Source: Eubacteriales bacterium
Lineage (GTDB): Bacteria; Bacillota; Clostridia; Oscillospirales; CAG-272
Direction of reading: 5' to 3'
NCBI GenBank assembly: GCA_051867975.1
Contig: JBJDZM010000079.1
Coordinates: 44,122 to 108,121, forward strand
DNA: 64,000 nt
Positions within the stretch are counted from its first letter, which is position 1, and each line of letters opens with the position of its first letter. The notes beneath the pieces were generated by a model. That model saw nothing but the letters and a program-made list of their open reading frames with translations, made no database searches and had not been told where the DNA came from. Positions 1 to 64,000 of the stretch are shown here, piece by piece. Made by a program: the position numbers and the translations under genes.

Positions 1-512
1 GATTTACTGACTGCCTTCTGCAAAACGGCGCGTCGGCGGTGTACGCGGTCGATTCGGGAAGAGACCAACTGCACCCGAAGCTGAGAGCGGACGTGAGAGT
101 AACAAATATAGAAGGATTTAATGCGCGTGAGATGTCAAGAGATATTTTCGGTGTTTTTGATATTGCCGTTATGGATGTCTCTTTCATCTCGCAAACGCTC
201 ATCCATCCTGCGCTTTCTTCGGTGCTTGCCGACGGCGCGATATATGTAAGCCTCATAAAACCGCAGTTTGAGTCGGGCAGAGGAGCGCTCGGGAAAAACG
301 GTATAGTCAAAAATCCAAAGGACAGAGAAAATGCCATTTTGCGCGTGCTTGAATCGGCATACATAAACGGATTTGAGGCAAAAGCACTGATCCGGTCTCC
401 GATCGAAGGCGGCGACGGTAACCGTGAATTTCTCGCCTGCTTTGTGAAAAAGGGCGAGTTGGCGCGAAAAAATAACATTGATGAGAATTATATCAAGAAG
501 ATTTCTCGATAA
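1..512 (+). CDS. tlyA: TlyA-family rRNA 2'-O-methyltransferase (C-terminal part; 5' end lies outside the window)
   Basis: The reading frame is open to the left edge. FtsJ-like motifs DVSFISQT, IKPQFE, GIVKNP and GNREFL are present. The tlyA-nadK-argR-recN order is conserved in Firmicutes. Confidence 0.8.
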   Translation, partial: FTDCLLQNGASAVYAVDSGRDQLHPKLRADVRVTNIEGFNAREMSRDIFGVFDIAVMDVSFISQTLIHPALSSVLADGAIYVSLIKPQFESGRGALGKNGIVKNPKDRENAILRVLESAYINGFEAKALIRSPIEGGDGNREFLACFVKKGELARKNNIDENYIKKISR

Positions 513-526
513 AGGAAGACAACATA

Positions 527-1414
527 ATGAACAGTCCCATAAAAAAGGTACTTATTATCACGAATTTTAATATATACGACAAGGCAAATGCCGCCATGCG
601 TGTCGCCGAGAAGCTGAAGGAACTCGGGTGTGAGATATGCACTCTGTTCTATAACAAGGACAGAATTTATAGGTATAACAGAAATAAGATTGCATTTACC
701 TATCTTTCAACCGATGATGCGTATAGCTCGGTTGACGCGGTGATCGTATTGGGAGGAGACGGCACGATACTTGAATCAGCCCGCCGCGCAGCCCCATACG
801 GAACCTGCATACTCGGACTTAACCTCGGGCATCTCGGATACATGGCGGAGCTTGAGCTTGGAGAGATAGACAAGCTTGAGAGCATCGTTTCGGGAGACTA
901 TAAGATCGAGACGCGTTCCATGCTCAATATTGAAATACTCACCACCGACGGCAAGGTAAGAAAGAATGAGTACGCGCTTAACGATGCCGTACTCTCTAAC
1001 GGTACGATATCACGCATAGTCGACACCGAGCTTTACGAGGGCGGAGTATTCATCGGAAATTACCGCTCCGATGGAATGATAATATCAACTCCGACAGGTT
1101 CTACGGCATATTCTTTAGCGGCAGGCGGAGCCATAGCAGACCCGAGAGTCAACTGCTTTTGCGTAACGCCGATATGCCCCCACTCGCTATACGCCAGACC
1201 GCTTATTTTCCCTGACAGCGCGAGCATTGAGATAGAAAACAACTGCACAAGGGAAAAAACGCTCTTTTTGACGGTTGACGGAAGAGTAAATTATGAGCTT
1301 TCGCTCGGAGAGAGAATAAGAGTGACGCGCTCACCTCTGTTTACAAGATTTGTCAGAATAAAAGACGACAGCTTTTACGACAGACTGAGGCAAAAAATGA
1401 ATGACTATAAATAA
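527..1414 (+). CDS. nadK: NAD kinase
   Basis: 295 aa. Contains the GGDGT motif (VIVLGGDGTILE) and TPTGSTAYSLAAGG. RBS AAGGAAG lies upstream. Confidence 0.9.
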   Translation: MNSPIKKVLIITNFNIYDKANAAMRVAEKLKELGCEICTLFYNKDRIYRYNRNKIAFTYLSTDDAYSSVDAVIVLGGDGTILESARRAAPYGTCILGLNLGHLGYMAELELGEIDKLESIVSGDYKIETRSMLNIEILTTDGKVRKNEYALNDAVLSNGTISRIVDTELYEGGVFIGNYRSDGMIISTPTGSTAYSLAAGGAIADPRVNCFCVTPICPHSLYARPLIFPDSASIEIENNCTREKTLFLTVDGRVNYELSLGERIRVTRSPLFTRFVRIKDDSFYDRLRQKMNDYK

Positions 1415-1426
1415 TCGGAGATAGAA

Positions 1427-1885
1427 ATGAAAAAGGGAAGACAGGAAAAGATTCTTGAACTGATAACAAAATATGAGATAGAGACTCAGGATGACCTTAT
1501 GGACATGCTGATGATTGAGGGATATAAGGTAACTCAGGCAACGGTATCGAGAGACATAAGAGACCTTGACCTTGTAAAAGTCGCAACCAAGGACGGCTCT
1601 TATAAGTACGTTGTTTCGCATCTGTCAAAAGGTATTTCCGGAGGCGTGAGCTTGCTTAGAAATCCGATAGTGAATACGGTAACCGATATCACTTGCGCTC
1701 AAAATATCATCGTCATAAAAACAACGCCCGGAATGGCTCAGGCGGTGGCGACATTCATTGACCACATGCCCGAATTAAAAATACTCGGGTGCGTTGCCGG
1801 AGACGACACGATAATCGTCGTAACGGCAGATAACGAAGCCGCCGACCGGACGGCTGAAAAGCTCAGAGGATTGATTATACATTAA
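1427..1885 (+). CDS. argR: Arginine repressor ArgR/AhrC
   Basis: 152 aa. N-terminal wHTH (VTQATVSRDIRDL) and C-terminal oligomerisation domain (GCVAGDDTIIVV). Confidence 0.9.
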   Translation: MKKGRQEKILELITKYEIETQDDLMDMLMIEGYKVTQATVSRDIRDLDLVKVATKDGSYKYVVSHLSKGISGGVSLLRNPIVNTVTDITCAQNIIVIKTTPGMAQAVATFIDHMPELKILGCVAGDDTIIVVTADNEAADRTAEKLRGLIIH

Positions 1886-1915
1886 GATACAAGACTTTGG
1901 AAAGGGGGCGTGTTT

Positions 1916-3589
1916 ATGCTCAAGAGTCTGCATATAGAGAATATAGCGGTCGTAAAAAATGCTGATATCGAGTTTTCGGGCGGGTTTACCGTGCTTACGG
2001 GTGAGACAGGTGCCGGAAAGTCGGTCATGATAGACAGTATAAATATGCTCACGGGTGCGAAGGTGGCAAGAGACGTTATTCGCACAGGCGAGAGCTACGC
2101 GCTCTCCGAGGCGGTTTTCGACGGCTTGTCGGATGCAGTGTGTGAAAAGCTTTCCGAACTTTTGATAGAGCCTGAAGACGGAGAGATAATCGTCAGTTGT
2201 AAGCTGGGTTCTGACGGAAAGACCGTCAACCGTATAAACGGCAGAAGCGTTACGCGCGCGTCTTTACGGGAAATCTCGAAAGTGCTGATATCAATTCACG
2301 GACAGAACGACAGCAAGGTCTTGTTCAATAAAAACGCATATTTTGACCTCGTTGACTCATACGGCGAGTGCTTTTCCGAGAGAGATACATACAGAGAGAT
2401 ATACCGCGCGCTTGAAGAGACAAAGCGTAAGCTCTCGGCTATCAGGTGCGACGAGGAAGAAAAGGCGAGAAGGAGAGATATGCTTGAATATCAAATCAAG
2501 GATATTGACTCCAAAAAGCTGAAGATGGGCGAGGAAGAAGCTCTTGAAGCCGAAAAACTCCGCCTTAAGAACATAGAAAAGATAAATAAGCACATAAATT
2601 TTGCAGACCGTGTGCTGTCAGGCGGTGAGCGCGGCGGTAACGTTTCTTATATGCTCTCCCGCGCCTCGGAATCGTTAGGGAAGATAGCCGACGTCGTGCC
2701 GAATGCCGCGCAACTTGCCGAAAAACTTATGGAGATGAGCTATGAGGTGTCCGACGTTGCGGACGAGGTGAAAAAACTGTCCGACATGGACTGTGAGGAT
2801 GCCGATGCGAGACTTGATAAGATAGAATCTCGGCTTGAAGTCATATCGTCACTTAAAAAGCGTTACGGAAAGGATATAAAGTCTATCCTGGCGTTCAGAG
2901 ATAAGGCGGTCTCTGAGCTTGATTCAATAGAGCGTTCGGACGAGGATGCCGAAAAATACACCTCTGAGATAAAATCGCTCCAAAAGTGCGCCTGCGATGC
3001 GGCAAAACTTTTGTCCGAAAAGAGAATTTCAGCCGCAAAGAGAGCATCCGAGAGCATTATGGACGTCCTTTCCTATCTTGACATGCCCAAGGTCAGATTT
3101 GAAATTGACGTTGCGCCGTCCGATGGGCTTAACTCGTACGGTGCCGATAAGATCGAGTTTGCCGTCGCTACAAACCCCGGTGAGCCGCTTATGCCCATGA
3201 GCGAGATAGCATCGGGCGGTGAGATGGCGAGAATAATGCTTGCAATCAAGAGCGTATTGAACGAAAAGGACGGAGTCACATGCTCGATATATGACGAGAT
3301 AGACACGGGAATTTCGGGAAAAACATCGCGCAAAATAGGTGTTAAATTACATTCAATAGCGCAGTCCTCACAGGTCATTTGCGTCACTCATTCCGCGCAG
3401 ATAGCAACGCTTGCCGATAATCATTTTCTGATATCAAAAAAGGAGATTGACGGCAGAGCGTATACGAGCATAAGGTCACTTTCGTATGAGGAAAGAGTCG
3501 AGGAAGCGGCAAGAATACTCGGCGGAATAAACATCACCGAGGCGCAAAGACAGGCGGCGCGCGACATGCTTGACAACAAATCGGAATAA
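1916..3589 (+). CDS. recN: DNA repair protein RecN
   Basis: Walker A GETGAGKS, a long coiled coil, the SGGEMARIMLA signature and Walker B IYDEIDTG. ATG 1916 is preferred over GTG 1910 because a GGGGG RBS lies 7 nt upstream. Confidence 0.95.
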   Translation: MLKSLHIENIAVVKNADIEFSGGFTVLTGETGAGKSVMIDSINMLTGAKVARDVIRTGESYALSEAVFDGLSDAVCEKLSELLIEPEDGEIIVSCKLGSDGKTVNRINGRSVTRASLREISKVLISIHGQNDSKVLFNKNAYFDLVDSYGECFSERDTYREIYRALEETKRKLSAIRCDEEEKARRRDMLEYQIKDIDSKKLKMGEEEALEAEKLRLKNIEKINKHINFADRVLSGGERGGNVSYMLSRASESLGKIADVVPNAAQLAEKLMEMSYEVSDVADEVKKLSDMDCEDADARLDKIESRLEVISSLKKRYGKDIKSILAFRDKAVSELDSIERSDEDAEKYTSEIKSLQKCACDAAKLLSEKRISAAKRASESIMDVLSYLDMPKVRFEIDVAPSDGLNSYGADKIEFAVATNPGEPLMPMSEIASGGEMARIMLAIKSVLNEKDGVTCSIYDEIDTGISGKTSRKIGVKLHSIAQSSQVICVTHSAQIATLADNHFLISKKEIDGRAYTSIRSLSYEERVEEAARILGGINITEAQRQAARDMLDNKSE

Positions 3590-3603
3590 TTTTAAATAAC
3601 GTA

Positions 3604-3632
3604 TTGAAAAATCGGTTCGTATATGGTATAAT
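3604..3632 (+). promoter_or_regulatory. sigma-A-type promoter of argS
   Basis: TTGAAA, 17 nt, TGgTATAAT. Confidence 0.65.
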
Positions 3633-3665
3633 ACGAGGTTGTAGATAAAGAAAGGTTAGTATAAA

Positions 3666-5402
3666 ATGCTTAAAATAAAGACACAAATAGCCGAAAAGAT
3701 ACTTGAGGGAGTGAAGAAGATCAATCCCGATGTCGAGATGAGCACGGCAGACATCGCAGGTATGCTGGAATATCCCCCCGACACCGGCATGGGAGACCTC
3801 GCGTTTCCTTGCTTTAAACTTTCAAAGGCACTGCGCCGCTCGCCCGTGCAGATTGCGGCAACCATCGCCGAGGGGCTTGTGTGCGAGGCTGTCGGCTCCG
3901 CAGAGGCTGTAAACGGCTATCTCAACATAAAAATTTCGAATGAATATCTCGGAAAAAACGTGCTTCCCGAAATACTTGACAAAAAGGAAAACTACGGCGC
4001 GCCCGACCTCGGTAAAGGCAAGACGGTCGTTCTTGACTATTCTTCGCCTAACGTCGCAAAGCCCTTTCACATAGGACATCTCGGCACGACGGTCATCGGT
4101 CACTCTTTGAAAAAACTGCACGAGTTTGCAGGCTACAATTGCATCGGAATCAACTATCTCGGTGATTGGGGAACGCAGTTCGGTAAGCTCATAGTGGCAT
4201 ACAAGCTTTGGGGCAATAAGGAGCAGATAGAAGAGGGCGGAATAGACAAGCTCGTTGAGCTTTACGTCCGTATCAACAACGAGATAAAGGGCGACGAGGA
4301 AAAGGGAATCGCTCCTCGTGCTGACCTTGCAGACCGGTCCAGAGAAGAATTCCATAAGATGGAGATAGGAGACGAGGAGAATATCGCTCTTTGGAAGTGG
4401 TTTGTTGAAATAAGCCTTGCGGAGTATCAGAAAACATACAAGCAGCTCGGAATTGAATTCGACAGCTACAAGGGCGAGAGCTTCTACACCGACAAGATGC
4501 CCGCACAGGTTGAAAAGCTCAGAGAGTGCGGTCTCCTTAAACTTGATGACGGTGCATCGATAGTTGATCTTGAGGAATACGGGATGCCCCCGTGCCTCAT
4601 TCTCAAACGCGACGGCTCAACGCTTTACCCAACGCGCGATATTGCGGCGGCGGTTTACAGAAAAGAGCATTATAATTTTGATAAGTGTATATACGTAACC
4701 AGCACCCAGCAGATACTTCACTTCAAGCAGTGGTTCAAGGTAGTTGAGCTTATGGGATATGATTGGTACGACCAACTTGTGCATATACCGTACGGCACGG
4801 TTTCCCTAAACGGCGCAAAGCTTGCGACAAGAACCGGCAATGTCGTCCTTCTCAAAGACCTTTTCGCACAGGCGATTGAGAAGGTAAAGGGAATTATGGA
4901 AGAAAAAAATCCCGACCTTCAAGGAAAAGACGATATCGCGGAGGCGGTCGGTGTCGGTGCGGTGGTCTTCTACTACCTCACGAATAACCGCATAAAGGAC
5001 ATAAATTTCAACCTTGAGGACGCTTTGAGCTTTGACGGGAATACGGGACCGTACGTTCAGTATACCTACGCGCGCACCTGCTCGGTGCTTGAAAAGGTTA
5101 AGGACGAAAGATTTAGCGATGAGCTTGTCATCACGACCGACGAGGAAGCGGCGCTTGTTAAGGCGATGGCGCAGTATGAGGAGAGAGTTTTGAGCGCAAT
5201 ACGCGATTATGAGCCTTCGGTCATCACGAGATTTATTCTCGATGTTGCGGTTGCTTTCAACAAGTTCTACCATGAGTGCCGCATCGTAAACGAGGCGGAC
5301 GAGAAGGTAAGACAGACGAGAATTAGACTCACAGAGGCAACAAGATACGTCCTCGGCAGTGCGTTCTCGCTTATCTGCTTAAAGAAAACAGAGCGAATAT
5401 AA
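3666..5402 (+). CDS. argS: Arginine--tRNA ligase
   Basis: 578 aa. Class I HIGH motif (PFHIGHLG) and a DALR-type anticodon-binding C-terminus. Confidence 0.95.
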   Translation: MLKIKTQIAEKILEGVKKINPDVEMSTADIAGMLEYPPDTGMGDLAFPCFKLSKALRRSPVQIAATIAEGLVCEAVGSAEAVNGYLNIKISNEYLGKNVLPEILDKKENYGAPDLGKGKTVVLDYSSPNVAKPFHIGHLGTTVIGHSLKKLHEFAGYNCIGINYLGDWGTQFGKLIVAYKLWGNKEQIEEGGIDKLVELYVRINNEIKGDEEKGIAPRADLADRSREEFHKMEIGDEENIALWKWFVEISLAEYQKTYKQLGIEFDSYKGESFYTDKMPAQVEKLRECGLLKLDDGASIVDLEEYGMPPCLILKRDGSTLYPTRDIAAAVYRKEHYNFDKCIYVTSTQQILHFKQWFKVVELMGYDWYDQLVHIPYGTVSLNGAKLATRTGNVVLLKDLFAQAIEKVKGIMEEKNPDLQGKDDIAEAVGVGAVVFYYLTNNRIKDINFNLEDALSFDGNTGPYVQYTYARTCSVLEKVKDERFSDELVITTDEEAALVKAMAQYEERVLSAIRDYEPSVITRFILDVAVAFNKFYHECRIVNEADEKVRQTRIRLTEATRYVLGSAFSLICLKKTERI

Positions 5403-5441
5403 TTCGAAACATAGGTTAATAATTGAAAGGAATATATAAGT

Positions 5442-6176
5442 ATGTCAGGACACAGTAAATGGGCTAATATCAAGCACAAAAAGGAAAAGACCGACGCGGC
5501 TCGCGCAAAGGTGTTTACAAGAATAGGCAAAGAGATAACGGTTGCAGTTAAAGAGGGCGGCGGAGACCCTACATCGAACTCCAAGCTCCGTGACCTTATA
5601 CAGAAGGCTAAGGCAAATAACGTGCCGAACGATAACATCGAGAGAACGATAAAGAAGGCGCTGGGCGGAGCAGGCGAGTCCTTTGAAGAGGTTGTTTACG
5701 AAGGGTATGGACCTGCCGGAATCGCTGTCATCGTTGAGGCGGCAACCGACAACAGAAACAGAACCGCAGGCAATGTCCGCTCGTATTTCTCAAAATATCA
5801 CGGAAACATGGGCCAGACCGGTTGTGTCGGCTTTATGTTTGAGGATAAGGGCGTTATCGTCATTATGGACGAGGACGGCGAGATAGACGAAGACAAGCTC
5901 ATGGAGACCGCTCTTGAAGCAGGTGCGGAGGATTTCTCGGGTGAGGACGGCGTATTTGAAATATATACCACTACCGACGATGTCTACGCTATCGCGGATA
6001 CGCTTAAGCAAGCAGGATATTCCCTTGAATCCGCGGAGACGACAAAGGTTCCAACAACATACGTCACCCTTGACAACGAGGACGACATCAAATTCATGAG
6101 TCTTCTTATCGAAAAGCTCGAAGAGGACGACGACGTTCTTGAAGTCTACCACAATTGGGAGAATTGCGAACAGTAA
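5442..6176 (+). CDS. yebC: YebC/PmpR family DNA-binding transcriptional/translational regulator
   Basis: The N-terminus MSGHSKWANIKHKK is diagnostic of the YebC/TACO1 family. 244 aa. Confidence 0.9.
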   Translation: MSGHSKWANIKHKKEKTDAARAKVFTRIGKEITVAVKEGGGDPTSNSKLRDLIQKAKANNVPNDNIERTIKKALGGAGESFEEVVYEGYGPAGIAVIVEAATDNRNRTAGNVRSYFSKYHGNMGQTGCVGFMFEDKGVIVIMDEDGEIDEDKLMETALEAGAEDFSGEDGVFEIYTTTDDVYAIADTLKQAGYSLESAETTKVPTTYVTLDNEDDIKFMSLLIEKLEEDDDVLEVYHNWENCEQ

Positions 6177-6190
6177 TCAGGGATGCGTTT

Positions 6191-6254
6191 AGGGGAACTT
6201 TTTTCAAAAAGTTCCCCTAAAACCCCTCAAAAACTTTCAAAAAGGTTTTTGAGG
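6191..6254. repeat. Structured intergenic repeat element, compact copy (also the likely yebC terminator region)
   Basis: Hairpin AGGGGAACTTTTT-TC-AAAAAGTTCCCCT is followed by CCCCTCAAAAACTTTCAAAAAGG, which forms CCTCAAAAAC/GTTTTTGAGG. Confidence 0.5.
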
Positions 6255-6360
6255 AATAATAAAATGTTTTGAAGATTCATAAGAAATTTTGAGGAAGTAT
6301 CTCAGGTCGGTCTCGGGCGGCGACCGAGTGGGGTATGGGGCAACGCCCCGAATTTGAGGC

Positions 6361-7806
6361 ATGAAGCAGAATAAATATACAAGGTTATTTTCAAATACTT
6401 TAATATTTACGGTCGGTAAGTTTGTTTCCAAGCTTATCGTTATTTTCATGCTTCCGTTTTACACCTCCTATTTGACGAGCGCGGAATACAGCACGGCGGA
6501 TCTTATCACAAATCTTTGCAATCTGCTAATTCCAATGGCGTGTCTCGGCGTCAGCGAGGGAATATTCCGCGGTGCGGCGTCAAAAAACGTGGACAAGGAG
6601 TCCTTCTTCACGAACGGCGCGCTGCTTATGATTATTGGAAGTGCTTTTTTTCTTGCGCTTTCTCCGATCCTCAATCTTTTTGATTACTTCAACGAATATA
6701 TTTGGCTGATAATTCTGTATGTTCTGGCATCGAATATACACTCGGTCTGCTCACAGTACGTCTGTGCAATAGGCAGAACAAAGCTGTTTGCAGGACAGGG
6801 AGTGCTTAATACGATGCTGACCGTGCTGCTCAATATTTTGTTCCTTGTCGGATTTGATATGGGCATTAACGGATACGTTCTGTCTATCGTGCTTGCAGAT
6901 TTTCTGTCGACTGTATTTTTGGTATTTGTCGCGAAGCTTTACCGCGCGTTTATTCCGAAAAAGATAGATAAGCAGGTTTTAAAAGAGCTTTTGCGATTCT
7001 GCCTTCCTCTTATTCCGTCAACGGTTTTCTGGTGGATAACAGGCGTTTCGGACAGATATATGGTAGCATATTTCTGCTCGGACGAGATAAACGGTCTTTA
7101 TGCCGCGGCGTATAAGGTGCCGACGCTTCTGACATACGTCGTCATCATTTTCAACGATGCGTGGAAGCTTTCTGCAGTCTCGGAGTCCGACAACAGAGAA
7201 GAATGTGTAAAATTCTATTCGGGTGTATTCAAGTATTACATTGCAGTCATGTTTTCGGGCGGAGCGATACTTGCGGTCGGGGCGCAGGTTTTCTCAAAGA
7301 TACTTTTTGCCGAGAGCTATTTTTCGGCGTGGATATATATCCCGATACTGTCTGCCGCAACTGTCTTTACAGCACTTGATACCTTCCTCGGAAGTGCATA
7401 TTTTACCGTTAAAAGGACGGGAATGTCATTTTGGACGTCATTTATCGGTGCGGCGCTTAACGTCGCCCTAAACATTATTTTGATACCGAGTGACAGTGCC
7501 ATAGGCGGCGCAGTCGGTGCATCGATCGCTACCTTGATAAGCTATTTTGCGGTCTTTGTCATACGCGCCGTGACGATGCACAAATTCATTCCGTTTAGGA
7601 TGTACCCCGTAAGACTTATTATCAACACGCTCATGATAACCGCTATCGCTGTGATCATGACGGCGTGGGGAAGTGATATAAAAGGCATTTTGACGGCGTG
7701 TGCCGTGCTTCTCATAAGCATTGTATTCAATGGAAGAGATATTTTCCTCGGTTGTAAGGATGTTCTTATGTCACTGAAAAAGAAAAAGGGAACATCGGGA
7801 GAATAA
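6361..7806 (+). CDS. MOP-superfamily polysaccharide/lipid-linked oligosaccharide flippase (Wzx/SpoVB/MurJ-like)
   Basis: 481 aa and hydrophobic throughout (about 12-14 TM helices). The N-terminus LFSNTLIFTVGKFVSKLI is typical of polysaccharide biosynthesis proteins. The RBS is weak. Confidence 0.7.
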   Translation: MKQNKYTRLFSNTLIFTVGKFVSKLIVIFMLPFYTSYLTSAEYSTADLITNLCNLLIPMACLGVSEGIFRGAASKNVDKESFFTNGALLMIIGSAFFLALSPILNLFDYFNEYIWLIILYVLASNIHSVCSQYVCAIGRTKLFAGQGVLNTMLTVLLNILFLVGFDMGINGYVLSIVLADFLSTVFLVFVAKLYRAFIPKKIDKQVLKELLRFCLPLIPSTVFWWITGVSDRYMVAYFCSDEINGLYAAAYKVPTLLTYVVIIFNDAWKLSAVSESDNREECVKFYSGVFKYYIAVMFSGGAILAVGAQVFSKILFAESYFSAWIYIPILSAATVFTALDTFLGSAYFTVKRTGMSFWTSFIGAALNVALNIILIPSDSAIGGAVGASIATLISYFAVFVIRAVTMHKFIPFRMYPVRLIINTLMITAIAVIMTAWGSDIKGILTACAVLLISIVFNGRDIFLGCKDVLMSLKKKKGTSGE

Positions 7807-7841
7807 TTTACAGTTAGTTCATATTTATTTTTGGATTTGAC

Positions 7842-7870
7842 TTGCAAAAAGAGAATATTTATGGTATAAT
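7842..7870 (+). promoter_or_regulatory. sigma-A-type promoter of rplS
   Basis: TTGCAA, 17 nt, TGgTATAAT. Confidence 0.65.
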
Positions 7871-7959
7871 CATTTCCGCGTGTGAAAAACACATTATTTT
7901 AAGGGTGGTCCGCTGCAATGCTCGCATGAACATCCGGATTTTTAAGGAGGGCTTTTAAG

Positions 7960-8307
7960 ATGGATCTTATTAAGGCTTTTACAAACGAGCAACTCAAAAC
8001 AGAGGTACCCCAGTTCAACATCGGTGACACCGTTCGTGTTCACAACAAGATCGTAGAGGGTACAAGAGAAAGAATTCAGATGTATGAGGGTACTGTTATC
8101 GCAAAGCACGAGGGCGGCATCTCTTCTACTTTCACAGTTAGAAGAATCGCTTACGGTTGCGGTGTTGAAAAGACATTCCCCGTCCACTCTCCCAACGTAG
8201 TAGCAGTCGACGTTATCCGCAAGGGTAAGGTTCGCCGCGCTAAGCTCTACTACCTCCGCGGAAGAGTCGGTAAGGCTTCTAAGGTTAAAGAAGATCTCGC
8301 AAAGTAA
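7960..8307 (+). CDS. rplS: 50S ribosomal protein L19
   Basis: 115 aa with [27 protein letters not shown]. Strong AAGGAGG RBS. Confidence 0.97.
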
Positions 8308-8326
8308 TAATTCTTTGTCTGTAATA

Positions 8327-8366
8327 CAGAGGAGTCCGAACAAAATCGGACTCCTCTGTGTTTTAT
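8327..8366. terminator. Bidirectional intrinsic terminator (rplS / ROK-like gene)
   Basis: 13-bp perfect stem CAGAGGAGTCCGA/TCGGACTCCTCTG with a 6-nt loop, followed by TGTTTTAT. Confidence 0.8.
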
Positions 8367-8385
8367 CGTTGATATATGAGTGGTT

Positions 8386-9414
8386 TTATGTGTTATTCGG
8401 AAGAACGTATCGCTTGATGACAGAGAACAGCGTCTTACGAGACGCGCCAACGAGGCGGAGAGGGCGCGAATTGTCTTTGAAGGAAACTGTCGGTGTGTTA
8501 AGTCCCGAGAGGGCGAACTTTCGCCAAAGAAGTTCTGCGGTGGTGTCGTCGGGTGAGAGGATATCGGACTCAAGAATGATGTGTGAAGGCGAGAAAGCGC
8601 AACCCATAAAATGAGCAAGCTGAACGAAGATGGCATCCGATACGTTTTTCTCCGTGAGCATATGATCTGTGAACAGTTTTCCTGCTATATCCGGAAACAA
8701 CGATTCGGGAGAACAGACGGTCACCGAGCCGTCCCCGTGAATATGAAACGCCGAGATATGCCTTCCTATAAATATGTATGAAAGCCCGCAAGGGTCTATT
8801 GTGTTTCCATAAGCTTTGAATTTGAGCGAATTCAAAATGGCATCCGAGACCGTCATATGAGATGCGGGATATTTCCCAAACTCGGAATGAACGAGGTTCG
8901 CGATATGTTCTTCAGATGAGATGTTCGGTAAAAATCCGTACACCGACATTCCGGGGCGGGACACGGGAATATCCGCATAGATGACCGAAATTGCGCAAAA
9001 GCTGTATCCTGATTTTTTCACATTCATTGAGTGGCGCGAGAAGAAAACATTGAGGTTGTCCGCGTGAGATATTTCGGTGTCGTATTCATATTCGGTATGA
9101 AATTTTATATCTCCGTACGGACTGACGATGCTCATTTTAAACGCCGACGATGACAGGTCGATGACCAGCACTCGAACCCCCTCGTTACAGAACAGATGAA
9201 AGCATGGTCTTTTTCCGTCAGATGAATATTGTCTTTCGCACATAAATCCACTCTCGATTAAGGCGCGAGCCGCCTTCCCGGCTGTCATTTCGCTGACAGA
9301 GCAAGACTCAGCGACAGAGGCGCGCGTCGGCGCGTATCCGGATAAATATGAGAATATCAGTTTATCAAGTGTTTCCGCTTTTAAATCAAGACCGATCCTT
9401 TTGAATTTTGGCAT
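8386..9414 (-). CDS. Putative regulator: N-terminal winged HTH fused to a degenerate ROK/ASKHA-like domain
   Basis: 342 aa from ATG 9414, with a GGTGA RBS 5 nt upstream. The wHTH segment is ASVAESCSVSEMTAGKAARALIESG. The position of the ROK DxGxT phosphate loop reads VIDLSSSAFK (no glycines), and there is no CxCGxxGC zinc motif. Confidence 0.4.
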   Translation of the reverse strand: MPKFKRIGLDLKAETLDKLIFSYLSGYAPTRASVAESCSVSEMTAGKAARALIESGFMCERQYSSDGKRPCFHLFCNEGVRVLVIDLSSSAFKMSIVSPYGDIKFHTEYEYDTEISHADNLNVFFSRHSMNVKKSGYSFCAISVIYADIPVSRPGMSVYGFLPNISSEEHIANLVHSEFGKYPASHMTVSDAILNSLKFKAYGNTIDPCGLSYIFIGRHISAFHIHGDGSVTVCSPESLFPDIAGKLFTDHMLTEKNVSDAIFVQLAHFMGCAFSPSHIILESDILSPDDTTAELLWRKFALSGLNTPTVSFKDNSRPLRLVGASRKTLFSVIKRYVLPNNT

Positions 9415-9448
9415 ACATGTCACCGTTTTGCATTTATTTTACCTAATG

Positions 9449-9477
9449 ATTATAGGGCAAAAATGTTATTATGTCAA
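9449..9477 (-). promoter_or_regulatory. sigma-A-type promoter of the wHTH/ROK-like gene
   Basis: Minus strand: TTGACA, 17 nt, TATAAT. Confidence 0.65.
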
Positions 9478-9555
9478 TAGGGGAGTATAAATTAAGAAGC
9501 ACAAGCGGAGTTCACAAAAAATTAACATAATATCTGAAATACTTGAGAAAAACTC

Positions 9556-9584
9556 TTGACAAACAACTCTTGTAATGGTATAAT
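9556..9584 (+). promoter_or_regulatory. sigma-A-type promoter of rplU-prp-rpmA
   Basis: TTGACA, 17 nt, TGgTATAAT. Confidence 0.75.
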
Positions 9585-9589
9585 ATTTC

Positions 9590-9671
9590 TCGCCGCGTAG
9601 AAATGGCTTTTTTAAGTGTGCCGAGAGGCAGCGCCATAATAGCGAGACTTAATGAAAGAGAGGTGCTTTTC
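9590..9671 (+). promoter_or_regulatory. Candidate ribosomal-protein L21 operon leader RNA
   Basis: An ~80-nt 5' UTR follows the promoter at 9556-9584. Nested helices are UCGC(9590-93)/GCGA(9642-45), AUGGC(9603-07)/GCCAU(9633-37) and UGCC-GAGA-GGCA (9619-9630). An L21 leader is known upstream of rplU in Firmicutes, but I cannot verify the match. Confidence 0.4.
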
Positions 9672-9983
9672 GTGTTTGCAATTATTGAAACCGGCGGAAA
9701 GCAGTACAAGGTAACAGAGCAGGATATTATCTTTGTTGAGAAGCTTGACTGCGCAGAGAACGACGAAGTTGTATTCGACAAGGTCGTTGCTGTTTCCACA
9801 GAGGCAGGCTTTAAGGCAGGTACACCCACGGTTGAAGGTGCAGTTGTAAAGGGTACTGTTGTAAAGAACGGTAAGGGCAAGAAGATCTATGTTCTTAAGT
9901 ACAAGTCCAAGAAGGACTCGAAGAAGAAGATTGGTCACAGACAGCCTTACACCAAGGTTCAGATCACATCTATCGTTGGCTGA
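9672..9983 (+). CDS. rplU: 50S ribosomal protein L21
   Basis: The GTG start gives [14 protein letters not shown], the canonical L21 N-terminus. The longer ORF starting at 9603 would cover the leader. Confidence 0.95.
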
Positions 9984-9988
9984 TCATT

Positions 9989-10351
9989 ATGACGAAAATA
10001 GTATTTTTTCGCAGTGACGGCATCTTCTACGGATTTGAGGAACAGGGTCATACGGGCTTTGGCACCGAGGGGGACGATGTCCTTTGCGCGGCGCTTTCTG
10101 CTATGACGATGCTGATAATCAACGCCGTGGAGATAGCGTACGATTCTTCGGTCGATTATGAGATCGACGAAGAGACAACAAACATCCGAGTAAGGTCAAA
10201 GGCGGCTCTTCCCGAGTTTGAGGAGGATGAGCTTAAAAGATATGCGGTATCGGGAATTTTCCTTGCATACTATAAGCAGATTGAAGACCTTTGCGAGGAG
10301 TATTACGATTTTCTCGACGTAAAAATCGAGGACCGTCCTTACGATGCGTAA
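9989..10351 (+). CDS. prp: Ribosomal-processing cysteine protease Prp (YsxB family)
   Basis: 120 aa lying between rplU and rpmA. Contains the GH..G....D.LCAA.S motif (GHTGFGTEGDDVLCAALSA). Confidence 0.85.
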   Translation: MTKIVFFRSDGIFYGFEEQGHTGFGTEGDDVLCAALSAMTMLIINAVEIAYDSSVDYEIDEETTNIRVRSKAALPEFEEDELKRYAVSGIFLAYYKQIEDLCEEYYDFLDVKIEDRPYDA

Positions 10352-10391
10352 GACGGGCAACTAACACAACACAAATCAGGAGGTAAAGATA

Positions 10392-10670
10392 ATGGTAAAG
10401 CTTAGTTTACAGTTCTTTGCTCATAAGAAGGGTGTCGGTTCTACAAAGAACGGCCGTGACAGTGAATCCAAGCGCCTCGGCGTAAAGAGAGCTGACGGTC
10501 AGGCGGTTCTCGCCGGCAACATTATCGTAAGACAGAGAGGAACAGCCATTCATCCCGGTAACAATGTCGGTATCGGTAAGGATGATACACTTTTCGCTCT
10601 TATCAACGGTAAGGTAAAGTTTGAGCATAAGGTTGGAGGAAAGAAGCAGGTAAGCGTTTACGCTGACTGA
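10392..10670 (+). CDS. rpmA: 50S ribosomal protein L27 (with Prp-cleaved N-terminal extension)
   Basis: [24 protein letters not shown]. The extension ending in FF before AHKKG is the known Prp cleavage context. Confidence 0.97.
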
Positions 10671-10683
10671 TATTTCCGGACAT

Positions 10684-10726
10684 AAACAGAGGGTATGGCA
10701 AAAAGCGCATACCCTCTGTTTATTTG
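10684..10726 (+). terminator. Intrinsic terminator of rplU-prp-rpmA
   Basis: 14-bp stem AAACAGAGGGTATG/CATACCCTCTGTTT followed by a T-rich tail. Confidence 0.85.
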
Positions 10727-10745
10727 AAACGATATTTGAAAAATC

Positions 10746-10773
10746 TTGACTTATTGTTTTTTGGTGATATAAT
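10746..10773 (+). promoter_or_regulatory. sigma-A-type promoter of the RluA-family gene
   Basis: TTGACT, 16 nt, TGaTATAAT. Confidence 0.6.
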
Positions 10774-10807
10774 TGATTCATAAATACACTTGAGGGAGCA
10801 TTCTGTT

Positions 10808-11488
10808 TTGAAAATTCTTTATGAGGACAAATATTTGATTCTTTGCGAGAAGCCTGTCGGTGTTGAGTCACAGAGAAGCAGTCGGGGTGGCGAGGATATG
10901 CTCACACTGCTTGAAGAATACAGACATGAGAAGGGTGAGGACGGCTACGTTGGGCTTGTGCATAGGCTTGATACCGCAACGGGCGGCGCGATGATTTACT
11001 CAAAGCGCGAGGATATGACGGGAAAGCTATCGGCTCTCGTCCGGTCGGATGATTACAAGAAGACCTATTTGGCAGTGATTCACGGAGTGCCCGACAAGCC
11101 TATGGGCGAGATGCGCGACCTGCTTTTTCACGATAAGCAAAGGAATAAGTCCTATGTCTGTGACAAAGAACGGTCGGGAGTCAAGGAAGCGATACTGAAT
11201 TACCGAGTTTTAAAGACCGTCGGGCAAGAGGGCGGCGATGGAATGTCGCTTGTTGAAATCAGGCTCGTTACGGGCAGAACGCACCAGATAAGAGTTCAGT
11301 TTGCCTCGCGGAAAATGCCGCTTGTCGGTGACGGAAAGTACGGCAGCAGAGACAACAAGGCGAATATGTCACTTTGGTCGCACAGGGTTGAATTTATCCA
11401 TCCTCAAACTAAAAAGGAAATTTGCGCGGAGAGCCTACCGCCGCCTAATTATCCGTGGAATTTATTTGATATCACCGAAATAACCTAA
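10808..11488 (+). CDS. RluA-family pseudouridine synthase
   Basis: KILYEDKYLILCEKPVG, the catalytic HRLD motif and GRTHQIRVQ are present. TTG 10808 is preferred because a GAGGGAG RBS lies 8 nt upstream. The track start at 10790 would be almost leaderless. Confidence 0.85.
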   Translation: MKILYEDKYLILCEKPVGVESQRSSRGGEDMLTLLEEYRHEKGEDGYVGLVHRLDTATGGAMIYSKREDMTGKLSALVRSDDYKKTYLAVIHGVPDKPMGEMRDLLFHDKQRNKSYVCDKERSGVKEAILNYRVLKTVGQEGGDGMSLVEIRLVTGRTHQIRVQFASRKMPLVGDGKYGSRDNKANMSLWSHRVEFIHPQTKKEICAESLPPPNYPWNLFDITEIT

Positions 11489-11499
11489 TAAAACCGATA

Positions 11500-11540
11500 A
11501 AACCAAATGCAAAAAATGTATCCTTTGCATTTGGTTTTGT
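11500..11540. terminator. Bidirectional terminator (RluA gene / cwlD)
   Basis: 14-bp stem AAACCAAATGCAAA/TTTGCATTTGGTTT flanked by A- and T-runs. Confidence 0.8.
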
Positions 11541-11564
11541 AATAAGAAGATTGTCAAGAACGCT

Positions 11565-12314
11565 TTAGCTCTCGGTTCTGTCGGCACCTTCATGCAAAAA
11601 ATCCACGATGGAGCCGAAAATAGTAAAAGCAACTTTTTGCCTGTATTCCTCGGTCGCAAATTTTGCCGCCTCAATGGGGTTTGAGAGAAATCCGCACTCT
11701 ACGAGAACTGCCGGGCAGGGAGCCTTGTCAAGTAAAAAAATCGCGCTCGTGGCGGCTTTTATTTTCCTGTTGTTGTCGGGCTGCAGTAGAGCTTTGTTGT
11801 TTGCCTGAACCCTTTCTGCAAGCACGATTGAGTCACTGAAATTTTGCGAATACCACACCTGAAGTCCCGAGTATTTCGAGTCCTGATATGAGTTCATATG
11901 TATGCTGACGAAGATCGCGTTTTCCGAATTTTGCATGACGTTCAGTCTCGCGGCGTGGTCGAGCTTTTTCTTTCTGCCCTGAAAATCGACGTTTCGGTCA
12001 TAAAGCAATCTGTCGTCTTCCCGTGTCATTACGGCGTTTATTCCGCTTGCCCTGAGCATTTCGCAAAGCATCTTGGCAATACTCAAATTGATGTCTTTTT
12101 CAACAAGTCCCGAAGCGCTTGATGTCCCTCCGTCCTCGCCGCCGTGACCCGCATCTATTATGACCGTCGTGTATTTTGGCGTCTTCACCTCTGCCGCCGC
12201 ACCGCTATACGGTGCCGGAAGACGGAACGTACCGAGGAAGAAAGCCAGCACGCAAAGACAGATCGAAGATAATAAAAAGAAAAGAGTAATCTTTAAAAAA
12301 CATATTTTATTCAT
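11565..12314 (-). CDS. cwlD: N-acetylmuramoyl-L-alanine amidase, CwlD-like (germination-specific type)
   Basis: 249 aa from ATG 12314. An N-terminal TM anchor is followed by IIDAGHGGEDGG...EKDINL...SIHMNS amidase_3 motifs. The 348-aa track ORF would overlap glyA and lacks support. Confidence 0.8.
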   Translation of the reverse strand: MNKICFLKITLFFLLSSICLCVLAFFLGTFRLPAPYSGAAAEVKTPKYTTVIIDAGHGGEDGGTSSASGLVEKDINLSIAKMLCEMLRASGINAVMTREDDRLLYDRNVDFQGRKKKLDHAARLNVMQNSENAIFVSIHMNSYQDSKYSGLQVWYSQNFSDSIVLAERVQANNKALLQPDNNRKIKAATSAIFLLDKAPCPAVLVECGFLSNPIEAAKFATEEYRQKVAFTIFGSIVDFLHEGADRTES

Positions 12315-12473
12315 TTTTGTCCCCGTATCAATATTTACTTGTATATCATATTCGGTTGAAGTATTTTTAATGTGAGATACTGCCGCTTTTGTGCAAAAAA
12401 AGCAACGGTCTGCCAAAAGGGCGATATCTTTCACTGCAATACGAACAAAAATGATTAAACGGGTATATTTTGC

Positions 12474-12502
12474 TTGACAAAAAATGCGGTTTGTAGTATA
12501 AT
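12474..12502 (+). promoter_or_regulatory. sigma-A-type promoter of glyA-guaB
   Basis: TTGACA, 17 nt, TATAAT. Confidence 0.7.
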
Positions 12503-12576
12503 TGTTCTTAATAAAATTTTCATGGGAATATACGATAAATTCCCGATTTTGACACAAAAAGAAAGGAAAAACCGAG

Positions 12577-13815
12577 ATGAATTTTTTTGACGAGCTTGAA
12601 TATTTCGACAAAGAAGTGCATGATGCCTGTAATCTTGAGCTTGAGCGTCAACAGCACAACATTGAGCTTATTGCGTCAGAGAACATCGTGTCGAAAGCGG
12701 TGTTGTTGGCGGCAGGAACACCTCTTACGAATAAGTACGCCGAGGGATTTCCCGGTAAGCGTTACTACGGTGGATGTCAGTGTGTAGATATCGTAGAGAA
12801 TATCGCGCGCGAACGTGCAAAGAAGCTTTTCGGAGCGGAGCACGCAAACGTCCAGCCTCACAGTGGCGCTTCTGCGAATCTCGCGGTATTTTTTGCGCTT
12901 TTGGAGCCGGGAGACACGGTCATGGGACTCAATCTGGCGCACGGCGGACATCTCTCGCACGGTTCTCCCGTAAACATCTCGGGAAAATATTTCAATATAG
13001 TTCCATACAGCGTTGACGACGAGACTGCCATGCTTGACTACGATGCGATAAGACAGACGGCTCTTGAATGTAGACCTAAGATGATAATCGCGGGTGCAAG
13101 CGCATATTCAAGAACTATCGATTTTGAAAAGATAGGAGAGATTGCAAAGGAAGTCGGCGCATATTTTATGGTAGATATGGCGCATATTGCGGGACTTGTA
13201 GCCGCAGGACTTCATCCCTCTCCCGTTCCTTACGCTGACGTGGTCACGACCACTACGCACAAGACGCTTCGCGGACCTCGCGGCGGAATGATACTTTGCC
13301 GTGAAGAGCTTGCGCAGAAGATAGACAAGGCGGTGTTCCCCGGAACACAGGGCGGACCTCTCATGCACATCATCGCCGCAAAGGCGGTGGCGCTCGGCGA
13401 AGCTCTCAAGCCCGAATTTAAGGAATATCAGCAGAATATCGTCAATAACGCAAAGGTTCTTTGCAATGCACTCAAGGAAGAGGGCTTCAGAATAGTGTCG
13501 GGAGACACCGATAATCACCTTATGCTCATTGACCTTCGTCCCTTCGGCGTTACAGGCAAGGAGATGGAACGCAGACTTGACGAGGTCCACATCACGGCAA
13601 ACAAAAACGCAATTCCGAACGACCCCGAGAAGCCGTTTGTAACAAGCGGAATCCGAGTCGGAACACCGGCGGTCACGTCACGCGGATTCGGCGAGGAAGA
13701 GATGAAGATGATTGCAAAGTGGATGAAGACGGTCGCTACCGACTTTGAGGCAAATAAGGAGAGAATAAGCGCAGAGGTAATGGCTCTCTGCGAAAAATAC
13801 CCCATATATAACTGA
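12577..13815 (+). CDS. glyA: Serine hydroxymethyltransferase
   Basis: 412 aa with [16 protein letters not shown] and the PLP-lysine context [14 protein letters not shown]. Confidence 0.97.
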
Positions 13816-13833
13816 TAAAAGGAGATAGAGAGA

Positions 13834-15336
13834 ATGGCAAAGTTTATCAATGAACCCTCACATACGTTTAACGAGTATCTTCTCATTCCGGGATATTCCT
13901 CAAGCGAGTGCATACCTGCAAATGTGAGTCTCAAAACACCTCTTGTAAAGTTCAAAAAGGGCGAAAAACCTGCGATTACAATGAATATTCCGATGGTTTC
14001 GGCTATCATGCAGGCGGTATCAGGCGACAAGCTTGCCGTTGCCTTGGCAACCGAGGGCGGTGTGTCATTTATTTACGGCTCGCAGTCGATTGAGGATCAG
14101 GCTGCAATGGTAAAGAGAGCAAAAGACCACAAGGCAGGATTTGTCACAAGCGATTCGAATGTTCGTCCCGATTCGACTCTTGCCGATATCATCGCGCTTA
14201 AGGAAAAGACCGGTCACTCGACCGTTGCCGTCACATCGGACGGAACACCCGAAGGCAAGCTTCTCGGTATTGTGACGGGCAGAGACTACCGCGTCAGCCG
14301 TATGTCGACAGACACAAAAGTCGAGACATTTATGACTCCTTTTGATAAGCTCGTCGTTGCAAAAGAGGGAACGACTCTCAAAGAAGCTAACGACATCATC
14401 TGGGACCATAAGCTCAACTCTCTCCCCATAATCGACGACAAGCAGAGACTCCGCTATTTCGTATTCCGTAAGGACTATACCTCTCATAAAAATAACCCTA
14501 ACGAGTTGCTTGATGCGGATAAGAGATACGTTGTAGGCGCAGGTATCAACACGCGCGACTACGCGGAGAGAATTCCGGCACTTGTTGAGGCAGGCGTTGA
14601 CGTCGTGTGCATCGACTCATCCGAGGGCTTTTCCGAGTGGCAGCAGAGAACTATCGCTTGGGTGAGAGAAAAATACGGCGACAGTGTTAAGATCGGAGCG
14701 GGAAACGTCGTTGATGCGGCTGGATTCAGGTTTCTTGCAGATTGCGGTGCCGATTTTATCAAGGTCGGTATCGGCGGAGGCTCTATCTGCATTACGCGCG
14801 AGACAAAGGGCATCGGCAGAGGTCAGGCAACCGCACTCATAGAGGTCTGCGCAGAAAGAGACAAATATTTTGAAGAAACAGGCGTTTATGTTCCCGTTTG
14901 TTCCGACGGCGGTATCGTTTACGATCACCATATTACGCTTTCGCTCGCAATGGGCGCTGATTTCGTAATGCTCGGAAGATATTTTGCACGTTTTGACGAG
15001 TCTCCTTCCAATAAGGTGAGCATAGGCGGAACGTATTACAAGGAATATTGGGGCGAAGGCTCGGCACGCGCGAGAAACTGGCAGAGATACGACCTCGGCG
15101 GAGATAAGAAGCTTTCTTTTGAGGAAGGCGTTGATTCTTATGTTCCTTACGCCGGAAGCCTTAAGGATAATGTTGCGATGACGCTTGCAAAGGTAAAATC
15201 GACCATGTGCAACTGCGGCGCATTGACTATCCCCGAGCTTCAGGAGAAGGCAACGCTGACTCTCGTCTCTGCGACAAGCATAGTCGAGGGCGGAGCGCAT
15301 GATGTAATCCAGAAGGAAAAGACAACAGTTAAATAA
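13834..15336 (+). CDS. guaB: IMP dehydrogenase (500-aa clostridial type with CBS pair)
   Basis: TIM-barrel motifs are present. The catalytic loop is [12 protein letters not shown], which contains the Cys. A CBS insert covers about aa 100-210. The gene sits 18 nt after glyA. Confidence 0.85.
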
Positions 15337-15353
15337 AACACCCGAACAAAATG

Positions 15354-15400
15354 AAGGGGCAGAACCAATCGCCGTTAAAAAGCTTTTGACTCTGCCCCTT
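15354..15400. terminator. Hairpin between the convergent guaB and ThyX-like genes
   Basis: 10-bp stem AAGGGGCAGA/TCTGCCCCTT with a long 27-nt loop. Confidence 0.5.
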
Positions 15401-15405
15401 TAATA

Positions 15406-15945
15406 TCAATATTCTTTTATATATTTTTTATTAAGCCCACAGGGATAAAATTCCGTGCACCGTCCTCCGCGGTATGAACACATGGGTTCAAGCGTTCCGA
15501 TAAATTCGGGGCAGGCTTCCTCTACAAGTCTCTTTATTTCTTCCATGACTGCTCTCGTTGCAGGGTCTGCCTGCATGCAAAGACGGCGGCGTGACATGAA
15601 CATAAGCTCCTGAGCATTTATATACATCATGTGTGAAACAGGTGAGTCCTGCGGAGCCTTCGTGCGGTCATATTTTTCTTGACGGTCGTTTCTCTGACTC
15701 TGTACGAAGTGAGTCACACCGATGAAGTGTCGGCAGAAATGAACCGAGACGTAGTAGGGAATATTCATTTTTATGCAGAAATTGAGCGTGCGTATCGGGC
15801 TATGCTCGCTCAGCAAGAGCTTGTGTCTCCATTCTGCCGTCGGGAGCTTAGTGCTTGTCTTGCCGACGGTGTTGAGAGTGCATAGCTTTGTGAGCATCCA
15901 ATCTTCTTCCGATGGGTATTTTAAAAGTTCGACCTTGAAATCCAT
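15406..15945 (-). CDS. ThyX-fold (Thy1-like) protein, short and divergent
   Basis: 179 aa. SEHSPIRTLNFCIKMNIPYYVSVHFCRHFIGVTHFVQSQR aligns by eye to ThyX HETPFEH...RQWFRHRIASYNELSGRY. NAQELMFMSRRR aligns to NARSLMNFLNLR. The RHR motif is RHF, and about 55 aa of the ThyX middle region are missing. Confidence 0.4.
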   Translation of the reverse strand: MDFKVELLKYPSEEDWMLTKLCTLNTVGKTSTKLPTAEWRHKLLLSEHSPIRTLNFCIKMNIPYYVSVHFCRHFIGVTHFVQSQRNDRQEKYDRTKAPQDSPVSHMMYINAQELMFMSRRRLCMQADPATRAVMEEIKRLVEEACPEFIGTLEPMCSYRGGRCTEFYPCGLNKKYIKEY

Positions 15946-15989
15946 TTTTTATTCCGCCTTTCGCTTGATTCAACATAAATTCAAATACG

Positions 15990-16018
15990 ATTTTATCACA
16001 TATTACACGGTAAGTCAA
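15990..16018 (-). promoter_or_regulatory. sigma-A-type promoter of the ThyX-like gene
   Basis: Minus strand: TTGACT, 17 nt, TGaTAAAAT. Confidence 0.6.
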
Positions 16019-16068
16019 TCAGCAAAAATGTAAATTTTTCGTTTTTTCTGCAGAAATGAAAAAAAGTG

Positions 16069-16097
16069 TTGACAAAATGCGGACAAGGTGGTAGAAT
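16069..16097 (+). promoter_or_regulatory. sigma-A-type promoter of the Mn riboswitch-mntP unit
   Basis: TTGACA, 17 nt, TGgTAGAAT. Confidence 0.7.
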
Positions 16098-16103
16098 AGA
16101 GTG

Positions 16104-16272
16104 CGTATGAGGGAGTAGTGACCGTTCGCTTCGGCTTCGGAACAAGTCAACATACTGGTCGGAATATGCGACCTGGCTTGTTTTAATTCGCGAGACTCAT
16201 GTGTGGTTTTTGCCGTGCATGGAGTCTTTTTATTTTGTTTTGACTTCGGTATGGCGGCATACCGGATTTTTT
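16104..16272 (+). promoter_or_regulatory. yybP-ykoY (Mn2+) riboswitch with expression platform
   Basis: P1 AUGAG (16107-16111) pairs with CUCAU (16196-16200). The conserved GGAGUAG (16112-16118), AAGUCAACAUAC and GAGACUC are present. Terminator arm GACUCAUG (16194-16201) overlaps the P1 3' strand and pairs with CAUGGAGUC (16218-16226), followed by a U-run, which is ON-switch logic. A second hairpin lies at 16248-16263 with its own U-run. The downstream gene is mntP. Confidence 0.8.
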
Positions 16273-16290
16273 ATAAACAGAGGTAAAAAA

Positions 16291-16872
16291 ATGTTTGACT
16301 TTTCTTTTTTCTTTGTAAGCATCTCGCTCGGAATCGGACTTGCCATGGATGCCTTTTCGGTCTCGCTTGCAAACGGACTTAACGAGCCTTGCATGAAAAC
16401 TCGCAAAATGTGCGGCGTTGCGGGCATGTTTGCGTTTTTTCAGGGACTTATGCCGATGCTCGGTTGGGTGTGCGTTCACACGATAGTCGGGTATTTCACG
16501 TGGTTTGAGAGGTGCATACCGTGGATAGCCTTGGCGTTGCTCGGATTTATCGGCGGAAAAATGCTTTATGAGGGAATAAAGAATCGTGACGGCGAGGTCG
16601 AATGTGCGAATCTGACCTTTAAAGCACTGATAGTGCAGGGAATTGCAACGTCAATAGACGCGCTCTCGGTCGGATTTACGATTGCCGAATACGAGTGGTT
16701 TGCCGCTCTTGTCTCTGCTGTGATAATTGCGCTTGTGACCTTTATCATATGTATGTTCGGACTGCTTATAGGCAAAAAAGTCGGAACGAAGCTCGCAGGA
16801 AGAGCGGGAATCTTGGGCGGTGTGATACTCATTTGCATCGGTCTTGAGATATTTATCACAAGTTTCCTCTGA
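16291..16872 (+). CDS. mntP: Manganese efflux pump MntP
   Basis: 193 aa from ATG 16291, with an AGAGG RBS. The duplicated DUF204 motif is present (GLAMDAFSVSLANG and ATSIDALSVGFT). There are 6 TM segments. Confidence 0.9.
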   Translation: MFDFSFFFVSISLGIGLAMDAFSVSLANGLNEPCMKTRKMCGVAGMFAFFQGLMPMLGWVCVHTIVGYFTWFERCIPWIALALLGFIGGKMLYEGIKNRDGEVECANLTFKALIVQGIATSIDALSVGFTIAEYEWFAALVSAVIIALVTFIICMFGLLIGKKVGTKLAGRAGILGGVILICIGLEIFITSFL

Positions 16873-16908
16873 TTTTTGATAAAGTTTACAAACTGTTCAT
16901 AAAAACGC

Positions 16909-16937
16909 TTGACAAACCATATATAATATGGTATAAT
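16909..16937 (+). promoter_or_regulatory. sigma-A-type promoter of rpsF-ssb-rpsR
   Basis: TTGACA, 17 nt, TGgTATAAT. Confidence 0.75.
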
Positions 16938-16944
16938 CACATTT

Positions 16945-17030
16945 CGGTACGGTTTAGATGCAAAACCGTCTCTCTACCGCGTAAAAAAGACAAAGCGCGG
17001 TCGAATAAAGTCCATAGGGAGGTATAAAAA
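16945..17030 (+). promoter_or_regulatory. Candidate rpsF (S6:S18-binding) leader RNA
   Basis: An ~85-nt 5' UTR. Helices are GGUA-CGGUUU...AAACCG...UACC (16947-16978) and CCGCG...CGCGG (16977-17000). The call is by analogy to described rpsF leaders only. Confidence 0.3.
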
Positions 17031-17417
17031 ATGGAAAACGTATTCAATACTTATGAAACTCTGTTCATCACCGACGTATCTAACGGTGAGGAGGCAACAG
17101 CGGCAACTGTTGAGAAATTCACAAGCTTGATAGGTTCCAACGGCGAGATCATTTCGGTAAATAAGTGGGGCAAGCGTCGTCTTGCATATCCCATCAACGA
17201 TATGCCCGAGGGTTACTACACCGTTGTAACACACAAGTGCGCTCCTGATTTCCCCGCAGAGCTTGACCGTCTTTTCAATATCGACGAGTCTGTCATGCGT
17301 TCCATGACAGTAAAGCTCGAGCATGAGCCCGTAGCAGCACCTGTCGTTGAGGAGCCTGTTGCAGAAGCAGTTGAAGAGACAGCAGTTGTTGAAGAAGCAA
17401 CAAACGACGCCGAGTAA
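17031..17417 (+). CDS. rpsF: 30S ribosomal protein S6
   Basis: YETLFI...KWGKRRLAYPI with an acidic C-terminal tail. The rpsF-ssb-rpsR order is conserved. Confidence 0.95.
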   Translation: MENVFNTYETLFITDVSNGEEATAATVEKFTSLIGSNGEIISVNKWGKRRLAYPINDMPEGYYTVVTHKCAPDFPAELDRLFNIDESVMRSMTVKLEHEPVAAPVVEEPVAEAVEETAVVEEATNDAE

Positions 17418-17435
17418 TTCGATTGGAGAATAAGC

Positions 17436-17882
17436 ATGGCTAATTTTAACTTTAACAAGGTCATTCTTGGCGGTAGACTTACGGCAGACCCCGAGCTTAA
17501 GCAGACACAGAGCGGCATCGCTGTTGTTTCCTTCAGTATCGCGGTAAACCGCCGTTATTCCAAGAACGCAACACAGCAGAGCGAGACCGATTTCTTCAAC
17601 GTAACCGCATGGAGACAGACCGCTGAGTTTGTATCGCGTTACTTCAAGAAGGGTTCATCGATTTGTGTTGTCGGAACTATTCAGAACAGCACTTGGACTG
17701 ACCAGCAGAATGTTAAGCATTACAGAACCGACATCGTAGCAGATGAGGTTATGTTTGTAGACAGCCGTTCAGAGTCCTCAAACGGAGCAGACGATGCCTT
17801 TGCGGCACCTGCGTTTGCGACACCCGTAGGCAATGCGCCTAAGTTTGAGGAGATCAAGACCGACGACGATCTTCCTTTCTGA
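17436..17882 (+). CDS. ssb: Single-stranded DNA-binding protein
   Basis: OB fold beginning NKVILGGRLTADPELK, with the C-terminal tip DDDLPF. Confidence 0.95.
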   Translation: MANFNFNKVILGGRLTADPELKQTQSGIAVVSFSIAVNRRYSKNATQQSETDFFNVTAWRQTAEFVSRYFKKGSSICVVGTIQNSTWTDQQNVKHYRTDIVADEVMFVDSRSESSNGADDAFAAPAFATPVGNAPKFEEIKTDDDLPF

Positions 17883-17926
17883 TAAGGGACGCCGTCAAGA
17901 AAATTTAATTTGGAGGATTTCATAAG

Positions 17927-18181
17927 ATGGATAGAACAGAGAACACTCGTCCTGCACGCCCTGCTATGCGTGCAAAGAGAAAAAAGGTATGTATCTTCTG
18001 CGCTGATAAGGTTTCCTTTATCGATTACAAGGATTCTGCAAAGCTTCGCAAGTTCATCAGCGAGCGCGGCAAAATTCTTCCCAGAAGAGTATCGGGCGCA
18101 TGTGCAGAACACCAGAGAGAGCTTAACACAGCAATTAAGCGCGCTCGCCAGGTTGCACTTCTTCCTTACATTACCGACTGA
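17927..18181 (+). CDS. rpsR: 30S ribosomal protein S18
   Basis: 84 aa with KKVCIFC..K...IDYKD...[15 protein letters not shown]. Confidence 0.97.
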
Positions 18182-18199
18182 TTTAAAGTCAAATAAGAG

Positions 18200-18227
18200 A
18201 CCGCCGAGATTTTCGGCGGTTTTTTGC
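18200..18227 (+). terminator. Intrinsic terminator of rpsF-ssb-rpsR
   Basis: ACCGCCGA/TCGGCGGT stem followed by TTTTTTG. Confidence 0.85.
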
Positions 18228-18339
18228 GTTCGGGTGAGGTTTTACTCTGATAAGCTGTATTCTCTCCGTACAGACATATCTTTGCCGAACATAAAAGACT
18301 TAAATTTTCTTTTATTTTTTAATAAAAAGAAAAAAACTA

Positions 18340-18368
18340 TTGCAAAGTCGGGGAAAGTGTGTTAGAAT
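18340..18368 (+). promoter_or_regulatory. sigma-A-type promoter driving the structured RNA / LRR leader
   Basis: TTGCAA, 17 nt, TGtTAGAAT. Confidence 0.55.
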
Positions 18369-18374
18369 AATACT

Positions 18375-18546
18375 GCCAAACAAATTTAATAAGCAAATTA
18401 TAGGGATTTTTTTCCTTTTTTGACAAGGGAGAATAATACCTTCATTTGTCGTACATATCATCTATGTGAATTTGATAAAAACGCAAATTCCGACTGGTGA
18501 TGTGTACGGAAAAGTCCTTAACATTTGCTTGAAATTTGTTTGGCGA
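18375..18546 (+). ncRNA. Candidate ~170-nt rod-like structured RNA (stand-alone sRNA, 6S-like, or the 5' part of a regulatory leader)
   Basis: The predicted TSS after the promoter at 18340-18368 coincides with the first paired base. There are 32 bp of long-range pairing: 18375-87/18532-44, 18391-98/18523-30 and 18401-11/18510-20. See findings. Confidence 0.35.
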
Positions 18547-18568
18547 CAATTCGGAGTTTGCGTTTTTT

Positions 18569-18598
18569 GTGCGCTGACTTCGGTTGGCGCACTTTTTT
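18569..18598 (+). terminator. Terminator-like hairpin 34 nt upstream of the LRR start codon
   Basis: GUGCGCUGAC-UUCG-GUUGGCGCAC (10 bp including 2 G-U pairs, with a UUCG tetraloop) followed by U6. Confidence 0.7.
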
Positions 18599-18631
18599 AT
18601 ATTTTTTGTTCATTTTATGGAGGAAATGAAA

Positions 18632-21226
18632 ATGAAAAAAACTCTATCCCTAATCCTCGCATTGACACTGATTTGCGGTGTTTTCTCGGCGTGTGCTGAA
18701 ATTCAAACACCGCAGGAAACCACAACACAAGAAAAAGTGACAAATGTCGAGGAAACGACGACCGTTGAAGAAACAACGACTGTAGAAGAAACAACGACTG
18801 TAGAAGAAACAACGACAGAAGAAGCGACTGAACCTGTCGGCTCGGTTGGGCTTGTTTATGAGGTAAATTCCGACGGAACGACCTGCACTATAACAGGCAT
18901 CGGCACTTGCACTGATACGGATTTGGTTATACCGAGCATGATTGACGGATATAGCGTGACGAGCATAGGCGGTTGGGCATTTAAAGATTGCGACAGCATT
19001 ACGAGCGTAACAATCCCTGACAGCGTGACGAGCATAGGCGAGCAGGCGTTCGACAGTTGCACGAGCCTTACAAGCATCACAATTCCCAACAGCGTGACGA
19101 GCATAGGCGGTTGGGCATTTGAAGATTGCGACAGCATTACGAGCATAACAATCCCCGATAGCGTGACGAGCATAGGTGGAAATGCATTCTCTGGTTGCAG
19201 TAGCCTTACGAGCATTTCTCTACCGTTTGTAGGAGCCGAGAAAGATGGTAGTTCAAATACTCGTTTTGGGTATATTGGATATTTTTTTGGAGCCGAAAGC
19301 TACCGTGAGAACAGTAGTTATGTTCCCTCAAGTCTTAAAACAGTAGTAATCACAGGCGGAGAGAGCATAGGCGAAGATGCGTTCTATAAATGCTCCGGCA
19401 TTGCGAGCGTAACAATTCCCGACAGCGTGACGAGCATAGGAGATTCTGCGTTCTATAATTGCTCAAGCCTTACGAGTATAACAATCCCCGACAGCGTGAC
19501 GAGCATAGGCATGTACGCGTTCTCTGGTTGCTCCGGTCTTACGAGCATAACTGTTGATTCTGAAAATACCGTTTATCATTCGGCAGGTAACTGTTTGATA
19601 GAAACAGAATCAAAAACGCTTCTTGCAGGATGCCAAAACAGTGTTATACCCGATGATGGCAGCGTGACGAGCATAGGCGAGATATCGTTCTTAGATTGTT
19701 CAAACCTAACCAGTATCACAATTCCCGACAGTGTAACGAGCATTGGCAATTTTGCGTTCTGCGGTTGCTCTGGTCTTACGAGTATAACTATACCATTTGT
19801 CGGAGCTGAGAAAAACGGCACTGAAAATACTCATTTCGGATATATTTTCGGTGCCTCAAGTTATGGTGAGAACAGCAGTCATGTTCCCTCAAGTCTAAAA
19901 ACTGTAACAATTACCGGTGGCACAATCATAGGCGAAGATTCGTTCTATCATTGTGATGGCCTTACGAGCATAACGATACAGGACAGCGTGACGAGCATAG
20001 GCAATAGTGCGTTTATATCGTGTTCCGGTCTTAAAAGCGTTTCAATCGGAAAAAGCGTGACAAGCATAGGCGATTGTGCGTTCTCATGGTGCGAAAGCCT
20101 TACGAGCGTAACAATTGGGGAGAATGTGACCAGCATAGGCGATTATGCGTTCAACGGTTGCTCCGGACTTACGAGCATAACGATCCCCGACAAAGTAACA
20201 AGTCTGGGCGATTATGCGTTCTGTTCATGCTCAAGCCTTGCGAGCATAACAATTGGCAACAGCGTAATGAACGTAGGCGACTCTTCATTCTTCTCTTGTG
20301 ATAAATTAGTAGAAGTTTACAATCTCTCGGCACTTAATATTACCAAAAAATCAGAAGATAATGGACATATCGGACTCAACGCGCTGGTTATCCATACCTC
20401 AGCAGATGAGCCAAGAAATGTATTTACGGACGAACACGGATACACTTTCTTTGAGAACGGCAATTTTTGTTATTTGCTCGGTTACACAGGATCCGATATA
20501 GAATTGACCTTGCCGGAAAATTGCAACGAAAAAAATTATTATGTTTACAAACGTGCGTTCTCTGGTTGCTCCGGACTTACGAGTATCACAATTCCCAACG
20601 GCGTGACGGGAATAGGCGATTATGCGTTCTCCGATTGCTACGGACTTACGAGCATAACAATTGGTAACGGCGTGACGAGCATAGGCGATTATGCGTTCTC
20701 ATGGTGCGAAAGCCTTACGAGCGTTACAATCGGTAACAGCGTGACGAGCATAGGCTGTGGGGCGTTCAATCGTTGCGAGAGCCTTACGAGCGTAACAATT
20801 GGGGAGAATGTGACCAGCATAGGTGATAGTGCGTTCTCTGGTTGCTCCGGACTTACGAGTGTTCACATTAAAGATATAGCAGCATGGTGCTCCTTATCGT
20901 TTGAAAGTCCTTCAGCAAATCCCTTATATTATGCACACAACTTGTACGTGAATGGTGAATTGGTAATAGACCTTGTTATTCCCGACGGCGTGACGAGCAT
21001 AGGCGAGATATCGTTCTTAGATTGTTCAAACCTAACCAGTATCACAATTCCCGATAGCGTGACGAGCATTGGCTATCATGCGTTCTATCGTTGCGATAGC
21101 CTTTCGGACATCACCTTTATAGGCACAATGGCACAATGGAAATATTCTATCAGCAAAGACGACAATTGGATCTACATTACCGGCGACTACACGATCCATT
21201 GCACCGACGGTTATATTAACAAATAA
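18632..21226 (+). CDS. Large BspA-type leucine-rich-repeat (LRR_5-like) surface lipoprotein
   Basis: ATG 18632 lies 7 nt after a GGAGGA RBS. The signal peptide MKKTLSLILALTLICGVFSAC carries a lipobox, followed by an EETTTV linker. About 22 modules of roughly 23 aa follow, of the form SVTSIGxxAFxxCxxLTSITIPD. Confidence 0.85.
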   Translation: MKKTLSLILALTLICGVFSACAEIQTPQETTTQEKVTNVEETTTVEETTTVEETTTVEETTTEEATEPVGSVGLVYEVNSDGTTCTITGIGTCTDTDLVIPSMIDGYSVTSIGGWAFKDCDSITSVTIPDSVTSIGEQAFDSCTSLTSITIPNSVTSIGGWAFEDCDSITSITIPDSVTSIGGNAFSGCSSLTSISLPFVGAEKDGSSNTRFGYIGYFFGAESYRENSSYVPSSLKTVVITGGESIGEDAFYKCSGIASVTIPDSVTSIGDSAFYNCSSLTSITIPDSVTSIGMYAFSGCSGLTSITVDSENTVYHSAGNCLIETESKTLLAGCQNSVIPDDGSVTSIGEISFLDCSNLTSITIPDSVTSIGNFAFCGCSGLTSITIPFVGAEKNGTENTHFGYIFGASSYGENSSHVPSSLKTVTITGGTIIGEDSFYHCDGLTSITIQDSVTSIGNSAFISCSGLKSVSIGKSVTSIGDCAFSWCESLTSVTIGENVTSIGDYAFNGCSGLTSITIPDKVTSLGDYAFCSCSSLASITIGNSVMNVGDSSFFSCDKLVEVYNLSALNITKKSEDNGHIGLNALVIHTSADEPRNVFTDEHGYTFFENGNFCYLLGYTGSDIELTLPENCNEKNYYVYKRAFSGCSGLTSITIPNGVTGIGDYAFSDCYGLTSITIGNGVTSIGDYAFSWCESLTSVTIGNSVTSIGCGAFNRCESLTSVTIGENVTSIGDSAFSGCSGLTSVHIKDIAAWCSLSFESPSANPLYYAHNLYVNGELVIDLVIPDGVTSIGEISFLDCSNLTSITIPDSVTSIGYHAFYRCDSLSDITFIGTMAQWKYSISKDDNWIYITGDYTIHCTDGYINK
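18749..18820 (+). repeat. In-frame 18-bp tandem repeat (about 4 copies) encoding the (E-E-T-T-T-V)n linker
   Basis: GAGGAAACGACGACCGTT / GAAGAAACAACGACTGTA x2 / GAAGAAACAACGACAGAA. Confidence 0.9.
19662..19728 (+). repeat. 67-bp perfect direct repeat, copy 1 (inside the LRR gene)
   Basis: Identical base for base to 20988-21054. Confidence 0.95.
20988..21054 (+). repeat. 67-bp perfect direct repeat, copy 2 (inside the LRR gene)
   Basis: Identical to 19662-19728. A further 44-bp perfect pair lies at 20096-20139 / 20780-20823. Confidence 0.95.
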
Positions 21227-21240
21227 GCATAAATGAAACC

Positions 21241-21285
21241 GGCAGAAATCAATGCGCGGCATTGATTTCTGCCAGAATTTTTAAT
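21241..21285 (+). terminator. Intrinsic terminator of the LRR gene
   Basis: 15-bp perfect stem GGCAGAAATCAATGC/GCATTGATTTCTGCC with loop GCG and a T-rich tail. Confidence 0.85.
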
Positions 21286-21386
21286 TTCTCGCTCACATTT
21301 TCACTTTTTGTTGTAGAAAAACCGATTATTGGCAATATAATAGTCTTACAGGGAATTTTTCCCTAAAACTATAACGGAGGCTGAAA

Positions 21387-21929
21387 ATGAGCAACAACAA
21401 GTATTCGGGAACCAAGACGGAACAGAATTTGAGAGACGCCTTTTCGGGCGAGAGCGAGGCGAGAAACAAGTACACATATTTTGCATCAACGGCGAAAAAG
21501 GAAGGCTACGAGCAGATAGCCGCGCTCTTCCTCAAGACCGCGGAAAACGAGAGAGAACACGCAAAAATGTGGTTCAAGGAGTTAGGCGGCATAGGCGACA
21601 CCGCGCAAAATCTCGCAAATGCGGCGGCTGGGGAGCACTTTGAGTGGACAGACATGTACGAAAACTTTGCAAAAGATGCCGAGGACGAAGGCTTTTACGA
21701 GCTTGCGGCTAAATTCCGTCTCGTTGCGGCAGTAGAAAAGCACCACGAAGAAAGATACCGCGCGCTTCTCAAAAACGTCGAGACCGCCGAGGTCTTCAAA
21801 AAGAGTTCGGTCAAGGTATGGGAGTGCCGTAACTGCGGTCATATTATGGTCGGCACCGAAGCCCCCGAGATATGCCCCACCTGCGCCCATCCCCAAAGCT
21901 ACTTCGAGATCCACGCGGAGAATTATTGA
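21387..21929 (+). CDS. rbr: Rubrerythrin
   Basis: Diiron four-helix region (E..A...Y, EREHA) followed by a C-terminal rubredoxin domain, CRNCGH...CPTCAHP. Confidence 0.93.
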
Positions 21930-21943
21930 TTTTAAAAGAGCTT

Positions 21944-22104
21944 GCGGGGGAGAAAACTTTTTTCAGGAAAGACATGCATCGTGAGATTGAACTTAGTCAA
22001 AATCAATTTGATGCAAACTGCTCCTCGCAAGCGAGGAGTCCGAGTCACGTCCAAATCTAATGCCTTCCCCCGCACCCCCTCTTTCAAAAACCTTCAAAAA
22101 GGGG
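21944..22104. repeat. Structured intergenic repeat element, expanded copy
   Basis: GCGGGGGAG...CTTCCCCCGC arms enclose about 110 nt, including the perfect hairpin CTCCTCGC-AA-GCGAGGAG. The related tail CCCCCTCTTTCAAAAACCTTCAAAAAGGGG follows. Confidence 0.45.
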
Positions 22105-22109
22105 TAAAT

Positions 22110-22149
22110 TAAGACGGCTATCTCACTGTGTGGGTGAGGAGCCGTCTTA
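22110..22149 (-). terminator. Hairpin 3' of the 235-aa minus-strand gene
   Basis: TAAGACGGCT...AGCCGTCTTA with inner TCTCAC/GTGAGG. The U-run is weak. Confidence 0.45.
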
Positions 22150-22152
22150 AAG

Positions 22153-22860
22153 CTATATGAAAAATATCGTGCCTACGTCATGTAATTTTTCGTTTGAAAG
22201 GCATGTGACCTCTGCGCCGTTTTGGGTGCAGAATTTTTTTATTTTTTCTCCGTCGGGGTGCAGGTCAAGCGAGCCGTTGAAATAGACATTTTTGCCGCAC
22301 ATACCGCTCGCACCGCCGATAAATCCGTATTTATATGGCGGCAGAGAGACATTTCCCTCGGTTATGTGCAGAACCTCGATATTCCGGAGTTTGCACGCCT
22401 CGGCGATTCCGTTATCCGCCGTAATAATTGCATTTTCGCCCACGGGACACACCGAACATTTCGTATATCCTTGCGAAACGCTTATAATTTCATAATTTTC
22501 CGCTTTTGCGGCGTCCAAAATTGATTTTGAAACGGTTTTTTCATTACAAATCAGCCGTTTCCCGACAAGACACGCATTGAACAGCATGTCGTGAGGGTAT
22601 TTTTCGTATGTTTCCTCGTCCGAGAGCGAGAGGGCAAGATTTGCGGCAGAGAGAATGTCGTCGATAAGCGCTTTATTGCATTTATAGTATTTTTCATGAC
22701 AAAAAAGCCTTCCGAAGCCGATAAACACAAGCATATCGGCGTGAGAGGCTACGGGCTTTGAAAGATAGTCCGCAGGCGGCATCAAAATCGGGGTAAAGCC
22801 GCGGCGACCGAGCGCGGACAGGGAAGATTCACTTATGCGGCAGTCAACAATAGCGTACAT
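22153..22860 (-). CDS. Uncharacterised conserved protein (235 aa)
   Basis: Long ORF with ordinary codon usage and no motif I can assign with confidence. Segments ASHADMLVF and GFIGGASGMCG faintly recall the pentein/amidinotransferase fold. Confidence 0.5.
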   Translation of the reverse strand: MYAIVDCRISESSLSALGRRGFTPILMPPADYLSKPVASHADMLVFIGFGRLFCHEKYYKCNKALIDDILSAANLALSLSDEETYEKYPHDMLFNACLVGKRLICNEKTVSKSILDAAKAENYEIISVSQGYTKCSVCPVGENAIITADNGIAEACKLRNIEVLHITEGNVSLPPYKYGFIGGASGMCGKNVYFNGSLDLHPDGEKIKKFCTQNGAEVTCLSNEKLHDVGTIFFI

Positions 22861-22867
22861 AAAACCC

Positions 22868-22903
22868 TCAAAAATTTACAGGGTGCATCAAACAATGCAC
22901 CCT
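22868..22903 (-). terminator. Intrinsic terminator of rpmB
   Basis: Minus strand: AGGGTGCAT/ATGCACCCT stem followed by GTAAATTTTT. Confidence 0.75.
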
Positions 22904-22939
22904 TGTGTGTAAATTATGAACTTTTAACAGCACTAAAAT

Positions 22940-23125
22940 TCAAGCGCGGTTAACCTTGCCCGAACGAAGGCAACGGGAGCAAACAGCAACGGTCTTAGGT
23001 GTACCGTCAACAACTGCTTTTACCTTACGGATGTTAGGCTTCCAAGTTCTGTTTGTCTTACGGTTAGAGTGAGAAACATTCTGTCCGAAAACAACGCCTT
23101 TTCCACAAACACTGCACTTTGCCAT
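22940..23125 (-). CDS. rpmB: 50S ribosomal protein L28
   Basis: MAKCSVCGKG...GQNVSHSNRKTNRTWKPN. 61 aa with a GGAGG RBS. Confidence 0.97.
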   Translation of the reverse strand: MAKCSVCGKGVVFGQNVSHSNRKTNRTWKPNIRKVKAVVDGTPKTVAVCSRCLRSGKVNRA

Positions 23126-23193
23126 GATAATTTACCTCCTTGCAAACACTTGCATCTATAATTCTGATTTTTTATACATTATGCAACTCGCAT

Positions 23194-23222
23194 ATTATAG
23201 CATACTTTTTCGAAAATTGCAA
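23194..23222 (-). promoter_or_regulatory. sigma-A-type promoter of rpmB
   Basis: Minus strand: TTGCAA, 17 nt, TGcTATAAT. Confidence 0.65.
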
Positions 23223-23307
23223 TAGTTTTTTGAAAAAATTTAAAATTTTTTGTTCCGGATTGAAAAAATACGCCTGACAGACCACAATATTCTTTTGATT
23301 TTTAGGG

Positions 23308-24618
23308 TTATATGAGTTCACCTATGCAAACGTTCCCGTCATGAGACACGGGTAAAACACACGCAAGAACGCCGTGCATGCCATGCTCGCTTTTAACTTT
23401 AACCTCAACAAAATCCGAGGTATGACCGCTTATATATTCACCGTCAAAGCTCTCAAACAAGACCTCGATCGGGCGGTGTTCCGACACTATCCCATCGAGT
23501 ATCTCGGAGCGCACCTCGCGGCATATCTCGGTGAGCGTGTGTACTCTTTGCTTTTTTACTTCTTCGGGGATTTGCTCCTTCATTGCAGCGGCAGGAGTTC
23601 CTTTGCGCTTTGAGTAGGGGAAGGCATGAACCATTAAAAAACCGGCTTTGCGCAAAAAGTCACAGCTTGCCCCAAAATCCTCGTCGCTCTCACCGGGGAA
23701 GCCGGTTATGATGTCTGTCGTGAATTTGACGTTCGGTATTGCCGCCCTCAGCCGTTCTATGCTTTGCATTGCCTGTTTTGAATTGTACTTTCGTTTCATC
23801 AGGGCAAGGATACGGTCACTTCCGCTCTGGAGGGACAGGTGAAAATGCGGCGCGAGCGATTTCAAATCTTTTATTTTTTCAACGAACTCGGGCTTTATCA
23901 CAGAAGGGTCAAGCGAGCCGAGCCGCACTCTGCCTATTCCGCCGAGCTTATCGACGGCGCAGAGCAGAGAAGCAAGGTCCTCGCCGTCTCCGAGGTCGTC
24001 ACCGTATGAGCCTGTTTCAATTCCCGTCAAAACCACCTCGGCGCATCCGCCCGCGATAAGCTCCTTTACCTCGTCGATAACATCATTGAACGGCTTTGAA
24101 CGTATCCTTCCGCGCGCCATGGGGATAGTGCAGTAGGTGCATTTTGACTCGCATCCGTCCTCAATTTTGACGTACGCTCTCGTCCTGTCGAATTTTTTTA
24201 TCGACATGCACTCAAATTCAGCATCATCAAGGTTGGGAACACAGATCTCCGCAACGTCATTTTTTCCTTTTTCCATGAGGTACGGCAGTTTGTCTATAAC
24301 GCTCATTTTGTTCGAGGTGCCGCATACGTAGTCAACGCCGTCAATTTCCGCAATCGCACTCGGCGAGACCTGCGAGTAACAGCCTGTAACGAGAATGAGC
24401 GCATTGGGGTTGTGAGACATCATCCGTCTTATCATTTGTCTGGCTTTTCTGTCCGATTCGGCGGTGACCGTACAGGTATTTATTATGTATGCGTCGCACG
24501 GTTGAGAGCTTTTGGCTATCTCAAACCCACGCAACTCAAGTGCCTCGGCAATCGCCTCGGACTCATACTGATTTACCTTGCAACCGAGCGTGGTAATTCC
24601 CACGGTAAATTTGTTCAT
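23308..24618 (-). CDS. mtaB: tRNA ms2t6A37 methylthiotransferase MtaB (radical SAM MTTase)
   Basis: UPF0004 N-domain (TLGCKVNQYES), radical-SAM CESKCTYCTIP and a C-terminal TRAM domain. MiaB-specific features are absent, and a separate miaB lies at 46.5 kb. Confidence 0.85.
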   Translation of the reverse strand: MNKFTVGITTLGCKVNQYESEAIAEALELRGFEIAKSSQPCDAYIINTCTVTAESDRKARQMIRRMMSHNPNALILVTGCYSQVSPSAIAEIDGVDYVCGTSNKMSVIDKLPYLMEKGKNDVAEICVPNLDDAEFECMSIKKFDRTRAYVKIEDGCESKCTYCTIPMARGRIRSKPFNDVIDEVKELIAGGCAEVVLTGIETGSYGDDLGDGEDLASLLCAVDKLGGIGRVRLGSLDPSVIKPEFVEKIKDLKSLAPHFHLSLQSGSDRILALMKRKYNSKQAMQSIERLRAAIPNVKFTTDIITGFPGESDEDFGASCDFLRKAGFLMVHAFPYSKRKGTPAAAMKEQIPEEVKKQRVHTLTEICREVRSEILDGIVSEHRPIEVLFESFDGEYISGHTSDFVEVKVKSEHGMHGVLACVLPVSHDGNVCIGELI

Positions 24619-24652
24619 TGTGCGGTCTCCTTCCGGGAATATTTACCCGACT

Positions 24653-24681
24653 ATTTTATCACAAAAAGCGGAAAATGTAAA
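24653..24681 (-). promoter_or_regulatory. sigma-A-type promoter of mtaB
   Basis: Minus strand: TTTACA, 17 nt, TGaTAAAAT. Confidence 0.55.
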
Positions 24682-24718
24682 GAGGAAAATAAATATAAAT
24701 CGTATTTGTAAAAAAGAC

Positions 24719-24747
24719 TTGAAAAAATGCGAAAAAGGGAGTATAAT
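24719..24747 (+). promoter_or_regulatory. sigma-A-type promoter of upp
   Basis: TTGAAA, 17 nt, TATAAT. Confidence 0.65.
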
Positions 24748-24789
24748 TATAATATCAGAATATGCGCAATTGAAAGGATAATAAAAAAT

Positions 24790-25419
24790 ATGAGTCAGCT
24801 TCACATCGTAGATCATCCGCTTATTGCACACAAGCTCTCAATAATGAGAAACAAAAAGACAGGCTCCAAGGATTTCCGCGAGCTTTTAAATGAGATCGCA
24901 ATGCTCATGGGTTACGAGCTTACGCGCGACCTACCTCTTGAGGAGATAACGATAGATACTCCTCTTCAGAGGACGAAAGCATACACTATTTCGGGTAAGA
25001 AACTCGCCATCGTTCCGATACTCCGTGCAGGCATCGGAATGGTAGACGGTCTGCTTGACCTGGTTCCCGTTGCCAAGGTGGGACATATCGGTCTTTACCG
25101 CGACCCCGAAACGCATCTGCCGGTAACGTATTATTGCAAGCTGCCTGCCGACATTGACCAAAGAATAGTAATTCTCGTTGACCCCATGCTCGCCACGGGC
25201 GGCTCGGCAAGCGATGCTTTGACCAAGCTCAAGGAGCATGGATGCAAGCAGATAAAGTTTATGTGTCTTGTTGCCGCACCCGAAGGCGTTGCAAAGGTTC
25301 AGGCTGACCACCCGGATGTGGAGATATATACCGCGGCACTTGACGAAAAGCTCAACGAACACGCATATATCGTTCCCGGACTCGGAGACGCAGGCGACCG
25401 TATTTTCGGCACGATTTAA
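24790..25419 (+). CDS. upp: Uracil phosphoribosyltransferase
   Basis: Begins [16 protein letters not shown]. Contains the PRPP loop [13 protein letters not shown] and C-terminal [19 protein letters not shown] 24790 has a GAAAGGA RBS. Confidence 0.95.
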
Positions 25420-25437
25420 GACAATAGGACAGAAAAA

Positions 25438-26439
25438 GTGCAAATATTAACTATAAAGAAGAACGATGCAGGGCAGAGACTTGACAAATTCCTTTCAAAG
25501 GCGGTTAAAGGTCTGCCCATGTCTCTTATGTATAAGTACATAAGAACAAAGAAAATAAAAGTCAACCGCAAGCGTTGCGAGCAGAAATATATCCTTAAGG
25601 AGGGCGACGAGATCCAACTCTTTATAAGAGATGAATTTTTTGATTCGCCCGAGAAGGACAACGGCGCGCTCTCGCGCATCTCTCCGAAGCTTGAAATAGT
25701 CTACGAGGACGAGAACATTATTCTGTGCAACAAACGCCCCGGCGTGCTTGTACACGAGGATGACAGCGCGGAGGACAACACGCTCATCATGCACATCAAG
25801 GCATATCTTTATCAAAAAGGGGAATATGACCCCGAGGACGAGCAGTCTTTTGCTCCCGCGCTCTGCAACAGAATAGACCGGAATACCGGCGGTATCGTCA
25901 TCGGCGCAAAAAACGCGGAGGCTTTACGTATCATGAACGAAAAGATAAAAAATGACGAGATACGCAAGTTTTATCTCTGCGCAGTGCATGGAAGGATGCC
26001 GAAGCGAAGCGATACGTTGACCGCATATCTAAAAAAGAACAGTGCGACCAACCTTGTCACGATATCAGACAAGGAAAAAGACGGTTACAAGAATATAATC
26101 ACAAAATACAGCGTTATTTCGGAGAATAGTGACTCATCGTTGCTTGAAATTGAGCTTGTCACGGGCAGAACGCATCAGATAAGAGCGCATATGGCGCATA
26201 TCGGACATTCGTTGCTCGGCGACGGAAAGTACGGCGTAAACCGTGACGATAGGGCAGACGGTTACAAATATCAGGCGTTGTACTCGTACAGGCTGATATT
26301 CAACTTCAATAATGACGAAGGCGCACTCGGATATCTTTCGGGAAAACAGTTGGCGCTTGAGCCCGAAAGTATCTGGTTTTTGGATAATTACCCGGGGGCT
26401 TGCAACAAGGTCGACAAAATAATTGCGTCAAACAAGTAA
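25438..26439 (+). CDS. RluD/RluC-type 23S rRNA pseudouridine synthase with S4 domain
   Basis: S4-like N-terminus (QRLDKFLSKAV), a catalytic NRIDRNTGG variant of the HRLD motif, and GRTHQIRAH. GTG start. Confidence 0.85.
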   Translation: MQILTIKKNDAGQRLDKFLSKAVKGLPMSLMYKYIRTKKIKVNRKRCEQKYILKEGDEIQLFIRDEFFDSPEKDNGALSRISPKLEIVYEDENIILCNKRPGVLVHEDDSAEDNTLIMHIKAYLYQKGEYDPEDEQSFAPALCNRIDRNTGGIVIGAKNAEALRIMNEKIKNDEIRKFYLCAVHGRMPKRSDTLTAYLKKNSATNLVTISDKEKDGYKNIITKYSVISENSDSSLLEIELVTGRTHQIRAHMAHIGHSLLGDGKYGVNRDDRADGYKYQALYSYRLIFNFNNDEGALGYLSGKQLALEPESIWFLDNYPGACNKVDKIIASNK

Positions 26440-26457
26440 ACGGAAGGGAGGAGAGAT

Positions 26458-28053
26458 ATGAAAAACGTATATAATAAAATTCGGACACCCTTGTGGCTTA
26501 TTATAAGCGGACTTATGACCTCTCTTCCGCTTATAATTACGAAACTCGGATTTTTACAATGGATATCGATCATTCCGGCGGCGGTGATTCTTGTACGGAA
26601 CGCATCGGATAGAAGTATCAAGTTGCGCCGTCTGTACGGCATGGGAGTGCTCTTTTTCGGAGCATATTATTCTCTGGCGTTCCATTGGTTCTTTTACATG
26701 TATCCGCTCGATTTTGCAGGGCTTTCAAATGCCGCGTCAATAGCTGTCGTGCTTCTGGCATGCTTCGGCCTCGGATTTTTTCAAGCGGTGCAGTCGGCGT
26801 TCGTTTTTCTGATATTCGGAGTGCTTACACGCTCAAAAACAGCAGAAAAATATTCGCTTATTAAGCCTTTTTGCGCGGCATCGCTCTGGGTAATTTTTGA
26901 ATGGTGGCAGACTGTCGGCTGGTGGGGAGTTCCGTGGGCAAGACTTCCGCTCGGTCAGATAGATGCAACGCTTCTTGTAAGAAGCTCGGCGATCTTCGGC
27001 TCGTATTTCGTTACGTTTACAATTGTCGCGATAAATTTCTGCCTTGCCGTCGCAATAAACGAAAAAAAGTATGTGAAGCTTGCTTGCGTTGTTGCTCTCT
27101 CGCTGTTTTGTCTGAATTCAGCTCTCGGAATTGCCGTAACGCTTTCGTATAGCGAGAGCGGAGAAAAGGTCGCCGTAGCCGCCGCACAGGGAAATATGTC
27201 GTCAAGCGAAAAGTGGAGCAACGACGGCTCACAGAGCGCAATTCAAATATACTCAAAACTGACCGAGGATGCGGCGAATGAAGGTGCGAAAATCGTTGTT
27301 TGGCCCGAAACCGCTTTGCCGTACGTGTTATTTGAGTACGAAGATATGAGAGACCGTGTAAGTCAGCTTGCAAAAGACAATGAAGTCACTATAATCCTCT
27401 CCGCATTTACAAGGGACGACGAGAGTAAAGAAAAATACAATTCGATAATAGAGGTAAAGCCCGAAGGAAGCTTTGGCGAGACGGTATACTCAAAACAGAG
27501 GCTCGTTCCTTTCGGCGAGTTTGTGCCGATGAGAGAATTCGTAACTTTTATTTTTCCGCCGCTTGCGAATATCGGCATGCTTGAAGACGACCTGCTCGCA
27601 GGTGAGGGTAGCGTTGTGATAGACAGCGAAGAGGGTAAGATTGGGTGCGGCATCTGCTTTGACTCTATATACGAAAAGGTAATTTCCGACTCTGCAAGAA
27701 ACGGAGCGGAGATAATCGTTATTTCAACGAATGACTCATGGTTTTCCGATTCCGCGGCGCTTGATATGCACAACTCTCAGTCAAGGCTTCGCGCAATTGA
27801 GAGCGGGAAATATGTCATAAGGGCGGCAAACACGGGCATTTCATCTATAATCGACCCGATGGGCAACGTGAATCAAGAACTCGGAGCGCTTGAGAGAGGT
27901 TATATCATTGGTGAAGTATCAATGATAGAGGGTAACACGGTATATACTCATATAGGCAATTTTTTTGTGTATTGTTGCATGGCATTGGTTGCTCTCATAA
28001 CGCTTTTCAATATCTTTGATTTCGCAAACATTAAGATTATTAAAAAAACTTAA
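26458..28053 (+). CDS. lnt: Apolipoprotein N-acyltransferase homolog
   Basis: The N-terminal half is polytopic membrane. The C-terminal CN-hydrolase domain carries E (VVWPETALP), K (YSKQRLVPFGEFVP) and C (GCGICFDSIY), matching the Lnt E-K-C triad contexts. Confidence 0.8.
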   Translation: MKNVYNKIRTPLWLIISGLMTSLPLIITKLGFLQWISIIPAAVILVRNASDRSIKLRRLYGMGVLFFGAYYSLAFHWFFYMYPLDFAGLSNAASIAVVLLACFGLGFFQAVQSAFVFLIFGVLTRSKTAEKYSLIKPFCAASLWVIFEWWQTVGWWGVPWARLPLGQIDATLLVRSSAIFGSYFVTFTIVAINFCLAVAINEKKYVKLACVVALSLFCLNSALGIAVTLSYSESGEKVAVAAAQGNMSSSEKWSNDGSQSAIQIYSKLTEDAANEGAKIVVWPETALPYVLFEYEDMRDRVSQLAKDNEVTIILSAFTRDDESKEKYNSIIEVKPEGSFGETVYSKQRLVPFGEFVPMREFVTFIFPPLANIGMLEDDLLAGEGSVVIDSEEGKIGCGICFDSIYEKVISDSARNGAEIIVISTNDSWFSDSAALDMHNSQSRLRAIESGKYVIRAANTGISSIIDPMGNVNQELGALERGYIIGEVSMIEGNTVYTHIGNFFVYCCMALVALITLFNIFDFANIKIIKKT

Positions 28054-28078
28054 TTTTGAAGGTTTAGTGAAAAATACC

Positions 28079-28107
28079 TTGACAAACGGTGAAGAAAGGT
28101 GTATAAT
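28079..28107 (+). promoter_or_regulatory. sigma-A-type promoter of the small lipoprotein gene
   Basis: TTGACA, 17 nt, TATAAT. Confidence 0.7.
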
Positions 28108-28140
28108 CTGAACATCAAAGTTTAGAAAGGGGTTTTTCAA

Positions 28141-28509
28141 ATGAAAAAATCAATCATTAAAGTATTTGCGCTCGCACTTGTTGCAATTATCGCATGCCTT
28201 GCTCTTGCTTCCTGTGCTAAGACGATCTCCGGAAAGTATCAGGGAGAAGTGGATGTTGTAGTTGCTAAGTACACTGTAACATACGAGTTCAAGGGCAAGA
28301 ACGTGGAGGCGACCCATAAGGCAACTACTATTCTCGGAACATCAGATACTGTTACCGTTAAGGGTACATATGAGATCAATGATGAAGGTGATGAGATTAC
28401 ATTTACCTGGGAATCAGAGGATGATGTTGTCAAAGGCGGAACATTCACATTCGAAGAGACCGAGAACGGTATAAAGATCGGTGTAGCTGAATACAAGAAG
28501 GTCAAATGA
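28141..28509 (+). CDS. Small lipoprotein of unknown function
   Basis: 122 aa. Signal peptide with lipobox LASC. It has its own consensus promoter and terminator. Confidence 0.6.
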   Translation: MKKSIIKVFALALVAIIACLALASCAKTISGKYQGEVDVVVAKYTVTYEFKGKNVEATHKATTILGTSDTVTVKGTYEINDEGDEITFTWESEDDVVKGGTFTFEETENGIKIGVAEYKKVK

Positions 28510-28579
28510 ATTTGATTTTCACATGGAGAGAGGAAATATTCCGCTCTCTCATAAAAATATTTGTGAAATAACAAAAAAA

Positions 28580-28612
28580 CAAGGTTTTCTTTGGTCGAAA
28601 GCCTTGTTTTTT
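28580..28612 (+). terminator. Intrinsic terminator of the small lipoprotein gene
   Basis: CAAGGTTTTC/GAAAGCCTTG stem (one G-U pair) followed by TTTTTT. Confidence 0.8.
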
Positions 28613-28679
28613 CATTATTTTTTTTCAACAGCACAATCAGTAAATCAACCCGCCGCCTTGCTTATTTTAAAAAAAACAC

Positions 28680-28708
28680 TTTACAATCCGGAGAAAAAGT
28701 GTTATAAT
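28680..28708 (+). promoter_or_regulatory. sigma-A-type promoter of dxs
   Basis: TTTACA, 17 nt, TGtTATAAT. Confidence 0.6.
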
Positions 28709-28754
28709 AACTCGTGGCAAAAAAATCGAAAATGTTGAAGAAAAGGGAATTGTC

Positions 28755-30644
28755 ATGAAAAAAGAATACAAATTTCTGGGAAATGTCAATTCTCCCGAAG
28801 AACTTAAAAAGATAAGACATGAGGATATCGGTGAGCTTTGCTCGGAAATACGTGAACATATTATTCATACGACAGAGCAAACCGGCGGACATTTAGCATC
28901 AAATTTAGGCGTTGTCGAGCTTACGGTTGCCATCCACCGTGTTTTCGACTGCCCGAAGGACCATGTGATTTTCGATGTCGGACATCAAAGCTATACTCAC
29001 AAGCTCCTGACAGGAAGATACGCCGGATTTGACACGCTGAGACAGGCAGGCGGAATTTCGGGCTTTACCAACCGCACGGAGAGCGAATACGACTGCTTCG
29101 GCGCGGGTCACAGCTCAACGAGTCTTTCAGCCGCGCTCGGCTTTGCCGAGGCAGACCGAATTTCGGGCAATGATGCATACACGGTCGTTGTACTCGGTGA
29201 CGGTGCTTTTACGGGCGGAATGATACATGAGGCACTGAATAACTGCAATAAAAGGCTCAATAAGCTCATTATCATTCTGAATGAAAATGAGATGTCGATA
29301 TCGAAAAACATCGGCAGTTTTGCAACGAGTATTGCGCGGATAAGAAAGCGCAGCGGATATCTCAAGGCAAAGAGATTAACGGTATCCTTCGTAAAAAAAA
29401 TACCTCTTATAGGCAATTGGCTTTTCAGAGTTATAAGAGACATCAAAAAGTCGATAAAGAACTCCTTGTACGGCAGTAATTATTTTGAAGACATGGGACT
29501 TTATTACTTAGGCCCTGCTGACGGAAACGACTATGAGACAGTGGAGGAATTGCTTAAAGCCGCCAAAAAAGCCGGAGAAAATGTTCTCATACATCTTAAA
29601 ACCCAAAAGGGAAAGGGATATAAACCGGCAGAGGATTACCCCGATATATATCACGGCGTTTATCCGTCAAAAAAAGCGAGCGGCGAGACGTCGTTCTCCG
29701 CACAGCTCGGAGAATATCTGTGTGAGATTGCAGAAAAGGACACGCGAGTGTGCGCGATAACTGCGGCAATGAGTTCTGGTACGGGGCTTGACTCTTTTGA
29801 AAAGAAATTCCCCGAAAGATTTTTTGATGTCGGAATTGCCGAGGAACACGCAGTAACCTTTGCGGCAGGCTTGTCCGCAAACGGAATGAAGCCTGTTTTT
29901 GCGGTCTATTCAACGTTTTTACAGAGAGCATACGACCAGGTAATTCATGATGCCGCACTGCAGAAGCTTCCCGTTGTGCTTTGTGTTGACAGAGCGGGAT
30001 TTAACAATGCGGACGGACCTACACATCACGGAATATTCGATGTGGCGTTCCTATCAGAGATTCCGAATGTTAAGATATACACTCCCGTAACATATAAAGG
30101 CTTGGGCGTTTCATTGAGGCGTGCGCTCAATGACAGTTGCGTGTCGGCGATAAGATATCCTTCGGGATGTGAAGACGAACAGGTGGTACGTGCATTTTAT
30201 GACGGTGAGAATCGAGAAAAAATCGGGATAAGAACCGATTTTGACACCGATGACGTACCCGAAAACATAATAATCACCCACGGGCGTATCGTGAGCGAGT
30301 GCTTGAATGTTGAAGCGAAGCTCAGGAGAAACGGCACTCGGAGCGGTATAATTCTCTGCGAATATATTGCCCCGTATTCATATCTTGCAGATGAAATATT
30401 TGAATTGATAAATAACAAAAATGTCAAGACTGTAACCTTTGTTGAGGAAGAAATCAGACGCGGCGGATTCGGCATGCTTCTGTCCGATGAAATGATAAAC
30501 AAAGGCTATCTCGACGGCATAAAATATACCGTGATGGCTACGGAGGATGCGTTTGTAACCCGTGAAAGAGGTCAAACATATCTTTGTGCCGCAGGACTTG
30601 ACGCAGAACATATCGCATCAGGAATATCAAAACTTATCAACTAA
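28755..30644 (+). CDS. dxs: 1-deoxy-D-xylulose-5-phosphate synthase
   Basis: 629 aa with GGHLASNLGVVELT, DVGHQSY.HK, the ThDP motif GDGA..GG...EALN, and transketolase pyrimidine-binding and C-terminal domains. Confidence 0.95.
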   Translation: MKKEYKFLGNVNSPEELKKIRHEDIGELCSEIREHIIHTTEQTGGHLASNLGVVELTVAIHRVFDCPKDHVIFDVGHQSYTHKLLTGRYAGFDTLRQAGGISGFTNRTESEYDCFGAGHSSTSLSAALGFAEADRISGNDAYTVVVLGDGAFTGGMIHEALNNCNKRLNKLIIILNENEMSISKNIGSFATSIARIRKRSGYLKAKRLTVSFVKKIPLIGNWLFRVIRDIKKSIKNSLYGSNYFEDMGLYYLGPADGNDYETVEELLKAAKKAGENVLIHLKTQKGKGYKPAEDYPDIYHGVYPSKKASGETSFSAQLGEYLCEIAEKDTRVCAITAAMSSGTGLDSFEKKFPERFFDVGIAEEHAVTFAAGLSANGMKPVFAVYSTFLQRAYDQVIHDAALQKLPVVLCVDRAGFNNADGPTHHGIFDVAFLSEIPNVKIYTPVTYKGLGVSLRRALNDSCVSAIRYPSGCEDEQVVRAFYDGENREKIGIRTDFDTDDVPENIIITHGRIVSECLNVEAKLRRNGTRSGIILCEYIAPYSYLADEIFELINNKNVKTVTFVEEEIRRGGFGMLLSDEMINKGYLDGIKYTVMATEDAFVTRERGQTYLCAAGLDAEHIASGISKLIN

Positions 30645-30674
30645 AGCAAAATATCAAATGAGAGGAGGATGAAT

Positions 30675-33065
30675 ATGAGCTTTAGCGAAAAAACAATTCA
30701 TTCACTTGAATTTGACAAAATATGTGAGCTGCTTGCCTCATTTGCGCCGACGGACGGCTCAAAGACCATGGCAAAAATGCTCATGCCGTCGGATGACATT
30801 GATACCGTCCTGCTAAGGCAGAGAAGAACGACAGATGCAAAAAGGCTGTGCGATGCTAAGGGTATGCCTTCTTTCGGAATGGTCAAGGATGTCTCGGAGT
30901 CGTGCGAGCGCGCAGATAAAGGTGCTACTTTGACTCCCGGCGAGCTTTTGGCGGTCGCATCGGTTTTGCGCACGTCAAGGTCGCTTATGGATTACTGCCA
31001 CGGAAATCATCTTTTTGACACCGTGCTTGATGAGATATTTGACCGTCTTTTGCCAAACAGAACGCTTGAAGAAAAGATAACACGCTCAATTATTTCCGAG
31101 GAGCTTATCGCCGACGAAGCATCCGAAACGCTTGCAAACATACGCAGGCAGATAAGAATTACAAACAACAAAATAAAGGAGACACTGCAAAAGTATATCC
31201 AGGGCGGTGCACATTCCAAATATCTTCAGGAAAATATCGTGACAACGAGAAACGGAAGGTACGTTATTCCCGTCAAAGCGGAGTGCAAAAATGAGGTCAA
31301 GGGACTTATACACGACACGTCGTCCTCGGGCGCGACGATATTCGTTGAGCCTTCTGCGGTAGTTGATGCCAACAACGAGCTTCGCGTGCTTGAATCAAAG
31401 GAAGAGCATGAGATTGAGAAGATACTGTCCGCGCTTTCGGCAGCTGTGTCGGAATTTTCGGATGCGATATGGCTTGATTACAGAAACATTACAGAGCTTG
31501 CGTTTGCTTTTGCCTGCGCACAGATGTCGTATGCCATGAACGGCTCGGCACCGACAGTCACCGAGGAACGCCTTATCGTGCTTAAGAGAGCCAGACATCC
31601 TCTCATTGACAAGAGCCGAGTCGTTCCGATAAACGTGATATTGGGCGAGGGCTACGATACCATGATAATCACGGGACCCAATACCGGCGGTAAGACCGTA
31701 ACGCTCAAAACCCTCGGATTATTCACGCTGATGGCGCAGTCGGGTCTGCATATTCCCACTGACGAGGGCAGTGTGGTATCGGTTTGCGAAAACGTGCTTG
31801 TTGACATCGGCGACGAACAGAGCATTGAGCAGTCGCTCTCAACCTTTTCTTCGCATATGGTAAATATCGTTTCCTTTATGGATAAGGTAGGCGAGCGTTC
31901 GCTTGTCCTCTTTGACGAGCTGGGAGTCGGAACAGACCCCGTAGAGGGCGCGGCACTTGCCGTGTCGATAATCGACAATGTAAGAAGCCGAGGCGCGATG
32001 TGCGCCGCAACGACTCACTACGCAGAGCTTAAAGCCTATGCACTTGACACGAAAGGCGTTTGCAACGCGTCGTGCGAATTTGATGTTGAAACACTAAAGC
32101 CGACATATAAGCTGATAATCGGAACACCGGGAAAATCAAACGCATTCGCCATATCCGAAAAGCTCGGACTGTCAAGAGAGATTATTGAGCATGCCGAGAA
32201 TTATATAAGCTCGGATAACAGAAAATTCGAGGATATTATAGGTCAGCTTGAATCCACTCGCATGGAAATGGAGCGCAACCGCGAAGAGGTCGAACAGATG
32301 CGTGCCGATTATGAGAGATTTAAAGCCGAATCCGAAAAGATAATTATAAAGAGACTTGAAGAGTCGGAGCGAGAGCTTCAAAAGGCACAGCAAAAGGCGG
32401 CAAACATGGTTGCAAGTGCCAAGGCATCGAGTGACTTTATCTTCGAGCAGATGGATAAGTTGAAAAAGGCAAAGGACTCCGAGAAGTTCGGCGACGAGCT
32501 TCAGGCTACCAGGCGCGCGGTCAGGGAGCATCTCAGGGCAAACTCCGAGAAGTTCGACCCCGTTGAGAAAAAGCGCGATGAAAACTATGTTCTGCCGAGA
32601 AAACTGAAAAAGGGTGATGAGGTCATCATCATGACGCTTGGAAGCTCGGCAACACTGCTTGAAGACCCCGACAAGTCGGGAAACGTCAGAGTGCAAGCAG
32701 GAATACTTCAAACAAGAGTCAAGATAAAAGACCTTAAGCTCAAAGAGGACGATGGAATTACCGTGCAGAGCGGGGAGAAGAAGATGAAGACATCGACTTA
32801 TACCGTAAGCCGTTCATCGTCGTTCAGGGATGAGATAGATCTGCGCGGAATGACGGGGGATGAGGCTTGGCTTGCGGTTGATAAGTATTTTGACGAGGCA
32901 GTCATGGCAGGATTTAAAAAAGTCAGATTGATCCACGGAAAAGGAACAGGAGCGCTCAAAGCGGCGCTTTGGAAATTTCTCAAAGGTGACAGGCGCATAT
33001 CGTCATTCCGAATAGGACAGTTCGGCGAGGGTGACGGCGGCGTTACTGTAGTGGAACTGAAATAA
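30675..33065 (+). CDS. mutS2: Endonuclease MutS2
   Basis: Walker A GPNTGGKT, a coiled-coil region and a C-terminal Smr domain (DLRG...LIHGKGTGALK). ATG 30675 lies 6 nt after a GAGGAGG RBS. Confidence 0.93.
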   Translation: MSFSEKTIHSLEFDKICELLASFAPTDGSKTMAKMLMPSDDIDTVLLRQRRTTDAKRLCDAKGMPSFGMVKDVSESCERADKGATLTPGELLAVASVLRTSRSLMDYCHGNHLFDTVLDEIFDRLLPNRTLEEKITRSIISEELIADEASETLANIRRQIRITNNKIKETLQKYIQGGAHSKYLQENIVTTRNGRYVIPVKAECKNEVKGLIHDTSSSGATIFVEPSAVVDANNELRVLESKEEHEIEKILSALSAAVSEFSDAIWLDYRNITELAFAFACAQMSYAMNGSAPTVTEERLIVLKRARHPLIDKSRVVPINVILGEGYDTMIITGPNTGGKTVTLKTLGLFTLMAQSGLHIPTDEGSVVSVCENVLVDIGDEQSIEQSLSTFSSHMVNIVSFMDKVGERSLVLFDELGVGTDPVEGAALAVSIIDNVRSRGAMCAATTHYAELKAYALDTKGVCNASCEFDVETLKPTYKLIIGTPGKSNAFAISEKLGLSREIIEHAENYISSDNRKFEDIIGQLESTRMEMERNREEVEQMRADYERFKAESEKIIIKRLEESERELQKAQQKAANMVASAKASSDFIFEQMDKLKKAKDSEKFGDELQATRRAVREHLRANSEKFDPVEKKRDENYVLPRKLKKGDEVIIMTLGSSATLLEDPDKSGNVRVQAGILQTRVKIKDLKLKEDDGITVQSGEKKMKTSTYTVSRSSSFRDEIDLRGMTGDEAWLAVDKYFDEAVMAGFKKVRLIHGKGTGALKAALWKFLKGDRRISSFRIGQFGEGDGGVTVVELK

Positions 33066-33100
33066 ACCCCGAAAAAATGTATTAAAAGGAGAATGACACA

Positions 33101-33772
33101 ATGGCAAATGTTAAAATAACCGATCTTTACGACCTTTCGCACACAGCGGCAAATGAGTATCTTTCAAAATTCACATACCCCTGGGAAGCACTTGCAGGCA
33201 TAAAGGAGTTTATACTTGAATTAGGCTCAAGGCTTGACACGGAGCTTTACGAAAAGCGCGGCGAGGACGTATGGATATCAAAGAGTGCCAAGGTTGCTCC
33301 AACGGCTTTTATCAGCGGTCCCTGCATTATCGGACACAATACCGAGGTTCGTCACTGTGCGTTCATTCGCGGAAGTGTTCTTGTTGGAGAGGGATGTGTT
33401 GTCGGCAACTCAACGGAACTGAAGAATGTTATTCTTTTTGACAGCGTTCAGGTTCCGCACTATAATTACGTCGGTGACAGTATTCTCGGATATAAGTCGC
33501 ATATGGGCGCAGGCTCGATTACAAGCAACGTCAAGTCGGATAAGACACTTGTCGTCATAAAAACGCAGGACAAGAGCGAGTTTTTCCCGACCGAGAGAAA
33601 GAAGGTGGGCGCGATGCTCGGAGACTTCGTCGAGGTCGGATGCAACTCGGTACTCAATCCCGGAACGATTATCGGAAGAGAGTCAAATATATATCCGCTT
33701 TCGTCGGTGAGAGGAATAGTACCCGAGCGTTCTATCTATAAGGCAAACGGAAACGTGGTTAAAAAAGCGTAA
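33101..33772 (+). CDS. Left-handed beta-helix (hexapeptide-repeat) transferase, GlmU C-terminal-domain-like
   Basis: 223 aa. Repeated [LIV]G.. hexapeptide periodicity runs from about aa 70 to 200. The exact substrate is unknown. Confidence 0.55.
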   Translation: MANVKITDLYDLSHTAANEYLSKFTYPWEALAGIKEFILELGSRLDTELYEKRGEDVWISKSAKVAPTAFISGPCIIGHNTEVRHCAFIRGSVLVGEGCVVGNSTELKNVILFDSVQVPHYNYVGDSILGYKSHMGAGSITSNVKSDKTLVVIKTQDKSEFFPTERKKVGAMLGDFVEVGCNSVLNPGTIIGRESNIYPLSSVRGIVPERSIYKANGNVVKKA

Positions 33773-33790
33773 TTTGAAAAAAATCGGCTG

Positions 33791-33838
33791 TTTCAAATGC
33801 AATCGAAGGCATTTAAAACAGCCGATTTAAGATTTTTC
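33791..33838 (-). terminator. Intrinsic terminator of rhaA
   Basis: AAATCGGCTGTTT/AAACAGCCGATTT outer stem with inner AAATGC/GCATTT. The T7 run is on the minus strand. Confidence 0.7.
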
Positions 33839-33847
33839 AGGGGCATC

Positions 33848-33876
33848 TGAAAAATGCCCCTGTTTTAGTATTTCAA
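33848..33876 (+). terminator. Intrinsic terminator of the LbH transferase gene
   Basis: CAGGGGCAT/ATGCCCCTG stem followed by TTTT. Confidence 0.75.
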
Positions 33877-33879
33877 AAA

Positions 33880-35130
33880 TTAAACTCTCTTAGCGAGTAC
33901 TTCGTCTTCGTACTTATTGATTTCTTCAAGCCAGCTTGAGTCGCCGCAAACACCATGTCTATTACAGAATTCAACCCAAACGTCGCCCAAAGGAAGAGTC
34001 TTTATCTCTTCCTGCATAGCGAGGAGCATCGTTGTGTCTCCCTCGTCCTGATACTTCTTTATCTGTGCGTTTGGAGTAAGAAGGGCGTTAAGTATTGCCT
34101 TCTGAACATTTCTCATACCGATAACGAGAGCGGCAACGCGGTTAATGGATGCGTCGAAGTAGTCTGTCGCGAGGAATACTCTGTCAAGAGCATCGCAACG
34201 GACAACCTCCTTCATCATCTCTCTTGTCTCGTCGTCGTATGCTACGACGTGGTCGGAGTCCCAGCGAATAGGTCTTGTAATGTGGAGAGCGATCTTGTCG
34301 CTGAATACAAGGAGAGCGGGAATCTTATCCGAAACCACCTCGGTAGGATGATAGTGACCGTTGTCCATGAGGGGAGTGATACCTCTTGTAAGCGCATAGG
34401 AGAGAGAGAACTCAGCGGAACCTACCGTATACGCTTCAACGCCTATACCGAACACCTTGGACTCAACCGTTACGTAAACGAGGCTCTTGTCGTAGCCGCA
34501 GCCGAGAATTTGGTCAATCGAATCGGCATATCTCTGACGGGGACCCATGCGGTCTCCGGGAACGTCCTTGCAACCGTCGCCTGTCCAGATGTTCATGACA
34601 CAAGGATATCCGGTCTCGCGAGCAAAGTACTCTGAAATACGGATACAAGCGATACCGTGCTTTATCCAGAATTTTCTGATTTCTTCGTCGGGGCTTGAAA
34701 GAGTCATGCTTCCTGCCTTGGGATGGGAGAAGAAGGTGGGGTTGAAATCAAGACCGCAGTTGTGAGCCTTTGCAAATTCTACCCATCTTTTGAAGTGACG
34801 GGGTTCGATGGTATCACGGTCGATGGTCTCACCGTCTTCGGCAATTGCGTAGTTTGCGTGAACGTTGATCTTGTGAGTGCCGGGAATCATAGAGAGTGCC
34901 TTATCAAGGTCAGCAAAAACCTCATCGGGGGTTCTGGCGCGTCCTATGTAGTTACCCGTGGTCTGAATACCGCCTGTAAGACCTGTTGCTCCTTCAAATC
35001 CGAGAACGTCGTCCGCCTGCCAGCAGTGCATGCAGATGCGTACGTCGGAAAGTCTCGCGATAGCCGCCTCGGTATCAACACCGTACTTCGCGTAGATCTC
35101 CTTGGCAGACTCGTATCTTGCGTTTGTCAT
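33880..35130 (-). CDS. rhaA: L-rhamnose isomerase
   Basis: 416 aa from ATG 35130, with a GGAGG RBS. The N-terminus YESAKEIYAKYGVDTEAAIARLSDVRICMHCWQADDVLGFE matches the B. subtilis-type RhaA N-terminus. Confidence 0.85.
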   Translation of the reverse strand: MTNARYESAKEIYAKYGVDTEAAIARLSDVRICMHCWQADDVLGFEGATGLTGGIQTTGNYIGRARTPDEVFADLDKALSMIPGTHKINVHANYAIAEDGETIDRDTIEPRHFKRWVEFAKAHNCGLDFNPTFFSHPKAGSMTLSSPDEEIRKFWIKHGIACIRISEYFARETGYPCVMNIWTGDGCKDVPGDRMGPRQRYADSIDQILGCGYDKSLVYVTVESKVFGIGVEAYTVGSAEFSLSYALTRGITPLMDNGHYHPTEVVSDKIPALLVFSDKIALHITRPIRWDSDHVVAYDDETREMMKEVVRCDALDRVFLATDYFDASINRVAALVIGMRNVQKAILNALLTPNAQIKKYQDEGDTTMLLAMQEEIKTLPLGDVWVEFCNRHGVCGDSSWLEEINKYEDEVLAKRV

Positions 35131-35188
35131 AATGACCTCCTGTTTGTTATTTAATGTTTTATTTCTAACCCAAAGATAATTTAAATGT

Positions 35189-35217
35189 ATTATACTACAT
35201 AAATCGCTTGTTTTCAA
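35189..35217 (-). promoter_or_regulatory. sigma-A-type promoter of rhaA
   Basis: Minus strand: TTGAAA, 17 nt, TATAAT. Confidence 0.65.
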
Positions 35218-35236
35218 GTGCTTTTTGTGAAAAGTA

Positions 35237-35265
35237 TTGAAAATTATTTTTTACTGTGGTATAAT
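35237..35265 (+). promoter_or_regulatory. sigma-A-type promoter of the SDR-ansA pair
   Basis: TTGAAA, 17 nt, TGgTATAAT. Confidence 0.65.
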
Positions 35266-35315
35266 TCAAGTAGACTTTTTGATTGTGCTGTAATACGGCA
35301 GTATGGAGGTTAATT

Positions 35316-36032
35316 ATGAAAAAGGTAATAGTTACCGGTGGTTCGCGCGGAATAGGGCGCGCATGCGTCGAGCTTTTCGCGGAAAAGAATTGCGCCGTTG
35401 CGTTTATCTACTGCTCAAATGACGAGGCGGCAGAGGAGTGTGCGGCGGCGACGGGTGCATATGCAATTAAAGCCGATCTATCCGACTCCGAGGAGGCAGA
35501 GTGGGCATATAATAAAGCAGTTGAATATCTCGGAGGAGTCGACATACTTGTAAACAATGCGGGAGTCAGCTCTGTGGGACTCGTTACCGATATGACCGAC
35601 GACGAGTGGATGAGAGTAATAAATACTAACCTGTCAAGTGCTTTCTATATGAGCCGTGCGGCATCGCACGATTTTGTGAAACAGCAGAGCGGCGCTATTG
35701 TGAACATAGGCTCTGTCTGGGGCAGATGCGGTGCGTCATGTGAGGTTGCATATTCTGCATCAAAGGCGGGGCTGAGAGGTCTTACTCTTTCCATGGCAAA
35801 GGAACTCGGACCATCGGGTGTAAGGGTAAACTGCGTTGAACCCGGCGTTATAGATACGGATATGAATGCATCGTTTGATGACGACGACATCGCCGAGCTT
35901 TGTGAGCAGACCCCACTTTACCGATTGGGAGACCCCGCCGAGGTCGCCGAGCTTGTATTCTTTCTTGCAAGTGAGAAGGCATCATTTATCACCGCGCAAA
36001 CGATAGGCGTTGACGGAGGATTCGGAATTTAA
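35316..36032 (+). CDS. SDR-family oxidoreductase (FabG-like)
   Basis: TGGSRGIG Rossmann motif, NNAG, and catalytic YSASK. ATG 35316 has a GGAGG RBS. Confidence 0.85.
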   Translation: MKKVIVTGGSRGIGRACVELFAEKNCAVAFIYCSNDEAAEECAAATGAYAIKADLSDSEEAEWAYNKAVEYLGGVDILVNNAGVSSVGLVTDMTDDEWMRVINTNLSSAFYMSRAASHDFVKQQSGAIVNIGSVWGRCGASCEVAYSASKAGLRGLTLSMAKELGPSGVRVNCVEPGVIDTDMNASFDDDDIAELCEQTPLYRLGDPAEVAELVFFLASEKASFITAQTIGVDGGFGI

Positions 36033-36035
36033 AAA

Positions 36036-37022
36036 ATGAAACACATTCTTTTGATTACAACGGGCGGAACAATTGCATCCTCAGACAGCGAAAACGGTCT
36101 TGTACCGGCGCTTGCATCCGAGCAACTTTTATCTCACGTTCCCGAGGTCGGAAATATATGCAAGGTCTCCACTGTCGGACTGTACAATCTGGATAGCACC
36201 AATATGCGCCCCGAATATTGGCTTGAGATATCGCGTTATATCAGAAAAGTGTACGATGATTACGACGGTTTTGTTATAACCCACGGAACCGATACGATGG
36301 CGTATGCGGCATCAATGCTGCATTACTTGATACAGAACAGCAAAAAGCCCATCGTATTGACCGGTGCGCAGATACCGATAGAAAAAAGAGACACAGATGC
36401 AAGGGATAATCTGACCGATGCATTCAGATATGCCGCAGATGATTTTGCATGCGGAGTACACATCGTCTTCGGTGACAAGATTATCAGCGCAACAAGGGCG
36501 CGAAAAACGAGGACAAAGAGCTTTAATGCCTTTTCAAGTATTGATTACCCCGAAATCGGATTTATCCGCGGAGAGGTAAAGTATTACATTCACGAAAGAA
36601 TCGACAAAAAGGTCAGGTTTTACGATGAGATAGATTCATCTGTTATCGTCGTAAAGCTTATCCCCGGAATGAGCGCGGACATTTTTGACTTCATCGCGGA
36701 CAGATATCACGCGGTGATAATCGAGAGCTTTGGCGTTGGGGGACTACCGTATTACGAAAACGACGAATTTGTCGAAAAAATTGAAAAACTCATAAAAAAG
36801 GGAGTTCGAATCGTTATCACCACGCAGGTCCCGCACGAGGGAAGTGACATGGGTGTTTATCAGGTCGGACTCAGAATAAAGCAAAAATATGAGCTTCCCG
36901 AGGCATATGACATGACGACCGAAACGGTGGTTGCAAAGGTCATGTGGGCTTTGCCGCAGTGCAGGACCGCAACAGAGTTTTCAATGCTTTTCCATACTCC
37001 CGTCGGAAACGACATAATATAA
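36036..37022 (+). CDS. ansA: Type I L-asparaginase
   Basis: TTGGTIAS active-site motif and HGTDTM. 328 aa. Confidence 0.9.
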   Translation: MKHILLITTGGTIASSDSENGLVPALASEQLLSHVPEVGNICKVSTVGLYNLDSTNMRPEYWLEISRYIRKVYDDYDGFVITHGTDTMAYAASMLHYLIQNSKKPIVLTGAQIPIEKRDTDARDNLTDAFRYAADDFACGVHIVFGDKIISATRARKTRTKSFNAFSSIDYPEIGFIRGEVKYYIHERIDKKVRFYDEIDSSVIVVKLIPGMSADIFDFIADRYHAVIIESFGVGGLPYYENDEFVEKIEKLIKKGVRIVITTQVPHEGSDMGVYQVGLRIKQKYELPEAYDMTTETVVAKVMWALPQCRTATEFSMLFHTPVGNDII

Positions 37023-37024
37023 GA

Positions 37025-37062
37025 AAAAATCACGGTGCGTCTTTCCTCGCGCCGTGATTTTT
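37025..37062. terminator. Bidirectional terminator (ansA / 98-aa ORF)
   Basis: 12-bp stem AATCACGGTGCG/CGCGCCGTGATT flanked by A5 and T5. Confidence 0.75.
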
Positions 37063-37066
37063 GAAA

Positions 37067-37363
37067 TTATTTGTCTTCGGACAAGAACTTCTCATACCAG
37101 AACATTCCGTATGTGAACGCCTCGTGTAATCCGTTTTTGTCTGCCTGCTTTAAGATTGCTCCTGTTCCGGATTCGATTACCTGAATCAGTATCTTTCCCG
37201 GGACCTGAAGTCCGTTCTTTTCGGTATAGGACATTATCTCGAAAATGAGAACACATCTTTCGGAAAAATCTCCGTAGCAGATGGTGTCTTTTTCTCTGAC
37301 GAGAGGTCTGTTCTTGTAATAAAGGTACGAGCCTTTTGCCTGCTCGCGTGTTTCTGTTGCCAT
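37067..37363 (-). CDS. Small hypothetical protein (98 aa)
   Basis: ATG 37363 lies 5 nt after an AGGTGA RBS. It has its own consensus promoter (37424-37452) and a bidirectional terminator. No recognisable motif. Confidence 0.5.
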   Translation of the reverse strand: MATETREQAKGSYLYYKNRPLVREKDTICYGDFSERCVLIFEIMSYTEKNGLQVPGKILIQVIESGTGAILKQADKNGLHEAFTYGMFWYEKFLSEDK

Positions 37364-37423
37364 ATATGTCACCTGCCCGTAATAGGCGTATCCTTTCCTT
37401 ATTCATTTTGATATATCTGTTAT

Positions 37424-37452
37424 ATTATATCACGGAAGGGTATATAAGTCAA
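37424..37452 (-). promoter_or_regulatory. sigma-A-type promoter of the 98-aa ORF
   Basis: Minus strand: TTGACT, 17 nt, TGaTATAAT. Confidence 0.65.
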
Positions 37453-37483
37453 CAATAATTTCTAAAAATTTCTTCTTTATTAA

Positions 37484-38704
37484 CTATTTGATGACATAAG
37501 GGCGTGATTTTATGAAAAAATCCTCACTTTTGTTTGACGGAATAGCTCTTGTATAAAGAGAATCAGCGCCGTCGCTTATCTTCCTCTGAATAGTCTCTTC
37601 GGGGGCATCTGCGGGCTTTGTTACGATGGTAAAACCGCACGTTTTCCTGATTTGCGAGAGAAATTCACGTCCCGAGCCGTTTGCGGAGAGCAACGTCGTG
37701 TATTCGGGTACCGAGTGTGAGAGCCTGTCCGAGACACCTAAGAGAGAGAAGAGAATTACTCTGTTTGTTCTGGCATCGGGATATTTTGCAGTGTAGGAGC
37801 TTTTCACGAATTCATCGTATGTGACGGATTGACGTGCGGTATTGCAAAGTCTTTCACAAATACCGCAGCCGTCTTCCGCAATTTTGTCTCCGCCGCCCGA
37901 GCGCAATATTGCTCGGTCTTCGATCTCTTTGGGTGACATGAGTTTAAAAAATGACAGTATCTCCGTGCCTAAGTTTTTCGCAAAGACCGGAGCAAGACCT
38001 TGATTTTCTGCATTTGAAAGACAGTCAAGCGGCAAATCCGGAATGTGACCGCCGAGAAGCGACTCGAGGCTGTAGGCGCAATTTTTGATGCTCTCACGGA
38101 TTGCCGATGCGCTCGGCATGATTCCGCTCTTCAGTTTCTTTTCGTTGTACGCCGCGCCATCGCGCTTTATCGGGAGGATATCCAATTTGTAATTTCCTCT
38201 CTTTATCGCGGCGACGTAAGATATGCCGAGAATATCATTTGAAAGGAGGGAAATATCCCTTCCCGTTATCTCTGCTATCGCATCAAAATATGCCGCCGCA
38301 GAACCGCGACCGCTCTTTACATGTTTTGAGTAAATGTCTGAAAAATCCCCACGGAGCAGTGCATCCGCAGCAATCTCAAGCAGGGAGATGTCTCCGCACT
38401 CACTGCCGAAGCATATTGCCTTGACGCCGAGAGAAGCAAGGATGAAAACGCCCGAAGCGGCAAAGCCTTCCGCGGAGAAAGAAGAATATGGGAAGGGAAG
38501 CTCGAAAACGATGTCGGCACCGCCCAAAACCGCACTTTTTGCGCGCGTGTATTTGTCAAACAGAGCAAGCTCTCCGCGCTGAGTGTAATTTCCGCTCATA
38601 ACACACACAACGCAGTCGTAGCCCATGCCGTGGAGGATATCTATCTGCCGCTTGTGGCCCGTGTGAAACGGATTGTATTCGCAAATAATTCCTGCCGTGC
38701 GCAT
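37484..38704 (-). CDS. tmcAL: tRNA(Met) cytidine acetate ligase TmcAL (YlbM/DUF795 nucleotidyltransferase)
   Basis: MRTAGIICEYNPFHTGHKRQI is the HxGH-type motif of the YlbM family. The gene neighbours yceD-rpmF, as in B. subtilis ylbM-ylbN-rpmF. ATG 38704 has a GGAGG RBS. Confidence 0.8.
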   Translation of the reverse strand: MRTAGIICEYNPFHTGHKRQIDILHGMGYDCVVCVMSGNYTQRGELALFDKYTRAKSAVLGGADIVFELPFPYSSFSAEGFAASGVFILASLGVKAICFGSECGDISLLEIAADALLRGDFSDIYSKHVKSGRGSAAAYFDAIAEITGRDISLLSNDILGISYVAAIKRGNYKLDILPIKRDGAAYNEKKLKSGIMPSASAIRESIKNCAYSLESLLGGHIPDLPLDCLSNAENQGLAPVFAKNLGTEILSFFKLMSPKEIEDRAILRSGGGDKIAEDGCGICERLCNTARQSVTYDEFVKSSYTAKYPDARTNRVILFSLLGVSDRLSHSVPEYTTLLSANGSGREFLSQIRKTCGFTIVTKPADAPEETIQRKISDGADSLYTRAIPSNKSEDFFIKSRPYVIK

Positions 38705-38736
38705 AACGCCCCTCCTTAAATTCTTTGATATTAAAA

Positions 38737-38765
38737 AGTATATCATTTTTGTTTCGTAGTGTCAA
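38737..38765 (-). promoter_or_regulatory. sigma-A-type promoter of tmcAL
   Basis: Minus strand: TTGACA, 17 nt, TGaTATACT. Confidence 0.6.
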
Positions 38766-38819
38766 GTATAAGTTTTGGGAGCGTTTCGCAAAAAAATTGC
38801 CCGAAATTCAAAAAAACTC

Positions 38820-38848
38820 TTGACAAAACACGAAACATCATATATAAT
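38820..38848 (+). promoter_or_regulatory. sigma-A-type promoter of yceD-rpmF
   Basis: TTGACA, 17 nt, TATAAT. Confidence 0.7.
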
Positions 38849-38872
38849 AACTAAAGTCGCGTTTTATGTCTT

Positions 38873-39409
38873 ATGGAAGGAAGAAAGAGTATGGTATTGG
38901 ATGTTCGTCCGCTTCTCCGCGGAGAAAAGAACCGAATAACCTTTGACTATATGCTCTCTCCCATTCCCATGGACAGAGTAAAATTTAAAGACGATGCACA
39001 CGTCACGGGCGAGATAACCGACAGTGCAGGATATATGCAGCTGAGGGCGAAGGCTCATCTTGCGTATGAGACCGAGTGCGACAGATGCTTAGACCTTGTG
39101 TCGGGTGAATTCGTGCTTGATTTTGAACGTGTCGTCGCCGATGAAGGCACCTTGACCGAGGAACAGATAGAGGACAATATTGATGAGTACGTCATAGTCG
39201 AGAACGGAATGCTTGATATTGACGAGCAACTTTCGGAAGCCCTCTTGCTTGATTTCCCGAGAAAGATACTCTGCTCCGACGATTGTCGGGGACTCTGTCC
39301 CAAATGTGGAAAATCGCTCAACGGCGGCGACTGCGGTTGCCAAAAGAAGGAGATAGACCCGCGCCTGGCAATCCTCGCAACTCTGCTTGAGAAGAAAGAC
39401 GAAGAATAA
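38873..39409 (+). CDS. yceD: YceD/DUF177 family ribosome-maturation protein
   Basis: Sits immediately upstream of rpmF. The C-terminal CxxxCxGLCxxCG zinc-ribbon-like motif is CSDDCRGLCPKCG. An alternative start is ATG 38891. Confidence 0.8.
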   Translation: MEGRKSMVLDVRPLLRGEKNRITFDYMLSPIPMDRVKFKDDAHVTGEITDSAGYMQLRAKAHLAYETECDRCLDLVSGEFVLDFERVVADEGTLTEEQIEDNIDEYVIVENGMLDIDEQLSEALLLDFPRKILCSDDCRGLCPKCGKSLNGGDCGCQKKEIDPRLAILATLLEKKDEE

Positions 39410-39483
39410 CGCACAAAAAAGTTTAAAAAATAATTTATATAATCGACGGCATACATAAGTGTGCTTCGAGAGGGAGGTTCAAT

Positions 39484-39675
39484 ATGGCAGTACCGAAGAA
39501 GAAAGTGTCCAGCGCACGCAGAGATAAGAGAAGATCCAACAACTCCAAGCTCACAATGCCCGGACTTGTAAAGTGCTCCAACCCCGCATGCGGCGAGATG
39601 CTTAAGCCTCACTGCGTATGCAAGGTTTGCGGCTACTACGACGGCAAAAAGGTCCTCAACGTAAAAGAGGCTTAA
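39484..39675 (+). CDS. rpmF: 50S ribosomal protein L32
   Basis: MAVPKKKVSSARRDKRRS with a CxxC...CxxC zinc knuckle. Confidence 0.95.
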   Translation: MAVPKKKVSSARRDKRRSNNSKLTMPGLVKCSNPACGEMLKPHCVCKVCGYYDGKKVLNVKEA

Positions 39676-39694
39676 TTTGCAAACGTAATAAAAG

Positions 39695-39719
39695 AGAACT
39701 CCGAGAGGGGTTCTTTTTT
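39695..39719 (+). terminator. Intrinsic terminator of yceD-rpmF
   Basis: AGAACUCC-GAGA-GGGGUUCU hairpin followed by U6. Confidence 0.75.
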
Positions 39720-39754
39720 ATCATTATGTTATCAAAACATTTTTTATCAAACTG

Positions 39755-39783
39755 TTGCTTTTTGCCCCGAATGGGTGTATAAT
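39755..39783 (+). promoter_or_regulatory. sigma-A-type promoter of mrp-sanA
   Basis: TTGCTT, 17 nt, TATAAT. Confidence 0.55.
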
Positions 39784-39822
39784 ATCCTATGAAGTAAAAC
39801 AGAAATATCAAGGAGACAAAAA

Positions 39823-40665
39823 ATGAGTGAATGTACACACGATTGCTCGTCGTGTTCGATGGATTGCCCTTCAAAGAACGGCGGAATCCAAAAGGACGCG
39901 GCGAATGCAGGCAGTAATGTAAAACATATAGTTGCGGTAATGAGCGGAAAGGGCGGTGTCGGCAAGTCGCTTGTCACGTCCATGCTCGCGGTTCATCTTT
40001 CGCGCAAGGGATACAAGGTCGGAATACTTGACGCCGATATTACGGGTCCCTCGATACCCAAGGCGTTCGGCGTTCGTGCCGATGTTGAGGGCAACGAGGA
40101 AGGCGCTATGCTTCCGCCCGAGACCAAGACCGGAATTAAGGTCATGTCGGTAAACCTCATGCTTGAGGACGAGACGAGACCCGTTGTATGGCGCGGCTCT
40201 CTTATCGCCGGCACGGTTCGTCAGTTTTGGACCGATACCGCGTGGGGCGACCTTGACTTCCTTTTTGTAGACTGCCCTCCCGGAACGGGCGACGTTCCGC
40301 TGACCGTCTTTCAGAGCCTTCCGATTGACGGCTGCGTTATCGTCTCAAGCCCTCAGGAGCTTGTTTCGATGATAGTTAAGAAGGCGGCTAATATGGCTGA
40401 CATGATGAATATTGAGGTGCTCGGACTCGTCGAGAACATGAGCTACGTCAAATGCCCCGATTGCGGTAAGGAGATAAAGATTTTCGGTGAGAGCCACATA
40501 GAGAATATTGCCGACGAGTTTGGCTACGACCTGCTTGCAAAGCTCCCGATCGATACGTCGGTTGCATCTTACGTTGACAAGGGAATGATTGAATATATAA
40601 TCTGCGATTACCTTGATTCTGCGGCGGAAAAGCTTGCGGAGAAGTGCGCGCGCAAGGGAAAATGA
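39823..40665 (+). CDS. mrp: Mrp/NBP35/ApbC-family Fe-S cluster carrier ATPase
   Basis: Deviant Walker A SGKGGVGKS and CPxC-like CPDCG. Cys-rich N-terminal peptide ECTHDCSSCSMDCPS. Confidence 0.9.
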   Translation: MSECTHDCSSCSMDCPSKNGGIQKDAANAGSNVKHIVAVMSGKGGVGKSLVTSMLAVHLSRKGYKVGILDADITGPSIPKAFGVRADVEGNEEGAMLPPETKTGIKVMSVNLMLEDETRPVVWRGSLIAGTVRQFWTDTAWGDLDFLFVDCPPGTGDVPLTVFQSLPIDGCVIVSSPQELVSMIVKKAANMADMMNIEVLGLVENMSYVKCPDCGKEIKIFGESHIENIADEFGYDLLAKLPIDTSVASYVDKGMIEYIICDYLDSAAEKLAEKCARKGK

Positions 40666-40666
40666 T

Positions 40667-41305
40667 ATGAGACATTCCCATGCAACAGGTAAGGGAAAGG
40701 CTTTTGCCGTTATCATACGTATTCTTGCAGTATTGCTCGGCATGATTCTCCTGTGTGCCGTTTTCGTTCTCGGTATCAGTGCGTACGTAAGATTTTCGCA
40801 GGCAAAAAATGTGTTTGAGACTGCCGATGAAGTATCGGACAGAGAAGGCATTGACTGCATCGTCGTCCTCGGCGCGGGGCTTCAGCGTGACGGCACGCCG
40901 AGTCACATGCTTGAGGACAGAATCAAGGTCGGTGTTGAGGTCTTGAACGCAACGGGAGCGAAATACATTCTGATGAGCGGTGACAAGTCGGGCGAATATT
41001 ACGACGAGCCTGCGGCGATGAGAAAATATGCCGAGGAAATGGGCGTTGAGTCATCGAAAATCCTGGTTGACAATTCAGGCTTTTCGACTTTTGAGAGCAT
41101 CACGCGCCTCAAAGACGAATTCGGCTTTGACAACGTCGTGCTGATAACGCAAAAATACCACCTTTACCGTGCGCTTTACATAGCGGAGGACTGCGACATT
41201 GATGCTGTCGGTGTCAGCGCGGACTTAAGAACCTACCGAAATCAATTTGTTCGTGACATTCGCGAAATACTCGCGAGAGTGAAGGACTTTTTTATGTGCA
41301 TATAG
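40667..41305 (+). CDS. SanA/YdcF (DUF218) family membrane-anchored protein
   Basis: ATG 40667 is 2 nt after the mrp stop. An N-terminal TM segment is followed by VLGAGL...DGTPS..L..R and a DUF218 core. Confidence 0.75.
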   Translation: MRHSHATGKGKAFAVIIRILAVLLGMILLCAVFVLGISAYVRFSQAKNVFETADEVSDREGIDCIVVLGAGLQRDGTPSHMLEDRIKVGVEVLNATGAKYILMSGDKSGEYYDEPAAMRKYAEEMGVESSKILVDNSGFSTFESITRLKDEFGFDNVVLITQKYHLYRALYIAEDCDIDAVGVSADLRTYRNQFVRDIREILARVKDFFMCI

Positions 41306-41310
41306 GTTTT

Positions 41311-41342
41311 TCGGACTGCTTGGAAAAAAGCAGTCCGATTTT
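41311..41342 (+). terminator. Intrinsic terminator of mrp-sanA
   Basis: TCGGACTGCTT/AAGCAGTCCGA stem followed by TTTT. Confidence 0.85.
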
Positions 41343-41364
41343 ACGTTTATTCACAAATAAGTGC

Positions 41365-41393
41365 TTGAAAAAATATACAATAGGGTGTATAAT
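41365..41393 (+). promoter_or_regulatory. sigma-A-type promoter of the M16-M16-lgt-folD-nudix block
   Basis: TTGAAA, 17 nt, TATAAT. Confidence 0.65.
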
Positions 41394-41444
41394 ACATTGA
41401 TCTTGTTAATTTTGGAAGGAATGTCCCCCGGAGGACACAAGAAA

Positions 41445-42755
41445 ATGGAAATAAAACACAGCGAAATACATAACGGGAAAATTCGGCTTCACACCCTGCA
41501 AACGGACAGGTTTAAGATGTCGCGTTTTTCGATGAATTTTATAATAAAAAGCGACAAATACCTCACGCCGCTGTACAAGCTCATGCTCTCTGTCATGATG
41601 CGCGGCTCGGAAAAATATCCCACCATCACCGACATAAATAAGGCACTCGATGAGCATTACGGCACGTCGGTGTCGTACAGACAGACAAGAGTCGGAGACA
41701 AGGCGGTCTTCAAGCTCTCGTGCAAGCTGTTAAATCAAAAATATGTCTTTGCAGACGACAAAACAAACATTCTTGACGGTGTTCTTGAGATTCTTTCCGA
41801 TATTTTGACGCACCCGAAAAAAGACGGCGACGGACTTTTGCTCTCTTCTTATGTGGAAAGCGAAAAGAGAATTGCAATTGATGCGATAAACGCAAGGATA
41901 AACGACCCTAAGGCATACGCATCCGAGCAGTGCGCAAAATACATGTATGAAGGCTCAATATATGAAATTCACGGCGAAGACGCAGGGCTTATAAGTTCAT
42001 TTACGCCTGCGGAGCTTACCGAGCATATACTGAAGTTTTTTGACGAGGCTCAGATCGAGTGCTACTACATAGGCGATGAGTCGCATGAGAGAATAGCATT
42101 GCTTATAGAGCGAAATTTTCCATTCAACGTCGGCAAGAATACAGACATGTGCTACGCCGAGAGTGCGTTTGAAAGTAACAGAGAAGAGCCGAGATATATC
42201 GAGGAAGAAAAGGACGTGTCGCAAGGCAGGCTCGTGCTCGGATACAGGTGTAACACGGTTCTGTCCGACGGTGATTACTACGCCATGGCACTATTTAATG
42301 AGATATTCGGCGGAGGGTCTGTTTCAAAACTGTTCATGAACGTAAGAGAGAAAAAGAGCCTTTGCTATTATTGTTATTCATCACTTCACAGTGCGACGGG
42401 AACAATTTTCGTCGGCTGCGGCATAGACCCTTCAAAAAAGGACGATGCCATAAGGGAGATAGGCACACAACTTGATGCGATGAAGCGCGGAGACTTCACC
42501 GACGAAGAGTTTGAAACGGCACGGCGTACACTGATATCGGGTATAAGGCAGATAAACGACAGCCCGGCGTCTATCGAGGCATTTATGTTCAGACGATTGC
42601 TTTCGGGAGTATCCGAGACACCCGAGGAGGCATGCGAGAGAATCACATCCGTTACTCGCCGTGACGTGACAGAAGCGGCGCAAAAGGTCGTGCTTGACAC
42701 GGTGTATTTTTTGAACGGAAATGATGACGACGGGGAGGATGGGGAAGATGAGTGA
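41445..42755 (+). CDS. M16-family peptidase-like protein lacking the HxxEH zinc site (non-catalytic subunit)
   Basis: 436 aa from ATG 41445, with a GGAGGA RBS. It has insulinase-like length and a C-terminal domain, but no HxxEH anywhere in the N-domain. Confidence 0.75.
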   Translation: MEIKHSEIHNGKIRLHTLQTDRFKMSRFSMNFIIKSDKYLTPLYKLMLSVMMRGSEKYPTITDINKALDEHYGTSVSYRQTRVGDKAVFKLSCKLLNQKYVFADDKTNILDGVLEILSDILTHPKKDGDGLLLSSYVESEKRIAIDAINARINDPKAYASEQCAKYMYEGSIYEIHGEDAGLISSFTPAELTEHILKFFDEAQIECYYIGDESHERIALLIERNFPFNVGKNTDMCYAESAFESNREEPRYIEEEKDVSQGRLVLGYRCNTVLSDGDYYAMALFNEIFGGGSVSKLFMNVREKKSLCYYCYSSLHSATGTIFVGCGIDPSKKDDAIREIGTQLDAMKRGDFTDEEFETARRTLISGIRQINDSPASIEAFMFRRLLSGVSETPEEACERITSVTRRDVTEAAQKVVLDTVYFLNGNDDDGEDGEDE

Positions 42756-44034
42756 ATTTAAACTGTTCAGCTCCGACCTGCTCGGTGAAAAATACTATAA
42801 AACGGTACATGAAAGCGGACTCACGGTTTGTGTTTTCCCAAAAGATATGTCGACTACGTACGGAGTTTTTTCAGTGAATTTCGGCGGAAACATAACCGAG
42901 TACGAAAGAAATGGCGAGAAGGTCATCCTGCCCGAGGGATGCGCGCATTTTCTCGAGCATAAGCTCTTTGACAATCCCGACGGGGGCAACGCGGACGATG
43001 TTTTTTCGGCTCTCGGCGCATACTGTAATGCCTACACCTCAAACGATAAGACCGCTTATCTGTTTTCCGCGACAGAAAACGAGGAGAAGTGCCTTGAGCA
43101 TTTGATATATTTCGTTACACATCCGTATTTTACCGATGCGACGGTAAATAAGGAGATAGGGATAATCGCGCAGGAGATCAGAGGCTGTATCGACGACCCA
43201 TACGACCGCTGTTACATCGGCATGCTTGAGGGGATGTATCATAACAATCCCGTCAAAAAAGAGATATGCGGAAGTGAGGAATCGATTTCACGCATAACCC
43301 CCGAAATTCTGTATAAATGCTGTGAGGATTTCTATACGCCTTCAAATATGGTGCTTTGCGTCAGCGGAAGACTATTACCCGAAAAGGTCTTGGAGATAGT
43401 TGACCGAACACTTGAGGGAAAGCCTGCAACAGCACCCGAGACGGTCGGTTTTTCCGAGCCGTGCGAGGTCGTGACTCCTTATGTTAAAAGGGAAATGCCG
43501 GTAGGCAAGCCGATATTCGCAATCGGCATCAAGGATTGCAATATTCCGCGTGATCCGCGTGAGAGATACAAGCGAGCGGAGACGGCAAACATACTCTTGA
43601 ACGCAATATTTTCCGAGGCGGGGGATTTTTACCTGCGCATGCTTGAGTCGGGGCTTCTGTCTCCGGGGTTCGACGTAGGATATTCTTCAAACGAAAAAAC
43701 CGCGTACGTCATGATGACAGGCGAGAGCGACGACCCCGAAATGCTGCTTTGCGAGATAAAAAAGCATATTTCAAAAAGTATCGAGGAGGGCATCTGCCAA
43801 AAGGATTTTGAACGCGAGAAAAAGTGCATGTATGCGTCGTACATATCCGATTTTGACCTCACGGAGGATATCGCTTTTTCGATGAATTCCTACACATGGG
43901 AGGGAGTCGATCTATTTGCATATCCCGACATTATCGGAGAGATAAAGTATGAGGACGTCAAGGATTTGTCTTTGGAGCTTTTAAAGGAAGAATATTTCAC
44001 GCTGTCGGTCGTAGCGCCGCAGAGAGAGGAGTAA
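42748..44034 (+). CDS. M16-family zinc peptidase (HxxEH-containing subunit)
   Basis: The HFLEH inverzincin motif occurs in EGCAHFLEHKLF. The start overlaps the previous stop by 8 nt (ATGAGTGA). Confidence 0.8.
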   Translation: MSEFKLFSSDLLGEKYYKTVHESGLTVCVFPKDMSTTYGVFSVNFGGNITEYERNGEKVILPEGCAHFLEHKLFDNPDGGNADDVFSALGAYCNAYTSNDKTAYLFSATENEEKCLEHLIYFVTHPYFTDATVNKEIGIIAQEIRGCIDDPYDRCYIGMLEGMYHNNPVKKEICGSEESISRITPEILYKCCEDFYTPSNMVLCVSGRLLPEKVLEIVDRTLEGKPATAPETVGFSEPCEVVTPYVKREMPVGKPIFAIGIKDCNIPRDPRERYKRAETANILLNAIFSEAGDFYLRMLESGLLSPGFDVGYSSNEKTAYVMMTGESDDPEMLLCEIKKHISKSIEEGICQKDFEREKKCMYASYISDFDLTEDIAFSMNSYTWEGVDLFAYPDIIGEIKYEDVKDLSLELLKEEYFTLSVVAPQREE

Positions 44035-44037
44035 AAA

Positions 44038-45054
44038 ATGCTTACGAAAACATTGGTTTCTTTTCCGGGACTTGGAATAGGCGAGTTTGATGTCGACAAC
44101 GTCGCCTTCAAAATCGGCGAAAATTTTTCCGTATATTGGTACGGCGTTATTATCACGTTCGGAATCGTGTGCGCGTTTCTTTATACGGCATTCAGGGGAT
44201 ATTACGAAAAAATCAAGACCGATGATGTTATTGACGTTGCGCTTTGGACGGTCATTCTCGGAGTTATAGGTGCAAGGCTTTACTATGTTTTGACAAGCCT
44301 TGACAATTACATTCCCGAGCCGTTTGACTTTTTTGTGTTTATGAAGAACGTGTTTAACCTTCGCCAAGGCGGACTTGCAATTTACGGCGGAATCATCGGC
44401 GGTATTCTCGGCATCGTCATAGCGACGAAAATCAAGAAAATGAGCACGATAAAGCTGATGGATATGGCAGCACCCGGCGTAATGCTGGCGCAGGCGATAG
44501 GCAGATGGGGCAATTTCTTTAACGGAGAGGCTCATGGGTGCGTTGTCCCCGAGAACAGTCCTTTGTATTTCCTCCGTATGGGACTTCTGCCTAATGAAGA
44601 CAGTGCATTTACCACTTACTATTATCATCCGACCTTCCTTTACGAATCGGTGTGGAATATTGTAGGATTTGTTATTATTCAGTTCTTTTACAAGAAAAAG
44701 AAGTTCAACGGTCAGATAGCCTGCATGTATCTTTCCTGGTACGGATTCGGCAGAATGTTCATTGAAGGACTCAGAACAGACAGCCTTTACGTGGGCTCGC
44801 TCCGCATCTCTCAGGTGGTAGGTCTCGTCTCCTTTGTTGTATTCGGAGCGCTTTTGATAGCAGGACTTATTTATTCAAGAAAATTCAATGATCCGAATGT
44901 AAAATTGAGTAAATTCGATGAAATGATAAAACCCGACCTTGAACTCAACCCTGTTTTCTTTGCGAAAAAGCAGAAAAAGGTAACAGTGGAAGGCACAAGC
45001 GAAGAAAAAACGACTAATGACACGGGAGACGGGAAAAATGGCGAAGATAATTGA
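44038..45054 (+). CDS. lgt: Prolipoprotein diacylglyceryl transferase
   Basis: Motifs Y...I..G......., GARLYYV, GGLAIYGG and GRWGNFFNGE. Confidence 0.93.
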   Translation: MLTKTLVSFPGLGIGEFDVDNVAFKIGENFSVYWYGVIITFGIVCAFLYTAFRGYYEKIKTDDVIDVALWTVILGVIGARLYYVLTSLDNYIPEPFDFFVFMKNVFNLRQGGLAIYGGIIGGILGIVIATKIKKMSTIKLMDMAAPGVMLAQAIGRWGNFFNGEAHGCVVPENSPLYFLRMGLLPNEDSAFTTYYYHPTFLYESVWNIVGFVIIQFFYKKKKFNGQIACMYLSWYGFGRMFIEGLRTDSLYVGSLRISQVVGLVSFVVFGALLIAGLIYSRKFNDPNVKLSKFDEMIKPDLELNPVFFAKKQKKVTVEGTSEEKTTNDTGDGKNGEDN

Positions 45055-45889
45055 CGGAAAGGCTATTTCAAAAGAGGTAAGGCAAGAAATTGCGGCTGAT
45101 GTCGTAAAATTCAAAGAAAAATACAACTGTGCGCCGGGACTTGCGGTCATAATCGTGGGGAGCGACCCTGCGTCGCAGGTATATGTCAGAAACAAGAAGA
45201 AGGCATGTGAGGAAGTCGGCTTTTACTCGGTGGGTTACGAATTGCCTGAGGATGCGACACAGGAAGAACTTATTTCTCTTGTTGAGCGGTTGAATGATGA
45301 TGAAAAGATACACGGAATTCTCGTTCAACTGCCATTGCCCAAGCATCTGAATGAGACAGAGGTCTTGCTGAAAATAAAACCCGAAAAGGACGTCGATGCT
45401 TTCCATCCATACAATGTGGGCAAGATAATGATAGGGAATCACGACCTTTTGCCGTGTACTCCTGCAGGTGTTATGGTATTGCTCGAAAAATCAGGCATTG
45501 AAGTGTGCGGCAAAAAATGCGTTGTCATCGGTCGCTCCAACATCGTCGGCAAGCCCATGGCGATGCTCTTGCTTCATGCAAACGGAACCGTGACTATATG
45601 CCATAGCAGAACGCAAAATCTGAAAGAGATATGCCGTGAAGCTGATATACTTGTCGCTTCTATCGGCAAACCCGAATTTGTAAGGGGCGATATGGTGAAA
45701 GAGGGGGCTGTCGTTGTCGACGTCGGAATAAACAGACTTGAGAGCGGAAAGCTCGTCGGAGACGTTTGCTTCTCAGAGGTCGAGCCTAAGGCTTCATATA
45801 TTACTCCCGTTCCCGGCGGTGTGGGTCCCATGACTATTACGATGCTGCTCAAAAACACGCTGACCGCGGCAAGCATTGCAAGGAGTTAA
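45038..45889 (+). CDS. folD: Bifunctional methylene-THF dehydrogenase / methenyl-THF cyclohydrolase
   Basis: Begins MAKIIDGKAISKEV. Contains GILVQLPLP, GRSNIVGKP and PVPGGVGPMT. ATG 45038 overlaps the lgt end by 17 nt. Confidence 0.95.
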   Translation: MAKIIDGKAISKEVRQEIAADVVKFKEKYNCAPGLAVIIVGSDPASQVYVRNKKKACEEVGFYSVGYELPEDATQEELISLVERLNDDEKIHGILVQLPLPKHLNETEVLLKIKPEKDVDAFHPYNVGKIMIGNHDLLPCTPAGVMVLLEKSGIEVCGKKCVVIGRSNIVGKPMAMLLLHANGTVTICHSRTQNLKEICREADILVASIGKPEFVRGDMVKEGAVVVDVGINRLESGKLVGDVCFSEVEPKASYITPVPGGVGPMTITMLLKNTLTAASIARS

Positions 45890-45897
45890 TTTGAACA

Positions 45898-46377
45898 ATG
45901 GCAAAAACCGAGATAACAAACATGGTAATGGTGCAGGATAAGAGCACGGGAAAAGTTTTAGTACAGGAACGTGTCAAGAATTGGTGCGGAATAGCCTTCC
46001 CGGGCGGTCACATTGAACCCGACGAAAGCATTTATGACAGCGCGGTACGCGAGATAAAAGAGGAAACGGGACTTGATATTAAAGACCTGAAGCCGTGTGG
46101 ATTTATGCATTGGTACAATAACAAAACAGAGGACAGATATTTCACGTATTTTTACAAGACACATAAATACAGCGGAGAACTTTTGGAGAGTACATGCGAA
46201 GGACGAGTCTTCTGGGCGGATATTGCCGATCTGCCGAATATGCCTCTTGCATCGAATTTTATCGTGTATTTGGAAATGTTTCTTAATGATAAGTATTCCG
46301 AGGCATACTGCTCTTGGAATGAAGATATGAAGATAGATGAGACTTCCGATAATCCGTGGGGAATTGTCTACAAATAG
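45898..46377 (+). CDS. NUDIX hydrolase
   Basis: Nudix box GGHIEPDESIYDSAVREIKEETGL. Confidence 0.85.
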   Translation: MAKTEITNMVMVQDKSTGKVLVQERVKNWCGIAFPGGHIEPDESIYDSAVREIKEETGLDIKDLKPCGFMHWYNNKTEDRYFTYFYKTHKYSGELLESTCEGRVFWADIADLPNMPLASNFIVYLEMFLNDKYSEAYCSWNEDMKIDETSDNPWGIVYK

Positions 46378-46383
46378 TTTTTT

Positions 46384-46417
46384 GAGAGACTGCATTTCGG
46401 TGCAGTCCCTCATTTTT
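46384..46417 (+). terminator. Intrinsic terminator after the NUDIX gene
   Basis: GAGAGACTGCA/TGCAGTCCCTC stem (one mismatch) followed by ATTTTT. Confidence 0.7.
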
Positions 46418-46447
46418 GTCGAAGGTGTAAATAATCCCTTATTTTAC

Positions 46448-46476
46448 TTGACAACCGCGTTAAAATAATGTATAAT
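46448..46476 (+). promoter_or_regulatory. sigma-A-type promoter of the miaB-ymcA-mutS-mutL block
   Basis: TTGACA, 17 nt, TATAAT. Confidence 0.7.
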
Positions 46477-46516
46477 TACATAATCTATAAGTATGTCGAA
46501 AAGCAAAAGGATAAAT

Positions 46517-47950
46517 ATGAAAGAATACAGAATTTTGCCCGAGAGCGAGATGCTGAGGCAAAACGAATTTATTGATAAAGTCAGGGCGTTGAGCCTTGCA
46601 AAAGCCGAGGAGCAGGGGCATCCACTACGAGCATATGTGCAGACCTTCGGTTGTCAGCAAAACGAGGCGGACAGCGAAAAGATTGCCGGAATGTGCGTTG
46701 CCATGGGCTATGAAATATGCACAGAGCCGACTTCTGCCGACCTCATAATGGTCAACACCTGCGCGATACGCGAACACGCCGAGAAGAGAGCGCTCTCGAT
46801 TATAGGTCAGTATAAGCACCTCAAAGCCTCAAAGCCCGATATGCTTATCGGTGTCTGCGGCTGCATGGTAACACAGGAACACAGAAAAGAGAGCATAAAG
46901 CACAGTTACCCATACGTCGATTTCGTACTCGGCACATCCTCGCTCCACAGGCTTCCCGAACTAATTTACACAAAGATACAAAAGGGAAAGAGACTCTATT
47001 GCCCCGAGGAAAAGGAGTATCTTGTTGCCGAGGGGTTGCCGGTGTACCGTGAATCGAGTTACCGCGCGTGGGTTTCGATAATGTACGGTTGCAACAATTT
47101 CTGCACTTATTGCATCGTGCCTTACGTACGCGGACGAGAGCGCAGCCGCCGTCCCGAGGATATAATCAAAGAGGTCAGAGAACTTGTCGAGAGCGGTTAC
47201 AAGGACATCACGCTTCTCGGTCAGAACGTCAATTCATACGGAAAAGATGCAAAGAGCGACGACGGGGAGGTCTATGATTTTGCAGACCTTCTCAGGGATA
47301 TTGACAAAATAGAGGGCGACTATTACATTCGATTTATGACGAGTCACCCGAAGGATGCGTCAAGCAAGCTTATTGACGTTATCGCTGACTCAAAGCACAT
47401 AGCGCATCAATTTCACCTGCCTATGCAATCGGGAAGTGACAAGGTACTGAAGGAAATGAACCGTCATTACGATACGGCAAAATATCTTGGCACCGTGGAA
47501 TATCTGCGCCGAAAAATTCCCGATATCACGATATCGTCCGATATCATCGTCGGATTTCCGGGAGAGACCGAAGAGGATTTTGAGTGTACGCTTGAAATGC
47601 TCAAAAAGGTGCGCTTCGACATGACGTACTCATTTATCTACTCGCCGAGAAAAGGTACTCCGGCGGCGGAAATGGAATGTCAGATTCCCGAGGACGTCAA
47701 GGGCGAGAGATTTAACCGACTCCTGACACTTCAAAATGACATCGCACTTGAAAAAAACAAGCCGATGGAAGGTAAGATAATAAAAGTGCTATGCGACGGA
47801 CCGAGCAAGAACAACGACAATGTATATTCGGGACGAAGTGAGGGAAATAAAATAGTGTTGTTTGACGGAAACGACGACGACATCGGCAAATTCGTCGAGC
47901 TGAAAATTACACGCGCCGAGACCTTTGCACTCTACGGTGAAAAAATTTGA
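46517..47950 (+). CDS. miaB: tRNA-i6A37 methylthiotransferase MiaB
   Basis: TFGCQQNEADSE, radical-SAM CNNFCTYCIVP and a TRAM C-terminus. ATG 46517 (AAAGGA RBS 5 nt upstream) is preferred over 46493, which has no RBS and lies about 10 nt from the predicted TSS. Confidence 0.92.
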   Translation: MKEYRILPESEMLRQNEFIDKVRALSLAKAEEQGHPLRAYVQTFGCQQNEADSEKIAGMCVAMGYEICTEPTSADLIMVNTCAIREHAEKRALSIIGQYKHLKASKPDMLIGVCGCMVTQEHRKESIKHSYPYVDFVLGTSSLHRLPELIYTKIQKGKRLYCPEEKEYLVAEGLPVYRESSYRAWVSIMYGCNNFCTYCIVPYVRGRERSRRPEDIIKEVRELVESGYKDITLLGQNVNSYGKDAKSDDGEVYDFADLLRDIDKIEGDYYIRFMTSHPKDASSKLIDVIADSKHIAHQFHLPMQSGSDKVLKEMNRHYDTAKYLGTVEYLRRKIPDITISSDIIVGFPGETEEDFECTLEMLKKVRFDMTYSFIYSPRKGTPAAEMECQIPEDVKGERFNRLLTLQNDIALEKNKPMEGKIIKVLCDGPSKNNDNVYSGRSEGNKIVLFDGNDDDIGKFVELKITRAETFALYGEKI

Positions 47951-47974
47951 TAATTACAGAAAAGGGAAAACAAA

Positions 47975-48355
47975 ATGAGCATATATGAACTTGCTGCCGA
48001 GCTTGGAAAGGCTATCGGTCAGGACGAAAGAATGATAAGAATGGAAAAGGCAAAGGAAGCCTATGAGTCAAGCGAGAAAATCGGAAATCTTATGATGGAG
48101 TACGGTATACAGCAGCAGGCTCTCACAACTATGGGAGACGGCGAGCAGATCGACACCGATGCGCTCACGAGAATTCAGGACAGAATCGACGAGATATACG
48201 CTGAAATCACGGCAGACCCGATATTCAAAGAGCTTGATGAGGCACAGAACGCAGTTAACGCGCTTATGGAAACGGTCAATAATACGATAATGTTCAACGC
48301 CACGGGAAAGACGCCCTGCACACACGACTGCTCGTCGTGCAGCGGTTGCCATTGA
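47975..48355 (+). CDS. YmcA/YlbF-family protein (RicA-like) with Cys-rich C-terminal tail
   Basis: 126-aa helical protein in the position of B. subtilis ymcA (miaB/ymcB-ymcA-...-mutS-mutL). Ends in CTHDCSSCSGCH. Confidence 0.65.
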   Translation: MSIYELAAELGKAIGQDERMIRMEKAKEAYESSEKIGNLMMEYGIQQQALTTMGDGEQIDTDALTRIQDRIDEIYAEITADPIFKELDEAQNAVNALMETVNNTIMFNATGKTPCTHDCSSCSGCH

Positions 48356-48392
48356 TTCAATCACTAAATTACAAAAAGCGAGGTCAAGACTT

Positions 48393-50987
48393 ATGACTCC
48401 GATGATGGAGCAATATTTCGAGATAAAAAAGCAATACAAGGACTATCTTCTTTTTTACCGTCTCGGTGACTTTTACGAGATGTTTTTTGACGATGCCATC
48501 ATAGCCTCGCGCGCGCTTGAATTGACTCTGACAGGACGTGATTGCGGTGAAAAGGAGAGAGCGCCTATGTGCGGAGTTCCGTTTCATTCGGTCGATACCT
48601 ACATCGGCAGACTTATTGAACAGGGCTACAAGATAGCAATCTGTGAGCAGATGGAAAATCCCGCAGAAGCGAAGGGAATAGTCAAGCGCGATGTTATTAG
48701 AGTCATTACGCCGGGAACGCTTATCGAATCCGACCTTTTGTCGGATAAGAAAAACAACTATCTCTGCTCGCTCTACCTCGGAGAATTTGAATACGGAGTT
48801 TGCTTCTGCGATATTTCAACCGCCGAGATATACGCTACCTCTTTTTCGGGCGATGAAATGGACTCAAAGCTTCAAAATGAGCTTGGGACCTATTCTCCGG
48901 TTGAGGTCGTTACAAACCTGAATAGTGCGAAGTTTGCGGATGTGGCGAAATTTATCGAGGGCAGACTCGGGGCGATGCTTAATGACAGTCAGTATAAGAG
49001 ATTTGAATATGACTCTTGTCTTGAAAGAGTAAAAAATCAGTTTGCGGATACGCTTCGTGAGGACGATACGGCGGATAAGGCTATCGTCTGCGCGGTCGGT
49101 GCTATGCTTGATTATATTCGCGACACCCAGAAAAAGGACATCTCGTATATAAATAAGCTGAGCCTTTACTCAAACGGTCAGTATCTTGAGCTTGATGTCA
49201 ATACAAGAAGAAATCTTGAGCTTACCGAATCGCTCAGAACAAAAGAGAAAAAAGGCACTTTGCTTTGGGTGCTTGATAAGACTCGTTCGTCTATCGGCGC
49301 GCGGCTTTTGCGCAAATGGATAGAGCACCCGCTTATAAACGTCTCTCAGATAGTCCGCAGACAGAACGCCATTGAAGAGCTTTATAACAATTTCATGCTC
49401 CGCGAGCAGATATCCGAGCTTCTTGATGAGGTGCTTGACCTCGAACGTCTTATGACGAAGATAGTTTACGGAACGGCAAATGCGAGAGATCTCTGCGCCG
49501 TTGCAGACAGTACCCGTATCCTCCCCGAGCTTAAAAAGCTCATAGGAGAATGTAATTCAAATGAACTGCAAAGCATACATGCAGAGCTCGATACTCTGGA
49601 AGACGTCTGCTCTCTCATAGACCGTTCGATCTCAAAGGATGCGCCCATGACCGTTCGAGAGGGCGGAATGATTCTCGACGGATATAATGAGCAGGTCGAC
49701 GAATACAGAAAGATAATCGACCATGGGGATGAGTGGCGCGAGCAGATTGCTCAAAACGAGAGAGAAGCCACCGGAATCAAGATGCTCAAGGTCGGTTACA
49801 ACCGTGTTTTCGGCTTTTACATAGAGGTAACGAAATCGCAGATATCTTTAGTGCCGGACAGATACATAAGAAAACAGACACTGTCAAATTGCGAGAGATA
49901 TATCACGGAAGAACTCAAAGAAATGGAAGCCAAGGTGCTTGGTGCATCGGACAAGCTTTGTCAGCTTGAATATGACCTTTTCTGCGAGATACGCACGATA
50001 GTTGCCGAAAACAGTACGAGAATTCAGAAGGCTGCCGCACTCGTAGCAGAGATAGACGCTTATTACAGTCTTTCCACCGTTGCGGCGAAGAACAGATATG
50101 TCAGGCCCGAGGTCAATTCGACCGATGAACTGATCATCAAGGACGGTCGTCACCCCGTTGTCGAGCAGTTTGTCAAGGACAGTTATTTTGTACCAAACGA
50201 TACCTGTCTCAATCTTAAAACCGACCGATTGCTTTTGATAACAGGTCCCAATATGGCAGGAAAATCGACGTACATGCGTCAGGTCGCGCTCATAACGCTT
50301 ATGGCGCAGATTGGTTCGTTCGTTCCTGCCGCGGAAGCGACTGTCGGAATAGTTGATAAGATGTTTACACGTGTCGGAGCATCCGATGACCTCGCCTCGG
50401 GACAGTCTACGTTTATGCTTGAGATGAACGAGGTAGCGTATATTCTCCGCAACGCAACGAGAAAGAGCCTTATCATTTATGACGAGGTCGGACGCGGAAC
50501 ATCAACCTTCGACGGAATGAGTATTGCGCGCGCAATCGTTGAATATACCGCAGGCAGAAAGATAGGAGCAAAGACACTGTTTGCAACTCACTACCACGAG
50601 CTTACAAGCATGGAAAATGAGTTTGAGGGTATCGTCAACTACAATATTGCCGCCAAAAAGCGCGGAGATAACATCACGTTCCTTCGAAAAATTGTGAGAG
50701 GCTCGACAGATGACAGCTACGGAATTGAGGTCGCAAAGCTTGCGGGACTCCCGAATGAGGTCATAAAGAGAGCGAAAGAGGTTCTTGCATCCGTTGAAGA
50801 GAGCGCGAAAAACATCAAGCTCACCGACAGAGAAGAAAAGACGCATGAAAAGGACGAAAGCCTTATCAGCTTTGACGATCTTGTCAATGAGCAGGTAATA
50901 GAAGAGATAAAGAACACAGATATCAATACGCTATCACCTTACGAGTGTATGACGATGGTGTTCAATTGGAAAAAGAGACTTGGATGA
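48393..50987 (+). CDS. mutS: DNA mismatch repair protein MutS
   Basis: Begins MTPMMEQYFEIK. Contains GDFYE, Walker A GPNMAGKST and DEVGRGTST. Confidence 0.97.
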   Translation: MTPMMEQYFEIKKQYKDYLLFYRLGDFYEMFFDDAIIASRALELTLTGRDCGEKERAPMCGVPFHSVDTYIGRLIEQGYKIAICEQMENPAEAKGIVKRDVIRVITPGTLIESDLLSDKKNNYLCSLYLGEFEYGVCFCDISTAEIYATSFSGDEMDSKLQNELGTYSPVEVVTNLNSAKFADVAKFIEGRLGAMLNDSQYKRFEYDSCLERVKNQFADTLREDDTADKAIVCAVGAMLDYIRDTQKKDISYINKLSLYSNGQYLELDVNTRRNLELTESLRTKEKKGTLLWVLDKTRSSIGARLLRKWIEHPLINVSQIVRRQNAIEELYNNFMLREQISELLDEVLDLERLMTKIVYGTANARDLCAVADSTRILPELKKLIGECNSNELQSIHAELDTLEDVCSLIDRSISKDAPMTVREGGMILDGYNEQVDEYRKIIDHGDEWREQIAQNEREATGIKMLKVGYNRVFGFYIEVTKSQISLVPDRYIRKQTLSNCERYITEELKEMEAKVLGASDKLCQLEYDLFCEIRTIVAENSTRIQKAAALVAEIDAYYSLSTVAAKNRYVRPEVNSTDELIIKDGRHPVVEQFVKDSYFVPNDTCLNLKTDRLLLITGPNMAGKSTYMRQVALITLMAQIGSFVPAAEATVGIVDKMFTRVGASDDLASGQSTFMLEMNEVAYILRNATRKSLIIYDEVGRGTSTFDGMSIARAIVEYTAGRKIGAKTLFATHYHELTSMENEFEGIVNYNIAAKKRGDNITFLRKIVRGSTDDSYGIEVAKLAGLPNEVIKRAKEVLASVEESAKNIKLTDREEKTHEKDESLISFDDLVNEQVIEEIKNTDINTLSPYECMTMVFNWKKRLG

Positions 50988-51005
50988 TAAAAGGAGAATG
51001 ATACC

Positions 51006-53132
51006 GTGTCAAAGATAAATCTTCTTTCCTTTGAGGTGGCAAACCTCATTGCCGCGGGGGAGGTCGTTGACAGACCTGCCTCGGCAATCAAGGAAATGAT
51101 CGAAAATTCAATAGATGCGGGAGCGCGGCATATCACCGTCGAGATACAGAACGGCGGAATTACCTTCATGCGCATCTCCGACGACGGATGCGGAATGGAG
51201 CCTGATGACCTTCCTTTGTCGGTCAAACGCCATGCGACAAGTAAGATAAGAAGTGCGGAAGACCTTGACGGCATATGTACGCTCGGATTCAGGGGCGAGG
51301 CTTTAGCCGCAATTTCAGCAGTTGCAGATGTCAGAATAATCTCAAAAACGCACGATGCCGCAATCGGAGCCGAATTTGAGATACATTACGGTGAGCCTAT
51401 GGGCGTTGTCGAGCGAGGATGCTCAAACGGAACCACAATTATCGTTGAAAATCTTTTTGCAAACGTCCCTGCAAGGCGTAAGTTTTTGAAAAAAGACGTG
51501 ACAGAGACCACTGCAGTATGCGCGAATGTTGAAAGGGTAGCACTGTCTCACCCTGAGATAGCGTTCAGACTTATCTGTGACGGTCAAGTCAAGCTCGAAA
51601 CCGCAGGCGACGGAAAACTGATGAGCGCGATATATGCGGTATTCGGCAGAGATTTTGCTAACCGTCTTATCGAGGTCAACGGAGAATATGACGGAATCAC
51701 GGTAAGCGGATATATCGGCAGGTCAGACAATGTCAAAGGAAATCGAAACTACGAGATATTTTATATAAACAGGCGTTATATAAAGAGCAGAACTGCCGGG
51801 GCAGCAATAGAGCAGGCATACACGTCGTATATGCCGAGCGAGAAATTCCCCGTATGCGTGCTGTCTTTGTCACTTAACCCGAGCAGAGTCGATGTCAATG
51901 TGCATCCTGCCAAGCTTGAGGTCAAGTTTTCAAATGAAAAGCCTGTATTTGAGGCGATATATTACAGCGTAAGGCAGGCTCTTGAAGATAATACCTCGCG
52001 TCCTGAAATAGTCGTGCAGAAAAATTCGGGTGTTCGTATGTCCGATGCTTTCGTGCCGGTTGAAAGAGAGCAATCTCTCAAGTCGCGTCAAATCAAGATC
52101 GATACGGTCACGGAGAATGAAAAGACCGTGACAAAGCCGCAGAATATTCCGTATACGTCTCCCATTGAAGAAAGAAAATTTTACGAAGAGAGAAAGGAAG
52201 ACAAAAATAACGCAACAGAAGAGAACGCAACTCAAAAGAAATTCAAACTTCCTTCCTCGGCAGAGTATATAAGAAATTACATGCTGACGACAGATGAGGA
52301 GCGTGAGAAATTCGACAGAGAGATGAAAGAGCCGCTCGACATTGAAGAAATGCGGAAAAAACCTGCTTTTGTCGAGTTTGAGAAAATGATTGAGAGAAGA
52401 AATCCGATAAATACGGTTAATTCTCAGCCGAACGTCAAGGCTTCTTCGCAAACTGCACTTACAGGTAACAAAACCGATGTGTTCACACGCGATAACATAA
52501 AACAATATGAAAAGCCGGCAGGAATTCCTCAAAAAGTGAATATTCAGACCGAGGCGCAATACAGAATAATCGGTGAAGCCTTTAATTCGTACATAATCGC
52601 AGAGGTTGGAGAGAAACTGCTTCTTATTGATAAGCACGCAGCGCATGAACGGATAATATTCGAGCAATTAAAGGCGAATATGTATTCTGCCGATGTCCCA
52701 TCCCAGCTTTTGATGCTGCCGATTGAGGTGATGCTTATGAGCGACGAGGTTTCTGCCATTGAGGAATACCGGCGTGAGATCGAGTCCGTGGGATTTGATT
52801 TCACAACCTCAAGAAATTCGGTTTTGGTAAATTCCTTGCCGATGGGAATAGAGCAAGATGCTGTTTCGGATATGTTTACGGTGATGGCGGACAGAATAAA
52901 GAACGGTACCGGAAGTGTGGACATCACGAGAAATATCGTGTTTGAAAAAGCGCTTTATCAGGCATCGTGCAAGGCGGCGATCAAGGCAGGCAGGGAATAT
53001 CCCGATGAGAATCAAAAATGGATAGTCGATAAGCTCATGCAAATTCCGGACATAACCTTCTGTCCGCACGGACGTCCCGTAGCAATGGAGCTGACAAAGA
53101 AAAATATCGACAGACAATTTGAAAGAACTTAA
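51006..53132 (+). CDS. mutL: DNA mismatch repair protein MutL
   Basis: GHKL ATPase N-domain (IAAGEVVDRPASAIKEMIENSIDAG). The C-terminal endonuclease motif context is FCPHGRP. GTG start with an AAAGGAGAA RBS. Confidence 0.95.
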   Translation: MSKINLLSFEVANLIAAGEVVDRPASAIKEMIENSIDAGARHITVEIQNGGITFMRISDDGCGMEPDDLPLSVKRHATSKIRSAEDLDGICTLGFRGEALAAISAVADVRIISKTHDAAIGAEFEIHYGEPMGVVERGCSNGTTIIVENLFANVPARRKFLKKDVTETTAVCANVERVALSHPEIAFRLICDGQVKLETAGDGKLMSAIYAVFGRDFANRLIEVNGEYDGITVSGYIGRSDNVKGNRNYEIFYINRRYIKSRTAGAAIEQAYTSYMPSEKFPVCVLSLSLNPSRVDVNVHPAKLEVKFSNEKPVFEAIYYSVRQALEDNTSRPEIVVQKNSGVRMSDAFVPVEREQSLKSRQIKIDTVTENEKTVTKPQNIPYTSPIEERKFYEERKEDKNNATEENATQKKFKLPSSAEYIRNYMLTTDEEREKFDREMKEPLDIEEMRKKPAFVEFEKMIERRNPINTVNSQPNVKASSQTALTGNKTDVFTRDNIKQYEKPAGIPQKVNIQTEAQYRIIGEAFNSYIIAEVGEKLLLIDKHAAHERIIFEQLKANMYSADVPSQLLMLPIEVMLMSDEVSAIEEYRREIESVGFDFTTSRNSVLVNSLPMGIEQDAVSDMFTVMADRIKNGTGSVDITRNIVFEKALYQASCKAAIKAGREYPDENQKWIVDKLMQIPDITFCPHGRPVAMELTKKNIDRQFERT

Positions 53133-53182
53133 ATAAAACCGCGGCATATTGTTCTATGCAGAGCGGATAAAGGAGCAAAGTT

Positions 53183-54319
53183 ATGTTTGAACTTTTAGCA
53201 CAGGATGGAAGAGCGCGAAGAGGTGTTCTCCATACCGTACACGGAGATATACAGACTCCCGTGTTTATGAATGTCGGCACGTGTGCCGCGATAAAGGGAG
53301 GCGTATCTACGGTCGAACTCAATGATATCGACTGTCAGGTCGAGCTTTCCAACACATATCACCTTCACATCCGTCCGGGTGACAGACTTATTTATGAAAT
53401 GGGCGGACTTCACAAATTCATGAATTGGCAAAAGCCGATATTGACCGATTCGGGCGGATTTCAGGTATTTTCGCTCGCTCAGCTTCGTAAGATAACCGAG
53501 GAGGGTGTAAGATTTCAGTCTCACGTCGACGGAAAAAAGATTTTCATGGGTCCCGAGGAAAGCATGCAAATACAGTCAAACCTCGCATCGACCATTGCAA
53601 TGGCATTTGACGAGTGCATCGAAAACCCCGCACCGTATAAGTATGTCAAAGATTCCATAGACAGGACGGCGCGTTGGCTTCAAAGATGCCGCACGGAGAT
53701 GGACAGACTAAATTCGCTGCCTGAAACAATAAATAAAAACCAGATGCTTTTCGGTATCAATCAGGGCGGAACGTATGAGGACCTTCGAATAGAGCACATG
53801 CAGAGAATATCCGAGATAAACTGCGAAGGATATGCCATAGGCGGTCTTGCGGTCGGTGAGGAAACCGAGGAGATGTATCGCATAATCGATGCGGTTGAGC
53901 CGTTTATGCCGAAAAACAAGCCGAGGTATCTCATGGGTGTCGGAACGCCATGCAACATTCTTGAGGCGGTTCATCTCGGCGTGGATTTCTTCGACTGCGT
54001 AATGCCTTCGAGAAATGCGCGTCACGGAAACCTTTTCACATGGGAGGGAAAAATGAATATCTGTAATGAAAAATATGCGAAGGACCCGAGACCTATCTCA
54101 ATGTCGTGCGACTGTCCCGCTTGTCGAAATTACAGCCGTTCCTATATAAGACACCTTATAAAGGCTAAGGAATCGCTCGGAATGAGACTTGCGGTCGTTC
54201 ACAACCTTTATTTCTACAACAATCTGACAAGAAAAATAAGAGAAGCCCTCGACGGTGGATATTTTGAGAGCTTTTATCAGAAGTATCATATCGCTCTCGG
54301 AGAAAGAAATCCCGACTGA
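53183..54319 (+). CDS. tgt: Queuine tRNA-ribosyltransferase
   Basis: TPVFMNVGT and DSGGFQV are present. The zinc site is CDCPACRNYSRSYIRHL. Confidence 0.95.
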   Translation: MFELLAQDGRARRGVLHTVHGDIQTPVFMNVGTCAAIKGGVSTVELNDIDCQVELSNTYHLHIRPGDRLIYEMGGLHKFMNWQKPILTDSGGFQVFSLAQLRKITEEGVRFQSHVDGKKIFMGPEESMQIQSNLASTIAMAFDECIENPAPYKYVKDSIDRTARWLQRCRTEMDRLNSLPETINKNQMLFGINQGGTYEDLRIEHMQRISEINCEGYAIGGLAVGEETEEMYRIIDAVEPFMPKNKPRYLMGVGTPCNILEAVHLGVDFFDCVMPSRNARHGNLFTWEGKMNICNEKYAKDPRPISMSCDCPACRNYSRSYIRHLIKAKESLGMRLAVVHNLYFYNNLTRKIREALDGGYFESFYQKYHIALGERNPD

Positions 54320-54337
54320 CAGGTGACAAATAACAAT

Positions 54338-55006
54338 ATGATAAAGTACGTTATATTTGATATGGACGGGACTCTTCTCGATACCGAGCCGTTTTATGAG
54401 CAGTCGTGGAACGAGACGGGCAAAAAGTGGGGCGTGGATGTTCGTGATATGTATGCCGCATATGTATGCGGAAGACCGCTTGAGAGCATCAAGATCATCC
54501 TGAAAGAAAGATTCGGGGAAAATTTTGATTCCGAAGGCTTTATGTCCGAAAGAATGACACTCTACGCGTGTCTTGCCGAAAAAAACATGAAACTCAAAGC
54601 AGGGTGTACCGAGGTCCTTGATTTTCTCAGGGAACACGGTATTCCTTGTGCCGTTGCAACATCGACCGTATCTGACCTGACCTATTCTAATTTAGATAGA
54701 ATGAATATACGTCAATTTTTCGACGCTGTCGTGACAGGTGACATGGTTGAACACGGAAAACCGTCACCGGACATCTTTACGGAAGCGGGAAGACGAATAG
54801 GTGCTGAAGCCGACGAATGCATTGTATGTGAGGATTCATACAGCGGCATTGAGGCGGCTTCTAACGCGAAAATGAAACCGGTCTTTATACCGGACAGACA
54901 ACCGCCTACGGAGGAAACAAACAGGTTGGCATATGCTACGGTTGGCAGTCTGTTTGATGTTATAGAACTTATTAAAAAAGAAAATAAAAATAATTTTGGA
55001 GGTTAA
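54338..55006 (+). CDS. HAD-superfamily hydrolase (beta-phosphoglucomutase-like subfamily IA)
   Basis: Motif I is FDMDGTLLDTE. The downstream S/T and K...EDS motifs are present. Confidence 0.85.
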   Translation: MIKYVIFDMDGTLLDTEPFYEQSWNETGKKWGVDVRDMYAAYVCGRPLESIKIILKERFGENFDSEGFMSERMTLYACLAEKNMKLKAGCTEVLDFLREHGIPCAVATSTVSDLTYSNLDRMNIRQFFDAVVTGDMVEHGKPSPDIFTEAGRRIGAEADECIVCEDSYSGIEAASNAKMKPVFIPDRQPPTEETNRLAYATVGSLFDVIELIKKENKNNFGG

Positions 55007-55007
55007 C

Positions 55008-55415
55008 ATGGCAAACAACAAAAAGGGTATCGCCGGAATGGTGATAGGAATTACAACCGGTGCATTGGCGGCTGCTTCAGCATGCCTTGCTACAATCAAA
55101 ATCGTACAGGAGATAAAAAAAGATAATCAAGAAACGACGATGGTATCTCCCAACGATAAGAATTTTGTCACTGTAAGATGCGGTTCATCCCACTTTGCAA
55201 ACGGACTTACTCTCATCCATGTAAAGGCAGAGAACGAGAACGATAATTGTGAACTCAGCTTCCTTGCGGGAAAGAGCGCAAATAGCATTTCCTTCAATTG
55301 GGAAGATGACGATCATTTCTCTCTTTACATCGGAGACGGCAAGACGAAAAAATGCTGTGATGTTTCGTTCGAGGGCGAAGAAATTAACATGGAATACTAT
55401 TTGAAAAAAGACTGA
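55008..55415 (+). CDS. Small membrane-anchored protein of unknown function (135 aa)
   Basis: ATG 55008 lies 5 nt after a GGAGG RBS. A single N-terminal TM segment (IAGMVIGITTGALAAASACLATI) is followed by a ~100-aa soluble domain. The gene is 33 nt upstream of tldD. Confidence 0.5.
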   Translation: MANNKKGIAGMVIGITTGALAAASACLATIKIVQEIKKDNQETTMVSPNDKNFVTVRCGSSHFANGLTLIHVKAENENDNCELSFLAGKSANSISFNWEDDDHFSLYIGDGKTKKCCDVSFEGEEINMEYYLKKD

Positions 55416-55448
55416 TAAAGGCTTATTATACAAAAATAGGGGGACAAA

Positions 55449-56831
55449 ATGATTATTTCAAGAATTTTACTTGAAGACGTGCTTGCAGTGGCGATGTCTT
55501 CAGGAGCGGACTTTGCCGAGGTGTATGCCGAGAGAACAAGAAATAACGGCATACGTTTCTTAAACGGCAAAATTGATACCGCTAACGACGGTGTTACATC
55601 GGGTGTAGGAATACGCGCGTTCATCGGAACGAGAACGGTATATGCTACTACGACAGACCTCTCGCGCTCGGGTCTTATCCGTTGCGCAAGAGCAGTTGCA
55701 GATGCTCTCGGAGAGAGTAATGCTCAGGTATCCATTCATCTTACGGAGCGTATTTTTCCGAATATTCATCCCGTGAAGATACTTCCCGGAAGCACTCCGA
55801 TGAAGATGAGAACGGATATACTTAAAGAGGCATGCTTTGCCGCAAGCGAACGTGACGAGAAAATCAAGCAGGTTATGGGAAATCTTGCATCGGTTGACCA
55901 TACGATACTTATTGCAAACAGCGAGGGACTTTATACCTCGGACAGACACGTAAGAACGAGAATTGCCGTGCAGGCTGTTGCATCGGACGGACATGAAAAT
56001 CAGTCGGGAGGAGCATCTCCCGGACGCGGAATGGGACTTGAAATGTTTGAATTTATCGATCCCAAGAACGTAGGTATCACAGCCGCCGATCAGGCTCTTG
56101 TCAACCTTCGCGCAGATTACTGTCCCGCAGGACAGATGACCGTTGCTATTGAAAACGGATTCGGCGGAGTGATTTTCCACGAGGCTTGCGGACACTCACT
56201 TGAGGCTACAAGCGTAGGCACGGGAACATCACAGATGGCAGGCAAAATGGGTCAGAAGATTGCGAACGAAAAGGTTACTGCAATCGACGACGGAACTATA
56301 CCGGGCGCTTGGGGATCGGTCAACATTGACGACGAGGGTCATCCTACACAGAAAAACGTTCTCATCGAGAACGGTATTCTCAAGAGCTATATGATAGACC
56401 GTCTCGGCTCGCGCCGTATGGGCATGGAAATGACAGGAAACGGCAGACGCGAGAGCTTTGAATATGAGCCAACTTCGAGAATGACAAATACATATATCGC
56501 GAACGGACCCGACAAGAATGAAGATATCATCGCTTCTATCGAATACGGCCTTTATGCGAAGAGCATGGGCGGCGGATCGGTAAATCCCTTGACCGGAGAA
56601 TTTAACTTTGGTGTAAATGAGGGTTATATTATAAGAAACGGTGTTATTTGCGAGCCTGTTCGCGGTGCATCTCTCGTAGGAACAGGATCGCAGATACTTA
56701 TGGATATCGATATGGTTGGACAAAATCTTGACACTGCACAGGGTATGTGCGGTTCATCAAGCGGAAGCGTTCCGACAGATGTCGGTCAGCCTCTCATTCG
56801 AGTTTCTAAAATAACAGTAGGAGGTCGCTGA
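55449..56831 (+). CDS. tldD: TldD-family metalloprotease
   Basis: 460 aa. The HExxxH zinc motif lies in FHEACGHSLE, with a glycine-rich C-terminal part. Confidence 0.88.
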   Translation: MIISRILLEDVLAVAMSSGADFAEVYAERTRNNGIRFLNGKIDTANDGVTSGVGIRAFIGTRTVYATTTDLSRSGLIRCARAVADALGESNAQVSIHLTERIFPNIHPVKILPGSTPMKMRTDILKEACFAASERDEKIKQVMGNLASVDHTILIANSEGLYTSDRHVRTRIAVQAVASDGHENQSGGASPGRGMGLEMFEFIDPKNVGITAADQALVNLRADYCPAGQMTVAIENGFGGVIFHEACGHSLEATSVGTGTSQMAGKMGQKIANEKVTAIDDGTIPGAWGSVNIDDEGHPTQKNVLIENGILKSYMIDRLGSRRMGMEMTGNGRRESFEYEPTSRMTNTYIANGPDKNEDIIASIEYGLYAKSMGGGSVNPLTGEFNFGVNEGYIIRNGVICEPVRGASLVGTGSQILMDIDMVGQNLDTAQGMCGSSSGSVPTDVGQPLIRVSKITVGGR

Positions 56832-56833
56832 TA

Positions 56834-58162
56834 ATGAATTTCAATGAAATCAAGACAATAATCTCCGAGGCATGCAAAAAGTACGGAGTGGAGGAATATG
56901 AGGTTTCCTATTCTATTGGTGAGAATATCAGCGCGGAGACTCTTAAGGACGAGATAAGCGCGCTAAGCTCTGGCGAGAGTGCAACCGTATATTTCCGTTG
57001 CATAGTTGACGGACATATGGGATATGCTTCGACAAGTTTCTTTGACAGCGATGAGATAGAGGATCTCGTCATCAGAGCATCGGATAACGCAAAGGCAATT
57101 GAGAATGATGATGTTGTGGTCATCTTCAAGGGTTCTGAATCCTACTGTAAGACAACCGCTCCGGAGCCTGAAATTGTTGATGCGGCGGAGCTTAAAAATA
57201 AAGCTTTGGAGCTTCAAAAAAAGACATATGCGTACAATGATGCGGTCGTTGACGGAACGCAGTCGATAGCAATGTCGTTCAGAGATGAGATATATCTCTA
57301 TAATTCTCACGGACTCGAACTTTCAAACCGTGTCGGAATGACGGGGTGCTACGTTGCCGCTGTTGTCAACAAGGACGGAGAGTCACGTGACAACTTTGAG
57401 TTTGCCGAATCCATCCACGGTGAAAAGTTTGACGAGCTTCCAAAGAAGGCGGTTGACGGTGCGCTTGAGAAGATAGGTGCGTCAGAGATACCCACGGGAA
57501 AGTATAATGTCGTAATTGACGGAACTCAAATGCGTTCGCTCCTGTCCGCATTTTCACCTTCTTTCTCGGCAAAGAATGCCATTCTCGGTATGTCGATGCT
57601 TGCGGGCAAGGAAGGAGAGAAGATAGCGGCAGATATTGTCAATATCACAGATGACGCTATGAGAGACGGTTGCCCCGTACAGACTCCCTTTGATGACGAA
57701 GGCGTTGCAACGTATAAGAAAAACGTCGTTGAGAACGGAGTTCTCAAAACCCTTCTTTATGACCTTACAACAGCAATAAAAACGGGAAAGCAGACAACGG
57801 CAAACGGTCGTCGCGGCGGCAATATCGCACCCTACAACTTCGGAATTTCCGCAGGTGAAGACACGCTTGAAGGACTTTTCAATAAGGCAGGAGACGGAAT
57901 TTATGTAACGGGTGTCAAGGGACTTCACGCAGGCGCAAACCCGATTACGGGAGATTTCTCCGTAGAGAGCGAAGGATTCCTTATCAAAGACGGCAAAAAA
58001 GCAGGTCCTGTTAAGTCGTTTACAGTCGCAGGAAACTTCTTCTCGCTTCTCAAGGAAATCGACTCGCTTTCAAATGAGGTAAAATGGGGAATACCCGGCG
58101 GATTTACCGTTTTCGGCTCTCCCGATGTTCTCATCAAGGGCATGAGTGTCGCAGGAAAATAA
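56834..58162 (+). CDS. pmbA: PmbA/TldE-family protein (TldD partner)
   Basis: 442-aa paralogous fold without HExxxH. It starts 3 nt after the tldD stop. Confidence 0.85.
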   Translation: MNFNEIKTIISEACKKYGVEEYEVSYSIGENISAETLKDEISALSSGESATVYFRCIVDGHMGYASTSFFDSDEIEDLVIRASDNAKAIENDDVVVIFKGSESYCKTTAPEPEIVDAAELKNKALELQKKTYAYNDAVVDGTQSIAMSFRDEIYLYNSHGLELSNRVGMTGCYVAAVVNKDGESRDNFEFAESIHGEKFDELPKKAVDGALEKIGASEIPTGKYNVVIDGTQMRSLLSAFSPSFSAKNAILGMSMLAGKEGEKIAADIVNITDDAMRDGCPVQTPFDDEGVATYKKNVVENGVLKTLLYDLTTAIKTGKQTTANGRRGGNIAPYNFGISAGEDTLEGLFNKAGDGIYVTGVKGLHAGANPITGDFSVESEGFLIKDGKKAGPVKSFTVAGNFFSLLKEIDSLSNEVKWGIPGGFTVFGSPDVLIKGMSVAGK

Positions 58163-58203
58163 AGCATACGATTAACAAATATTAAATTTTTTATGAACTC
58201 TAC

Positions 58204-58254
58204 GGCATTTTGTCGATACGCTGTCAAAAAGCTATTGACAAAATGCCTTTTTTT
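58204..58254 (+). terminator. Terminator of tldD-pmbA, overlapping the rny promoter
   Basis: GGCATTTTGTC/GACAAAATGCC stem with a 22-nt loop, followed by T7. Confidence 0.65.
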
Positions 58255-58263
58255 ATTTATAAT
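58235..58263 (+). promoter_or_regulatory. sigma-A-type promoter of rny
   Basis: TTGACA, 17 nt, TATAAT. The -35 hexamer lies inside the 3' arm of the pmbA terminator. Confidence 0.65.
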
Positions 58264-58407
58264 ATAGAAAGGTATATTTTAAATTGTTTTAAATCGGTTT
58301 ATATAAAACCGTATTCAATACATTTACATGGGGAACATCGGAGCTGTTTTTCATGATATGTGCCTGAACATAATGCTCCGCAGAAAAATCAAGGAGGAAA
58401 AACAAAA

Positions 58408-59955
58408 ATGCCCACTGAAGTAATAGCTGCTATCGTAGCCGCTGTTGTTGGCATTGCACTTGGATTTTTCGTAGGTTTTCTTATCAGAAAAAAGGTCGGC
58501 GAGGCTAAGATAGGCTCAGCAGAGACCGAAGCTCGCAAGATCGTTGAAGAGGCTAAGAAAGATGCCGAATCTGCAAAGAAAGAGGCAATGATCGAAGCAA
58601 AAGAGTCTATTATGGCTCAGAGAAACGAACTTGAACGCGAGATCAAGGACAGACGCAAAGAGTTGTCACGTCTTGAAAACAGAGTTGCCCAGAAAGAGGA
58701 AACTATTGACAAAAAGACAGAGGCGCTTGAGCGTAAAACCGAGATCCTCGATAAGAAGATCAAGGAAAACGAAGAAATCAAAGAGCAGCACAACGAAGTA
58801 CTGAGATTGCAGCTCAAGAGACTCGAAGAAATTTCGGGTATCAGCGTTGAAAGAGCAAAAGAAGAGCTTTTTGAGCGTGTTGAGTCTGAGACGAAGCACG
58901 AGTTGGCACAGCGCCTTGATGAGCTTGAGGCTCAGTTCAAGGAAGAGGCTGACGAAAAGTCGAAGAACATTATATCTCTTGCCATTCAGAGATATGCGTC
59001 GGATCACGTATCCGAGTCCACAGTGTCCAGCGTAGCACTTCCCAGCGAGGAAATGAAGGGAAGAATTATCGGACGCGAAGGACGAAACATTCAAAAAATT
59101 GAAACACTTACGGGAGTCGAGCTTATAATCGACGATACGCCCGAGACCATCACCTTGTCGGGATTTGACCCCGTAAGACGTGAAGTTGCGAGAATTGCAC
59201 TTGAAAGACTAATATCTGACGGACGTATACATCCCGCAAGAATCGAAGAAATGGTTGAGAAGGCGCAGAAGGAAGTTGAAGCGTCTGTCAAGCAGGCAGG
59301 CGAGAGAGCAACCTTCGAGGTCGGAATACACGGAATCAATCCCGAGCTTGTAAAACTGCTCGGAAGACTCAAGTACAGAACAAGTTACGGACAGAATGTA
59401 CTTAAGCACTCAATAGAAGTTGCATTCCTTGCAGGAATTATGGCAGATGAGCTTGGAGTTGACAGTAACCTTGCAAAGAGAGCCGGACTTCTTCACGATA
59501 TCGGTAAAGCATTCCCGCACGACGTTGAGGGATCTCACGTTGAGATCGGTGTAAATGCCGCTAAGAAGTACAAGGAGAGCCGTGAGGTCGTCCATGCAAT
59601 CGAGGCACACCACAATGACGTTGAGCCGAAGACAATAATCGCAGTATTGGTTCAGGCTGCAGACGCAATAAGCGCCGCAAGACCGGGAGCGCGCCGCGAG
59701 GACATGGAAAATTACATCAAACGTCTTGAAAAGCTTGAAGAGATAGCAAAGAGCTTCAGCGGAATTGACAAAGCGTTTGCAATTCAGGCAGGACGTGAAA
59801 TAAGAGTTATGGTCAAGCCCGAAGAGGTAAATGACGCAGGTATGAAGGTCATCGCACGTGAGATGGCGGCAAAGATACAGGCAGAGGTCAAGTACCCGGG
59901 ACAAATAAAGATCAATCTTATACGCGAGAGCCGCGCAGTCGACTACGCAAAATAA
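58408..59955 (+). CDS. rny: Ribonuclease Y
   Basis: ATG 58408 follows an AAGGAGGA RBS. The protein has an N-terminal TM helix, a coiled coil, a KH domain ([11 protein letters not shown]) and an HD domain (LLHDIGK...HH). Confidence 0.95.
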
Positions 59956-60080
59956 TTCAAATATGCAGAAATCTCTGTAAATTCTATCCCTTAGTTACAG
60001 TTAAGGATCATATATATTTAACATAGAGCACAGATGAGAATAAGCACGGGACATTGCCCCGGAGAAAATACATTTGACAA

Positions 60081-60118
60081 CAAACCGCCGACGGATCTTC
60101 TGCCGGCGGTTTGTAATT
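60081..60118 (+). terminator. Probable terminator of rny
   Basis: CAAACCGCCG/CGGCGGTTTG stem with a 13-nt loop. The U-run is weak. Confidence 0.5.
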
Positions 60119-60184
60119 GTGGACCTCACAAAAGCGGAACTTGGCGAATTCTCGCATTTCGGGAGTAATTCCTTCACCTGAGGG

Positions 60185-60213
60185 TTGCATTTTTCCTGAC
60201 GGTATGATAGAAT
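60185..60213 (+). promoter_or_regulatory. sigma-A-type promoter of the XRE-TM gene
   Basis: TTGCAT, 17 nt, TGaTAGAAT. Confidence 0.55.
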
Positions 60214-60251
60214 TGTACCATAATCGAACAAGAAATGCGGGAGGCATAGTA

Positions 60252-61547
60252 ATGGAGAAAAAAACAATTGGTAAGTTCATATCGGCACTGCGTAAGGCAA
60301 ATGGCATGACACAAAAGGAGCTTGGTGAAAAACTTTTTGTATCGGATAAAACAGTAAGCCGCTGGGAGTGCGATGAGTGTACGCCGGAGTTGTCGCTTAT
60401 ACCTTTGATAGCAGAGATATTCGATGTCACTACCGACGAGCTTTTGCGCGGAGAACGCAATAATCCGGATAGAGATGCCGTCAACTATGAAGAGACAGCA
60501 AACAGGCAGAAATTAAAGAGCGATAGACAATTCAAGCTGATACTTGATAAAAGAAACCGAAAATACAAGAATCTGACTCTAATATCAATAGGAATCAGCA
60601 TTTTCGGTTTCATAGCGGCTATGATAGCCAACCTGGGTTTTTCCAAAGGCTTGATTGCTTTTTGCCTTGCCGCTGCTTTTTGTGTGGCGAGTGAAATATG
60701 TCAGATATGCTTTGCAATAAATGCGAACATCGCGATTGACGAAGAAGATGATACCTATACTGATAGGATAGAAGAAGCGAATACGCGTACGACAAGAACA
60801 GCTGTCACCGTTTCTTTTGTAAATATGCTGCTTTTTATGTTCTGCCTGCCTCTTGTTTCTCTCATTGATGGTGCGAACTTTGGGTTGGTATTTGAATATT
60901 GGCTGGTATACGGTTTTTTGTTTTCCTGTGTTGCTTTTGTTATCGGATATGTCATTTATACGCTTTTTGTCCGCAAGATTCTCTGTAAACGCAGGTTGAT
61001 AGTTCTTTCTGACAGGCAAAAAAACGTTTCCAAGAAGAATGAGAAGCTGTTGAAACGTACAGTGGCAGTATTCGTGATTATCGCCATAGCAATCGGAACC
61101 GGGATTATCGTTCTGAATTCCATGGGCAGGCAAGCGTTTAGAACCGATCTTGAGTTCGACAGCTGTGATGATTTCAAGGCTTTTATGGAGAGCGATTATG
61201 ATAGATGGCTAAAAGAGGGATACAGTTATGTCGATGAGAACGGCAATACAGTATACGACGAAGATATTGAATTCGACGACAGAAAAGTCTATAACAAAAT
61301 ACGAAACGCGAAGGGAGAGGTTATTTGCGAATACTACCATAACCCCGACTTATATATGGATATTATATTTACGGAATCTGCCGATGATAAAATGCCGGTG
61401 ACGGTTATAACCAAGGAAGCATATTATAATGCCTTAGATACATTCCGAACAATAGAGTCGACACTTTATACGCTTATCGTGATTGATTTTGTTATATCGG
61501 CGGCAGTTTACTTATTAATGAGTCATAAAACAAAGAATAACGAATAA
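60252..61547 (+). CDS. Membrane-embedded XRE-family HTH regulator (HTH + about 6 TM segments + ~100-aa loop domain)
   Basis: ATG 60252 follows a GGGAGG RBS. The HTH_3 segment is IGKFISALRKANGMTQKELGEKLFVSDKTVSRWE. Five hydrophobic segments are followed by a soluble domain and a final TM segment. Confidence 0.75.
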   Translation: MEKKTIGKFISALRKANGMTQKELGEKLFVSDKTVSRWECDECTPELSLIPLIAEIFDVTTDELLRGERNNPDRDAVNYEETANRQKLKSDRQFKLILDKRNRKYKNLTLISIGISIFGFIAAMIANLGFSKGLIAFCLAAAFCVASEICQICFAINANIAIDEEDDTYTDRIEEANTRTTRTAVTVSFVNMLLFMFCLPLVSLIDGANFGLVFEYWLVYGFLFSCVAFVIGYVIYTLFVRKILCKRRLIVLSDRQKNVSKKNEKLLKRTVAVFVIIAIAIGTGIIVLNSMGRQAFRTDLEFDSCDDFKAFMESDYDRWLKEGYSYVDENGNTVYDEDIEFDDRKVYNKIRNAKGEVICEYYHNPDLYMDIIFTESADDKMPVTVITKEAYYNALDTFRTIESTLYTLIVIDFVISAAVYLLMSHKTKNNE

Positions 61548-61571
61548 AGAATAAAGAACAAAGAATAAAGA

Positions 61572-63839
61572 CTATTTATATTCTTCAAATATTGCTCTTA
61601 TCTGTGCCTCAGCCTCATCTGCACGAAGCTTGTCCTCGGCATAAGCCTTGCGCAAAAGCTCGTAGGGAACATAGTTGTCGTATTTTTCAAAGACAGGTAT
61701 TTCGCCGCCCTCGACAAGAGAGTGACAGTCAATTCCGTCACGTTCAACTCGGTTAAGCAAATGTGTAAGAAAATTGAGGTCGGTTATCTTCTCCATTTTA
61801 AAGGTGATATAATAGCACCCCTCAAATTCGATTCCGCTTATGTTGTTGTCCTTGGCGTTTCTTTGAATAAATTTACGCAGAGTCCTGAACGAGCGCGTTC
61901 CGAGCCACGGGAAAAGGCACCATGAATATCCGCCGAGGTGAACGAGAGAATGTTTGAGCATACCCGTGTTTCGGGCGGTCTTTCTCGCCTGTTCGATGCG
62001 TTTTTGCGCATTTTCTTTGAGGTAAGGATACACGGTGTCCTCTTGTAGCACTTGCTTCATTCTTTTTAGGATTTTCGTGTGTATCTCTCCGAAATCTCCG
62101 GGCCAGGATATTTCCATCTTGCCGTCGACCTTTTTGACATAGACGAGTTTGTGCGTGATGTCAAGCTCTTCGACCTCCCAAACACGTCCTGCAAGTGCGA
62201 ATCGGTCGCCTACGGGCGGCGGAGTCGTGATTGTGCCTATTTCATCGGAGCCGCAACGGACGGTAAAATCCTCGCTGTCCTTGAAAACGGCGTAAAACTT
62301 GAAGCTCTTGAGAAGTCTCTCGCCCGAAAGACCTATTATCAGCCCCTTTTCATCGGTCATCTCCAAAAAATCATTGTTGAGCATGGAGATGAGAAGGGTT
62401 TTATAGTCTTCCTTGCTGACCTTTTTAAACGGCGGCAGGGATAAAACTCGCTCTGCAAGCCGTGCCGCGGTCAACTCGCCGCTCGACGCGAGCATTGAAA
62501 GTGTCTGATGAAAGAGCAGACTGAACGGCAGTTTTTTCTGCGACGGCGGCTCAATAAATCTCTCTTCAATGTATAGCTGAATGATTGCAATTCCTCGCAA
62601 AAGCTCCCATGGGATAAGCTGGGGCAGAGGAGTGTTCGGAAGCGGGTCCTCTTCGCGGAAGACCATCATCATCTCGGGCGGGTCTCCGCGCCTTCCCGAA
62701 CGTCCGAGACGTTGGAGAAAGTTTGAGACAGTGTTGGGTGCCTCGATCTGCACTACTCTCTCAAGCCTGCCGATATCAATTCCAAGCTCCATCGTCACGG
62801 TTGCACAGGTTACGGCGACATCCTCGTCATTTCGCATTTTCATCTCCGCTTCCTCGCGCAGAGATGCCGAGAGATTTCCGTGATGAATCAGAATCTTACT
62901 GTCATCGTCCTGCCTCAGACGCGCGATTTGCCGCAAAGTTGCGCAGATATACTCTGTTTCCTCGCGCGAGTTTGAAAACACGAGTGCCTTAGAGTCCTTA
63001 ACGCAATCATAAACGTATTCGTAGCCGGGGTCAACGTAATACGGCTTTTTTTGTTTTATATTGTTGTACGACTCCGACTTGGCGGACTCTTTTTCTTTTT
63101 TCTCCTCGGGAGTTTCAAGCTCGGGATTTTGAATATAAAAATGCTCAAGTCCGAGCCGCCAACGGATTTTTTCCTGTGAGAGTTTTGGAATTTCGACCGC
63201 ACGCTGTGAGTCCGCACGCAACCATTCTGCCGCTAAAGAGGGGTCGCCTATTGTCGCCGAAAGTCCGATACGTCTCGGATGGTATCCGATAAGGTGCGCG
63301 ATGCGTGAGAGCTGGCAAATAATTTGATTTCCTCGGTCTGTTCCGGTCAGGGTGTGTATCTCATCGATAACCACAAAGCGCAGGTCCCCGAAAAGTCTCG
63401 GTATGTCGTTTGAGCGGTTGATGAGCATGGCTTCAAGCGATTCGGGAGTAATCTGCAGTATTCCAGAAGGCTTTTCAAGCAGTTTTTTCTTGTGCGACAT
63501 TGCAACGTCACCGTGCCAGTGTGTCACCTTGACACCCGTCATATCAAGCAATTCTTCAAGGCGTTCAAATTGGTCGTTTATAAGACTTTTCAGGGGCGCG
63601 ATATAAAGTACCCCCACGGTTGCGGGCGGATCCTCATGCAAAAGCGAAAGAATGGGGAAAAAAGCCGCCTCTGTTTTTCCGCTTGCGGTGGATGAGGTCA
63701 AAAGCAGGTTGTTTTCGGTCTCGAATATTACCTTCGCCGCGGCAATCTGCACCTCGCGCAAAGAGTCCCATGAATGAGAGTAAATATAATCACGTATGAA
63801 ATCGGGGAAACGCTCAAATATTCTGTCCGCTTCGGTCAT
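61572..63839 (-). CDS. Lhr-like DExH-box superfamily-2 helicase (755 aa)
   Basis: Motif I is TASGKTEAAF, Ia is YIAPLKSLINDQ, II is VVIDEIHT, III is LSATIG and VI is QRLGRSGRR. The ~300-aa C-terminal region resembles the WH/DEAD-associated part of Lhr-core. There is no DUF1998-type Cys cluster. Confidence 0.75.
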   Translation of the reverse strand: MTEADRIFERFPDFIRDYIYSHSWDSLREVQIAAAKVIFETENNLLLTSSTASGKTEAAFFPILSLLHEDPPATVGVLYIAPLKSLINDQFERLEELLDMTGVKVTHWHGDVAMSHKKKLLEKPSGILQITPESLEAMLINRSNDIPRLFGDLRFVVIDEIHTLTGTDRGNQIICQLSRIAHLIGYHPRRIGLSATIGDPSLAAEWLRADSQRAVEIPKLSQEKIRWRLGLEHFYIQNPELETPEEKKEKESAKSESYNNIKQKKPYYVDPGYEYVYDCVKDSKALVFSNSREETEYICATLRQIARLRQDDDSKILIHHGNLSASLREEAEMKMRNDEDVAVTCATVTMELGIDIGRLERVVQIEAPNTVSNFLQRLGRSGRRGDPPEMMMVFREEDPLPNTPLPQLIPWELLRGIAIIQLYIEERFIEPPSQKKLPFSLLFHQTLSMLASSGELTAARLAERVLSLPPFKKVSKEDYKTLLISMLNNDFLEMTDEKGLIIGLSGERLLKSFKFYAVFKDSEDFTVRCGSDEIGTITTPPPVGDRFALAGRVWEVEELDITHKLVYVKKVDGKMEISWPGDFGEIHTKILKRMKQVLQEDTVYPYLKENAQKRIEQARKTARNTGMLKHSLVHLGGYSWCLFPWLGTRSFRTLRKFIQRNAKDNNISGIEFEGCYYITFKMEKITDLNFLTHLLNRVERDGIDCHSLVEGGEIPVFEKYDNYVPYELLRKAYAEDKLRADEAEAQIRAIFEEYK

Positions 63840-63878
63840 TTTTTCTCCTTTCCTCGGTGTCTTTTTAAGGAAAAGACA

Positions 63879-64000
63879 TTAAAACTCAATATCGTTTGCT
63901 GTAAATTTTCTTTTTTCGGGTGCAGTTTGATCCGCTTTATCCGATTCGTCCGAATTTTCTTCTTTTTGAGTGTCTGTTGTCAATTTGACGTGACTGCCCA
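63879..64000 (-). CDS. 3' end of an unidentified gene upstream of, and probably co-transcribed with, the helicase
   Basis: The minus-strand frame is open to the window edge. My translation of the last 39 aa is GSHVKLTTDTQKEENSDESDKADQTAPEKRKFTANDIEF, followed by a stop. It is separated from the helicase ATG by 39 nt that contain a GGAAAGGAGAA RBS. Confidence 0.35.
   Translation of the reverse strand, partial: GSHVKLTTDTQKEENSDESDKADQTAPEKRKFTANDIEF

Follow-up and report, generated by a model that had tools for sequence, protein, structure and literature searches.

The segment from 18340 to 18631 of the window (the whole 64-kb stretch of DNA that was analysed) is best read as the promoter and 5′ leader of the mRNA for an LRR lipoprotein. 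With a probability of roughly 0.6, this leader is a transcription attenuator of an uncatalogued family. About 60 copies of the family were found in all. A promoter, a rod domain and three pairings between segments named A, B, C and D (A:B, B:C and C:D) are present in them, with conservation and co-variation of these elements. In gut Clostridia (Oscillospiraceae) and in the phages of these bacteria, many accessory genes are preceded by a member of the family. The sequences suggest that termination is regulated at the leader, and its geometry suggests that segment A may act mainly in trans.

If correct, this reading would add to the known regulatory RNAs an abundant family that Rfam 15 does not contain. 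Its carriers, the Oscillospiraceae, are among the least tractable yet most common gut bacteria, and their phages carry it as well. The family precedes genes which shape the interactions of host and phage, such as those for BspA-type and other surface proteins, restriction/modification, toxin-antitoxin systems, a phage sigma factor and prophage morons. Should the trans model be true, the leader would be a compact, protein-free and programmable key-lock terminator switch. Should it be false, a new RNA-binding regulator of accessory genes would be there to be found.

Locus, promoter and start site

The features of the locus, all on the + strand, are as follows.

18340–18368, + strand: sigma-70 promoter with −35 TTGCAA, 17-nt spacer and extended −10 TGtTAGAAT (consensus scan)
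18375–18544, + strand: rod domain of the leader RNA, closed by pairing of its 5′ and 3′ ends and with a three-way junction within (minimum free energy (MFE) fold, relatives, family pairing)
18375–18387, + strand: P1 5′ strand GCCAAACAAAUUU, beginning at the probable +1; 13 bp with 18532–18544
18388–18392, + strand: conserved A-rich bulge or internal loop (G/U)AAUA(A), the AA unpaired in the MFE fold
18422–18450, + strand: P2 hairpin GACAAGGGAG...CUUC.UUUGUC, an arm specific to the long form (MFE fold)
18451–18507, + strand: P3 hairpin, 12-bp stem, with apical mini-hairpin A′:A (18468–18474 with 18484–18490)
18477–18493, + strand: segment A AAAAACGCAAAUUCCGA, shown at the rod tip; 17-bp complement of 18551–18567
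18532–18544, + strand: P1 3′ strand AAAUUUGUUUGGC, pairing with 18375–18387
18545–18550, + strand: conserved linker GACAAU; GAC(A)AWU follows P1 in nearly all copies
18551–18568, + strand: segment B UCGGAGUUUGCG with U-tract; 3′ arm of A:B (candidate first terminator T1) and 5′ arm of the antiterminator
18547–18586, + strand: antiterminator hairpin B:C, 18547–18563 with 18571–18586 (part of the MFE fold)
18569–18598, + strand: intrinsic terminator T2, a 10-bp UUCG-capped hairpin with U6 (terminator scan)
18619–18634, + strand: Shine-Dalgarno sequence GGAGG (18619–18623) and start codon ATG (18632) of the regulated gene (sequence, relatives' alignment)
18632–21226, + strand: BspA-type LRR lipoprotein gene, 864 aa (Pfam LRR_5, E = 2.6e-155)

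The leader occupies the gap between rpsR and the LRR lipoprotein gene. A preliminary description of the DNA had called this gap of ~450 nt the largest non-coding stretch of the window; the length stands, and the rank is either first or level with one other gap. The promoter which it proposed, TTGCAA and TAGAAT spaced by 17 nt with an upstream TG, was recovered by a consensus scan and is conserved in the alignment of close relatives. It ends 6 nt ahead of G18375. This nucleotide is very probably the start of the transcript, as had been predicted, since the spacing from promoter to helix is fixed throughout the family: in 25/25 copies a canonical −35/extended −10 promoter ends 6–7 nt ahead of the first base of the closing helix. 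The start codon at 18632 was likewise borne out, with GGAGG 8 nt upstream and the same ATG in use among relatives. The length of the LRR lipoprotein gene varies among strains.

The rod domain

RNAfold gives −85.1 kcal/mol for 18375–18600, against −45.2 ± 4.2 for 200 dinucleotide shuffles (z = −9.41). None of the 200 shuffles folds as stably, and the AT-richness of the region, which the preliminary description had offered as a possible refutation, therefore does not explain the fold. The three helices it had listed are present: 18375–18387 with 18532–18544 (13 Watson-Crick pairs), 18391–18398 with 18523–18530 (8 bp) and 18401–18411 with 18510–18520 (11 bp, including 2 G-U). Its small hairpin at 18452–18468 was imprecise, as this stretch belongs to the 12-bp helix of P3, 18451–18462 with 18496–18507. 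Two compensatory pairs occur in the P3 stem among close relatives. The apical loop at 18475–18483 has an unpaired probability of ~0.9–1.0.

In close relatives, 94.7% of cells in the rod are paired, compared with ≤50% when the partners are slid. The variable rods of the wider family cannot be aligned with MAFFT/RNAalifold, and alignment-free tests of cognate versus non-cognate duplexes were used instead. Family-wide, the 5′ and 3′ strands of the rod reach −21.4 kcal/mol with the cognate partner and −8.9 kcal/mol with non-cognate ones, which supports co-variation of the rod. In 21/24 copies the best-ranking partner is the cognate one, and 0/10000 permutations reach the observed value, kinship of the copies being ignored.

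Across the family P1 keeps its first 10 bp, and the 3 that follow show covariation (UA/CG/AU/GC) in RNAalifold; the apparent invariance is partly an ascertainment bias of the pattern scans, as can be seen in phage MT835503.1, where P1 is wholly replaced with compensation retained. At the 5′ end, pairing begins with nucleotide +1 in every copy. The bulge motif (G/U)AAUA(A) recurs 3–5 nt past P1 in most of them. The interiors of the rods differ completely between copies, and the rod length ranges from 98 to 240 nt while the linker from rod to B stays constant in length. The P2 hairpin, AAGGG-[..UAUA]-CCCUUUU, is conserved in long forms and missing in short ones; in some copies the rod is a simple hairpin without a junction. 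The + strand of the rod folds at −66.8 kcal/mol, compared with −49.9 for its reverse complement. The sense strand is the stabler of the two in 26/28 family copies, for which G-U pairs are responsible. As a side observation, rod stems have been swapped between otherwise identical phage loci.

Alternative helices and the terminator

The complementarity of A:B, B:C and C:D indicates mutually exclusive helices of a trp-like attenuator, and it tracks the sequence changes between copies. The interleaved helix of the preliminary description, 18482–18493 with 18551–18562 (12 bp including 1 G-U), is real and in place, and its standing as an alternative pairing is conserved across the family. Its extent had been understated, as AAAAA at 18477–18481 pairs with UUUUU at 18563–18567 to bring the helix to 17 bp. 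Through this pairing (18477–18493 with 18551–18567), A would compete for B in the manner of an anti-antiterminator.

Segment A has the consensus (G)RUAAAAAYGC...YCC and changes in step with B between copies. The A:B helix measures 12–17 bp in every copy possessing A, with 79% of cells paired in register and 38–61% when slid. Cognate A:B duplexes score −17.7 and non-cognate ones −13.0, a difference reached by 0/10000 permutations when kinship of the copies is ignored. Column-wise covariation of A:B in the MAFFT alignment is weak, with changes in both partners at only 3 pairs and a score reached by 57/500 shuffles. At the rod tip, 7–10 nt of A are always single-stranded. Opening of A costs 2–14 kcal/mol, and net binding of A:B to the intact rod averages −10 kcal/mol in a duplex-plus-opening approximation, adopted as RNAcofold (ddG = 0) cannot pair into a hairpin loop.

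The antiterminator B:C overlaps the 5′ arm of T2 and its UUCG loop. At −16.6 kcal/mol it has the same energy as the terminator C:D, and in prefix folds it forms before terminator strand D exists. It is kept by complementarity rather than by sequence: family-wide, 89% of cells are paired versus 29–53% when slid, and cognate duplexes score −16.0 versus −12.3 for non-cognate ones. Among shuffles, 3/500 reach the observed percentage paired and 15/500 the covariation score. The copies L115 and L162 have wholly different B and terminator sequences with B:C pairing preserved.

The UUCG hairpin had been correctly placed, with 18569–18578 pairing with 18583–18592 over 10 bp, followed by T6, 34 nt before the LRR gene. 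T2 is invariant in close relatives and covaries in the family (RNAalifold), and every main-family copy has an intrinsic terminator with covarying stem pairs. Promoter, rod and terminator together support the self-contained promoter-to-terminator RNA unit that had been described.

Members of the family and their cargo

Copies are carried by 9 close relatives, by two Oscillospiraceae MAGs at other loci (L013 and L033), by ~32 metagenome contigs or loci, by >20 viral contigs (IMG/VR phage contigs) and by one GenBank phage, MT835503.1. The layout is common to all: promoter, 5′-terminal helix, variable covarying rod, A at the tip, B and terminator. The 5′-terminal helix mostly reads GCCAAA.../...UUUGGC-GAC. 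Segment B stands directly after the rod, is complementary to A and ends in U5-6, and complementarity to B is found again in the terminator, in its upper stem and loop.

The genes which follow encode BspA-LRR, GLUG and other surface proteins, a GT2 glycosyltransferase, a DNA methylase, the RelB antitoxin, a sigma factor, small membrane proteins and phage morons. A specific tie of the leader to surface proteins or to rpsR is not upheld, as homologous leaders stand at other loci before unrelated accessory and phage genes. In most copies a Shine-Dalgarno sequence and start codon lie 20–45 nt past the U-tract, leaving no room for a further promoter; in ~6 copies the next ORF is >130 nt away. An nhmmer scan of 1.3 Mb of loci gave one tandem pair only, and plasmid matches were confined to the terminator. 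One look-alike was seen upstream of a Bro-N antirepressor-type ORF, and look-alike designs were seen behind Bacteroidota-type promoters.

Proposed mechanism

Transcription would begin at G18375, and the first 170 nt would zip into a stable rod closed by P1, with the 17 nt of segment A exposed at the tip. Segment B, the complement of A ending in a U-tract, would emerge right after the rod, to be followed by the terminator C:D and U6. Pairing of B with C would block the terminator and allow RNA polymerase to read into the gene. With the rod alone in place this outcome would be the default, since D is transcribed only after B:C has been completed. Pairing of A with B would instead produce a helix abutting the U-tract, a first stop signal, and would also free C to build the terminator C:D as a second one. 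The decision would rest on whether A reaches B.

If A acts in trans, leader RNAs already finished would use the exposed tip of the rod to bind B in transcripts still being made, an autogenous control of the dosage or immunity type, as with the CI RNA of phage P4. This suggestion comes from the geometry, as A is at the far end of the rod and B is tethered to the rod base by a linker of 5–7 nt. Trans action is also favoured by the constancy of this linker while the rod varies over 98–240 nt, and by three kinds of locus. In L096/L112 a stand-alone upstream copy has its own promoter and terminator and is followed not by an ORF but by the next promoter; its segment A fits the following copy's B (−15.0) nearly as well as its own (−15.4). 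L160 is without A and retains B, C and D. At L001 the leader and the LRR gene have both been deleted, lost together. The single-stranded part of A at the rod tip, as a toehold, and its favourable net binding to an intact rod lend indirect support as well. If A is on every transcript, the trans model predicts permanent repression unless the level of the RNA or access to it is modulated.

A broader proposal is offered tentatively, as possible rather than probable. The family may represent a new class of self-targeting sense-strand RNAs, in which a short key (A) on a hyper-stable, 5′-anchored rod would pair in trans with a nascent lock (B) beside a U-tract and trigger termination, and in which the lock would otherwise form the antiterminator. 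Key-lock pairs would diversify into separate specificities, and gut Clostridia and their phages would have a protein-free control, of the dosage or immunity type, over morons and accessory genes.

Alternative explanations

The alternative that survives best, though a doubtful one, is an attenuator acting in cis under the control of a factor, in which an RNA-binding protein or small molecule sets A:B against B:C within one molecule. The factor would bind the bulge (G/U)AAUA(A), the P2 loop, the GACAA linker or the apical loop, and would block A or open or lock the rod. The same relay of helices (A:B, B:C, C:D) fits this explanation, and the leader family does possess conserved unpaired motifs. 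Most known attenuators of Firmicutes act through a bound factor in cis (T-box, PyrR, TRAP, LicT), so this would be the usual way of working. However, the downstream genes have no common pathway, P2 is entirely missing in short forms and the core of any known family is absent. The linker of 5–7 nt cannot bring B to A while the rod is intact, and a cis mechanism would therefore need to melt a helix worth −36 to −81 kcal/mol.

An unlikely explanation is that of a stand-alone sRNA gene, whose rod RNA would end constitutively at the terminator and act on other targets or on a protein, the gene behind being expressed by incidental read-through. The unit does have both a promoter and a terminator of its own, the first L096/L112 copy is not followed by an ORF, and the ~6 copies with a distant ORF (>130 nt) would suit an independent RNA. 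In most copies, however, the start codon follows the U-tract too closely for another promoter, and a conserved antiterminator B:C would be pointless for a constitutive terminator. There is also no 6S match and no central bubble, and no other target complementary to the leader was found in the 64-kb window.

It is quite unlikely that the leader is a passive stabiliser or insulator without a switch. Its 5′ helix would block 5′-end-dependent decay and might be an RNase III site, and the hairpins would do no more than shield a portable promoter-gene cassette (moron) from transcription nearby. Pairing from +1 in all copies, the typical moron and accessory cargo (some of it in phage contigs) and the exchange of rod stems between phage loci that are otherwise identical are in keeping with this. 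Such a role leaves unexplained both the complementarity of A:B and B:C that persists amid sequence change and the part of A that is always single-stranded.

A DNA-level element (an invertible switch, MITE ends or an integron attC-like site) is largely refuted: although perfect 13-bp inverted repeats lie between promoter and surface-protein gene, a strong promoter-like site (18426→18397, 11/12 match) lies inside on the minus strand, the ends GCCAAAC/GTTTGGC resemble attC R′′/R′ boxes and the locus varies among strains, A has one orientation relative to B and the gene in all ~50 copies possessing it, the G-U pairing is strand-asymmetric in favour of the sense strand (26/28), conservation and co-variation reach past the repeats to B and the terminator, no cassette arrays were found in the 1.3 Mb scan and the minus-strand −35 is not kept even in the closest relatives.

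Comparison with known systems

Transcription attenuation as proposed for the leader resembles that of the E. coli trp and the B. subtilis pyr, trp and T-box leaders, which also have three overlapping exclusive helices, a hairpin and U-tract just upstream of the ORF and an antiterminator completed before the terminator. Unlike these classical attenuators, the leader lacks a leader peptide and any conserved binding core, T-box or other, and it has no counterpart in Rfam. A long rod, which the extreme 5′ terminus of the RNA closes, bears the first segment at its tip, and the A:B helix itself abuts the U-tract.

In phage P4, the CI RNA is a sense RNA from an untranslated leader, complementary to later sites in the transcript, and its pairing leads to premature termination (PMC4825925). 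CI, the CA RNA of N15 and the c4 immunity RNAs of P1/P7 share with this family a sense RNA of the leader which is complementary to the same transcript downstream (A and B here), as well as an occurrence in phages and prophages. There is, however, no sequence or Rfam relationship to CI, and most copies control cargo other than immunity. For the present family, action in trans is a suggestion. In plasmids pT181, pIP501 and pAMbeta1, RNA:RNA pairing on the nascent leader likewise picks antiterminator or terminator, with specificity in a short variable complementary stretch shown in a loop. Their regulator comes from the opposite strand, whereas key A and lock B are on the same strand of the same transcript.

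One promoter of Gifsy-1 gives a short terminated RNA, IsrK, and a long read-through mRNA, and the short RNA regulates the long one in trans (PMC4825925). The likeness lies in a short terminated leader facing its own read-through transcript; IsrK differs in that it activates translation and lacks the rod/A:B/B:C architecture, and its model RF01394 is unmatched here. The 6S RNA (RF00013) is similar in its ~170–190 nt and in the pairing of its 5′ and 3′ ends into a rod. The present family differs in being multi-copy, in having no large central bubble and in being followed by an attenuator and ORF. At cwpV/flgB of C. difficile, an inverted-repeat segment between promoter and surface-protein gene also governs a leader terminator. 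In contrast, the inverted orientation is not seen in ~50 copies here, self-complementarity extends over the entire segment, with G-U pairs on the sense strand, and the partner B lies outside the repeats.

Known RNA families and minor observations

The scan of Rfam gave nothing at gathering score in the 64-kb window, nothing at E ≤ 10 in 18150–18700 and no match in 23 other family loci. This agrees with the preliminary description, which could recognise no T-box, GEMM-I (c-di-GMP), ydaO or SRP core; a T-box leader (RF00230), 6S RNA and the c-di-GMP, ydaO and SRP families are accordingly rejected. The C4, IsrK and SeqA families show no sequence or structure homology in the window and the 23 loci. 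The core sequence did not occur in a full-text literature search, nor in the first 200 of the 408 supplements of Fremin & Bhatt 2021.

The likeness to 6S-type RNA drawn in the preliminary description has been dropped: RF00013 has no match at E ≤ 10, and the leaders are multi-copy and directly upstream of ORFs. In place of a central bubble, the MFE and centroid structures are almost continuously paired around a three-way junction, and short forms are simple hairpins. As for its other suggestion, a riboswitch or attenuator, an attenuator before the RBS remains the best reading and a metabolite riboswitch does not. The rod interior is variable, whole arms are missing in short forms, and the heterogeneity of the downstream genes, which share no pathway, argues against a metabolite ligand. 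Ribosome-mediated attenuation was rejected, as inspection of the leader in the window gave no leader ORF with a usable Shine-Dalgarno sequence.

Resemblances to CsrA (GGA) sites, a K-turn, a tRNA-like acceptor stem and Hfq (ARN) sites were seen by eye only and are not claimed. A mini-frame, GUG-CGC-UGA, was seen within the terminator, ~14 nt from an SD-like GGAG.

A structured leader RNA ahead of the LRR lipoprotein gene

There is strong support that the element between rpsF-ssb-rpsR and the gene of a BspA-type LRR lipoprotein (864 aa) is a real leader RNA, structured and belonging to an uncatalogued family. Its most likely role is transcription attenuation, by way of an unusual anti-antiterminator displayed on a rod. 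Its parts in the window, read on the plus strand, are as follows.

18340-18368: promoter, TTGCAA-17-TAGAAT with an upstream TG
18375-18544: rod
18375-18387 with 18532-18544: P1, the rod-closing helix
18422-18450: hairpin P2
18451-18507: hairpin P3
18477-18493: segment A, at the rod tip
18551-18568: segment B, after the rod
18569-18598: terminator, arms C and D
18632: ATG of the LRR gene

A consensus scan recovers the promoter and a terminator at 18569-18592. The preliminary description had also proposed outer-rod helices of 13, 8 and 11 bp, an interleaved helix of 12 bp and a 10-bp UUCG-capped hairpin followed by T6, and all are present where it had placed them. RNAfold gives -85.1 kcal/mol for 18375-18600, against -45.2 +/- 4.2 kcal/mol for dinucleotide shuffles (z = -9.41; 0/200 equally stable); the fold thus withstands the shuffled-sequence control and is not explained by AT-richness. 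The rod alone reaches -66.8 kcal/mol on the plus strand vs -49.9 on the minus strand because of its G-U pairs, an asymmetry which points to an RNA with the plus-strand sequence.

The comparison with known families returned none. With cmscan and Rfam 15, nothing reached the gathering score in the whole window and 18150-18700 gave noise matches only at E <= 10; nothing was found in 15 further family members and 8 viral loci (23 other loci). A full-text literature search with the core sequence found no paper. The suggested 6S-type RNA is rejected, as the element has no model match, no bubble and multiple copies.

Distribution and neighbouring genes

When genomes are scanned with the S6 protein, the window falls among uncultured Oscillospiraceae; MAGs with 86-90% S6 identity match best. 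An nhmmer profile of the element matched two of these loci, 3-5 kb upstream of rpsF, before another BspA-LRR gene (locus L013) and before a GLUG/Flg_new protein (locus L033). The element belongs to a family whose members move together with the gene behind them and not with rpsR. Searching metagenomes with the 20-mer TTTGTTTGGCGACAAWTNGG, which copies share, gave 91 stretches, of which ~32 are clear members and the remainder chance matches or an unrelated repeat. IMG/VR viral contigs hold >20 further copies; one adjoins portal and major head genes, ahead of a small divergent ORF, and one precedes a sigma-70-family protein on a contig with an integrase. The GenBank phage MT835503.1 has one copy.

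Table. Genes downstream of family copies
BspA-LRR, Flg_new/GLUG, TPR lipoprotein, Cu_amine_oxidN1, DUF6273 proteins
GT2 glycosyltransferase, AMP-binding enzyme
N6/N4 DNA methylase, RelB antitoxin, GmrSD_C-like protein
Zinc-ribbon membrane protein, many small membrane proteins, phage sigma factor

The heterogeneity of these genes, together with the variable rod interior, makes a case against a metabolite aptamer.

The unrelated, highly repeated element starts TTTTGTTTGGCGACAAATTGGCGACAAAAGC...TTTATGTCAATTT and carries the tandem GGCGACAA. It occurs at L093, L097, L099, L102, L109, L111, L116, L119, L120 and ~25 more metagenome loci, several of the carrier contigs being labelled human gut metagenome, and was retrieved solely because it has the 20-mer in common. 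At the very start of another contig, L158 (1-40), a minimal but perfect hairpin (GCCAAACAAAATTATA-CATA-TATAATTTTGTTTGGC) takes the place of a full rod; it may be an artefact of fold-back assembly at the contig end.

Conserved anatomy

In 25/25 copies, 6-7 nt separate the end of a -35/extended -10 promoter from the first base of the leader. P1 usually pairs GCCAAACAAA with UUUGUUUGGC, and pattern scans over-represent GCCAAAC among its sequences. Three pairs next to its core covary (UA, CG, AU, GC) and MT835503.1 has GUCACACGAAC/GUUCGUGUGAC in place of the usual strands, so P1 is a helix and not merely a motif. The family has an A-rich bulge, (G/U)AAUA(A). Short forms of the rod, of about 100-120 nt, are simple hairpins; long forms, including that of the window, have about 146-170 nt, the extra conserved P2 hairpin and a three-way junction.

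The sequence of the rod varies from copy to copy. Excluding P1, its 5' and 3' strands from the same copy (cognate) pair at -21.4 kcal/mol vs -8.9 +/- 3.4 for non-cognate strands; in 21 cases the cognate partner ranks first among the 24, and the observed value is reached by 0/10000 permutations. The sense strand is the more stable in 26/28 copies. Two IMG/VR phage loci, L190 and L185, have 100% identical flanks (130 nt upstream, 62 nt downstream) and rods of 77% identity, in which the stems are replaced with pairing preserved and the apical part conserved. Such a pattern suggests that copies exchange or recombine with one another, or that the hairpin evolves fast in particular.

The consensus of segment A, which lies at the tip of the rod, is (G)RUAAAAAYGC..YCC. 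A small apical hairpin holds part of it, and 7-10 nt are single-stranded in every case. After the rod come the linker, GAC(A)AWU, and segment B, NGGRG....GCGUUUUU, complementary to A. A terminator hairpin and U-tract are next, and most copies have an SD and start codon 20-45 nt on.

Three overlapping helices

Segments A to D can form three helices, A:B, B:C and C:D. The first has 12-17 bp in every A-bearing copy, and its centre varies with matching changes on both strands.

Table. Variants of the A:B centre (A with B)
CACGC with GCGUG
CACAUA with UAUGUG
GCGUAG with CUAUGC
CACAA with UUGUG
GUGCAUCCU with AGGAUGACAC

Cognate A:B duplexes average -17.7 kcal/mol vs -13.0 for non-cognate ones, and 0/10000 permutations reach the cognate value. 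When 12 short forms are aligned with MAFFT, the cells paired in register amount to 79% vs 38-61% with partners slid; column-wise covariation is weak there (3 pairs; 57/500 shuffles), partly because indels are misaligned.

B:C joins the YGGRGN of B to the terminator's upper stem and loop (N'CUUCGG), which accounts for the conservation of the 'UUCG' loop. Here 89% of cells pair vs 29-53% slid (3/500 shuffles reach the percentage paired and 15/500 the covariation score), and cognate duplexes have -16.0 vs -12.3 kcal/mol. Loci L115 and L162, of quite different sequence, retain this helix as AAAUAGGAUG:CGUCCUAUUU.

C:D is the terminator helix. In the window, rod plus B:C (-85.1) and rod plus C:D (-84.8) are isoenergetic. 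On prefix folding B:C appears once C emerges and before D exists, so that the antiterminator should win kinetically when B is free. If B were held by A, the terminator C:D would form. The A:B helix would itself abut the U-tract, and several viral look-alikes have no separate terminator, only a long-range helix and U-run, which supports the reading of A:B plus U as an independent stop signal.

Control of the switch

The leading hypothesis is self-regulation in trans, in which leader RNAs would pair through the exposed tip (A) with nascent transcripts. We infer such action, and favour it, on several grounds. It fits the tandem copies of loci L096/L112, each with its own promoter and terminator, where the first has no ORF behind it and its A fits the B of the second as well as its own. 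It also fits locus L160, which has lost A and kept B, C and D, and the one B sequence common to many long-form copies. Pairing of B to the tip of an intact rod averages a net -10 kcal/mol once the 2-14 kcal/mol needed to open A is included. The proposed logic is that of the P4 CI RNA, which pairs with complementary sites of its own leader and causes premature termination (PMC4825925).

A serious rival is a protein or ligand that sets the switch in cis, for which the conserved bulge, P2 loop and GACAA linker all speak. Simple cis pairing of A with B is disfavoured by the geometry of the rod. A sits at the far end of a rod (-36 to -81 kcal/mol) that folds ahead of the synthesis of B, and the linker is constant at 5-7 nt while rods span 98 to 240 nt. 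Since A and B interleave with the rod as a pseudoknot, this short linker would need to span the whole helix.

Inverton, MITE and attC are rejected by the single orientation of all roughly 50 A-bearing copies, the G-U bias to the sense strand, a co-varying partner outside the repeats, the absence of arrays and an antisense -35 that is not conserved. The latter belongs to a near-consensus sigma-70 promoter on the minus strand of the rod (18397-18426, TTGTCA-18-TATAAT, 11/12), directed at rpsR; in the L005 group of contigs GATAG replaces GACAA. RNA made from this promoter would be antisense to the leader's first ~15 nt as well as to the sense promoter.

A translational layer of control is possible from two complementarities. 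The U/C-rich 18407-18419 of the rod 5' strand (UUUUUUUCCUUUU) complements the region of the start codon, 18629-18641 (AAAAUGAAAAAAA), to 92%, and the SD in part, and long forms conserve an anti-SD-like ..ACCCUUUUU in P2.

Look-alike hairpins

Hairpins with the same GCCAAACAAA/UUUGUUUGGC 10-bp ends stand behind TAnnTTTG (-7 box-like) promoters on viral contigs; they have an internal stretch complementary to the 3' flank, together with a U-run.

L192, 3531-3680
L193, minus strand, rod at 7882-7992 of the reverse complement
L215, 455-660
L214, 8635-8870

In L192, L193 and L215 the downstream ORF (a Bro-N domain protein in L193) starts AUGCCAAACAAA, a repeat of the leader 5' end, so that the closing helix has, as its 3' strand, the antisense of the start region.

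Variation among close relatives

In contigs whose S18 protein is identical to that of the window the element recurs at 84-91% identity, with an invariant outer rod, segment B and terminator. P3 changes with compensation, from GUACAUAUCAUC/GGUGAUGUGUAC to GUACACUUAUAUCC/GGGUAUAGUGUAC. In their alignment 94.7% of cells pair vs <=50.4% with partners slid, and 2 pairs are altered on both sides.

In contig L001, divergence begins directly after the -10 box and similarity returns in a C-terminal remnant of the LRR gene, to which the promoter is fused; the leader has been lost together with the bulk of the LRR gene. In some strains ~340 nt are inserted directly behind the rpsR terminator (L001 4296-4640; L007 at the same position; window 18227), and the insertion has a second copy of this terminator at its end. 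Two Logan contigs, L009 and L010, have 3' ends exactly at the leader terminator (…GGCGCACT / …GGCGCACTTTTT), probably an assembly break where the strain-variable region begins and not a transcript end. The LRR lipoprotein locus is hypervariable, the protein having 864 aa in the window (18632-21226) vs 571, 597 and 621 aa in identical-S18 contigs (L002-L006).
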